In this document: piece after piece, positions 1 through 64,000 of the stretch
How the letters are laid out: every line of letters begins with the position of its first letter
Numbering within the stretch: position 1 is the first letter of the stretch
DNA from: Eledone cirrhosa
Lineage: Eukaryota
DNA length: 64,000 nt
Assembly: GCA_964016885.1 (NCBI GenBank)
Contig: OZ024753.1
Span: 46,314,001-46,378,000 of the forward strand
Reading direction: 5' to 3'
Made by a program: the position numbers and the translations under genes
Notes under the pieces: model-generated
Databases searched by the model: none
Told to the model about the DNA's origin: nothing
Seen by the model: the letters and a program-made list of their open reading frames with translations, nothing else

Positions 1-359
1 TGTTGTTGTTATCCCAAGTGTCAAAACCGTCCATTTCGATTTCCTCTTGTCATACCTTAACATCCGCCCCACAACTTAATCTGTCTTGTAGATCTTCCCT
101 TTAGCTTCTCGTAGCTTCACGTAGCTTCTCGTACATCTTATACGTCATCACTAGCTGTCCGTTCATCCTTACATCACTATCGGGAAAAATTATTTCCGCC
201 TTAACTGATACACAGACAGAATAACCGACAGCATACATGATGTAGAAATGGCACACAAACACATCCACATACTCTTATACACAAGCGCGAACACAGAAAC
301 ACACGCAACACACAAGGAGATATATCAGCACATAGATATAGACAAAAACCCACTTCTAC

Positions 360-426
<67 letters not shown>

Positions 427-2507
427 AGCACTCATACACACACATATGCACAAATATAAAACACCAAAATATTGTGATATATAAATATACGCACATAAAA
501 ACGTACAAACACACAAGCAACAGTGGCACCAACACTCTCTATGTACTTCTCCCCTATCTCTCTCCCTTTATCGTCCTCTCGTTCTCTCTCGCTTTGTCTC
601 TATGTGTATTCCTCTATGTTTATGTATATGTATCTGTATATGTTTGTGTATATGTATGTGTACATCATAAGTCTCAATATCTATCTTCCTGCTTAATTGA
701 ACAACATGCCTACGGAAATCCATCCACCTATAGATAACTATATATATGTGTGTGTGTATATATATGTGGGCGGATATATATGTGTGTACGTGAGTGTGTA
801 AATATATATATATATATATGTGCACAGCACTAATTACTGTATGTAATAGCTGCGTTTCTCCAATCATTATAACTGTGGTCTCATATTCGCCATAGAAACG
901 AGTCAACAAGAATAGTAGTAAATCCTGTTGTTTTCTTTAGATTCAGTTTATATGATGCAAAGATCCATTTAATGGATGCAGATGCGAGAGTATAAAGCAA
1001 GAATGTAAAGATGGGAACAATATATATATATATACAAACATATATATATATAATGTTTGGTAAGAACTTGGTAGAAATATCCAAGGTAGAGAGCAACTCG
1101 AGTCCGGAGGGCGATTTTTAATATAATTATTAAAGTCAGTTACTACAATAGAGCCAAACCAAGAAGGTACGTTTCGTTGGTCTGAAAGTGAACAGGAAAT
1201 TATATATATATTTCATTTTTTATCTTTTTCTTTTGTTGTATTTTTGTTCATATATTTTATCCATTTTCCTTATTTTGATGTTAATAAGATTCTCTCAAAA
1301 ATATAGTAGATTGGCAGAATTAGTAGTCTCGTGTAAAATCCTACCTGGAGCTGTTCCTTGGAGGATGGCTTTGATCAATCCATCAGATCATAATCACGTA
1401 ACTATACTATCTTAATTTTATTTACCTTACAGTAATTAACAGGTCTTTGTAGTTGCTCACGTGTCTAATTGCCGTGCGAATGCTTTCAGAAAGAAGGCTG
1501 CAAAGGAATCCCTGAATCTAGTAGAAGTGTGAAAGAATTTAGTACCAATCTTTACATTGGCAATAGAGGCATGCGTATATAGGGAAAGGGCTAGAGCCTT
1601 TTACATAACTGGTATGGATCAAGAAGCAGTGTCAATCTTGGTAGCCAATTAACAGAATTTGTAGAGTGAGAAGATTTAAAGATTGTGAAGAATTTAGATC
1701 AATATTTATATTTCTTCTGCCATTGCAGCACTCTTCCTGTTTCATATTAACGAACGAATTTTATGATGAGATATATTTAATATTTAAAATATGTGTTAAA
1801 GAAATAGAAAAGATACAAAAGAATAGAAAAGTGACAAATAAGAAGAGGAACAAAGGTATAATATATTGCGAGATGAATTTCGCTGTTTATAAAATTGACA
1901 GCAAATATTTATCAAACATTCAGCCTTAGAGGATAAAATTAGTTTAACAAACATTTCTGTAGTAGGAATTCATCGGAAAAATAACATTTTATAATGAAAT
2001 GAAAATATAAATTTTAATTAAAAAAATAAATAGAATTCTCTACATTTGGAATTACCGTTTTGGTGTGGCGGACCTAATTCTTACGCAGAGAAACAAACAA
2101 ACAAGCAAACAAAACCAAAAAATAAATATATATAAAGAAAAATAGTATAAAACAGTACAGAAATGTTGTAATGAAGATGGCAGGCATAAATATTATTACT
2201 TCTGACGAGATATTGAAAATACTAAAAAAAAAAAATCAACAAAAAATATTGCTAGCTAAAATCATCGTCTAACATGGTTATTGAGAGAAATGCTTTAGTG
2301 TCTAGAGCAAAAGTAAATGTAAATGAAAAAAATGAAAACCAAAACCAAACAATATGCAATAAGAGTATAAAGAATATTAATGTTGACATACTCAAAAGTC
2401 AGAAACTATAATGCATTTTGCATTAGACAAGCCAATAGCAATTTCGGACTGCAATAGCAAGAAGATATAATGCTATTATTATCAGTATTATTTAGGGCAA
2501 TGGATCT

Positions 2508-2935
2508 GTGGCATCGGTAGAGCGTCGAACAACATGCTTTGTGGTATGAAGTTATGGTCCTTTGCGTTCTGAATTTAAATACCACCGAGGTTAGCTTTGA
2601 ATTTTATCATTAGGGGTTCAATAAATAAAGTACCAGTAATGTTCTGAGGGTGATTTAATGAACTATTCACACCCCACAAAAATTGTTGGCCTCATGGCTA
2701 AATCAGAAACCTTTATTTAGTGCAATAGATTCGTGGCATCGGTAGAGCGTCGGGAAAATGCTTTGCGCTATTTAGTTACAGGTTTCTATGTCCAAAGTTA
2801 AAATCCTGCCGAAATCAACTTTACAATTCATCGTTCATGGTTCGACAAAAGAAAATATCAGTTAAATACTGGGGTTTATATAACTAACATTCCTTTTCTG
2901 CCAAATTGCTGGCCTTACGCCAATCTTAGAAATAA
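2508..2935 (+). mobile_element. Two older tandem SINE family A copies
   Basis: Both start gtggcatcggtagagcgtcg (2508, ~2734) and retain degenerate central and tail motifs. Confidence 0.7.
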
Positions 2936-3107
2936 TAATTATTACTGTTGTTATTAATATGACACTCTATGGCCAAAATTGCTCGGCAACGACAGACTAC
3001 TCTGCTAATACATATATATATATATATATATCCGTGAGCTTCCAACAGTAATGGTCGCATTCTTTAAGGGTATGTCAATATTTATTTATAAAATTGCTCT
3101 ATATTAT

Positions 3108-3165
3108 ATTTTATCTGATGAAAGCACACCATAATTTAACTTGGTGTCCTTGAAATATGTATAAT
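3108..3165 (+). ncRNA. Hammerhead relic in a ~180-bp island between (TA)n tracts
   Basis: CTGATGA-AAG-c-ACACCA...TGGTGT-c-CTT-GAAA-TATG-TA, then AATAAA; stem I weak. Confidence 0.55.
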
Positions 3166-3210
3166 GAAATAAATATGGTTTTATAAATATAGTTTCCATT
3201 TGTTAATATC

Positions 3211-3257
<47 letters not shown>

Positions 3258-3313
3258 CATTATTTATATATATAATATATATATATACATTATATATATA
3301 TATATATATATAC

Positions 3314-3386
<73 letters not shown>

Positions 3387-3412
3387 ATATATATATACAT
3401 ACAGTATATATA

Positions 3413-3502
3413 TATATATGCAGATTAATCCGAATCATAGACTTTCATACTATATACACATACAGTATGAAAGTCTATGATTCGGATTAATCTGCATATA
3501 TG
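3413..3502. repeat. Perfect hairpin, about 38-bp arms, next to (TA)n
   Basis: tgcagattaatccgaatcatagactttcatact / agtatgaaagtctatgattcggattaatctgca. Confidence 0.95.
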
Positions 3503-4371
3503 TATGCGTGTGGGCGTCTGTGTGTCTGTTTGTATACACTCATAAGCACATACGTTCATAAATACATATATAGATAGATACATACACACATACATACGTA
3601 GATACATACACTCATACATAGGTAGGTACACACATATGTGCAGGTGTATATACCATAATGATATATCATTAGTGACAATTTATTAGTATATTTATGTATA
3701 AGGAAATAATAAAAGAGAAGCATGTGTTTCTAGCGTTTGTAATTGAATCTCTGTAAATATAAAATGGATGACGGGTGTAATGTCGTTGACTACTTTACAT
3801 ATTGATTATGGCTACCATTTTATTTTATACATACAACCTCTCCAAATATATGATAGAAGCACTACATAGCTAGAAATGACATATTTATTACTCCAAGTTC
3901 ACGATTACTCAGGTGTAGTGTGTGATTTATGTATTGATCTTCTCAGATATTCACATATCTGGGGTTTTTATGAGTTTTTAAAAATATTTTTTTGCATCAG
4001 TATTTGGTTAAAGGTGTTGAGAACACATCCTCTTCTTCGTCATTTTGAGCATTTATATATACACATATATACAGGCACACATACACCCCCACATATATAT
4101 TTTCTTTATATATTATTTTTTGCGAAAAAATATGGCAATGACTTCGCGGTTTCGGCGATGATGTTATTTCTAAAAGAAGTAAATATTTGAATGTTCTAGT
4201 TATGCTTCTACGTAAAATAGATATTTAACTTATGTGTGTGTGTGTGTCCGAAACTGGATACCAACCCTGAGTACACCTGAACTTCCACCAGGAAATCTTC
4301 CGTATCATTGAAATTTTCTTTGCTTCTTATATATATATTAATTAATTAATTAAAATGTTATTAGTCTCTAT

Positions 4372-4554
4372 GGATTGGCAGTATCGGTAGAGGGTCGGAC
4401 GCCATGCTTTCCAGCATAGTTACGTCCCTTTACGATCTGAGTTCAAATCCCGCCGAGGTTGACTTGCCTTTCATCCTTACAGGGTCGATAAAATAAAGTA
4501 CCAGTAATGCACTGGGTAATTGCTGGCCTGGTGCCTAAAGTAGAAACAGTTATT
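4372..4554 (+). mobile_element. tRNA-derived SINE family A, full length
   Basis: A-box-like tggcagtatcggtag, B-box gagttcaaatcc, central gcctttcatcc...gtcgataaaataaagtaccag, tail ggcctggtgcctaaagtagaaac. Confidence 0.85.
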
Positions 4555-4860
4555 AGTCTCTAATACTTGACTGGTATATTTAAGACGATATAACCTATTG
4601 TATACTTATATTCCTTTAAGACTGAAAGGTATGCTATGAAGGAAATGATTGCTGCAATGAGATTCTCACAGTTTGAACGGTTACTGAGAAACTCAGTTCC
4701 ATTGTTGAACTGCGAGAGATGTTTATATAAATAAATTATATATGTTTAAACGTTAGAACGATGTGTTTAGGAAAATCTTTCATTTCTTGGCAGAAGAATA
4801 TAAATCTCGGAGTAAATTTCATTAAAAATAAAGAGTGAATTTTACTTTCTCTTTCTACAG

Positions 4861-4903
4861 ATTCATTGATGATGTAGCTCCAATCTTCATTGGAACATGG
4901 CAG
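4861..4903 (+). other. Possible small host exon
   Basis: Preceded by a pyrimidine tract (tactttctctttctacag) and followed by cag|gt; open frame FIDDVAPIFIGTWQ. No partner exons identified. Confidence 0.2.
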
Positions 4904-5356
4904 GTGTTTTTAGATAAAATGTATACGTTTACTCGTTAAGGGGAAAATATATTTAGTAAATATGTGGGCAAGGGAGATTTTACTTGACGTGGTAGTTATG
5001 TTTATTTAGTTATTTAGTGAAGGTGTAAGGAAAATTCCTAAGATACATTAGAAAAGTTTCGCATTTAGAGCAATAACGATTTGTATCAACTTTAATGAAA
5101 TGGTAATATTTAAAGCAATGTCTTTAAACATTCCAATGAAATTCCATTGTTGGGGGTAATAAATTAATAAATAGTAATTTACTTGAACTCTCTTTAACCA
5201 GAATAACTGATGAGGTTACAAGCTGCAACAATTTCCATAAACACCGACAGAGATTTTAAGATCTCAGGCAAATTTCAATAGTTGAAGCTTACAGCATTTA
5301 CTAAGAATATTACAATTCCAATTTACAGAGTTGTTTTAAAAATTAGGCCTCTCGTA

Positions 5357-5536
<180 letters not shown>

Positions 5537-5639
5537 GGTGTGTGTAAAAGGTAAACTGAAATACCAAAAATAACCAAACAAACACCACAGTACGTGGAAG
5601 AAATATATTAGTTTAACTCTTGAAATAGCAGGAAGAGAG

Positions 5640-5675
5640 TCTTAACGTTTCGGACACAAGTCGTTCATCAGAAGA
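5640..5675 (-). ncRNA. Minimal hammerhead relic
   Basis: Minus strand: tctt-CTGATGA-ACGA-cttgtg-TCC-GAAA-CG-TT-aaga. Palindrome AACGTT; stem II has a mismatch. Confidence 0.55.
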
Positions 5676-5901
5676 TAGAATTAGAAATAGAATATAAATG
5701 TGTGTGTGTTGTTTGTTTGTGATTGTGTGTGGGGAGATGTATTGATTTCTACGCGACAATGTTTGAAGATATAAGTATTTACTTCTCTCTCTCTCTGGGG
5801 TTCTCTCTCCATCTAACTTTCTTTCTTCCTTTCTCTGTCCCTTTTTCTCTTTACCTTCCTTCTCTCTCTGTCGTTGCTCCCTTAACCACCCTCACTCTCC
5901 G

Positions 5902-5952
<51 letters not shown>

Positions 5953-6248
5953 CCCTTTCTCTCTCCCTCTCTCTTCTGCTATCTTAAACAACCAATGTGT
6001 TCAGGCAAGAACCAAACTTATTTTCACCAAGCTCCGACTATTTTCTGAGATAATCAAATGATGTCTTAGGAATGTACACAACAAAATGGAGGCTGTCAGA
6101 ATCAAATATTTAATGACAGCTGTAATTTGATACAGTTTCTATCTATGCCTTTCAGACACGTATATGACAAGACGATGTGCTTATCTAGATGGCTGTTAGG
6201 TAGACACATACACACATATACATACATTCATACTTGCATATATATATA

Positions 6249-6435
<187 letters not shown>

Positions 6436-8647
6436 AGTAAATATGCAGGTAGTTAAGTAGATATAAATATATGTTCTTCTATCAACACCTTACATGAAGA
6501 ATATCAACATTATAGAAATCGGTCGGTGAAAATAATATATTCGTATTCTTGCAATAGAGAATAAAACAACTAAATTTATTCACTGGAAATCATTGAGAAA
6601 ATAAATGACATTTACGTAAATGTCAACAAGTGAATGGAATGGAACCGAACTATTTAGAATACTTTAAATTTGTTCAGTGAAATATGTATGGTATTTACAG
6701 TCGTCAATTGAAGAAGGTTACAATCTATCCAAGCTCTTCTTTTAAAGACAATAAGTCCGTCTTTCGGACAAATACATCATAGCAAAAAATGGCATTTCTT
6801 TTTCCACATGAGTTGATGATATAATACATTCCTTTTGTAGGGAAACGGAAAGTGGATAAGTGTCTTTATAGTTTTAGTTGGCGACTTATATCTGGCAAAT
6901 CGAATGTAAAATAAAAAGAGATTCTTTATTACAGTGAAGTATTTAGAATTGATGCTTAACAATAAATGAAGATAAGAGATACAATGACAAAAGGGAATAA
7001 TTTTATCTGAAATCGCATGCAACAAAAGCGACGACATTTTAAATCCATGGTAACTACACGCACCGTTATAAGAACGAAACTGTAAGTTGGTATGTTGGCT
7101 TCTCAATGACTTGCTGATTAATCAATGGCAAATCTATAATTGGTGCAAGAGAGAAACAGCGATAGAATAATAGAATATTTGTGCATATAGAAACTAAAAA
7201 GCTGTATCATCATTTGATACTCAAAAACATTCGCTGTCTGTCGTTATAATTCTCAAAGATATGACGCATCATTTTAAGCTGCGGTTTACATATTGTAATC
7301 TTTGATTAGTTACTGAGAGATGTAGCAAATAAACTTCATTGAAACGATATGTCGCCTATGCTCCTATTTCTCATATCTTACTTAGAAATAGGATGCAATC
7401 CTTCCTATTATTTATTGGATTGACAATGGATAAATAAGTTTAGTCAATACAATATCATCATTGCATAGGTTTGTTAATATAAGTAACAGTCATTCTACAC
7501 TCAGTAAACAACCGATATGATGTAAGTATAATGTACACATAGACGTTGTGTAATAAATGGCTTCCATCAGTGTCGACGATGATTGTTCAAGATTAGCTGA
7601 GTATTCTACAAAACAATGTGTCGTCTTAACATGCCTCCCTCGTAGGATGTGCTATTTACATGGCCTCCACAAGTGACTGAACTTTCTAACACAAAACACT
7701 TTACAGTCTGTACTAGATGCATTATATTCTGGCACCAGCACTACCTATATAAAGAGAGAATTTCACATATATAAACTTACAAAATCTCCCCTCACATATG
7801 TTGAGTGTGGGTGAGTTGCGTTTGGGTGTGTGTTTTTTACGCATGTGTGTGGGGATGTCATTGGTTTGTGAGTGTATAGACGATCGAACATATGTACGTT
7901 TGGTATATCTCTACTTTGAACGAATGTTCTTCGATGAAGTCTGTCTTCTGTTTTAGTTTATCGCCAAAAAAATCAAATTTATTTTAATATTTCTCACTAA
8001 TTGTATCGAACGTTATCATTGTTCCTGAAAATTGTCTGTGAAAATAGAAGAGAAATACAAATTTACAGTTTTATTAGTAAAATACAAATATATCCCTGAT
8101 ATCAAATACACAATGTTAATAGTTTAGCGACAGTGTGTAGGTGTTGTTGTTGTTGTTTCAATACAACAATATGGAGAAGGAAAGAAAGAAGTTGTATTGA
8201 GATAAAACTAGTTATTAATGTCTGAACTATTCATGAATGTTAGAGATATAATACATCTGAGAGACGACATGTATATACACATACACATGCTTATATACAC
8301 ACATACATGAATATATACATAAACACACACACACACGGTTATATTCATAGACACACACGCTTATGTACATAAAAACATACATGCTTATGTTCATTGACAC
8401 ACATACATGATTATATACACAGACACACACATGATCATATACATAGACACACATACACACGCTTATATACGCATACACAAAGAAAATCACACGCACATTC
8501 ATTTATATCAATGTTTATATATATTATTTGTTTGATAAAATTATTAAATTAAATTAATTCAACAGTTAAACACACATAGGTATAATAAGATTGTTACCAA
8601 AGAGCCAGAAGATTGACAAGTCGACACTAAATATTACTAATATCTCT

Positions 8648-9300
8648 AGGAAAGCCATGAACGAAACCCCATCTTTTTAACTTTGATTTTGAAAGTAGGT
8701 TTATAATTATCAATTTTCATTATACTTTTGTAGCTGAAGTTCGATCCTGGTCGGGCGAACGGGTCCCGGTAAACCTTTTTCAGTTTTCATTTTACATCCC
8801 ATAGAAAAAAAAAGATTACATATATATCTTGACCAGGATTGAACCCAAATCCAGGATCTCCACCGTCTCTCGTATCTACCACTAGGCTACTGAGACAACT
8901 ACGAAAATCTTATGAAAATTCATACTTATAAACCTACTTTCAAAATTTTCAAAACTAAAGGAAAGCCATGAATGACACCGCATCTTTTAAACTTTGATTT
9001 TGAAAGTAGGTTTATAATTATTAATTTTCATTATACTTTTGTAGCTGTCTTGGTGGCCGAGTTGGAGGAAGCATGGACTGTGGTGATCCTGGTCTGAAGT
9101 TCGATCCTGGTCGGAGTAGGGTTCTCGGTAAACCTTTACAGTTTTTTTTTCTATGGGATGTAAAAGAGATTACATGTATCTCTTGACCAGGATTGAACCC
9201 AAGACAAGGATCTCCACCATCTCTAGCACCTACCGCTCGGCCACTGAGACAGCTACGAAAATCTTATGAAAATAAGGACTTATAAACCTACTTTCAAAAT
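8648..9300. mobile_element. Two tandem (~311-bp period) fold-back units with tRNA-like arms
   Basis: Outer TIR attttgaaagtaggtttataa/ttataaacctactttcaaaat. Inner gtagctgtcttggtggccgag/ctcggccactgagacagctac. B-box-like gttcgatcc on + and gttcaatcc on -. Confidence 0.75.
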
Positions 9301-9395
9301 TTTCAAAATAAAGCGTTGTGGTACATTCATGTCTTTCTCAATGTTATTGTTCCTACTGAAGGTCGACTTCTAAATCATTTGGGTGTTGTATAAAC

Positions 9396-9878
9396 CTGTA
9401 GAAGATATTCTTTATGGATTTGGAAGAGAAGAGTTGATTCAGCTATGCCATACAGAATGATCTTAGAAACTGTCCTACAAAATATCTGGGCCATCGAAAT
9501 ACTAAAACATCAAGTTCCAGTTGTTGTCTTCCTCTTTCTTCTACAACAACTACAACGGTACGCGATGGGGCCCACGCACAGCCCCGGCGGACAGAATGGA
9601 GAAGGCGTTTCCCCGGAGGACGGCAAGGGAGGCGCGCTGGAACAGCCACTCCAACTCGCGGGGCTCACACCTGCGGCTGGTCAGCTCAGTGTCTATGGTG
9701 GTGAGTAAGGATGTAGCCCTGGGGCCGAGGACACCAGCAGTCTCCACTGCCAGGGGTACGACCGCAAACCTGTCGGAGAGCGACCGGTATTTGAGGAGTT
9801 TGGCCCCCTCAGCCTGACGTGCAGCAGAACCTGGTTCAGTCGCAGACTGCACCAGGTTGCGGCTGCAGAAAGTGTCGG
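9396..9878 (-). mobile_element. 3' fragment of CRE-like non-LTR retrotransposon (restriction-like endonuclease C-terminus)
   Basis: ORF 9550-9852: AARQAEGAKLLKY..F.VVPLAVETAGVLG..WLFQRASLAVLRGNA. Flanked by TAAAC duplication (9391-95, 9879-83) relative to the empty site near 46406. Confidence 0.75.
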
Positions 9879-10214
9879 TAAACTACATCCTCGTTTTGTT
9901 TCTCATCTATCTAGACCATGTTTCATTTCTGTTGCACCTCATTTCTCTCTCTCTCTCTCTCTGTGATATTTGAATCTACTGATTTAGGCTTATCTTCTTC
10001 GTATATATGTTTTTGCATATCAGTTAGATTGGCATTATATATATTTATGTATATTATAATTATATACACATGCATGTATGTATTTATATATATATATATA
10101 TATATAAATTGAAGTATATACACGTATTTATACACACACACACATATACACATTTGAATATCTATCTTAAAGAAAAAGGCTATACAATCAAACAGGTCAG
10201 TGTTTATAACTTGT

Positions 10215-10430
10215 TTCAATTTTTTTACGGGCTTAAGCAAGTGTGTATACAATGTCAGTCCCTTGGACAGGACGCCAGTACGTTGCAGGATTTAACCCGG
10301 AGATAATACTGGCACTCAGCTAAGTGTACTGGAGTAGCGTGAAGTAAAGCACGCAACCTGGTTTGGGAATCGAACCCAGACTATAATGTTCCTAACTCGA
10401 CACCTTAACCAGTAGGTTAAGGGCCTTCAT
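10215..10430 (-). mobile_element. SINE family B relic
   Basis: Minus strand ggttcgattccc B-box and ctggcgtcctgtccaaggg core. Confidence 0.55.
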
Positions 10431-10463
10431 GACCAGGGCCAATACTGGCCGAAAACTATCAAA

Positions 10464-10505
<42 letters not shown>

Positions 10506-10736
10506 TGTCTGGTATCCATGTTCATTAAAAAATGTATTTATCTCTGAAATACTGTCGAACATATATAATAAACAAGAGTAGAGCATACGTGACAATAATC
10601 TCTTATTAATAATAGCAGATAACACAGTATATCAACTATAGTAAGGAAGAGGAGCTTGCCTTCCTACCTAGTAATTACATGGAAAATATTCTATAGACAT
10701 ATTTAAAGCTGAGAGAAATTTGTATTTTACTCTATA

Positions 10737-10767
<31 letters not shown>

Positions 10768-11014
10768 GTTGGATTAGCCCTTCCTTTCTTTTGGCTATTG
10801 TATATCTATCTAACTATATATCTAATATTTTACTCTCTCTACCTCTCTTTTACTATATATATATATAATAAATATACATATATATATATAAAATATATAA
10901 ACATATATTTACATCATATATATACACGTATATATATACACACACATATATATATATATAATAAATATACATATATATATAATATATAAACATATATATA
11001 TTTACATCATTATA

Positions 11015-11047
11015 TTACGTTCTTTGTTATCCTTAACTTTCTGAGTA

Positions 11048-11089
<42 letters not shown>

Positions 11090-11124
11090 TTTACTCAGAA
11101 AGTTAAGGATAATAATGAACGTAA
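11015..11124. repeat. Inverted repeat whose spacer is a (TA)n tract
   Basis: ttacgttctttgttatccttaactttctgagtaaat-(TA)n-atttactcagaaagttaaggataataatgaacgtaa. Confidence 0.9.
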
Positions 11125-12096
11125 CATTATTATGGCTCTTTAGAGATTTGTGTGTGTGGGAGGGGGGGGAAGTTATGGTGAACCGGAGAACAGGCTTGAA
11201 TACTTGTAACAGCGTGAACTTCGCTAAAGTCATCCAAGCGTCAAATGAGAATTTTATTCCAAGAGAGGGATTAATTCCACTGCGATGTAGCGGGAGGTAA
11301 ACTCAAAAGGCAAATAGACGAAATAGATAACGCAATGTATGCATGTCGGAGGCTCTAACGATTTTAACATTTAACCAGCTTAGAGATTTAGAGGGGATAT
11401 TGATTGTTTCTGACGTAGGCACACGGCCAACAAACAATTTAGTGAGGAGGGGGTAAGATTATTAAATCTACCCCAATGCATTACAGGTGCTTTATTTTAT
11501 CTTCTCCGTAAGGATGAAACCCAACGATAACCTCAGTGGGATTTGAACACAGAATATAAAGAGGCGTAACTCCATGCCGCAAAGCTTTAAAGGGAAGAAT
11601 AAGAACATCTGAAAAAGTCAAAAATGTTTAGAGAAAAAGAAACAGCTAAATTTATCGGCGACAGGATTTGAACTCAATACATAAAGGCTCGTAACTAAAC
11701 ACTGCAAGGATGTTTGTCCATCATTCTAACTGTTTTACCATCCCAGCATCCTAAAGAGATGCATAATCATGCCATAAAATGAACGGCTTAGAGAAGTAAA
11801 AACATCCACAGGTGAGATACGTTTCTTTATAAAAACTGCTCTCGGCTAAAACCATGATAATCTATTATCACTGCACAGGATTAGTGCTAAGCAACAGGAC
11901 ATAATGGTGAAAAAAAATAGATGCAAAAAAAGAAAGAAAGAATGGAAAAATGACTATGGAATATTGTAATGGCAGACAAAGAATGCTGCGTAAGCAGTAA
12001 AGAATATTAGCTAGCAAGGAGGTTTATCAAATATAGCATATATTGACTGATATTACTGAAAGGTCACGTTTATTGGAATGTGTGTGTATGTGTGTG

Positions 12097-12129
<33 letters not shown>

Positions 12130-12646
12130 GGAGAGAAAGATTTAACCATAAACACACAAACACTCACACATATATGTATGTGTGTGTGTGTGTATATATA
12201 TATATATCAGAATATACATGTGGAATTAAGAATAGAATCTCATAAAGAGAGAAATATGTCTAACAATATTTTAGTTAGAATTATCTGAGGTAGAGTGGAG
12301 AGACTTGCTCTCAGTTGGGCAAATACAGTCACCCAGATCTCATCCGGAGTACTCAACCAGTTCAATTCTCAGACAAGGTTTACCATGTAGTTTTCATGAA
12401 GAATGCGACCGGCGATATTATTCCCTATTCCTTATTACCTTGTACTAATCATTCGCAAATAATTCTATATATTTCACATCTTGGTCAATATTTCTAATAA
12501 TTATCATTAACTGTTGAGATCTAATAATTCAGGAACATGCTCGGAAAGGTCAACCTAGAGCCAAAATAAAACAAATCCAGACATTTTTTAATTTGTCTTC
12601 CTTGCATTTCTCAAATCTGGTGAGGGGAAAATCCGAGACACTACTT

Positions 12647-12682
<36 letters not shown>

Positions 12683-12733
12683 ATTAAATTAAGGGTGTCA
12701 TGTCCGATAAACATGCGCCATATCCACTGTAGT

Positions 12734-12809
<76 letters not shown>

Positions 12810-14523
12810 ACTGATTGTGGTATGGATTCTCATAACTGCCATCGATAATTTTGCTGTCTGGAACGATCGCAAAACTGGACTAATTAACTATTTTCATTTG
12901 ATTATTCTGTCATTGTTTAACATTATAAATATGTCAATACATACACACACACATATATATATATATAAGGAAGGAAGTGTGGTAAGGAACCAGGTGGACC
13001 ATAACGCACCAGAGTACTCGATACTTAGGGTAATAGAGTGGGAAATAAGAAAATGTTCAACATTTTCCTATTATATATATATATTTCTGCCCATTTACTC
13101 TTACGAAGATCGTGTATATATATTTGTCTATATTTATATGTGTTATGTGTGTGAAATAGGTAGATAGATATACATGTGATTCTTTCATCTTCCCTTTTAT
13201 GCAATGCGTCAGACTTCCAAGATTTGAATCCATCTCTTTTTCTCGCCATTGTTCTCCATTTCTGTTATATTTTTACGTTTATTTGTGAAGATTTTTAGAA
13301 AATTCTGTTATTATGAGATAATTTTTTTATACTTTATCATTTCATTTTATAATATTTCTATATGCTGAATAAACCCTAATGTAATTTTAGAAACTAAGAA
13401 AATGTCAAACATATTCACACCATAACAAGTCTTCAACAATAACAAGTACAGTAACAACAAGTGCAGTAACAACAACAAGTACCACAACAGCAATAACAAG
13501 TACAGTACAAAACAACAAGTACAACAACAACAATAAGTACAATTACAACAACAAATACAGTAACAACAATAACTACGACAACAGCAATAACAAGTACAAC
13601 AATGAAACATAAAAGAGAAAAGCAAAAAGCTATGAAAATATAAAAGAAATAATTGGCGTTGTATACGTTATATGAATTATGGGATATTTTATTGCAGATG
13701 TTTGAATGTGTTAAGTTATGAAAAGGAAATTCTTGTCAAAAATATTTAAGACTGACGTTGCAACATTTTAATCTGATAGTATTTCTATTTTTCTCATTTC
13801 TACACCCTTTCTCTTTATATTCCTATTAATTCATATATGTATATATATAAACATATATATGTGTGTGTTTGTGAGAGAGGGAGTGGATGTGTGTGAATGT
13901 GCGTGTGCATGTTTTTATGTGTGTTTATATATATATATGAGTGTGTATGTGTGTATACATATTCATACGTATGTCTTTCTTGCTTCCTATCTCCAGTTCC
14001 TTTCGCTCTCCCAACTTTTCTTTGGTTCCCAAGAATTAACACAGTCGATGTATTCAGCAATGAACAGTTTCTCCCTTCCAGTTCTCACAATTCAACTTCG
14101 TTTTAATAACCAACAAAACTGGAGAGAGGGGAAGATATGCAATACAACAAGCATCCTTCAAACAAAAAATGGACATTACTACCAGGCAAGTTCAAGTTCT
14201 GGTGCATGCAGTTTGCACCTTACCCATACGGGCCCCTATTAAAATGCCAATTTTTTCCTTGATGAGGGCTTATTGGTCTGTAATTAGATTGTTTTCTATA
14301 ACCAAAATACGGCGAAAGCTTCTATTTTAATGACCATATAACACATATATATATACGGGGTAACAAATAATAGTTAAATGCAGTCCACTTAGGTATAGTC
14401 CAGTTATGGTATTCCAGGTAGTGGATGATATCAACGCTTGGCTTGGTTTGACTCAACAAGGCGTTTTCATAGTGATGCTGCGGGTATGCTGTAATTCCTA
14501 TGTTGTAAACACTTGGAGTAATA

Positions 14524-14850
14524 ATAAATCAGGAAAGAAGGTTGACATGGTTTGCTATACAAAAAAGGTTTTTAATCTCATAGCTGACAATTGTTTCTCT
14601 GAACTGGTAGGTCTAGAGATCGCTATTCGCTTATTTTCACGTTACTCGATCGCCAATACAAAATTATAACCAGTCATTCTCGCATGCTCCGAAGAACTGA
14701 CTGGTTATAATTTTGTATTGGCGATCGAGTAACGTGAAAATAAGCGAATAGCGATCTCTAGACCTACCAGTTCAGAGAAACAATTGTCAGCTATGAGATT
14801 AAAAACCTTTTTTGTATAGCAAACCATGTCAACCTTCTTTCCTGATTTAT
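14524..14850. repeat. Perfect fold-back inverted repeat, 153-bp arms, ending in (TA)n
   Basis: 14524-14676 is the reverse complement of 14698-14850; 21-nt spacer. Confidence 0.95.
14683..14795 (+). ncRNA. Type I hammerhead motif with long stem II insertion (U4C variant)
   Basis: catgct-CCGAAGA-A-CTGACTGGT...ACCAGTTCAG-A-GAAA-CAATTG-TC-agctatg. Stem I catgct/agc(t)atg, palindrome ACAATTGT. Confidence 0.7.
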
Positions 14851-16717
14851 ATATATATATATATATATATATTCTACTTCGGTATTGAGTATTCTTTTCT
14901 GTCAGCCGTCAACCACATACGGTTATATATACCTTCAACAATATATATATTATTGAAGGCATGTGATAAATGGCTGTCGAAGTAATTCATGTATATAATG
15001 ACATAAAAACAAAAACAAAAGAATATCATCGTTGATGATAACAGATTTGATATCATTACAAAGGTAGTGTTTCAATCAGTATCCGCTATTTTCTGACATT
15101 AGTTAATCCCAAACACATCAACGTTTTAGGCTCGTATGTGTATGCTTCAGTGAGTGTGCGTTTGAGTGTCTATGCTTGAATGTATGAGCATGTTTGTGTG
15201 TGGATGTTTGTGAGTATGCTTGAGTGTATGCTTGAGTGTATGTGTACGCGTGCGGATGCCTGTATGTGTTTTTGTTATTTTAGCTTTTATTTTTTATATA
15301 ACAAATTCTAAATCTGGGGATAAAACAATAAACGTGAATCATAGGAAAAAACAAAATTAAGCTACAAAAGAAAATAATGAATTGTGGTCATTCATAAGAA
15401 GCACAGGGTGCTGTCAAGCAGGATTAAAACAACCGACATTGTTTTTGTTGTTGTTTAAATATTTATGGCGATTTTGTTCTACGATGTGTGGAATTTAAAT
15501 TTTCATTACGCTTCAGGAATACTAAATTGCGATACTCATACAATATTAAATCAGTGCACTTGAACAAGAGGACAGTGAAGAATTTATAATAAAATATCAG
15601 GAACTGATTCTATAGAAATACTAACTTCCACGTCAGTTATATCATATTATATTATATTACATTATTTCTATTACAAAGCAGCAACAATAATGAATTTCGA
15701 TGAATTTTCAAAATATATCAACATTATTCGTCGTTTTTGATATTTTATGTATATATATATATATATAGATAGATATAGATAGATATAGATATATATCGTA
15801 TATAGCTGTAATAAAAAAAATCCACAAAAATGCAACAAATAATAACAAACAATAACAATAATAATAATCATTTTTTTCTTTTTTTTTTCCTAAATCCTTA
15901 CTGACGCAGTCTGTGGATTGTCCTGTGGGTTTCGGCCCTTGTGGCCAACAAAGAAATAATCATAATAATTATTATTATATTTGTAAAAATATTACAAGCT
16001 TTTTTTTTTCTAAATTACAAAGGGGGGGGGGGAATAGTTGATTCAATCGACCCCAGTGCATTACTGGTACGTTATTTTATCGACCCCTTAAGGATGAAAG
16101 GCGTAGCTAACCTTGGCTTGATTTGAAACAGAACATAAGAAGAAGGAGAAGGAGTAAGAGTGGGAGAAGGAGGAGGAAGAAGAATGCGGGTATGACTACA
16201 CACAAGCTTCAATTGGGGTAAGTTTTTATCGAATTTCACTTGTTTAGACTGACTGTGGTCAACAAAAAGTAACACTTCCATAAGTGACCAGGAATGTACT
16301 GGAAAGGTCAAAATTATGTTTCCCCGATCAACTGATTCTTAAATCTCATTCAAAATTCATATTTTTCTTTAATGTTTTCGAAAGATCAAAATGGCTAGCC
16401 TGTATTTTATATTCTGATTTGGACAAGGCAGCAGTGGATTAACTAGAAGAAAATGAACCCCCTAGAGATCAGTAAAACAGCAACAGAGTATGAAACCTGA
16501 CCCCCAAAAAGTCAGAGAATAGTAAAACAGGAATGAAAGAAAGCAATAGTTGATATGGCCAGCAACATCAGCTACAACATCAACAACAACCCCAGCAGCC
16601 CCCACTACATCAACATTACTGCCACAAGAAAAATACTCCATCATATCAGCAATCACCACACAATACTACTACTACTACTAATAAGAAATTATCAATATAT
16701 GGTTCTTATGTTTAATA

Positions 16718-16888
16718 ATAATTGTTTCTACTTTAGGCACAAGGCCAGCAATTAACCAGTGTATTACTGGTACTTTATTTTATCGACCCCATAAGGATGA
16801 AAGGCAAATTTAACCTCAGCGGGATTTGAACTCAGATCATAAAGGGACCAAAGCATGGTGTCTGACTCTCTACCGATACTGCCAATCC
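16718..16888 (-). mobile_element. SINE family A
   Basis: Reverse complement of 4372-4554 with small deletions. Confidence 0.85.
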
Positions 16889-17423
16889 AATGATTTCATT
16901 TATTGGCCTAGGGCCGACATGTAGGGGACATAAGTGAGATTATGTTCACATATTTTGCCCCAACCTGCAAAGAATTCATTTTTGTCGATTTTTTTAAAAT
17001 TGGTTTCTCTTTTTTTTTTAGTTTTTGTTCTCAAAGAATTTTCTCTTGATTTTAAGTGTCTGCACATATTCACATATACTACAGCAGTTCTCTACCCTTG
17101 CTTGCCTCCCCTCTCTCTTTCCAAAAGACTTGAAAGGGAGAGGAAATGGAAAGATATAAATAAACTGACATAGTGACCCCTTCAGATTCAGAATGGGATT
17201 TTGAACATCAACATCAGAATGATAGATGTGAAACCACATTGGCAGCATCAACATTAACAATACTCATGTCCTCCACCAACAATAGAACTCCCCACTGTAG
17301 AAAAAAGCCCCATCACCACCAGCACAGCCAACAACAACAACAACAAAGGCAACATCAACAACAACAATGGCCACAAGTATATTATAATGATAACAATAAA
17401 AAACCTGTGACCAAAAAATACTG

Positions 17424-19103
17424 TGTTATGATGAGCAATTGCAAGGTCTATTATCCACTGTGAAACAGTTCAGTGATGATATTAAAATGGAGTTTGGACT
17501 AGATAAATGCGCCAAAGCCACGTTCGTCAGAGGAAAGCTGCTGAAAAATTCAGACATTAATCTTGATCAAGAGAATGTGAAAAGAGAACTTGATCAAGAA
17601 GAAACTTATAAATGTCTAGGTGTTTGTGAAGGAGACACAATCAAGCACTTGACAATGAAGGAAAGGATAAGGAAGGAATGTTACCGCTGAGTAGGAACAA
17701 TTCTAAGATTGGAGTTAAATGCAAGGAATAGGATCGATGCCGTAAACACGCTTGCCATACCAGTAGTAACCTAGTTTCAATGTCATCAACTGGTCAAGCA
17801 CAGAAATCCGTAGGCTCGATATGAAAATTAGAAAATTCTTAACCATGCACAGTATGCATCACCCTAATGCAGATACAGATAGAATATATGTCTCGAGGAA
17901 AGAAGGAGAACATGGATTAATCCAGTTAAATATTTCTTTAAAAACTGCAATAATTGGATTATCCACATATCTAAGAGAAGCACATGATTGGATGATCAAA
18001 CTTGTTTTGAAACATGAAAACAACAAAAGATCATACTCCATTACAAAAGATGCACAAAGATACAGTAATGAACTATAAATTTCAGAAGTTCCTTTTACTG
18101 CTGAACTGAAAAACACAGAAAAAGCAAAGCAGGTAAAAGTAACTGCAAAGAAAGAACTGCTACAGAAACTGGTTAAGAAATGACAAGAAAAGCCTCTGTA
18201 TGGAAAATACCCACAAAGAGCTAACAATCCTGATGTTGACAAAACTTTAACCCATCAGTGGTTGGCATCCTCTGGTCCAAAATTGGAGACTGAAGGACAG
18301 ATTATATCAGCACAAGATCAGTGTCTGCCAACAAAAAATTATCAAGCCAACATCATAAAAAATGGATGCAACCCATTATGCCATGCATGTAAAAAACATC
18401 CCGAGACCATTGATCATATAATTTCAATGTGCAGTCCTATAGCTTCAACCGAATAACTTAACAGGCATGACAGATCTGCACAATACATACATTGGATAAT
18501 GTGTAAGCATTTTGACCTGCCCCATCGAAAGAATGGGTGGGAGCATCAACCACCTCCCGTACTTGAAAAAGGTCACATTTCAATTCTGTGGCATTTAGTG
18601 TCCAAACAGACCAAAAAATAGATGCAAATAGACTTGATATAATACTGAAGGAGTTTAAAAAGAGGGTATGCCTGCTAATTGACATGACTGTTCCTATAGA
18701 CAAGAATGTATCGATAAAAACATTTGAAAAATTGAGCCAATATAAAGACCTGGAAATAGAGATTGAAAAAATGTGGAAGTTGAGAGCTAAAACAATACTA
18801 GTGGTTGTAGGTGCTCTAGGAATAATACCTAAGGGGTCTAATGATTACTTATCCCAAATCCCAGGAAACCCGCATATAGAAGAAATATTTAAAAAAAGTA
18901 CTAATGGGTACTGCCCATATACTAAGGAAGATTCTGTTGATATAAGTATATCACAAATATAAACACCTAAAGATACATGTGTGTGTGTGTGTGTTCTTTC
19001 TGGAACATGGCAGACCTTGCTGTCTCTTGAGGTCACTAGTTGTGACTTGGTGATAACTCATATGAACATAAAGCAAGATAAATGAAATGATAATAATAAT
19101 AAT
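17424..19103 (+). mobile_element. 5'-truncated, decayed non-LTR retrotransposon with RT end, CCHC finger and restriction-like endonuclease (R4/Dong-like)
   Basis: Consecutive broken ORFs: FSDDIKMEFGLDKCAK, ETYKCLG, QIISAQDQCL, CHAC..ETIDHIISMC, RLDII..LIDMTVP..EKLSQYKDL..VVVGALG. Ends in (taa)n. Confidence 0.85.
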
Positions 19104-19506
19104 TGCAGTACAATCCAAAGAGAGGGTCAGTGAGGATTTTTAAAAAGACGAAAAAATTCAAAAAGTGTAAATAAATAACACATAATATACAATATAATTA
19201 TAACAATAAAATGTCCTTAATGGAGAGAAGCACCCAGGGGTGTTATAGGAATCCCACCGATACTAAATAACCCTACTCTCCAAGGGCACCTTAGAAGGGC
19301 ACCCCTTCTCTCTAAACTCTCTAGCCTACAGACCCATGGTCAGAGTAGGCCCATTTACCCGGGCCATCCTCGCTACATTCACCTACCTGTGAAAGCAAAA
19401 ATAGTTGATTTTATGATAAGAGAAACTCCCTACCTGACATGGCATCTTTTCTTGTATTCAAGAGTTCTGTAATATAAATAATTGCTCAATATTCAGTGCT
19501 GAGTTT

Positions 19507-19786
19507 AGCAGTTTGGTGATCATTAAAACATTGAACTGAGTCAAATTTTTATTCACATGAATAACACCTCTGACATATATGATATTAACACCTTCCACAT
19601 ATCAAGGTTTTTGTCATTACACCACTTTGTATTATTACCATTACAGTTTCTGGTATTAATACAAAGTGATATAATGAGGGAAAGCTTGATATGTGAAGGG
19701 TATTAAATGTCAGGTATTTTAGAGGTGTCATTCATATTAATATATATATGTGGTTCATTCAATGTTATAATTATCAACAAATTGCT
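19507..19786. repeat. Decayed fold-back inverted repeat, about 135-bp arms
   Basis: cactttgtattattacca/tggtattaatacaaagtg; atgaataacacctct/agaggtgtcattcat; loop 19641-19650. Confidence 0.8.
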
Positions 19787-21717
19787 GACATTGTGGTGAA
19801 ACAAAACTGGGTCACACTGTCACATATTTTTCCAGCTATTCAACATCAACATGTATATAAAATCAATATTATATATTCGATAGGATAATTAACATCCCAA
19901 GTTTTCATGTATCTAAATCGTAATATTGAAAAATAATAGCTGTCGTCTTATTTTCAACAAGAATTAATATCACGCATGACAAAATATAAATCGAACAACT
20001 AGTAAATGATGTCTGTTACATAGATTTGTGTAGGTATATAGATAGACACATATATAAAAATGTATAAATATATATATACATATACACACACAAACATACC
20101 TTTTACATACATATATATATATAAGTTATTCCGGGTTGATGATTTCTCATGAATGAAACAGTTCTAGTCCTGTAGAAGCTCTTCTATATTAAAACATATA
20201 TATATATATATATATACACATAAACATATATATATATATATGTACATCTATTTAGCTCTTTCTCTCTCTCTATTATATATATATATATATATATGTATGC
20301 TTGTGTATGTCTATGAATATATATTTTTATATATATATATATATAGTAGTGAAGATAATAAAAAGATCATATATAATTCTAATCACAATTACATATCTCA
20401 ATCTTAACTGGATTTCATCAGTGTAATGTTGAATTCAAATTACAGATATTAGGCGGCGGAAGATGGAGGCAAGGAGCGGAGTGTTAACATGATACACTTA
20501 AATATGGCTGCAATTGGCACAAGGAGAAAATTACTTGAACATAGAAGTTTGAATTGGTGAAAGATTATGTATTAATTATACAAATGTTTATCAAGTCTAT
20601 GATTTAAGAAATGGATGTAGAATTATGAAAAGGCACCTTCTGACTTCTCTCTCTGTGTTAATGACCACCAGTCTGTTAGTTAAAAGAAAATCAATTAGAT
20701 GAAACTTAATATAAATGTTGTTGGTCGATAGTAGATAATTTTAAAATGAGTCAGATGCAATGAAACTATTTCTTCTATTGATCTGTTCCGTTACAGAAAA
20801 CAGTGACAGGGACAAAGATAGATCGATACGTGTGTATGGTATAGGGTTACAACAAAAATAGATCGATTACAATAATGATTACAATGAATATATTATATTT
20901 TCAGCAGGACACAGCAATTGATAAATGTGGAATATATGAGAAAGACAACAATAGGGGATCAGAGGAATGACAGATTGGTCATAACTTGAGCAAAATCCAA
21001 TGTAATAAACGCTACAAATATCATAGATCGATATTGGGGAAAGCTATAAATTAGGTGGGAGATCGATAATGAAAGAAATCTTCTGATTACATAGCTATGA
21101 TAAAGTCTATGAGTAAATCAAATTCATGCTATAGAGAATATATTTATGGCAGAGAACAAAGAATAGCTCCCTATGGATAACAAATAAAGCCCCTATTTTA
21201 TATCGGTAATAAAACCTCTGACAGACTCGTGTTGATATACTCACCTAGTTCTCTCTGCTGAAAAATATATTTTATTTTTATAACATTAAGCAGGAATATT
21301 TGTCAAATTTTAATTTTCACAAACGGGACACCATAACTTGATTGCTAAAAATAGAGGCCAAATCACGGACTACAGGGATTTTTTTAATCTCCTAAACAGG
21401 AGAGCATATTGAATGGTGTAATCCGAGACAAAGCAAGAACAACAACAAGAACACCAACAAATTGATTATATTAAATAAACCTGTGTAACAGTATCTACAG
21501 CCAAATCAAACTTGGATCAATGAAGTAAATATTGTAACCTACTATGAAGAATTTTAAAAACTACTACTACCACTAATATTACTACTGCTAGTAGTACTAC
21601 CACTACTATTACTACTAGTAGTAGTACTACTACTACAACAATGACTACTGTAGCAAATAAATATTTCTTTATTGACCACAAGGGCCAAAACCTAAAGAAC
21701 AATACAAATAAAATACT

Positions 21718-21942
21718 TTAACCCTTTAGCATTCACATTATTTTATATATACTATATTTTAATGGTAAAGGCTTTACCTCACATAATTATCCCATATAAT
21801 ATCGAATCTATGAGATTTTGAAAGTATTTATTTTGAAAACAATACCTTAACATCAGTTTGAGCGACCAGTTACAGCCAGTTTCAACAGGAGGAGGTAGAG
21901 AATTCTGGCCGGTTTTGGCCGGTTTGAACACTAAAGAGTTAA
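21718..21942. mobile_element. piggyBac-type MITE
   Basis: TTAA-CCCTTTAGCATTCA...TGAACACTAAAGAG-TTAA: imperfect TIRs with TTAA target duplication. Confidence 0.65.
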
Positions 21943-22245
21943 ACCTGTAGATGAGTTAACTTCGAAGGTTAAAATATTTTAAAATCTGACAAAGATTCCA
22001 TGAGGATCAATGATGAGTGAATATGGAGAGAGAAGAAGAATGAACTATGTTCACTTCCTAAATACTTGTTTAACTTTATTCTGCAGCAGACAGGAACTTC
22101 ACTGACATACCCATTGTAGGCAGTATAACATTGATATTAACTGTATATATAAACAATCAATGCTCAGAACTGAACTCACATTGATTATGTTTATATATAT
22201 ATATGTATGTGTGTCTGATGGTAGCTAAGATGCTTCCATAGGCGG

Positions 22246-22279
<34 letters not shown>

Positions 22280-22288
22280 CATGAAAGA

Positions 22289-22323
<35 letters not shown>

Positions 22324-22384
22324 CAAACAACATACATATAACATACATATATATATATATATGTGTGTGTGTGTGCATGAAAGA

Positions 22385-22433
<49 letters not shown>

Positions 22434-22533
22434 AACAACATACATATAACATATATATATATATACACAAATATAAATATATTTATACACATACATATAA
22501 CATATGTATATATACAAATATATATATATATGT

Positions 22534-22763
22534 ATGACCGATGGGTGAAGAAGTGCCAGGAATTGCCAGTTGAAGGAAGACGTGGTAGAGGTAGACCACG
22601 AAAAACATGGGCGGAGGTGGTGAGAACAGACCTCAGATCATTGAAGCTCACGGTGGAGATGACGAGGGACCGTGAGGAGTGGAGAGATGCTGTGCTGAAT
22701 AAGACCCGTCCCACCCTTGCAAGCAGGGAAGAGCGGACGTAAAATGATGATGATGATAATGAT
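22534..22763 (+). mobile_element. RTE-clade LINE 3' end
   Basis: [31 protein letters not shown], then an (atg)n tail. Confidence 0.8.
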
Positions 22764-22823
22764 ATGTTTTTGCTTGTATGTAGGTATTATATATATATAT
22801 ATATGTTTTTGTGTGTATGTATG

Positions 22824-22862
<39 letters not shown>

Positions 22863-23065
22863 ATTGTGTGTATGTATGTATTATATATATATATGTTTTT
22901 GTGTGTATGTATGTATTATATATATATATATATATATATGTTATTGTGTGTGTATGTATGTATTATATATATTATATATATATATATATATGTTTTTGTG
23001 TGTATGTATGTATTATATATATATATATATAAAAATATATATATATGTTTTTGTGTGTATGTATG

Positions 23066-23105
<40 letters not shown>

Positions 23106-23429
23106 TTATATAATTTTTGTGTGTATGTGTATATATGTATGTATCATATATATATATATCTATATATATTATCAACTTTCCTTTGTCTTCTATATTTTTC
23201 TTTCTATTTTTAACCTTTCATCTCTATTTTATTTTTATTTTATTATTCGATTATTTGAGAAGATTTTTTTAGTTGCAGTATTTTTCTGTGTATATCGAAT
23301 ATTTTAACAAAACTATTCTGAAAGGAAAAGAATTGAGAAAAACTGCTAATTAGTGGTGATAATTAAACCCTATGGGAAAGAGAGAGCTGTCACTGATCTT
23401 CAATGCTACATCTACCACACTGTTACCAA

Positions 23430-24030
23430 CATCACCATACTGTCAGTACCACCACCACCACCACCACAATATCACCACCAACATCACCACACTATTGCCA
23501 GCAACACCATCACTGTCACCACTGCCACTATCACCACCACCATCACCACCACCACCATCATCACCACCATCATCACCACACTATTGCCAGCAACACCATC
23601 ACTGTCACCACTGCCACTATCACCACCACCATCATCACCACCAACATCACCACACTATTGCCAGCAACACCATCACTGTCACCACTGCCACCACCATCAC
23701 CACCATCATCACCACACTATTGCCAGCAACACCATCACTGTCACCACTGCCACCACCATCATCACCACCAACATCACCACACTATTGCCAGCAACACCAT
23801 CACTGCCACCACCATCATCACCACCAACAGCACCACACTATTGCCACCACCACCATCACTGTCACCACTGCCACCATCACCAACACCATCATCACCACCA
23901 ACACCACCACCAAAACCATCACCACCACCACCGCCACCATCACCACCACCATCACTGTCACCACCACCACCACTGTCACCAAAACCATCACCACCACCAC
24001 CACCACTGTCACCAACACCACTATCATCAA
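23430..24030. repeat. CAC-based cryptic minisatellite
   Basis: Repeated catcaccacactattgccagcaacaccatcactgtcaccactgcca units. Confidence 0.9.
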
Positions 24031-24154
24031 CATTGTCATTCTCGTTATCATTATCACAAAATAATTCCATCTATGATGAGGTCACCAATAATTACTCTTG
24101 TGAATCACGTCAGCATCATTTTCTCATCACTACCACCATTATCTTTATCGCCAT

Positions 24155-24273
24155 TCTGAGTTCAAATCCCGCCGAGGTTAACTTTGCCTTTCATCCTTAC
24201 GGGGTCGATAAAATAAAGTACCAGTAACGTACTGGGTAATTGCTGGCCTTGTGCCAAAAAGTAGAAACAATTA
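24155..24273 (+). mobile_element. SINE family A, 5'-truncated
   Basis: Runs from tctgagttcaaatcccgccgagg to agtagaaacaatt. Confidence 0.8.
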
Positions 24274-24720
24274 TATATATATATATATAAACATTGTCAC
24301 AAACATCATGACCATCATCAACATGTTCAGTAACATCATCATCAGCAGCAGCAGTGTCTTTAGTGACATTATCATCATCATCTTCAGGTTTAGTAGCAAC
24401 AAGAACAATACCAACAACATCACCAACAGCAACAATAACAACATTAACAATAACAACAACAACAACAACACCAACACCAACAACAACAGCAACAATAACA
24501 ACATCACCAACAACAACATCACCAACAACATCACCAACAACAACAACAACAACACCAACACCATCACCAACAATAATAACAACAACACCAATAACTACAA
24601 CAAAAACAACAGCAATAAAACAATGGTAACTGAAAGAATATTGATGTTGAATGATTTGATGAGCAGAAAATATTAAAATGTAGGAAGATATCTAAAGAAA
24701 GAAAAGACTAATGAGACAAA

Positions 24721-24858
24721 GACAATAATATAGTCACTTGGATATGCTAGACATAGTAGCTGAACTTCCCTCAAATAACACATATGAAGCAGATAATGAC
24801 AATAATATAGTCACTTGGATATGCTAGACATAGTAGCTGAACTTCCTTCAAATAACAC
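24721..24858. repeat. Local tandem duplication, 77-bp period
   Basis: gacaataatatagtcacttggatatgctagacatagtagctgaacttcc at 24721 and 24798. Confidence 0.9.
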
Positions 24859-26454
24859 CTTTTACAAACGGAAAAATATAGTTAAAAGTGCATTCAGACT
24901 AATGAGATCTAGATATACTGTTCATGAAACAAGGACGAGATGGTCATGAGTGGAAAAATACAGGGAGAAAGAGAGACTGTAAATTAGCCCTCAACCTAGT
25001 TTTTTATAGTGTGTGAGTAACAATAAAACAGGGAATTGTTTATAGGGAAGACTAGATACCAATACTGTGTGCATCTTATGCTTTTAAAAGACTTACTCGA
25101 AATTTTGAACTTCTCTCACAAAATCCAGTTAGGGTCCACTACTAAACAGTAGAATATACGCTATCTCAAGTAAATGTTACCCAACCCACAAAATCAACAA
25201 AGACCCTTAACTAGTAATGGACCCCTGTTGTATTTTGAAGGACCCTAAATTATAAACTGTGACCTAACTTTAGGATATACACCATGAGAAATGAAATTCA
25301 CCTATCTCAGAGATGGACACTATACTATGTAACCCCTGACTAACCATTAGGACACATCACCCCACTGGTATAAACCACATTTAGTCACCCTGCCAAAAAC
25401 ATACAAAACAATACCAACCATCCACCCAGCTAGCCATCCAACTATGTGGTCACATGAAGATTGACATTCATTGACCTAGTTATCTGTGGCCTTTATTGAT
25501 GATACAGCTTGTATTTATTGAATCAGACACAAGATTGCTTAGCCCTGCTGTTCTTTCATCTTCTAGTCTCTAATGGAAACATGACGTAAACACCAACGAC
25601 TAATTACTCTGTGTTGACCTCAAACAACCAACAAAAACCATCCAATTATTTTGCTTTGATTAATCACTTTTAATAAACAAATTCTCTGTTTGTGCATGTA
25701 TGTGTGTGTGTGTTCTTTTTTTTTTGTTTTGTTGCAGTTGATATTGTTGTTGTTTGCTGTCTTCATTATTGATGTTCTTCATGTTATTGTTATTTGATGA
25801 TGATGAAGTATTTATTTGTTCTTTTCTACATTCATTTATTATTATTAGTCATTTCTATAGTGCATCGTCATTGCATTACCGAGCACAGCTGTGTGTGCCT
25901 TGGGTATGTGCAAAGAACTCAGCTGGTGGACAGTTCCCTCCTACACATGACAGTAGTCCTTCAAATGACATAACTTTACAAGTTATCAATGCTGATGGAT
26001 TGAATGAGTGCGTAGATGATGTTTATGTCACCCAGCGCACATCTTAAACAGTCCTTCCCTACCTGCAGAATATTTACAGTACCGGCATCCCTCGACATTA
26101 GTAGCACTGCCAGACATGACATTTCTGAAAATTTAACAGAGGTGCTCAACCGAATATCTCCCGGAAGACACCAACCAGTTGATTTTTGGTGATGCCCTGT
26201 GTCTCCTGAAAACCTCCATACTCATTGGTAATTGATACTCTCTTCCGAGTGCGTTGTTACACACATACATATCTGCTATATCAAGCGTTAACCTAATATA
26301 CCCCTTCCATATACTGTACCAATTGTGTTGTTATTTCTGTTTCCCTTTTACATATATATACATACATATATATACATACATGTCCGAAAAAATGTATACA
26401 CACTTTGATCAGAATGCTTTCGAATTGTGTATACATTCTGGGGGACATATATAT

Positions 26455-26620
26455 ATATATATCATAAAACATGTCTATAGAATCACCAGATAAAATATAT
26501 ACTGTTTCCTCTCCCAATTAGCATAATTAACCATTTTTTATATGGTTAATTATGCTAATTGGAAGAGGAAATGGTATATATTTTATCTGGTGATTCTATA
26601 GACATGTTTTGTGATATATA
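26455..26620. repeat. Fold-back inverted repeat, about 80-bp arms, starting in (TA)n
   Basis: atcataaaacatgtctatagaatcaccagataaaat...ccat vs atgg...attttatctggtgattctatagacatgttttgtgat; few mismatches, about 7-nt loop. Confidence 0.9.
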
Positions 26621-26785
26621 GCTCTGATTGTTTAATTTATTAATTCTTCATTGAGCCACAAAGTGACCCGTTGCAAAACACGTATATATTTATGACTTTA
26701 TATATACATATATGTAAACCTTTATATATATATATATATAATATATATATAATATATATATATATAATATATATATATATATAAT

Positions 26786-26934
26786 CCATGCTTTCCAGCA
26801 TAGTTACGTCCCTTTACGATCTGAGTTCAAATCCCGCCGAGGTTGACTTTGCCTTTCATCCTTACGGGGTCGATAAAATAAAGTACCAGTAATGTACTGG
26901 GTAATTGCTGGCCTTGTGCCTAAAGTAGAAACAA
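26786..26934 (+). mobile_element. SINE family A, 5'-truncated, inside a TA tract
   Basis: Matches 4403-4548. Confidence 0.85.
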
Positions 26935-27043
26935 ATATATATAATATATATATATATATATAATATATATAATATATATAATATATATAATATATATATA
27001 TATTATATATATATATATATATTATATATATATATATATATAA

Positions 27044-27083
<40 letters not shown>

Positions 27084-27089
27084 TATATA

Positions 27090-27173
<84 letters not shown>

Positions 27174-27343
27174 TATAATTGGATGAAAGTGCACACAGCC
27201 TATATTTCTAGTATTATACAGTTTATAACAATAAATATGTGTACCAGTTTAAATTGCTGACAAACACCAAACTCCAATTAGTTCAGGTTACTGTTGCTGA
27301 ATCTGTATATGATAATGTTACATTGAGCATGAATGATACATAA

Positions 27344-27374
<31 letters not shown>

Positions 27375-27633
27375 AGCAGCAGCAGCAATAAACTACTGTA
27401 ACACAATAAACAGGAAGTACAATTGCAAAACATATAACACATAACCAATATAATTAATTGAAATATTAACAATAGTATTGACTTTCACTAGTAAATGGCA
27501 GGGAATATAGCTCTATCTCTATTGTTGTTTCCAAGGAAACTCATCAAGGGCTCTTTACTTTTTTATTTTTCTTATGAATTAGTAAGAGAATTTAGGGCTA
27601 CGCCCCAGACACTATTTACTTCATCTGAGACTG

Positions 27634-27674
<41 letters not shown>

Positions 27675-27832
27675 TATACATATATGTATGTACATATATA
27701 TATATATATGTATGTACATATATATATACATACATATATATATATATACACATACATATATATATACACATACATATATATATATATACACATACATATA
27801 TATATATACACATATATATATATACACATACA

Positions 27833-27873
<41 letters not shown>

Positions 27874-27925
27874 GTATATATATATATATGTATATATATG
27901 TATATGTATATATATGTATATATAC

Positions 27926-27994
<69 letters not shown>

Positions 27995-28133
27995 CATATA
28001 TATATATACATATATATATACATATATATATACATATATATATATACATACATATATATATATACATACATATATACATACATATATACATACATATACA
28101 TACATATATATATATACATATATATATATATAC

Positions 28134-28164
<31 letters not shown>

Positions 28165-28165
28165 C

Positions 28166-28198
<33 letters not shown>

Positions 28199-28222
28199 CA
28201 CATACATACATATATATATATA
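27634..28222. repeat. Compound (TA)n/(TACA)n array
   Basis: Direct observation. Confidence 0.95.
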
Positions 28223-29025
28223 TAAAAGAGAGTTATTTTTCTCTAATATAATCAGACATCTCAACAAAAAGATTAAAACTTCAACTCAGAGAAATAATTA
28301 TACATTAAACTTTAGCTAAAATCTTGATTAGGAAGTTACATGTTAGACAAACTAGGCTAGTGTCACTCATATAATGCCAACTGCAGTTTCTAATATTAAG
28401 AATCATTGCTATTTATGTCAATAAATTAAGACAACCAATATTGGAAGAATTATTCCATCTTGAGGTGGAAATTTTTTGGAAGTAGAGAAAATATTGAATA
28501 AATAGAATACAGACCATGTTCTTGTCGAAATAGCATGGTGTGTCCAACAGCGTATGCCATTGAATTACTAAAAGAACATATATATCAAGACAAGCTTTTA
28601 ATGACGCTAGAAATAGTACCGAAAAACCGTCTAAATCTAAACAACAATGAAGAGAGAGAGAGAGAAAGAGAGTGTGTGTTGCTAGGTGTGACAACTGAGA
28701 AGACCACAAATCTGAGATGTCCTTGGTGGGATGCAGTTGGGTAGATAGATATACAGACAGACAAATAGATAGATAGAGGGTGGGAGAGACAGCTAGAGCG
28801 AGAGAGAAAGAGTTAGTCAGCCTGTATTACATAGATTCATCAGAAATATATACGCATGACATCATGATTTGACTACCTTCGAGATAACAAAACTAGCGAG
28901 ATGAAGAAAATTTGTTCCAATACACACCTAGATATATAAAAGAATCCACACACAAATATATGTGTGTGATAGCATACATATATATATACATATACATATA
29001 TATACATATATATACATATATATAC

Positions 29026-29087
<62 letters not shown>

Positions 29088-29610
29088 ACATATATACACA
29101 TATATACATTTATACATATATACAAACATATATATATACATAATATATATATACACGTGTATATGATCATCTTTTAATCATCAGACAGAAAGTCTACTAC
29201 TTACGTAGCAACATCTACATGCTGGAGTCTGTAGCCAAGGATTCAAAAAGACAATTAAACCAATCATTTTTATACCGTTAATATATACCATTTCTATTGA
29301 TGCATCACCAAATACTGTGTCGTTGCAGTGACATTTTCCATATTTCCCAATACAATGTCTCATGACTTTTTAACAAATGTATAGAGCCTGGTTGAACTGT
29401 TAAGAGGTTTTCTCCACCGTCACGAGGTTCCATGTTCAATCCTACAACTTGGTCATCATTTACAAGTGTATTTTATCACATAAGGGTGAAAGCAGCAATT
29501 CTTTGCTTAAACTTTAATCTGTTATTTTAATAAATATTTGCTCTATGGTTCTTATATATTTGATATATATTTATCCTCTTTATTCCCTCTTTGGAATTTA
29601 CTCTTCACAT

Positions 29611-29644
<34 letters not shown>

Positions 29645-30474
29645 TTATATAAATATAATGTAGTTTACATGAAGCATTGTGAGTTATGTAATAAAAGACC
29701 AATAATTTTCAGAAAGCCTGTGTAATGCAGAAGAATTCAAAGAGCAAATGATGAGAAATAAAACAAAACAAAGTAATTCTTTACTCAGTATATTTCACCA
29801 TGACATTTCAGAGGATAATAGCCATGAAATATATATAGAGAGAGTAGGGGTTCGGGAACAGGTTCCAAATGTATATAAAGGTTCCGAATGTATATAAATA
29901 CCACTACAACATAGAAAGCTAACCACAGGTCTTAAATCTAAGTGTGAAGACCATAAAAGAGCAGAGATTCAATTATGAGCAGGAAGATATTCACTTTAAG
30001 TCTCTCTTGAGACGTTATATTTCTATATTATGTTAAGACATATCATACATGCGCAGTCAAAGCTATTTTAATATATTATAACACAGGACTGTGCAGGAAA
30101 CTAATATCTCAATAATATCCATTTCCTACCTTTTCTGTCATTTGTGTATCTTGTAGTCTATATAATATATTAATTTGTCATCAACACCATCACAATCATC
30201 ATTATCATTACCATCATCACCATCACACTCCCCTTCGCCATCCTCACCATCACCACCACCATCAACACACTCACCATCAACCCCATCACAATTATCACCA
30301 CCATCATCATCACTACTATCATCAACAGAAATAACACCACCATCACCAACACTCTCACCATCAAGATCACAATCATCACCATCACCACCAACACTCTCAC
30401 CATCAAGATCACAATCATCACCATCACCACCATCATCATAATCACCAGTAATATTTTTCACTACCATTATTACA

Positions 30475-30588
30475 TTCAAATCCCGCCGAGGTTGACTTTG
30501 CCTTTCATCTTTACGGGGTCGATAAAATAAAGTACCAGTAATGCACTGGGTAATTGCTGGCCTTGTGCCTAAAGTAGAAACAATTATT
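30475..30588 (+). mobile_element. SINE family A, 5'-truncated
   Basis: ttcaaatcccgccgagg...aagtagaaacaattatt. Confidence 0.8.
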
Positions 30589-30931
30589 ACATTCCCTTAT
30601 TCATCAATGTTAAATTTAATTATATTTATTTATTTATTTGTTTTGTTTCTAATTATTCGATGTCTATTTTGTTTTTCAATTTCTGAAAATCGAAGCCTAG
30701 GGATTCCGTGCAGCTGAGCAATTAGTGTATTGGATACATTGATTTTGTCCATGATGATGCTGATGATGATGATGATAATGGTGGTGGAATGGTGGTGGAG
30801 TGGAGTGAAGGTGATGGAGTGGGGTTGAGGGAGTGGAAGTGGTGGAGGTGATAGTGTTATTGATTCTGTTGATCTTTTTGTTATTATTGTGGTTATCACT
30901 TCACCTGCCCTTGTTCTGATTGTCATTAGTT

Positions 30932-31000
<69 letters not shown>

Positions 31001-31143
31001 AGTTGAAGGACCCAGCATATTTATCAATACCAGTACCAGTTGTATCTCAGCGCACTCAATGGGCAATGTAAGATACATTACCAGAGTATACACATAGTTA
31101 TTTGCCTCAACACAACACACGTAAAACGGGTGCCTATAAGATT

Positions 31144-31253
31144 CTCAGACTCGAGTTTCTGCAGCACTAATGCAGCAGTAAGGTGCACTGCACCATCTGT
31201 CTGCATATATTATGCAACAATGCACAATCGGCTTATGCGGCTTCATCAGCGGG
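31144..31253 (-). ncRNA. Hammerhead relic with long stem II
   Basis: Minus strand: cccg-CTGATGA-A-GCCGCATAA...TTAGTGCTGC-A-GAAA-CTCGAG-TC-tgag. Palindrome ACTCGAGT; stem I degenerate. Confidence 0.6.
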
Positions 31254-31839
31254 TATCACCTAATCAATAACCAATCGATCGACAATATATATACGTAGCT
31301 GATCTCTAGGACTTTTACGAAGTGCTGAGAGGATAACTTTAATATAAATAGAAGTGTGCTCATGTGCAGAGATGCTATAAAACAGTTTACAAAGTAGGGT
31401 GAAGATCCTTAGAGATAGCAAATGAAGTTGCAATCAGCCACTCTGTATCTGGGTGTCAAGAAGACCGTTTCTTCCCAGCAGACAATGACACACACACATA
31501 TACATATATATATATCTTATGAAATAGGGCAAAGACCTTTAGAATCAGAAAAAGAAGTTGTGTGTCTATATATATATACATATAAATATAAAATTAGCGA
31601 GAATCGCATTTCAGCGGGTAGAAATTAGCAAAACGCAACTTCCATATTGTGCAGCCAAGCGCTCCATGCATATGAAGAGGATAGCAGAGCTATAAACATA
31701 AGTTAAAATGGTCATACATGCTGAGACGATGGTTAAGAAGCCATAGCCACCATAGTCAAAAAAGCGAACAAGCCAAACGGGTCAAACAAAATGAGATATG
31801 ATTGAAATATATATATGTGTGTGAAATATAATGATTGAA

Positions 31840-31871
<32 letters not shown>

Positions 31872-32069
31872 TTGAATATATCTATGCATTACTGATGGTA
31901 ATTAGTCGATCTGAACACAGAGGAACAAATCTTTCAATATTGTTGTTTCGGATTTAATTACTATGAGGCATCTGCCATATTGACTTGTGTGGGTATGTGG
32001 GTGTGAAATTTCCACAGACTGAATTCTACTGAGAACATTGCATACACTAACACACATGTATCTATGAAG

Positions 32070-32102
<33 letters not shown>

Positions 32103-33555
32103 CATACATATATATATATTTGTGTTATAAGGCGTTGGGTAACCAGGGTTGTGTCTATGTTAGAAACCGGCTCTCTCTCTCTCTCTCTCTCTCTCTATTG
32201 GTGGAAAAAATAAAACCAGAAGAATATACATACATAGAGATATACATACACATGTTATAATTTTTAAACAATGTATTAAAGTGACTAATGCAGCAATGAA
32301 TACTGACAAGAGAATTGAACCGTGCACCACAACATGAAGCAAGAACAAGTTCTAGAAATGGTAGCTACTGCCCCATGTTAGCAGTGTAAGGCAACACTAA
32401 AGCCATTCCATACAAATTTGTGATTGGACACAGCATAGACAAAATACTAACAAAAAATGTGTGTACATAACAGAATTTAATGAAGATGGATCGACAGAAA
32501 AGTGAATTAATAGGCAATTAAAAGTTGCTCTCTAAGAAATTCTTTCTATCTACAGAAGGAAGAAACAGAGACATGCATCCTTTAATTAACCTACTTTACG
32601 GGTAGCCATGACACTTTAGAGGGAAATTGGGTTTGACCCTTATAAAATATGTCACCCCACACCAAATCCCATGATATTTAAAACAATAAAATAATGGAAA
32701 GACAATACTACATAAAATATAATAATATCAAGGGAAAAAGTAATTATATAAAAATAAAGATACTAGAGAAAGAAAGATGGCCGTCTAACATGGACAGAAA
32801 AATAAAAATATAGGAAACAACTTATGAAGAAAATATAATTATCAGAAAATAGAAGCCATATTGGCGAGTAGTGAAGGAATATGAAATCAACTCCTCTTGT
32901 TGTTGATGGATGTTTTGGTGGTGGTGGTGTGATGGTGATGTGGTGGTGGTGTGGTGGTGTGGTGGTGGTGGTGTTGTAGTGGTGATGTGGTGGTGGTGTT
33001 GTGGTGGTGATGTGATGGTGGTGGTGATGGTGATGTGGTGGTGGTGTGGTGGTGGTGTGGTGGTGGTGGTGGTGTTGTAGTGGTGATGTGGTGGTGGTGT
33101 TGTAGTGGTGATGTGGTGGTGGTGGTGTTGTGGTGGTGATGTTGTGATGGTGTTGTGGTAGTGGTGGTGTTGTGGTAGTGGAGATGTTGGTTGTGGTGAT
33201 GTTGTGGTAGTGGAGATGTTGGTTGTGGTGATGTTGGTGTTGTGGTGGTGGTGGTTATGGTGTTGTGGTGGTGGTGTTGTTGTTGTTGTTGTGGTGGTGG
33301 TGATGTTGTGGTGGTGTCGTGGTGGTGGGGGTGATGGTGTTGTGGTGGTATTAATGTTAATTTTTTTTGCTGTCGTTTTTGTTGTTGCTGTTGGTGGTGA
33401 TGGTGATAGTAATCTTGATGATGGTGGAAGTGGTGACGGTGTTGGTGACAGTGTTGGTGGGTCTTTTTGTTGTTTTTGCTGTTGTTGTAGTCACTTTTGT
33501 TGATGATGGAGATGGTGGTGGTGAAGTTGATGGTTCATACATGTCTTCCTGTATA

Positions 33556-33738
33556 ATTGTTTCTACTTTTGGCACAAGGCCAGCAATTACCCAGTGTATT
33601 ACTGGTACTTTATTTTATCGACCCCATAAGGATGAAAGGCAAAGTTAACCTCGGCGGGATTTGAACTCAGACCATAAAGGGACGTAACTATGCTGCAAAG
33701 CAGGGCATCAGACCCTCTACCGATACTGCCAATCCACC
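33556..33738 (-). mobile_element. SINE family A
   Basis: Full-length reverse complement copy. Confidence 0.85.
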
Positions 33739-33899
33739 TACTGTGGCACCCTCTATACAGGTAGATGAAGGCAACAAGTTACTTAGTAACCTTCTCTTGC
33801 ACCAGGTTACTCATAAGCCAGAAAGTATTTATATAGAACATACAAAAGAAGGAGTAAAAACAATAGCAGCCATTATCGTTAGCATCAACATTATTATTA

Positions 33900-35430
33900 C
33901 TATCATCATCATCATCAACAAAAGCAGCATAATCATCATTATCATCATCATTATCATCATCATCATTATCATCATCATTATCATCATCATCATCATTATC
34001 ATCATCATTATCATCATCATCATTATCATCACCATCATTATCATCATCACTATCATGTTAATTACAACAGCAATAATTACAATAATGATGACAACAGCAA
34101 AAAGATTACCCCACCACCACCATCAACACTGTCACCACCACCACCACTATAACCAGCACAACCACTGTCACCACCACGATCACCACCACCACCACCACCA
34201 CTGTCACCACCATCACCATCACCACCATCATCACCACCACCACCACCATTACTATCACCACCACCATCACCATTACTACCACCACCACCATTACCACCAC
34301 CACCACCATCACCACAAACATCACCACCACCACCACCACCGGCATGACCACCACCACCACCACCGACATGACCACCACCACCACTACCACCACTGTCACC
34401 ACCACCATTACCACCATTGTCACCACCACCACCACCATCACCACAACCAGCACCGACATGACCACCACCACCACCACCACCACCATTACCACCACTGTCA
34501 CCACCATTGTCACCACCACTGTCACCACCACCACCATTGTCACCACCACCAAGACCACCACGACCAACACCACCACCACCACCACCATTACCACCACTGT
34601 CACCACCATTACCACCACCACCATTACCACCACTGTCACCACCACCACCACCAACATCACCACAACCACCACCAACATCACCACCACCACCGATATGACC
34701 ACCACCACCACCATTACCACCACTGTCACCATCATTACCATCACCACCATTGTCACCACCACCAACATCACCACCACCAACACCACCACCACCAACACCA
34801 CCACCACTACCACCACCAACATCACCACAACCACCACCAACATCACCACCACCACCGACATGACCACCACCACCACCATTACCACCACCACCATTACCAC
34901 CACCAACATCACCACAACCACCGACATGACCACCACCACCACCACCACCACCATTACCACCACCACCATTACCACCACCAACATCACCACAACCACCGAC
35001 ATGACCACCACCACCACCACCACCATTACCACCACCACCATTACCACCACCAACATCACCACAACCACCGACATGACCACCACCACCACCACCACCATTA
35101 CCACCACCACCATTACCACCACCAACATCACCACAACCACCGACATGACCACCACCACCACCACCACCACCATTACCACCACCACCATTACCACCACCAA
35201 CATCACCACAACCACCGACATGACCACCACCACCACCACCACCACCACCATTACCACCACCACCATTACCACCACCAACATCACCACAACCACCGACATG
35301 ACCACCACCACCACCACCACCATTACCACCACCAACATCACCACCACCGACATGACCACCACCACCGACATGACCACCACCACCACCAACACCACCACCA
35401 CCATAACCACCACCATTACCACCACCACCA
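33900..35430. repeat. (ATC)n then (CAC)n-derived higher-order minisatellite
   Basis: Repeated caacatcaccacaaccaccgacatgaccaccacc...attaccaccaccaccattacc units. Confidence 0.92.
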
Positions 35431-35743
35431 CCAGAACAACGATGACAACAGTATTTACAACAGCAACAAAAACCGCATCAACAACAACAACTAGGTTAAC
35501 ACAACAACAACTGTTGCAGTCATTTCTCGAAGTTCTACCAAATGTCTTCTATATAAAAATAAAACAAGAATCGATTCAGTTAGAAATTGACCAGCAATTG
35601 TCTTTACGATTCAATTCCTTTTACATATTTTTTCCATTTACTATAATAGATTTCTTATCATTCACTCTCGCTTCTCTACTTCCTCTCTCTCTCTCACAAC
35701 CTTCAGTTGTTCATGCACGAATGCATGTATCTGTTCACGCTTG

Positions 35744-35774
<31 letters not shown>

Positions 35775-36063
35775 GCTACTACTACTACTACCAAGAGCAA
35801 CACCAAAACTGCACACACATATACACATACAAAAATATATATGTATGCATGTATATGTAGGTATTCTAAGTAGAAAATTGGCAGTGACTTCGAAGTTTCA
35901 GATTCGTGGCTTCAACTAAAATCACGACGGTACTGCCACATCTCTACACTCAACCTACAGCTTACATTTTAACTTTAGTGGGACTAGAACTGTTTCTAGT
36001 GATTATTTTGGCGTAAACGCTTTGCGCTGGCCTCAGGGGTGGAGGATTGAAGACACCCGAGAG

Positions 36064-36147
<84 letters not shown>

Positions 36148-36233
36148 TTATTCCTAGGTATATTCAAGGACATATATATATATATAAAATAAAAATGGCG
36201 TAGATATACAATACAACAGGAGGAACATAATAG

Positions 36234-36277
36234 TACCACTGATGATGTTGCAGATGTGCAACGAAAGAACTTTGTTA
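36234..36277 (+). ncRNA. Hammerhead relic
   Basis: cca-CTGATGA-T-GTTGCA-gatg-TGCAAC-GAAA-GAAC-TT-tg, between TA-rich tracts. Confidence 0.6.
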
Positions 36278-36705
36278 GACTATATATATGTGTTTATATC
36301 TATATTATATCTGTATTTTTGACCGTTGGTCAGTCAATGGTAAACATTGAGGACCGAATAAATTAACTGTGGAGATATAAAAGATACAAAAGCGAAAACC
36401 AACCAAACAGTGAATGTGTTCTGTTATTATTTCTGGCAATATTATTACAACAATATGACCCTCCCCAAGTATAACAATATTTGTTTCGTCACACGATTTC
36501 ATATCAAAAACCTCGCAAAACAAATTCATCACCGATGCACTGGGTAATTGCTGGCCTTGTGCCTAAAGTAGAAACAGTTATATATATATATATATTATGA
36601 CTACGTAGTGAGTCTTGTTACATCAATATTCAAACTCCACTTTGGCATTGAGTACTCCTTTCTCTCGTTCATCAACTACAAACGGAGGAATATATATATA
36701 TATAA

Positions 36706-37112
36706 ACACCCACAAAGTTATTAACCATCTCGCCAACAACAACCCTGAGCACCTTTTTGATCTCCATGTGTCTAACACACGTGGATATGCCTACAAAATC
36801 AGAAAACAGCACAGCTCCCATGACTTTCAGAAACATTTTTTCACGCTCAGAGTTGCTGAAGCATGGAACAAACTGCCTGCGTCAGTTGTTAGCTGCCGAG
36901 ACACTGCATCCTTTAAAACCCTCATGCTTCCCGAAATTCGCCAAAACTACACCTGATGTACCCCTTCCACACACATGCACACATGTGTATATCATGACTC
37001 ATGCACTGTTCATTTTCCTGACGTTTGTACATTGCCCTATGTACTGTACATACACTTTTTGATGAGTTGTAGTGCACCTGAGCACTGTACACAATATTTC
37101 ATTATTATTATT
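36706..37112 (+). mobile_element. CR1/L2-type LINE 3' end
   Basis: NTRGYAYKI..FQKHFFTLRVAEAWNKLPASVV..SFK, then 3' UTR and (att)n tail. Confidence 0.8.
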
Positions 37113-37127
37113 ATATATAGAAGGGCG

Positions 37128-37270
37128 TGGATTGGCAGTATCGGAAGAGGGTCGGACTCCATGCTTTCCAGCATAATTACGTCCCTTTACGATCTGAGTT
37201 CAAATCCCGCCGAGGTTGACTTTGCCTTTCATCCTTACGGGGTCGATAAAATAAAGTACCAGTAATGAAC
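37128..37270 (+). mobile_element. SINE family A, 3'-truncated
   Basis: Matches 4372-4510. Confidence 0.8.
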
Positions 37271-37329
37271 TGGCCGCGTGATATGTAGCAAAGAAAGAAC
37301 TGACTAGTGAGAAAAGGAAATACACACAC

Positions 37330-37373
<44 letters not shown>

Positions 37374-38136
37374 TATAAAAATACATACATACATATATGC
37401 ACATATATACATACATATATGCACATACATACATACATATACACACATATCTGTATATATAACATACCTGGACTGTCAGTTGGAAATTACTGAATATCCA
37501 AGTGAGGTTTCTGTAAATCCGAAATCAACAAAATCCACTTGTGGTGTATACACGTTAGGTTTCTGGATATCGAACAGTGGAATTTACTTTCTCAACAGAC
37601 TTTCGTTCTAAGCTAAAACCCGGTGCGAAGCACATGTTACTCCCAAGGGAGGTAACTCCGATTTCTGACGGACAATTCAAAAATTATGGGCGATGGAAAA
37701 AATTCCATGCACAAAATATATATATATATATATATCATTTATTTTGTTTGACCTGTTTAGCTTGATTTGTTTTTTGGCTTAGGTGGTTAATGCCTTCTTA
37801 ACCACTTTTTCAGTTTGTATGGCGTTTTAACATATTGTTTAGCTCTAGTTTTTTAACTATTGAGCGTTTGCCAGCATTTCTACGATTTTGCGTTTCGTTT
37901 CGCTCTTTCTACCAGCCGAAATACGATTCTCGCTGAATTATATTTATATATATAACTTCAAAGCAGTAAGATAATATTTAATTCACACATAATTTTACAC
38001 ACAGAGGTAATACTTCATTCATAAAAGATGAATTATTGTATCAAAGTGTCAAATAAACCCTTCTTGTTTTTCTTTTTCTTTCACTCATGACTGAACTTAT
38101 TGTAGCATCATGACGAAGAGAGAAAGAGAGTGTATG

Positions 38137-38208
<72 letters not shown>

Positions 38209-38315
38209 AACACAAACACGAGTGTCGTATTATTATAGTTGATTCTGACAACCATTTATAAGATAGCGGAAAATGGATATGACAGCAGTAGTAGTAGTAG
38301 TAGTAGTAGTAGTAG

Positions 38316-38394
<79 letters not shown>

Positions 38395-38665
38395 AGATGT
38401 GCGCCAACAATGTACGTGTACGATAAAGACATATCTGTATAAATACACAGTGAGTAACCGAAACTGCATTAAAGTATATAAATATATAGTCATATCTAAT
38501 GTGTAGGTATGTAGTCCTAATGTTGATGTCAGCACAGGTACGACAAACACATTGGGACCTCTGGTTTATTGGGCAGAGAAAGTTCAGAAGACTATATGTT
38601 TTCTTATACCGATATTATATTACCTGGTTACTATTTCCTTTATATCTGTCTATCCGTGTAATGTA

Positions 38666-38716
<51 letters not shown>

Positions 38717-38781
38717 GTTTACATGTGTGTATACGTATATATGTTTCTTTGTATTATGTATATATATATATATATATATAT

Positions 38782-38820
<39 letters not shown>

Positions 38821-38880
38821 TAGATATATATGTGTGTGTGTGTATATATCTGTATATGTATGTATATATGTATATATCTG

Positions 38881-38955
<75 letters not shown>

Positions 38956-39253
38956 ATATGTAGCTGAAATAGCTACATCTGTAATTCGTCCACGTCCGTG
39001 TCTCACAAACTATCATATTTCAGTGAAGCCACCTGCCCCCCATTTCTGCCATAGAATCTTATTAGTATTCCAAACTTAAAAGCAACAATAATATATTCCT
39101 AACATGGCTGACTATGAATTAGTTATATTCTCATACCCAATACCAGAACATGGCGGAGAAGATTGAATCGGAAAATTACACACAAAACTCATTTCGCTAT
39201 TGTTTCCGTTATTAATATGTGATTTCAATTTGGAAAATTGTTTTATTCGACTG

Positions 39254-39305
<52 letters not shown>

Positions 39306-39570
39306 GTATAGAGAATGGGGAGCAAAAGGGGGGGGGTGAGAGAAGGGGAATGAAAGAGACAGATAGAGAGAGGGAGATGGAGTGATAAATAAATAGAAAT
39401 ATATGTGTTCATCTTCCAAATAACCTGTTACTATAGTAGAAGACACTTCCCCACGGTGCCACCCAAAGCATTAAAGCCAAATACAGTGTTTGCGAAGTGA
39501 ATTCCTTAACCACACACCAATTCGGCCTTATTGAGAGGAATCCTATATGGGAATCTAGTTGATCGCCATT

Positions 39571-39757
39571 GGTGGATTAGCAGTATCGGTAGAGGGTCGG
39601 CAGCCATGCTTTGCAGCATAGAGTTACGGCTCTTTATGATCTGAGTTTAAATCCTGCCGAGGTTAACTTTGCCTTTCATCCTTACGGGGTCGATAAAATA
39701 AAGTACCAGTAATACACTGGATTTTGCTGGCCTTGTGCCAAAAGTAGAAACAATTAT
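39571..39757 (+). mobile_element. SINE family A
   Basis: Full-length copy. Confidence 0.85.
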
Positions 39758-40644
39758 TTTTGCCAGTCGACAGTCCCATGTATGAACATCTATATTGAGT
39801 ACATTCTCTTCATTTGTCAGGTTTTAGTTGTTGACAGAAAGCGAAAATAGTATTCCAGGTTGACATCCTAAGATTTTGAACTCAGATCGCAGAGAGCCGA
39901 AAACGAATACTGCAAAACATTCTGTGACGTTCTGCCACCTTCTGGAATATATTAGTACAATAATAACAGGTGCAGAAGTGACCGGGTAAACACTTGTAGC
40001 GACACCAGTTCATTCCTATCAACGTTGTTATTGCTTTGAGATTTTGACCAAATCATTCGGTGGGTCACTCGACTTGTTAGATCAAGCAAATAAATAAACC
40101 TTATATCGCACACAAACGTATTTGATGAAGACTTGGTTACTATTTCTAGCAGGTCGAGTATCTTGATAGAGGTTTATTCGATGCGTCCCTCGTTTCGAAA
40201 AAAAAAACAGCAGACAAAAAAAAATATGATATATGTGGGGGGAAAATGATGTATGAAATTGAATCCAATTATCTGATATATTGCTGCCATAGAGAAGAAG
40301 TAAGCAGCCAGGCGAAATTCACTTTATTTTCAAACTATTTAAGTGAGACAAAGACATAAAGAGAATGATGAGGATTCCAATTTAATTCATACGGTAGCTG
40401 TAATCATATGCAAGAGGTTCTAGTCCCTGGAAATTATATTGAGGCTAGGAACGAATGATGTATGATTTATTCAAGGTTTAGCCAATGGTGCGAAATAACG
40501 AAGAGTAATTTAATTTAGATTTTTTCTGTTGTTTTGTTTTTCTTTCTTTTTGGGGTTTTGTAGTAATGAGATAAAAGATGTGTAGCAACACAAAGACATG
40601 TTACTCCTTTTGCGGTTCCATACATTTCTCTCTCTAGCTGCTAT

Positions 40645-41340
40645 TTGGCTGACTGGTTGGCTGGTTAGATGGGTGGATGGCTGGTTGGTTGGATGGGTGG
40701 TTGTCTGGATGGATGGCTGGTTGGCTGGAGGTTTTGCTGGCTGGCTGGTTGGCTGGTTAGATGGGTGGATGGCTGGTTGGTTGGATGTGTGGTTGTCTGG
40801 ATGGATGGATGGCTGGAGGGTTTGCTGGATGGATGGCTGGTTGGTTGGTTGGTAAGCTGGCTGGTTGGTTGGCTGGGTATATGGCTAGTTGGGTGGTTGG
40901 GCAGTTGGATAGGTGGTTGGCTGGTTAGTTGCCTGGTTGTTCGGGTGGATGGCTGGTTGGATGGTTGGCTGGTTGGGCGGTTGGAAGGATGGCTGGCTGG
41001 TTTGCTGGTTAGATGGCTGGATGGATGGTTGGTTGGCTGGATGGTTGACTAGTTAGTTGGCTGGCTGCGCGGGTGGTTGGATGGTTGAATGGTTGGTTTT
41101 CTGGCTGGCTGGCTCGTTAACTGGTTTGCAAGTTAGCTGGCAGGATATTTTATTGGCTGGTGGGGTGGTTGGCTGGCTCGTTAGCTGGCAGGATATTTTA
41201 TTGGCTGGCTGGATGGAAAGCAGGCTTACTTTTCGTTTGCGCTATTAGTTAGCTGGCTGACTGATTGGTTTGTTACTTGATAGGTTATTTAATTGGTTGA
41301 TTGGCTTATTGAACAGTGAGCTGGTTAGTTGGTTGTTAGT
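40645..41340. repeat. Degenerate (GGYT/GGAT)n tetranucleotide array
   Basis: Direct observation. Confidence 0.9.
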
Positions 41341-41562
41341 GCTGATGCACTGGCTTCTTGGTTGATTGGTTGTTGACCAGCTCGTGTCTTTCGTAAGTCG
41401 GAATATACTAGTACAATGAGCTTCTAGGTGGACAGTTTGGTAGGCTACATGAACAGTTTGGTAGGCTACATGAACAGTTTGGTAGGCTACATGACAACCC
41501 CTAAGAAGCGCAGCGAAAGATCAAGTGGTAGGGTTGGAGGAGGGGTTGAGTGGGGCAACAGA

Positions 41563-41745
41563 TTTGTCGATCTGAGCTGGCCAGCTGCAGGTGCGAGCCC
41601 CGCGAGTTGGAGTGGCTTTTCCAGCGCGTCTCCCTTGTCGTCCTCCGGGGAAACGCCTTCTCCATTCTGTCCGCCGGGGCTGTGGGGAGACAAGCCGATT
41701 ATATTACGAATTCTGTTGAATAGTCTTAAATACCCAAGTAGGTCA
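41563..41745 (+). mobile_element. CRE-like retrotransposon 3' fragment (same family as 9.4-9.9 kb)
   Basis: Encodes ELASCRCEPRELEWLFQRVSLVVLRGNAFSILSAG; near-identical to the reverse complement of 9580-9690. Confidence 0.75.
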
Positions 41746-42144
41746 TGTAGAGATTTGAACCCATAACACAAAGAACAGAAATATATAGCACAACAGAATC
41801 CCGTCCGACGCTCTAATGCTTCTGCCATTCCATTGCCACAAAACTGGTATTTATCGTCCGTGGAAGAATGAAAAGTTCAGTTGACCTCAGTTGACCTCCT
41901 AGGAATTTTGTCTCACGTGCTAACGCCTCTGCCAATTAGCCACCAATTCGTCGTGATATTGTTATTGATGTTGCTGTTGTTGCTTAACCATAAACTGTTG
42001 ATGGTTTATCAAACCTTGTATCGACGACATTCCAGTCGTGGCTATCACATCACATATTTTTGCTTCGCTAGCCATAGTCTACTTCGGCTTAAATTTTCAA
42101 GACAATCTGTCGGCTTGTTTCACTTTATTTTTCTCTCTCCCTCC

Positions 42145-42189
<45 letters not shown>

Positions 42190-42669
42190 TCTCTCTATGT
42201 AAATATATAATTCTATCTATCTCAGTCTCTGTCTCTCTCATTGCCTGTATGTCTGCCACTCTCTCACCACCAGTCTGCCTTTCTCTCTCTCTCTCTCTCG
42301 TAAAAATTTCGAAAAATCAAGACAAACAACAACACAAACAACAATAAAATACTAGTGAAATGAATTCCACATTCGATTCTCCATCGGAAATGTATTTTCT
42401 TGCAAGCGAATATGGCAAAGATTGTTATCTTTTAATGAATATTATAATTAGAAGATGATGGCTAACCATGATAATATATAGACACACACATTATATATAT
42501 GTGTATGTTGGTCATGATGTTGATGATGATGGCGCTGATGATGACGATGATGATGATGACGCTGTCGACGAGGAGGAGGGAGATAATGATAGTGGTGGGA
42601 GCGGAGTGATAATAATGTCATATAATCGAAATATCGTTCTTGGGGATGTCATCTGGATCGATATGGATT

Positions 42670-43080
42670 CATCATCACCAGCACCATCACTAACATCATT
42701 ACCATCATCACCAGCACCATCACTAACATCATTACCATCATCACCAGCACCATCACTAACATCATTACCATCATCACCACCACCATCACTAACATCATTA
42801 CCATCATCACCACCACCATCACTAACATCATTACCATCATCACCACCACCATCACTAACATCATTACCATCATCATCACCACCATCACTAACATCATTAC
42901 CATCATCATCACCACCATCACTAACATCATTACCATCATCACCACCACCATCACTAACATCATTACCATCATCACCACCACCATCACTAACATCATTACC
43001 ATCATCACCACCACCATCACTAACATCATTACCATCATCACCACCACCATCATCAACATCACCACCTCCAACATCATTAT
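42670..43080. repeat. 30-bp minisatellite
   Basis: ccatcactaacatcattaccatcatcacca repeated about 12-13 times. Confidence 0.95.
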
Positions 43081-43206
43081 AACTACAATTCCCGTCTACT
43101 GTTTTCTTTTTGTTGATGTATCCTTTCCTTTACTGCATGTAAAGCCCATACTGTGCTATGTTGCTGTTTGTATATGTAATATCTCCAACGTTTGGGCCTT
43201 TGTGGG

Positions 43207-43286
<80 letters not shown>

Positions 43287-43341
43287 GGTGCCCTAGCATG
43301 GCCTCAGCCGGATGGCTCGAACAGGCAAAAGAGTAAAAGAG

Positions 43342-43374
<33 letters not shown>

Positions 43375-44222
43375 GTATATATATAATTATAGAGAGAGGG
43401 GGTAGAAAGAGACACAGTAATAATAATAATAATAATAATAATAATAGTCATATTGATGGTGATGGTGGTGGCCCCCAAGTGGCTAAATCTGTTGTTTATT
43501 GTACAAACACAACCCCCGGTTGTTGCTTTTTTGTTTTGTTTTTATAGAAACAAAACATGGCGAACGAAAATAACTGTTGGAGAGAAAGCATCAGCCAGTT
43601 CTCCCCAAACTGGAACAGGCGAAGTTCAACAAGTTCAGTAGACATCAAACGTAGCAACAACAACAAAAAACAAAGCACGGGAATTAAATTCTGAGATTGA
43701 TTTCCCACAACTGAAAAGTATCACACCACCACCATCACAACAACAACAACATAAACTACCAAGACAACCAAACAACATCAACAACAACCACACCAAGACT
43801 AACGCCATCACCACAACAACAACAACAACATAAATCATCTTGAAACCTTAAACAACTACAACAACATCAACAGCAACAACATGAACAAAACCGACAGCAG
43901 TAAGAAAAGATATCGCAAGTGCAAAAAACGAAATATTTCCACTAAGCGTTGGAAAACAAAATCTGTGATTTGGCAGAAGCCAAAAATATTTAAAAAATTT
44001 GAAGGCGGGAAGGTAACAGTTGTGGTTCCAATTGAGTTAGGGTCAGAAATGGAACCTAGAACTGTCAACTACAGATGTATTTCCATGCAGAGCAGAAGAC
44101 CCGAAATAGCCACGGCTATTCATGTAGAGAAAACTCTGAGAGAAATAATAGCAGGCGTGACCCACGGACAAAGAGCAAGACAGTTTGCTAGAGTCGAGGT
44201 CCTCTTCAAATATATATATATA

Positions 44223-44288
<66 letters not shown>

Positions 44289-45147
44289 TGAAACGAAGTC
44301 ATCGGATAGGACAGAAAAACCTTCGATAATATATATTTATATTCATATATGCATTTATTTATATTAGGATATGAAAAAAGCTGAATAGTGTGAAAGCAAA
44401 ATTGGAGGAAATGGAAGAAGAGAAAAAGAAAGAAAGAATGGATGAATGAGAGAAAGAGGAAAAACTAGAAAAAAGTCAAGAGAATCAATACACAAAAGAT
44501 CTACAACAAAACCATCAACAACAACAACCACAACAGTAACAACAACAATAAAGCCAACTACAGTGGGAGGGACTGTACTTTACAACAACAACAGCAACTG
44601 TGGGTGGGTCTGTACTTTACAATTACTAGATTGTCTGCTAATTTGTTTAGTAAGAACGGTAAATCTATTGAACTTTGACATTTAGAACACGCAACAAAAT
44701 TATAAATTGTGTGTGTGTGTGTGTGGCTGTATATGTGTGTGTATGATTTATATGTGTATATAGGTGTATGTGTGTGTGTGTAGGTATTCCTATATGTATA
44801 TGTGTGTTTTTAGTTTGTTTTTATGTATGTTACTGAATGCCAGGAGGCGCGTAAAGTAGTTGTCTAATGGTGATAACATTTTTGTTTTATAGCTGTACCG
44901 GCATCTATATAGCATTTGGGCCATTGAGTTTATATATTTATATATACATATATATATATATATACATGTGTGTGTATCATGGAAGAGAATTTATTTTTCT
45001 GTCTGCATAAATACACACACAAACACACGTGTATATAACACATATATATACACATATATATACACACGTGTATATAACACATATATATATAACACATATA
45101 TATACACACACACAAACACACGTGTATATATATATATATATTTATTT

Positions 45148-45223
<76 letters not shown>

Positions 45224-45714
45224 TCGTGCGTGTTTGTATTAGATTTCTCTATCTGCGTGTTTCCGTGTAAATGTGTCAAAGAGGCAAACATCTAGAACTT
45301 GATGTTTGCTTAGTATTTCGATATTAAGTTTATCTGTCTGTGTGTCTCTAAGTGCTTCCTGTTATGTATATTGTGTATAAAAAATATGGAAATCTAGTAG
45401 AAATTGTGCTGAAGTTCCATTTCTCAGTGATTCTACTGACATTCCAACAGGTATTTCCATCTCTTTAGGTTTCTTTGTTATATTTTAATATCTCTAATTA
45501 CTTCCTTCTTCACATTTGCTCTATATTATTTCTATTCCGTTTCTCAATTTGATTGACGCTCACAATAAGTGATCGATATTCTATATGTTCATACTGCACT
45601 TACTTTTCACACTGCACTTTTATCTATAACTTATCGGGTAGAAGAGTTAAATCATCTCCACCGGTCTAACAACATCATCATTACCCAGACATTTTTAGCC
45701 AGTGTTGGATAAAC

Positions 45715-45935
45715 CAGCAGGCGGGAGTGAAGGACATAGTCGAAACCATGAAGAAGGTCAAACATAGATGGGCTGGCCACATCACTCATTTCAGAGACAA
45801 TAGGTGGACTATTGGAGTGACAGAGTGGACACCAAGGCTGTGGAGAAGAACTAGAGGGCGACCAAAAGCCAGATGGTGCGATGATCTGACCCTCACGGGG
45901 CCCAATATGGTCAGAGATAGAAAGCGGTCAACCAA
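45715..45935 (+). mobile_element. RTE-clade LINE C-terminal fragment
   Basis: KHRWAGHITH..DNRWT..VTEWTP..RTRGRPKARWCDDL. Confidence 0.8.
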
Positions 45936-46027
45936 TTGGGGACTGTTTATAGTATTTCAAACCAGGTCGCTTCAATCCACCAGTCATGGAGGAAGCCAAC
46001 AAGGTCAAGATTAACAGCACAGAATAA

Positions 46028-46690
46028 ATTTGGAAGTAGGTTTATAATTTTCATTGTACTTAGAAGTAGTTGAAAGAATCATAGACTGTGGTGATCCTGG
46101 TCTGAAGTTCGATCCATTGTCGGAGTAGGGTTCTCGGTAAACCTTTACGTTTTTTTTCTATGGGATGTAAATTAAAACTGAAAGAGATTACATGTACCTC
46201 TTGACCAGGATTGAACCCAAGACCAGGATCTCCACCGTCTCAAGTACCTACCGGCAACTGAGACAGCTACGAAAACCTTATGAAAATTCATACTTATAAA
46301 CCTACTTTCAAAATTTTCAAAACAAGGTGTTGTGGTGTCGTTCATGTCTTTCCTAATGTTATTGCTCCTACTTAAGGTCGACTTCTAAATCATTTGGGTG
46401 TTGTATAAACTACATCCTCGTTTTGTTTCTCATCTATCTAGACTATATTTTAACCTGTAATCAATGTTTCATGTCTGTTGCACCTCATTTCTCCCCTCCA
46501 TCCTCTCTCTTCTTCTCTCTCTCTCTCTCTCTATCTTTCTCCATTTCTCTCTCTCTCTCCCTCTCTCTCTCTCTCTGTGATATTTTAATCTACTGACTTG
46601 GGCTTACCTTATTCATATACATATATATATATATATGTTTTTGCATGTCAGTTAGATTCAAACTTACAGTGATTGGCATTATACATATAT
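46028..46690 (+). mobile_element. Third copy of the tRNA-armed fold-back element plus shared downstream flank
   Basis: Matches 8997-9395 and 9879-10040, without the CRE insertion. Confidence 0.8.
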
Positions 46691-46997
46691 ATATATATAT
46701 ATATAAAAACAAATAACGAAACGAAATTAAATTTCGTTTCGTTTGTAACTCACTTTTGTATGACTGACGCTTAAACAATTAAGTTAGAAGTGTACATCCA
46801 CATATGTATACTGAAATACTAGTATGCATATAAATACACACACGTATACATATGTAGATGTACCGAGTTTTTCACTGGACACTTTACTGTGAGTGTTCAG
46901 CTAGTCTGTATGTAAACACACAGACGAACCGGTTTTTAGAGTCATACTGGTTTTCGAGGAAACACCTTTCCTCTATTCTCCAGAGGGCCAGACAGGA

Positions 46998-47040
46998 ATA
47001 TTGGACTAGTTTCGATGTTGTTACATCTCATCAGCAATAT
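46998..47040 (-). ncRNA. Type I minimal hammerhead ribozyme (inverted copy)
   Basis: Exact reverse complement of 47420-47462. Confidence 0.9.
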
Positions 47041-47419
47041 AACCCATCCTCCGGCCCCTCTAGAGAATCGTAAAAGCACATATCGTTATATGCTTTTTCT
47101 ATGAAAATTAGTAGTGGGCAGACTAATTTGCATAGAGCGTGAGTACGTACCGGTTCAGCGGAAGCGATAAAAACAAATAACGAAACGAAATTAAATTTCG
47201 TTTCGTTTGTAACTCACTTTTGTATGACTGACGCTTAAACAATTAAGTTACAAACGAAACGAAATTTAATTTCGTTTCGTTATTTGTTTTTATCGCTTCC
47301 GCTGAACCGGTACGTACTCACGCTCTATGCAAATTAGTCTGCCCACTACTAATTTTCATAGAAAAAGCATATAACGATATGTGCTTTTACGATTCTCTAG
47401 AGGGGCCGGAGGATGGGTT

Positions 47420-47462
47420 ATATTGCTGATGAGATGTAACAACATCGAAACTAGTCCAATAT
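47420..47462 (+). ncRNA. Type I minimal hammerhead ribozyme, intact core
   Basis: atattg-CTGATGA-GATGT-aaca-ACATC-GAAA-CTAG-TC-caatat. Stem I 6 bp, stem II 5 bp, palindromic stem III segment ACTAGT, predicted cleavage after GUC at 47456. Confidence 0.9.
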
Positions 47463-47683
47463 TCCTGTCTGGCCCTCTGGAGAATAGAGGAAAGGTGTTT
47501 CCTCGAAAACCAGTATGACTCTAAAAACCGGTTCGTCTGTGTGTTTACATACAGACTAGCTGAACACTCACAGTAAAGTGTCCAGTGAAAAACTCAGTAC
47601 ATCTACATATGTATACGTGTGTGTATTTATATGCATACTAGTATTTCAGTATACATATGTGGATGTACACTTCTGACTTAATT

Positions 47684-47748
<65 letters not shown>

Positions 47749-47758
<10 letters not shown>

Positions 47759-48144
47759 TAAACGGAATAGAAAATGCTGACAAATTGTTCACAGTTGAAA
47801 AATGGTTTAATTAGGAATAAAAGAGTATTAGTAATTGTATGGGTTAGTATTCAGTTGTGGTTTTAAGTTTTTACCGGTTGCGCATATCTAAATGCTTTTC
47901 AAAAATAATTTTGAGATAGAGTGTCCGTGTTGTTTGCTCTGATCAGAGCAAACAGCACGGACACTCTATCTCAAAATTATTTTTGAAAAGCATTTAGATA
48001 TGCGCAACCGGTAAAAACTTAAAAACTTAAAACCACAACTGAATACTAACCCATACAATTACTAATACTCTTTTATTCCTAATTAAACCATTTTTCAACT
48101 GTGAACAATTTGTCAGCATTTTCTATTCCGTTTACCAATATATA
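47749..48144. repeat. Spacer-less palindrome, about 195-bp arms, with a degenerate hammerhead
   Basis: Centre gctctga|tcagagc at 47942/47943. The right arm has an 8-nt duplication (aaaaactt). Relic ttt-TTGAAAA-GCAT-ttagat-ATGC-GCAA-CCGG-TA-aaa at 47980-48017. Confidence 0.9.
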
Positions 48145-48171
48145 ACAACTTGTGTTACACCTCTATTCTTT

Positions 48172-48213
<42 letters not shown>

Positions 48214-48261
48214 CTTCGAGAACAAGACTGACATGCCCAGCAGGATTGGAAGTGTTATCAC

Positions 48262-48700
48262 GATGTAGGATCAGTCAGCTGGAATTTGCAGACGACATCG
48301 TATTAGTTAGTTCGTCAGAAGATGCACTTGATAGGTTTGATGCCGAGTGCTGCACAGCTGGAATGAAAATCAGGGCTGTGGAAACTGAGACACTCGTTCT
48401 CTCAAGGAAGCCTGTGCAATACATTCTACATGTGAATGGAATTCCACTGAAGCAGAGGGATAGTTTCAAGTATCTCGGGGCTGTGTTCATGAGTGACGGA
48501 ATGCAGGAGACTGAATTAATTGCAAGAATTGCAGGAGCTGGTGCAGTAATGTGCCAGCTTCTGCATTCGGTCATGAAAAGAAGGGAGGTAAGTGTAAAAA
48601 CTAAACTCGATATCTTTAATATCAGTATTCTTACACAGCCTTAACTATGGTCATGAATCATGGGTAATGAAAAAATACGATCGCGAATACAAGCGGTCAG
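48262..48700 (+). mobile_element. RTE-like reverse transcriptase fragment
   Basis: ISQLEFADDIVL..GMKI..TETLV..SFKYLG..ARI. Confidence 0.8.
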
Positions 48701-48723
48701 AAATATATATAGGCTAAGGGTAG

Positions 48724-48771
<48 letters not shown>

Positions 48772-49311
48772 AATGAGATTTCTAGTATATTCATAGATAA
48801 AACAGTGAAATATTCACTAAGTGATCACTCATATTTTTGTTTTAATAAATAATTTGGACGTCAGTGGCATTATTTTCTTTGAAACATATATACATATAAA
48901 TACATACATATATATATATACACATAAATATATATATGTGTGTGTGCGTGTGTGTGAATAAACGCACACACAATAATGGCTATACATATACAAATATATA
49001 TATGTGTCAATGTGAAGCTTATTCTGTGGAAAAAATATATCCAGCATCCAAAACATCACAAGCAGCAGTAGCAACAACAACAACAACAGCATGAACAACA
49101 ACAGTGGAGGTCTTGAATAAGTTAAATGGAGGAGTGACCTACGATTCTCTTGAAGAGGCTGAAGACATGTCACCATGGTAACACACGATAGACAGCTGTA
49201 TGAAGGAAGACGTCATTACATCCCTCTCTTTGTTGTATTGTAAACAGCGACCTTGTTTCTGTAATCGATGTATCAATGTCACCCTTGGTCACTGTATATA
49301 TATATATATAT

Positions 49312-49360
<49 letters not shown>

Positions 49361-49723
49361 TACATATATACGCATACACTCACATATTTAATTATATATA
49401 TATATATGTACAAATATGTATATGCATATATCTAAATATGTGAGTGTATATATATTTATATAGACTCACATATATATATATATATACTCACATATGTATA
49501 TTTATACACACACACACACATATATATATATACATATACAAGCATGCATATTTATCCACACACATATGCATATATATCCATATTCATATTTATGTATATA
49601 TATGTGTGTGTGATATGTGTGTGTGTATTTTTATAGTCGTGGTAGTCATATGTAAACATTAATGTATTTTTAGATATGTACGTGAATATGGATCTTGGAG
49701 AATAATACCGACATTTTTCAATA

Positions 49724-49754
<31 letters not shown>

Positions 49755-49777
49755 CTATCTCTCTCTCTCTCTGTCTC

Positions 49778-49813
<36 letters not shown>

Positions 49814-51985
49814 CTTCGTTCTGTTTGTATGTGTACGCATAACAGTGCATGTGTGTGTGAGTTGTGCATGAGTTCTCTGACTTTCTCTCATATATATATA
49901 TAATTTACTCTGTTCTGTCATTGTACTGCGGCCATGCTGGAATACTTCCTTCAATAGTTTCTGTTGTTTATATTGGCGCCAGAACATATTTTTGATTATC
50001 ATTGTTAATAGTTCGTTATCTGATGTAAGTGTCAAGGTTCTTTTGTCACACATATTGCGACTTCATCAGTGACTTTTTGTATTCCTCTGTGCCTCCCCAA
50101 CGTGCTGATCTTATTTTTTCTACTCTATCTTTTACTTTCTCTGGTACCTGTCCCTGTCTACGCATGCGTTTGCGTCTGCGCCTGTGATATCGCCAAGAAA
50201 CCGATATGAACAGCAGCTTAATGAGCCTCCTGCATTGGAACAGGTTTTAGAATTGTGTGTGTACACACACATATATATATATATATTTGTATAAATGCAT
50301 ATATGTACACACGCACAGAAACACAGTCAACATATATATATGTGTATACGTGTGCGTATGTATGTATATATATATATATGTATAGTATGTATGTATATGT
50401 ATAAGCCTACAACTGGCATACTTAGACACAACAGGCCGGATATAATTCTCTGGCACAGAAAATGAAAAACGTACTTTCTAGAGGAAGTTTCTTGCCTAGT
50501 TGGTGGTAAGGTTACATTGAAAAGAAGTGTAAGGAAAACACCTGCTGGGACCTAATGAGGAGTTTATCAATTCTACATCCTAGAAATGTATAAATCTGTG
50601 ATCATTGGGGCGTTTGCTTATGTAATTAAACGTTTGAGTACCTATTCGTGAGAATTTGATCATCTCAAATGCACGAATTTATGGCTCATTTTAAAGTATT
50701 TTGTGGCAGACGTAACTGAAATTCTAAAACGGTTTAACATTTCGGTGGTTTAAATATAAAATGTAGGATATTTACATATGTGAATGTATGTATTTTGATT
50801 GCAGATTCACAGAACATTGTTGAATGTTGGTGCAGTACTGAAGAACTGTCTGACATTAACATACCACCCACTTTAACATGGACGCCACCAGACAACAATC
50901 GGGTCTCAATGTGGTCTTTCAATTTACTAGAAATATCAACCAGATCTTTCTGAAATTAAACCTAACCGCCATGGAAATGAGAAGAATATGTATGATATTA
51001 TAACCCGCTCAGTGTACAGTATACCTTAAAACAAGGCATGATGGTCATGCGTGGATAATGTTTAATCATAATTCTGCCGGATCAAGACTGACAAGATAAT
51101 AACCAGCAGACAGGATATAAACACCATTCCTGTTCTTCTGACTATATTATACAATCTAATCAACTAAAGTGAATATTCTTCGATGATGAAATCCAACGAA
51201 ATGAAAACAACTCTGTTTCGTTCACAAGTTGACTTTAAAACAATATCCATGGCTATTTGCTTCTTTCAAAAATTATGGCTGTGCGATATTTCCATTGTAA
51301 AAATATGCGTTTTTTGTGGTTATGAAACTGGAAAAGGAAGAGAAAAGCAAGGGCAAAGCAAGTGCTCTAGGGTCACAGAAGAATGGGAGGGGGACGGCTC
51401 AGGCCTAGAGCGCGGCCAAAAGACACTTGCATTTTTTACAAGAAAATAATATTAAAATGACTTAAAACTAATCTTACTCAATAAAACTAGTTTTATGGAA
51501 GTTTCCTTTGTTTGTTTTCATATTTCAAACACACCTGAGAGGAGATATCAGTTTGTCAAAGTACTCCATCTCCCCGAATAACATATGTGAGATACATTAC
51601 AGTATATAAATGTATAGTTATTAACCTCAGTGAATGGTTTGATAAATTTATAGCATTATACCCGAATAAAGAAAACATTATATTTTATTTATTAGTGAAC
51701 TGACGTCTAGCAATTTAGTTATTGCTGGCTGATAAGTCACATTTTACTGTTGATTTATGGCGACCTACCAGAGAAATAAAATATTGTTGCTTGCCTAATT
51801 GTAATGATGACATATAACAGTTAATTAGAAAGTCATAGAGAGAAAACAGCTTCGTTAAAACTCTGAGCTTAAAAATCTACAGAGAAAAATGTTGCCTTTC
51901 ATAAATAGCGTAAAAATATGTCTGGTTATATGTGATAGGTGGCCTATTTTATACATCATATTAGCTAGATAGATAGAGAGAGTGG

Positions 51986-52067
<82 letters not shown>

Positions 52068-52193
52068 TGTATATCTGCACCCAAAACCCATGTTGGAGTC
52101 GTAGGGGAGCCATAATGACATGTTTGCGTGTATGCTTTTTATTCTCACATACATTTCAGTACACACATACATATATACACACGCAGAGACACA

Positions 52194-52224
<31 letters not shown>

Positions 52225-53627
52225 GTATATATATATGTATATATATATATAACAAAAGTTAAAAGATTCCGGCAAGAGTGTGAGTCAAGTTGAAGAACCA
52301 GCAGGTTCATTGTAAAGTCTTATAACATAGAGAATATCTTTACTTTTCTATTGAACAAAAGGAAAGGTAGAGTTTCTGAAACTAACACGCGATGGAATAG
52401 CTCATGCCTCCTGTTCTGCTGACAATTCAAACAGTTAAGAGACAAGACTTCATATGCCTCGGCACTAAACCTTTCAACAAAGGTATCTATAGTCTAAATA
52501 TGTTTGCAGTGGTTTTTCAGTTCTTTTGTTTGTCTTTGGAGACGTCGATCACAGATTTCACACAAATAATCATAGTTAATTGTTGCCTCACATAACTTTG
52601 CACTGGAACAATCAAACTTGTATTCATGATTAGCCATTTTTGTTATACTCTATTAACTGTTGCTGTTGTTGTTGTTGTTGTTGTTGTTGTGGTGGTGGTG
52701 GTGGTGGTGGTGGTGGTGGTGCTGCTGTTGGTGGTAGTGTTGGTGGTGGTGTTGGTGGTGGTGGTGGTGGTGATAGTGGTGGAGGAGATATCTGTCGGCA
52801 GCTAATCGTAATAATGAGGATCTTGTTTGATAGTTTTGTTACTGTTGCTGCAGCTGTTCTTGTTGCAGCTGTTGTTGCTGCTACAGTTGCTGTTCATTTT
52901 GGTGGTACAACTATTGCAGTTTCTATTTTATTATCCTGTGTTTTACTTTCTTCTTTCCAGGTGAAGTCTACGATGTACTCTTGACTCCATTTTAGAGCCT
53001 CGTAGACTCGCTGAGTGAGGGAAGAAAAGTTATCCTAAAATCGGAAAAACTGCTCCGAATTCTTGATGTTGTTGTTGCTGCTGATGTTACGACAATAACA
53101 ATAACTGCAACAACAACCCTGCACTGTCATGGCTGACATAAGCTAAACAACTACACAAATGTTGAAGTCGCAATTTAGACAGAAGGTTTATAACTGAAAG
53201 ATCTTTGATCATAGGTCTGCTCAATCAGGCGTGACCTGCAGCTATACATTAACACCAGCAGCAGCAGTAGCACCCCACCAGCAGCAGTAGTACCCCCACC
53301 AACAGCAGTAGCACCCCCAACATCGCCACCACCACGTCAGAGAAATATGCCAGTGTCTTCTATATTCTCATGTCACGTGTTCTTCTGCCGCCATTAGCGT
53401 TATACACACGAACAAAAAAAGACATTAATATAACTGAGTTGTTATCTCATCTTGATGGGCGGAAAACCAGACCTGATTCCCATTGAGATGATATCTCTGG
53501 TGATTGATGGAGAGAAATGTATGTATATATATATAGATGTGTGTGTGTGTGTTTCTATGTAGGTATGTATGCATGTATATATATATACGTATATATGTGT
53601 GTGTATGTATGTACCATGGGCCCAGCA

Positions 53628-53783
53628 CTATGTGTCAATAATTGTCACAAGTGTAGTGTTTGTACCAGAGTTTTCAAGTCGCTGGCTGGACTAAAAAGTC
53701 ACACTCCTTTAGCACATCGGTAGGGGTTCTCCTACATGGATATAAAGTAGTGGCCGTACTCGAAAACGAGTTGGCAGCCACCA
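53628..53783 (+). mobile_element. LINE (RTE-like) C-terminal C2H2 finger fragment
   Basis: HKCSVCTRVFKSLAGLKSH, followed by a short GC-rich UTR. Confidence 0.55.
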
Positions 53784-53854
53784 TGTACATATATATGTTA
53801 TGTATGTGTGCATGTATGCATGTATATATTTCTGGTTTTATTATTTTATCACGT

Positions 53855-53990
53855 CCCTTCACGTTCTAAGTTCAAATCCTGTCGAAGTTAGCTTTATCTT
53901 TCATCCTTACGTGGTCGTTAAAATAAAGTACCAGTAATGCACTGGAGTTGATTTAATCGACACTCTACCGATTCTGCCAATCCACCGCCC
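53855..53990 (+). mobile_element. SINE family A relic
   Basis: aagttcaaatcctgtcgaagttagctttatctttcatcc...aaataaagtaccagtaatgcactgg. Confidence 0.65.
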
Positions 53991-55039
53991 TAATAATAAT
54001 ACAACTGGAAGTAACTGGGCAAGATCGAAACATTGACTGTTAAAGTGGCGAGTGAAAACCAATAATTTATCAAACAAGGGAAGCAGTAACTGCCAATACA
54101 ATCCAGCTTCCTAGTGAACAGATCGATAAAAAATATTTCCCTAACATCATTTAGTGGTAAATGGAGCAGTAATCCATTGAGACACGAAGACAGTATGATA
54201 TATATATATACATATATACATATATATATATATATAAAACATAGGTATACATGTAGTATATGTATTGTATGTATCTACTACTATCCTTCTTTCGCTCTTT
54301 CTCACTCTCCCACTATTTCTCATATATATACATATATATATATATAAATATATATACATATATATATATAAATATATATATACAGGTACATATAAAGTAA
54401 AGAGGAAAGGGTAATAGATGTCAAAGACGTCAGTACTGTATAAAAGAGAAAGTAAAAAATAAAAAGCAACCGAGAAAGTAAATTGGCTGTATTTGACATA
54501 GATACGATACATGAAGAAATAACAACTTCCAGAAAAATCTAACATAAAAAAAACAAAGTTTAGCATGAAAATTGCAGCTTGCAAATCATTGCTTTGTATT
54601 GTTTCCAGCCATTTTAACGTCTATCTTCAACGACATCGTCATCAGAATCACTGCTGAAGCAAATCTTGTAAATATACGTAAAGCCATTGTCAACATTTTC
54701 CAATGGAAGATCTCTGCTTTGACAAAATATATTCATACATTCGTATGATATATTTTATTTTTCCAAATACCAAGTACTGACCACTTGTCTAAAGACGTTA
54801 TAGCAATTATTTCCGTCTGGAGTTATATATTATTCTTGACTACAGTAACATGATCTATGAACCAAGTAAACCTCTCAAAGCTAACGTAAATAGCCAGTGA
54901 ACTGACAGTAACTTTACATCGTTGGAGAAATATCTGTGCTCTTTATTTGTTACAGTTTCTTACGATTTCAGTTCAAATTCCGCTGCAACCAGGCTTGCCT
55001 TTCCCCCTTTCTCGGTCGAATAAATAGTATGTGTATAGT

Positions 55040-55275
55040 AAGTGAAGGCGAATGGCTTGCGATCATAATGTCGTGAGTTCGATTCCTGGACTGGGTTGTG
55101 TGTTAAGTTCTTGAGACAAACACTTCATTTTACGTTGCTCCTGTATAAACAGCTGAAAATGAGTACCAGGCGTCCTGTCCAGGGGGAGTCTTGTACTCTC
55201 AGTCGCTTAACGCCAGCCAAACCAGGGATAAGCACCGGCCTGGTGAGCCTCCGGGTTCCAGACAGACTTTAGACT
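55040..55275 (+). mobile_element. tRNA-derived SINE family B
   Basis: gagttcgattcc B-box, aaatgagtaccaggcgtcctgtccaggggg core, gacttt tail; related minus-strand copy at 10215-10430. Confidence 0.6.
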
Positions 55276-56331
55276 TTTTAGTTGGTGAGTTAGCAGAATT
55301 GTTAGAACGTTGAACAAAATGCTTTGATATATTTGGTTAAAGAGGAGGAGAATAACGGCAACAACGTCGATGATGAGGATAATGATGTTGGTGTCATTAA
55401 CAATGATAATGATAACTGCAATAATAATCATGGCGGCAGAGTTCATGCTGAAGACGACGACTCTAACCATAATAATAGCAATATCCATCGAATACCAAAA
55501 ACGACAAAAGAGTATAGTCCCTTACAAAAGAGTTTATTTCCTAAGAAAATAATATATTTCCTTAACAATGAATAATACGTCCTATATATCAGAAAACAAT
55601 CGAATACAATATTTTAAACAAAACAAAACAAAAGCCAGGAAGCAAGAAAATCTAAGATGGTGGTAGAATATATAATTAATAATAAAAACTAGATGTCAAG
55701 AGAAAGGGGAGTCTCGGAAATAGAAGACAATCTAAGAGAACAATCAAAACGGAATTTATTAACACAAAGAGGCCAAAGTAAAGCCATTCGTTGCCAAAAG
55801 TCAGTAAAATACGATGGGACAGAGAATATGTTAGGAAGAAAAGTGATATCATAATTGTTAATTATGTAAACATACCAGAAATACAAATTTCCCTGTAAAT
55901 AGAAAAACATATGATAAACACATTGAATCGATTCTCGTACCTAGTTGAGTTTTCATCAGAAAAATAGGAAAGGATATATATCTAAATATTTATGTATACA
56001 CGCGCACATATATATACAGGTTTATATATATATATATTGTTATGTCAGAAACGAAATATATATATATATGTATAGTAATAATAATAATTTGTTAGTTTCA
56101 GAAGATCCCGTTAAGGGTGAAAGCAGCGATTCTTTGCTTAAACTTTAATCTGTTATTTTAATATATATATATATATATATATATAATGTAATAATAATAA
56201 ATGTGAAGGCTAAAATCCAAAGAGGGCTCGATAAGATTCAGAAGATCTCGTTAAGGGTGATAGTAGCGATTCTTTGCTCAAACTTTAATCTATTATTTTA
56301 ATAAATATATACAGATTTATATATATGTATA

Positions 56332-56365
<34 letters not shown>

Positions 56366-56403
56366 TTTTTAAATCCACTGTCAATAAAGACACCAGGATT
56401 TTT

Positions 56404-56460
56404 TTCATTCTGATGAATGAAAGCAATTTTTGTTGCTTTCAAGAAACCACTGGTAAATAA
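56404..56460 (+). ncRNA. Type I hammerhead ribozyme motif
   Basis: att-CTGATGA-A-TGAAAGCAA-tttttg-TTGCTTTCA-A-GAAA-CCACTGG-TA-aat. Stem II is 9 bp. Followed by AATAAA and an AT-rich tail to (TA)n. Confidence 0.75.
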
Positions 56461-56555
56461 AATAATTATCTTATGTTATTTATTACATAACTAATAAGCT
56501 CTGTAACCTACATAGAGCACTCTTTTTTCCTGGAGCTTTCCGACGGAATTACTTC

Positions 56556-56591
<36 letters not shown>

Positions 56592-56647
56592 TCTTTTACT
56601 CTTTTACCTGTTTCAGCCATCCGGCTGAGGCCATGCTGGGGCACCGC

Positions 56648-56718
<71 letters not shown>

Positions 56719-56761
56719 AGGAAGTTGTAGTTCACTTGAAGCATTGTGTAATGAGGTATAA

Positions 56762-57074
56762 ACGTTTGTATATGTATAATAAAGCCAAAACAATGCAGGT
56801 ATGGACATAGAATAAAGAATGCAAATGCAAAAGATATTGTTGACAATTAGTCTTTTACCTTAGATTTATTTAAATGTCCTTAATTTTCGAGATATCTCTT
56901 CTTCGGAGGGAAGTAAAGCGGTTAAACCAGTGTTCTAAATAGCTTGCCAAAATTAAGGACATTTAAATAAATCTAAGGTAAAAGACTAATTGTCAACAAT
57001 ATATTTTGCATTTGCATTCTTTATCCTATGTCCATACCTGCATTGTTTTGGCTTTATTATACATATACAAACGT
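56762..57074. repeat. Fold-back inverted repeat, about 126-bp arms, next to (TA)n
   Basis: 56762-56887 vs 56949-57074 reverse complementary with about 2 mismatches. Confidence 0.95.
56878..56909 (-). ncRNA. Minimal hammerhead motif (U4C variant)
   Basis: Minus strand: cct-CCGAAGA-A-GAGA-ta-TCTC-GAAA-AT-TA-agg. Confidence 0.6.
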
Positions 57075-58169
57075 GTATATATATATATATATATATATGC
57101 AAAAGGACAGGCCCACTGACAGAGACATATTCAAATGAATAGGAATAGATGAAAATATTGGAATTAAAAGAATGAAATGTTGAGATTGAGAGTAAAGACG
57201 TTAGAGTTGTGAAAATCATGTAAAGTTTGATGGAGAACTAAAGTGATAAACGTTTTCAAAAACAGTAACTATCATAATCATAAACAGATGTGTATAAATA
57301 TGAGCCAAAGTTTACGGTAAGCTTCTTTTAAGGAATTTTAATATAATCACGGATATTGTTAACGTCGTGGTCTTTCTATTGCCAGCTTTAACAACAGCTG
57401 TAGGCTACCACTTCACCTTTCAAAGATATTGGTGTGGTTTAATCAATAAAGTGTTTGACCAGCTGTCATACAATTCACGCCTCTTGTCCACTTGTCCTTC
57501 CACCAATATTCTCAAATCCTAAATCCGATTCCAAACTCGGTTTCTGTTTTTTAATCTACTAATGTAATGTAATGTAGTATAACGTTGTGTAATGTTATTG
57601 TTGATGTCAATTTTTGAGTGTGTTTGTGTCGTGTTTGTGTGTGTGGTGGTTGAGTTTGTGTGTGTGGTGGTGTTTGTGTGTGGGGTAGTGTTTGTGTGGT
57701 GGTGGTGGTGGTGTTTGTGTGGTGTTTATGTGTGTGTGGTGGTGTTTGTGTGGTGTTTATGTGTGGTGGTGGTGTTTGTGTGTGGGGTAGTGTTTGTGTG
57801 TGTGTGGTGGTGGTGGTTGTGTTTGTGTGTGTGTGTGGTGTTTATGTGTGTATGGTGGTGTTTGTGTGTGTGGTAGTGTTTGTGTGTGTGTGGTGGTGTT
57901 TGTATATGTGTGGTGGTGTTTGTGTGTGGTAGTGTTTGTGTGTGTGTCGTGGTGTTTGTATGTATGTGGTAGTGGCTGTTTTTATTTGTGTGTTTGTGTA
58001 TTTGTCTTCGGTAATATATTTCTATATCTCTATATTATACATTTATGAATATGTAAGATTATATACATTTACAATTTTATGTATATAATACATATATATG
58101 TGTGTATGTAACCCATATCAATTCATTTATGCATACATACACACACAGACATACATACAGCTGCTCTGT

Positions 58170-58390
58170 AAATGGTTTGTGGTCGAGCCTATGGCAGTCG
58201 AGACGTCTGGTGTTCTTGGCCCCTAATCATAACCCTAATCACTGCTATCAGGGAGTGGTGGGCTACCTGCAGGTGGGAGCCCCATGGGCTGGAGTGTCTG
58301 TTACAGCGCATCTTCCTCGCTATCATCCGGGACAACGTCCTCTCTATTCTGGTCACTAGGAGGGTAACACGGTCTTACCCTTAAACAGTT
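58170..58390 (+). mobile_element. Diverged CRE-like retrotransposon 3' fragment
   Basis: FVVEPMAVETSGVLGP, frameshift, then CRWEPHGLECLLQRIFLAIIRDNVLSIL. Confidence 0.65.
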
Positions 58391-59353
58391 GTTAACTTAT
58401 ATAAAATGTTAAATTATATTGTAAATATGTGCATAAATAGACAAACTTAAGTAATCTTTCCTCAAAGCGTGTCGTTGTGTGTGTGGGTGCATATATAAGA
58501 GCATGTTTGTGTATGGTTATATGTATGTGTGTGTCTGAGTGTGTCTATGTGTGTGTTCGTAGTAGCAACCGTATATGTTGCATGATAGCGTCTAGACATT
58601 ATTCCCCACCTCATTACATCTCGACAGCGATTTTGAAAGAGATCCAGAAGTTAGGAATGCATAACGCTGATCGATAATAGAAAAACAATTTGTCTGTCGA
58701 TGTTGAAAGAAGGGTTTTAAATGGACGTCAATGATATGGGGGAGGGTTGTTTTGTTTTTTGTTGTTTTTTTTCTCTTTACTCAACGCATGCGAAAAACTG
58801 CGAAGGGCTCCGCAATTATGTGGAAATTATTTCAAGCTAATATCTTATGCGGTCAACCCGCCGTCGAATGGGCGGACTGCCTACTTCATATAACAGACAC
58901 GCCTGGTTCCAGTATATTTAACAGTAGTATTTTTTTTTTTTTTAAATGGTGAGGATGCTTAGCCATGCGAAATCAAAAATGTACAGTAAAGTGGATATAG
59001 AATCTTCCTTATCAGCTCTGATATATGGTGCCAGGAGTTGGAGAATCGCTAGATGATGATGGTTAGCTTTGTTGCCAGAGGTCGTAGAATTGTTAGGTGC
59101 CGATGATTAGCTTTATGAGAATGAGATGGTGTGCTGTGGTTCAGAATAGAATTTGCGATAATATTAAAATTGTAATTATTCAAAGATTAAAATAATTATA
59201 CATATCATACTTTTTTTTTCACATTTTTTTTCGTGCTGAATAAGAACATTATGACTCTAGAATTATATATATAACACATGGTGGCGCACGAACATATGCA
59301 CATACTCATGTAGATATACATGTGTAATATGTGTGTGTTGGAGTGTGTCTATT

Positions 59354-59431
<78 letters not shown>

Positions 59432-59611
59432 TTGCTATCCGTGAAATGAACAGGCCCAAAACGACTTTCAGTCATGAGACCGCGACGAAAGTCTAGGTTC
59501 ACTGGATTTTTCTCCATTTGTCTTAGTCAGTCAGTGTGACTCTATTTGTGTGTGTGTTGTGTGTGTGTGTATACGTTACGCTGAGAGCACCATTCACGTG
59601 GTTTTGCCTGA

Positions 59612-59692
<81 letters not shown>

Positions 59693-59701
59693 TAGATATA
59701 G

Positions 59702-59943
59702 AATATAAAAGGAAAAATCAGTGATGCATCTGAAGTCAATTTATTGTGTGTTACAATTGTTTCGCCGGCGGACAGCTCGAGACGCGATCATTGTGTGGAT
59801 CTGTCTGATTCTGGACCAGCAGGTTCGACGGGCACGTCTAATAATTTCGGACCATATTCTCTCAGTGAGCTGTCCGCCAGCGAAACAATTGTAACACACA
59901 ATAAATTGACTTCAGATGCATCACTGATTTTTCGTTTTATATT
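59702..59943. repeat. Fold-back inverted repeat, 77-bp arms, containing a hammerhead 3' half
   Basis: 59702-59778 vs 59867-59943. The arm contains GC-GAAA-CAATTG-TA. Preceded by (TA)n. Confidence 0.9.
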
Positions 59944-60058
59944 ATATCACACTCTGCTCTGTAAGATCATAGAGTGCTCAACCGGCATACCGCCTATGGA
60001 AGCATCTTAGCTACCATCCGACACACACACACATATATATATAGAGAGAGAGAGAGTG

Positions 60059-60159
<101 letters not shown>

Positions 60160-60410
60160 TATCAGGATAGAACCAGTTTGAAACTGATTAGACCATTACT
60201 CAACAGAGTACTCGATGCTTGGGAGGTGGGGTGTCGTGAGAATCTTTCACCGCCTGCTTCGTGTTGTTACCATTGATCACTACATATATGTGTTTGAATG
60301 AGGTACTTTCTTGTCCGGGAAGGGAGGAGGGGGACTGTGACAGAGATGGCAAACTAAACCAAACACAAACAAGTCCATTTTATGAATAAATAAATAAGAT
60401 GGACCAAAAG

Positions 60411-60459
<49 letters not shown>

Positions 60460-60749
60460 CTAACTTCATGACAGGGATGTCAACCCCGATCAGTAGATAT
60501 CAACAGAAAACAGAAGATAAGCCGCAGTAAATTTAATGATTCCAGTTAAAATTATGTCAAGTATTAATGGACATCAACTTAGAAACATCTGAGTCATTAA
60601 CGAACGAAAAACACAAACAACAAAAATAAAAACAATCACAAAATAAGACGAAATCACAAAAAAAAATATAAAAATATAAATATATAATATAAAGAAAGAG
60701 AAATTTCATAATCAGCAATTGTCCAAGATATGTTCCTTTTTAATCATGT

Positions 60750-60820
<71 letters not shown>

Positions 60821-61279
60821 GTATATATATATATATGTTTAAATTTTCTAATGTTAATTTTCTAGCAACGTTATGCACTACAGCTTGCGATCTAATAAAT
60901 TTCAAAGTCATGCATTGTTATTCAATGCAATTCGATATGTTTGCAGCCGACAACAAATTATTGCTTTTTCTCCTGCGTTGTAAATGGAATTTTGGGGTTT
61001 TTTATTAGTATTATTATTTTGTACAGCCATGGCGTTCTTCTCAGAAAGCTTGTGCTACTCACATGCATGTCAAATCGTTTTCTGCATTCCCTTTGAAGAT
61101 TTGCTTTAATGGCGCCCCTTACTTTCTTTCTCATTGAAGCGTATGTCGTGGGTGATACGAAAATTGAAGTTCAGACCATAAAATTACGATGAAAAATAGA
61201 AAGAAACACACACACACGACTACAACAACTGACCTTTCTCTCTCTCTTACTTCACAACTGCAAACAGCACACCATGTCC

Positions 61280-61371
<92 letters not shown>

Positions 61372-62089
61372 CACAACTACAATCACACCATTTCCAGTCT
61401 TTCCCATACCATTTATTCTTCTTTTTCAAGGTTTCTATATTATTCTGTAAGAACATATTCCATATTGACTATTAATTATTATTACTATTAATATTATTAT
61501 AATTGTTATTGTTGTTGTTGTTGTTGTTGTTGTATTGTTCCCAACGTTGTGTGACCTGGTGGCTAATAAAGGAAATCATTATTATTATTATTATTATTAC
61601 TACTACTACTACTATTTACAGTTGACCTATCGCTTCAAGTGAGTTAAACGTATATACTTACGTCTACGAAACAAACGGTAATGTCACATAAGTCACGCTA
61701 ACCATGCATATATACAAATGTGTGTATGTGTGTGTTTGTTTGTCTGTGTGTAATTGTGTGTGTGTATTTGTCTGTGTGTGTGTAAGTGTGTGTGTACAAA
61801 CGTAAGACTGTTTCTTGTTGGTTGAACTTTCATTTACACTACGGTGCCATCACAGCCAATGATATAGTAGAGGCAATAGATAAACATTAGTCAACAATAA
61901 TACATAACTATCTAGAATTCCAGAAAGAGATTATCTATGGGAGCTTTAATAATGGCAAAAGCCAACACACAGATACAGCAAGTATGAAGAATTTAACTAT
62001 GAAATATTCTGAGACTTAACCATCGAACATGTTTACATTCTGCCTCTCATGGTTTCACTAAAAGCAATTCTGACAACATTTATATAATA

Positions 62090-62490
62090 CTTTTCCATAG
62101 ATAATGAAATTTATAAAACCTTCGTTCACTGTGTTATTATCTTTTCTCTACGTATTGAATGTCCTCTAAAACTTGCTCAATATTAATCTAACTATAAATT
62201 TAGTTCATAAATGCTACAAAATCGAGTAGCTCTTACTATCTTTAACGGCAAGTTTTGTCCATCAATTTTAGAATATAAAAACCTTCGAAACTTTCCACCA
62301 CGAATTATTGCCATTCTTAAGGACAAATACTTTCCATTTACCCAAACTTTAATTTCCGAGACTATCATTATCAGAAAATTTTGTAAAAACAATTTAGAGT
62401 GGAAGTATGCATTCTCTAGCCAACATTCTGCAGCTAATACCATCTTTAACGACAAAGCCTTTATATTTATATTAATATTACATAGAAAAC
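62090..62490 (-). mobile_element. Degenerate LINE AP-endonuclease-like fragment
   Basis: Minus strand NINIKAL..VLAAECWL..RGG..FCSIY resembles the order of APE motifs (N-RGL, QETWL, RGGG, ICSIY). Confidence 0.35.
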
Positions 62491-63524
62491 CTTTTAAGAT
62501 TTTTGCTAAAACTCACTAACTGACATACTTCTTTTATTTCTTGATTCATCTTCAGCGAATCTCAGTTCTTAGAGACAAGATGCGTGTATGAAGAAAGAAG
62601 AAAAAGTATAAAAGAAATGTAGAGAAAAGGAAGTAGAGATACTTGTATTTACGTGATAGTCATATTCATATATAGATGTAACATAGTAGAAAAAGAATGT
62701 ACGATACATTACAGTGTGGCTTCTTCTAGTGAGTGATATAAACATGATTTATTTAGTGATGTCTTCCTCACCCGAATCAATATATTATCACACATTTTTC
62801 AACGACTTATTTACCTTTACTACAGAAGAAGGAGAAATAAAAACAAAATGAAGAAATATTGGTTCGCTCGTTCTTATCCTTAGATAAATAATATCAATTT
62901 CGAATAAAATGTTGTTTGTTGATTGATATTATTGTTGTTGTTTGTTTCATTTGTTGTCTTGTGAAATCAGAAGAGCAATAATGTATTGATCTGCTACCAG
63001 AGAAGATATGTATACGAGATATATAGATATTCGATTGTCTACTAGATACTGAGTTCTCTTTACTCGTGACTCACAACTATATAGTTATGTAAGGTCTGTC
63101 TGTATATTTACATATACATACACGCACACACACATATATATATACATATATATATACATATATATATATACATATACAGAAATCCATATATAAGCATATG
63201 TATATGATTATATATATATATATGCACCTATGTGTATATACATATATATACGCATGTTTGTAGAATTATTCAATGTACGAAATGTAGCCGTTTCCTATTT
63301 GATTATACATAAATATTATTTGTTGTCTCTCTCTCTCTCTCTGTCTCTCTCTCTCTCTCTACATATATATTTGTATTTATGTGTATATATACATATGAGA
63401 GTGTGTGTATGTGTGTGTATGTATTTACGTGTATATATATATATATGTGTGTGTGTATGCATAAATATCTATATGCGCGTGTGTGAGTATGTATTTACGT
63501 GTATATATGTGTGTGTGCGTATAA

Positions 63525-63585
<61 letters not shown>

Positions 63586-64000
63586 CTAATCTTATTTTCT
63601 CATAATTTTATTTCTATATTTCCAGTGGAATATTTCATTGATTAATCAACATTTGTGCCTCAGTAATAACAGGCCGTTACAATTGACACTAATAAGAGTG
63701 GCGGTGGTGGTGAGGTGAGGATGGTGTTGGTGTTATTGGTGGTGGTGGTGATGGTGTTGGGGTGAGGATGGTAGATGGGTGTGGTGGCAATGGCGGTGGT
63801 GGTGGTGGTGGCGATGGTGTTGGGGTGAGGATGGTAGATGGGTGTGGTGGCAATGGCGGCGGTGGTGGTGGTGGCGATGGTGTTGGGGTGAGGATGGTAG
63901 GTGGATGTGGTGGAAGTGGTGGTGGGGGATGAGAATGGTAGGGGGGTGACAGTGGTGGAGCTGGTGGTGGTAGTTGTCGTCGTCTAAGTGGATTCGCTGA

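Follow-up and report, generated by a model that had tools for sequence, protein, structure and literature searches.

The closest described systems are the metazoan non-LTR retrozymes (Cervera and de la Pena, 2020, PMC7229834; Li et al, 2026, bioRxiv 10.64898/2026.07.22.740005) and the EN+ Penelope-like elements (PLEs) with an inverted pLTR and a tail (Craig et al, 2021, PMC8557442; Arkhipova et al, 2013, PMC3846280; Frangieh et al, 2024, PMC11167929). As far as the available sections of these papers go, a route from RNA circle to tandem cDNA and mobilisation by PLEs have already been proposed for retrozymes (PMC7229834; bioRxiv 10.64898/2026.07.22.740005), with the circle-templated model standing as a stated hypothesis (PMC7229834; PMC4209133). 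For PLEs, head-to-head structures (PMC3846280) and a tail on one end only (PMC8557442) are on record. In vitro, both strands are extended and the tail marks a pair of internal sites at which the RT starts, and insertion by a lizard PLE was unaffected by hammerhead mutations, making the ribozyme dispensable in that study (PMC11167929). Such findings bear on how animal retrozymes return to the genome and on what use hammerheads are to PLEs.

We analysed a locus at 46703-47688 of the window (the whole 64,000-nt stretch of Eledone cirrhosa DNA under study) that has features of both systems. Like metazoan retrozymes, it belongs to a family of non-coding tandem units of low GC content with a type I hammerhead each, a highly self-paired predicted circle, thousands of copies and PLEs in the same genome; its short palindromic helix III is as in axolotl retrozymes. 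The unit measures 464–470 nt, against 170–400 nt in PMC7229834 and within the 51–972 bp of bioRxiv 10.64898/2026.07.22.740005. Published retrozyme circles were shown by northern blot, whereas those considered here are predicted from sequence, and Xenopus families have pLTR homology (bioRxiv 10.64898/2026.07.22.740005), of which we found none in comparisons with two PLE families. In their available sections, these two retrozyme papers do not describe arrays in head-to-head arrangement, a pair of fixed start sites, a preference for (TA)n, arms that are clonal or a genomic skew towards A>G; nor did the main texts of mostly non-subscription literature yield an account of a retrozyme with two-site ends, with arms that are clonal or with traces of editing. 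Like EN+ PLEs, insertions have an inverted 5'-truncated copy, a one-end tail and microsatellite targets, with both strands apparently cut and extended and two internal RT start sites defining the tail; unlike them, they have no ORF, a tail of 69–74 nt rather than 30–40, arms made of many whole turns of a small unit, and a canonical rather than minimal hammerhead. L1 twin priming likewise joins two target-primed cDNAs head-to-head via microhomology, but here both primers lie at fixed sites, the cDNAs overlap in sequence and poly(A) is absent. The kind of element is thus already known in animals, and it is the insertion anatomy that is unusually informative.

Searches covered the 3.0-Gb assembly that contains the window. 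Unit positions (u) follow the hammerhead sense; the reference unit U is the reverse complement of 46703-47166, which places u464 at 46703 and the predicted cut at u163/164 (Table 1). The structure described in the first-pass annotation of the window was confirmed. The direct repeat (46703-46786 = 47167-47250) is 84 bp with 0 mismatches and a period of 464, the inverted arms (46772-47214 and 47246-47688) agree over 443 bp with 2 mismatches (46785/47675 and 46864/47596) and overlap at the reported AGTTA, and the (TA)n flanks on either side and both named internal hairpins are all in the sequence. The reported lack of a protein also holds, as the longest ATG frame on the 464-nt circle is 29 aa in sense and 71 aa in antisense; the RT plus GIY-YIG ORF of an autonomous PLE is absent from the unit. 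Some interpretations changed. First, the 84-bp redundancy is not a fixed terminal repeat but a mere stopping point of copying, with inner ends that fall all round the unit and a length that varies between loci. Second, the inversion, which had been attributed to template switching, is better explained by a head-to-head junction of two cDNAs that were each target-primed, given that the outer ends both lie at fixed sites. The (TA)n flanks hide any target-site duplication. Elsewhere in the window, frames at 45670-46011, 48213-48641 and 17400-18959 resemble what we take to be decayed LINE-type reverse transcriptase fragments.

Table 1. Coordinates of the retrozyme insertion and its immediate surroundings in the window.
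Feature	Position	Strand	Remarks
(TA)n target, left	46682..46702	.	
Arm A, 1.18 units	46703..47250	-	hammerhead sense on - strand; outer end at fixed site A (u464)
69-bp tail between start sites A and B	46703..46771	-	on one end only
Hairpin within the 69-bp tail	46715-46743		
One 464-nt unit (reference U)	46703..47166	-	
Type I hammerhead	46981..47052	-	mirror of the + copy; predicted cut after C47004
84-bp start of second turn ("terminal redundancy")	47167..47250	-	
AGTTA microhomology, head-to-head joint of the two arms	47246..47250	.	
Arm B, 0.95 unit (u417-464, u1-395)	47246..47688	+	outer end at fixed site B
Type I hammerhead, GUC	47408..47479	+	predicted cut 47456/47457; 2-bp palindromic stem III
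(TA)n target, right	47689..47755	.	common to retrozyme and neighbouring element
Separate insertion, fold-back 3' end of a young candidate Neptune-type PLE	47756..48175	.	outside the unit

Each arm contains an intact type I hammerhead, as had been noted, although by the definitions in PMC4209133 it is the canonical metazoan type I form and not the minimal form of PLEs that the annotation had invoked. Read by eye, it consists of stem I (AUAUUG/CAAUAU), CUGAUGA, stem II (GAUGU-AACA-ACAUC), GAA and the palindrome ACUAGU, with a predicted cut after C47456. Rfam matched it to HH9 at 29.4 bits (E 1.6e-4), under the gathering score of 52; Rfam microRNA matches, also under the gathering score, were discarded as fold-back artefacts. 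The 91-nt hammerhead region has a folding z of -5.05 (0 of 200 shuffles equally stable), and the unit folded as a circle is 69% paired (z about -9 against 25 shuffles), with the antisense strand scoring equally well. Stem III comprises 2 bp around UA; the pairing between two copies extends over 6 bp (-6.2 kcal/mol), and folding a dimer into the double hammerhead is 9 kcal/mol less favourable than the free fold. Considering the 2-bp palindromic stem III, the hammerhead in the window probably needs a dimer for cutting. The canonical metazoan type I form is described as cutting as a dimer and sparing monomeric circles (PMC4209133). The window copy has one sense hammerhead per strand and therefore allows no monomer release via two cuts in cis, and a transcript across the locus is predicted to fold 94% paired with the hammerhead inside the inter-arm helix. 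Given the single hammerhead per strand and this long hairpin, transcripts or cut ends from the window locus are not expected, and by this modelling the copy is probably a dead-end daughter, incapable of circle production.

A single-copy unit, which the annotation had named as counting against its proposal, is not what the genome contains. Exact 33-nt hammerhead cores number at least 6,736 over two variants: 1,622 have GUC, as in the window copy, and 5,114 have GUU as cut triplet together with one stem II pair swapped (control 0 for each), making GUU the commonest. The element was rightly called young: the nearest copies differ by 2 nt from the window unit, and near-full-length matches are 96–100% identical, with one piece at 90% (40 scored among 1,095 candidate places). 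GUU loci look youngest, with a non-modal rate of 0.0018 in 21 GUU loci against 0.0051 in 71 loci. GUU is the slower-cleaving triplet. It is among the cleavable triplets listed in PMC3138052. With the window interval 46746-47250 as query, run X5 carried the GUU, stem-II-swapped haplotype, and run X4 gave a single 497-nt contig, one unit and a further 31 nt long, that is compatible with either tandem DNA or a circle; X4 had no contig over the neighbouring PLE. A sister retrozyme family (59% identical) has 10,198 exact cores by pattern search; its units are 466–520 nt long with GUA at the cut, the same head-to-head structure and a 59-nt tail (L010:2299-3202; L127-L142).

We studied 61 loci in depth: 21 distinct loci from 30 homology matches (the other 9 were set aside as overlaps or refetched), 27 from the first GUC-core matches on C1, and 13 more homology matches. 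The set was then enlarged to 101 loci, with additions chosen by A end and five by GUU core; all sets are non-random. Two apparently identical insertions 18 kb apart (L183/L184) are probably a segmental duplication, and L184 was dropped from later sets. As in retrozymes, every repeat unit has a type I hammerhead, the family forms multi-unit hammerhead arrays (the window copy alone has one hammerhead per strand), the predicted circle is highly self-paired, and there is neither a protein (the 29- and 71-aa frames above) nor an LTR, the redundancy varying in length between loci.

Variation between copies bears on the ribozyme. Predicted pairs were kept in 22/32 transmitted variants compared with 53/169 singletons (p=1e-4), in a test whose consensus-derived structure favours pair retention in transmitted variants, and the ratio of G-U to A-C was 16:6 in transmitted variants against 36:34 in singletons (p=0.09). 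Compensatory swaps were seen both in the extension of stem I (u109-110/181-182) and in stem II (u141/152), and the sister family has altered stems I and II while retaining the core, the loop AACA and ACUAGU. From this stem covariation, the ribozyme looks to be under selection. Other hammerhead-like motifs were also seen, one of them in the window itself (about 56400-56470, + strand; CTGATGA ... GAAACCACTGGT), recurring in L044 and L094, and at least three further families in flanks (L048/L051, L041/L123, L045, L092).

Insertions are head-to-head, with the hammerhead sense pointing outward into (TA)n, and their outer ends lie at site A (u464) and site B (u387-396), about 70 nt apart. Genome-wide there are 2,158 exact A-end/(TA)n junctions (control 0), and a stricter pattern gave 410 B-end junctions on the forward strand, to which this count was limited because overlapping matches inflate reverse-strand counts. 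Among the 61 loci, 47 were typed A+B, none A+A and one B+B, with 13 having one or no typed end; the lone B+B is really A+B plus an extra 31-nt piece. In a coordinate test restricted to the first 123.5 Mb of C1 (100 A and 46 B ends), 30 outward pairs lay within 15 kb, of which 28 were A+B; of the exceptions, the A+A pair is two separate insertions and the other is a true B+B. B+B insertions do occur (L176 and L134). The sister family obeys the A+B rule in 12/17 loci by eye (one B+B), and the neighbouring PLE obeys it too. The annotation had suggested looking for circularly permuted copies; permutation is not random, and copies begin at one or other of two fixed positions, both away from the cut. 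Its Penelope-type assignment agrees with these ends, which display the tail and inversion pattern of PLEs. The one-end tail, inverted 5'-truncated copy and microsatellite target are as in elements mobilised by PLEs, and the 69-bp tail is the counterpart of the PLE tail in PMC8557442 and PMC11167929.

We find it very improbable that the locus is a DNA-only repeat (satellite, extrachromosomal-circle or fold-back) or an assembly artefact in which the hammerhead is incidental. Palindromes next to (TA)n do mis-assemble easily, the window junction is unseen in independent contigs (no contig spans the locus among those compared, from 4 of 6 runs), and arrays do turn over at the DNA level. However, such an origin is hard to square with two fixed outward ends at dozens of loci whose junctions differ, with an ORF-bearing PLE that obeys the same end rule, with covarying ribozyme stems and a strand-biased A>G excess (below), and with older copies that have accumulated mutations between their arms.

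That ORF-bearing PLE is the element inserted beside the retrozyme. Its fold-back is centred on 47942/47943 and has a 32-bp tail on the right end only; the family, which is very young, has 16,704 candidates, the best 150 at 98–100% identity, and many copies have an open 784-aa RT plus GIY-YIG frame, with which an upstream frame overlaps. Observations towards its putative Neptune assignment are GIY-YIG (E 6.8e-7), the linker CX4CXXC (CX2-5CxxC in the clade) and PLE-like atlas matches. Target and end rule are in common with the retrozyme, and the family is a candidate helper. The annotation had suggested looking for PLEs that share the unit, but in the two PLE families compared similarity was only TA-rich noise, so that pLTR homology to an autonomous PLE was not seen in either. 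In 40 loci, tblastn found no RT/GIY-YIG ORF belonging to the retrozyme; its matches were all to pieces of PLEs that neighbour or adjoin it. Partial tandems are made by the neighbouring PLE, and neither strand of that element's 4.7-kb unit contains CUGANGA (scan of one locus). Hammerheads are called universal in PLEs outside Naiad/Chlamys in the available part of PMC8557442. Several copies fold back at an identical TGATCA centre (L123-L126). The second PLE family (49,421 candidates) is larger and older (L143-L156); of its 14 loci, just one showed CTGANGA close to the 3' region. Two chimeras were considered. In L173 (1570-4041), a 4-nt overlap connects a retrozyme A arm with 2.4 kb of the neighbouring PLE, which terminates in a B end; this is ambiguous and may be a template switch between two RNAs or a later deletion. 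L195 was rejected as proof of a helper: it starts in the fold-back centre of the neighbouring family and is therefore better explained by a deletion between nested elements. Similarly, a long inter-arm gap (L062) did not conceal an ORF of the element, as it holds an unrelated LINE-like insertion.

The annotation had called the RNA possibly circular. Long arms, the lack of a pile-up at the cut, clonality and the A>G skew favour a circular monomer as template. Inner ends scatter round the unit, with 2/92 in u160-168 against 1.8 expected (46 simple loci; 15 of the 61 were excluded as complex, single-armed or cut by the fetch). A cluster of inner ends at u179-192, considered as a pause or transcription start, was dropped (p=0.07 after correction). 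A deletion at the cut was found in 1 of 364 pieces crossing u163/164; in a set of 199 pieces, 75 were flagged for an indel within 8 nt of the cut, which reflected a subfamily T at u171-172 and one A at u170, and only one had a deletion close to the cut. With no excess of ends or scars at the cut, cleaved linear RNA therefore did not end the cDNAs. Arms reach about 31 units. Unit divergence is 0.87% within loci compared with 3.3% between them, and 7 of 15 arrays with at least 3 complete units are near-identical internally while 3–19 changes apart pairwise. In a 9.3-kb insertion (6.9 + 12.9 units), 16/16 complete units are identical across both arms; in a second, 13/20 units are identical, with one arm-restricted variant of 3-unit period. 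Matched units of the two arms share 3 variants and do not share 94 (21 loci; L048 has 2 variants common to matched units), arm-fixed differences number 2 in 4,724 positions (19 loci), no inversion junction is common to any two of 46 loci, and haplotypes within insertions are unmixed. This clonality, with shared and arm-fixed variants so rare, suggests that arrays were mostly multi-unit at insertion and passed through a one-unit bottleneck, for which a circle would be the simplest account.

A cleaved linear monomer, with the RT repeatedly jumping from the 5' end to its own 3' end held near by stem I, would account equally well for clonal arrays and fixed edits, and stem I with its extension does pair both RNA ends. 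We nevertheless find this improbable, as it requires hundreds of scarless jumps while stops at the cut are not in excess and haplotypes are unmixed inside insertions. Amplification at the DNA level is also visible, as higher-order periods (L049, L070, M196, M198) and as within-arm duplications in older arms. One locus, L196+L161 (G000:C1:5738094-5752750), has a B arm of about 31 units, a 346-nt A arm and mosaic higher-order variants, and is a retrozyme insertion turning into satellite.

ADAR leaves clustered A>G changes in paired RNA. Among 97 insertion-wide events in 100 loci (changes carried by every piece of an insertion but by none of its nearest relatives), A>G accounted for 45 on the hammerhead strand, compared with 11 T>C, 9 G>A and 6 C>T. 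By distinct sites the skew was 29 A>G against 10 T>C (p=0.003), or 21 against 10 when both arms were required (p=0.07), and consensus-polarised tests were weaker or null (8 vs 6; 9 vs 4, p=0.27; 35 vs 21, p=0.08). The 302 single-unit mutations were symmetric (29 A>G, 26 T>C). In L190, 7 of 8 changes are A>G, five of them in one hairpin; a 20-unit insertion has three A>G in the same hairpin, two of them common to L190. ADAR neighbour preferences lean in the expected direction, not significantly. A-to-I editing of the template is the probable cause of a skew whose strength depends on the method, and G-U tolerance could add to it. Editing is named as one possible cause of circle heterogeneity in the available part of PMC7229834.

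The same evidence bears on an alternative template, an uncleaved linear transcript reading through a young tandem array. The same PLE enzyme would use it at the same start sites, the hammerhead would be a passenger or act at some other step, and arrays would be rebuilt by DNA-level processes. The hammerhead-less neighbouring PLE makes tandems, and, together with the lizard PLE mutants, this means that circles are not needed for tandems; the main in vitro substrate was uncleaved RNA (PMC11167929), the GUU variant dominates, within-arm duplications are present, and the absence of run-off at the cut is equally predicted. However, such a template requires homogeneous sources no shorter than each daughter arm, and the rarity of inherited unit-specific variants and arm-fixed differences and the lack of any shared inversion junction speak against it. 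Editing of a linear multimer should also vary between units, yet the A>G clusters are present in every piece. We consider this alternative unlikely.

Taken from its genomic traces, the element is probably (about 70%) a non-LTR retrozyme moved by a PLE reverse transcriptase/GIY-YIG endonuclease through rolling-round copying of a monomer circle. Source arrays of at least two same-sense units would be transcribed, and neighbouring hammerheads would pair via their palindromic stem III and cut. The 464–470-nt monomer would be ligated into a circle that, having a single hammerhead, is resistant to renewed cutting, and this highly paired RNA would be partly A-to-I edited, as the strand-biased A>G excess suggests. 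The PLE protein would cut both (TA)n strands, the DNA ends priming at sites A and B, in keeping with the observed end pattern. Both cDNAs would then follow the same circle, over distances ranging from a few bases to about 30 turns and with no scar at the ligated cut, before joining head-to-head through the 0–10 nt of microhomology or short insert seen at junctions. Arrays would later turn over by unequal exchange within an arm, and the window locus would be a daughter of 1.18 + 0.95 turns. A possible but somewhat doubtful extension is that each insertion is a frozen single A-to-I-edited circle, copied by a dimeric PLE enzyme by rolling-circle from two sites, with editing as the main heritable variation and the slower GUU keeping circles intact.

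The insertions carry traces suggesting that each was copied many times round a single RNA circle, and the family offers genomic evidence that connects a retrozyme both with the two-site initiation of PLEs and with a template of one monomer. The model can be tested directly, since the start sites are named, there are two natural variants at the cut site, and the same genome has a young candidate enzyme with numerous intact frames. For genome-writing, an enzyme from nature able to write circular RNA into defined microsatellites would be of interest, and, if insertions are indeed frozen edited circles, this genome would hold thousands of single-molecule records of a viroid-like RNA.
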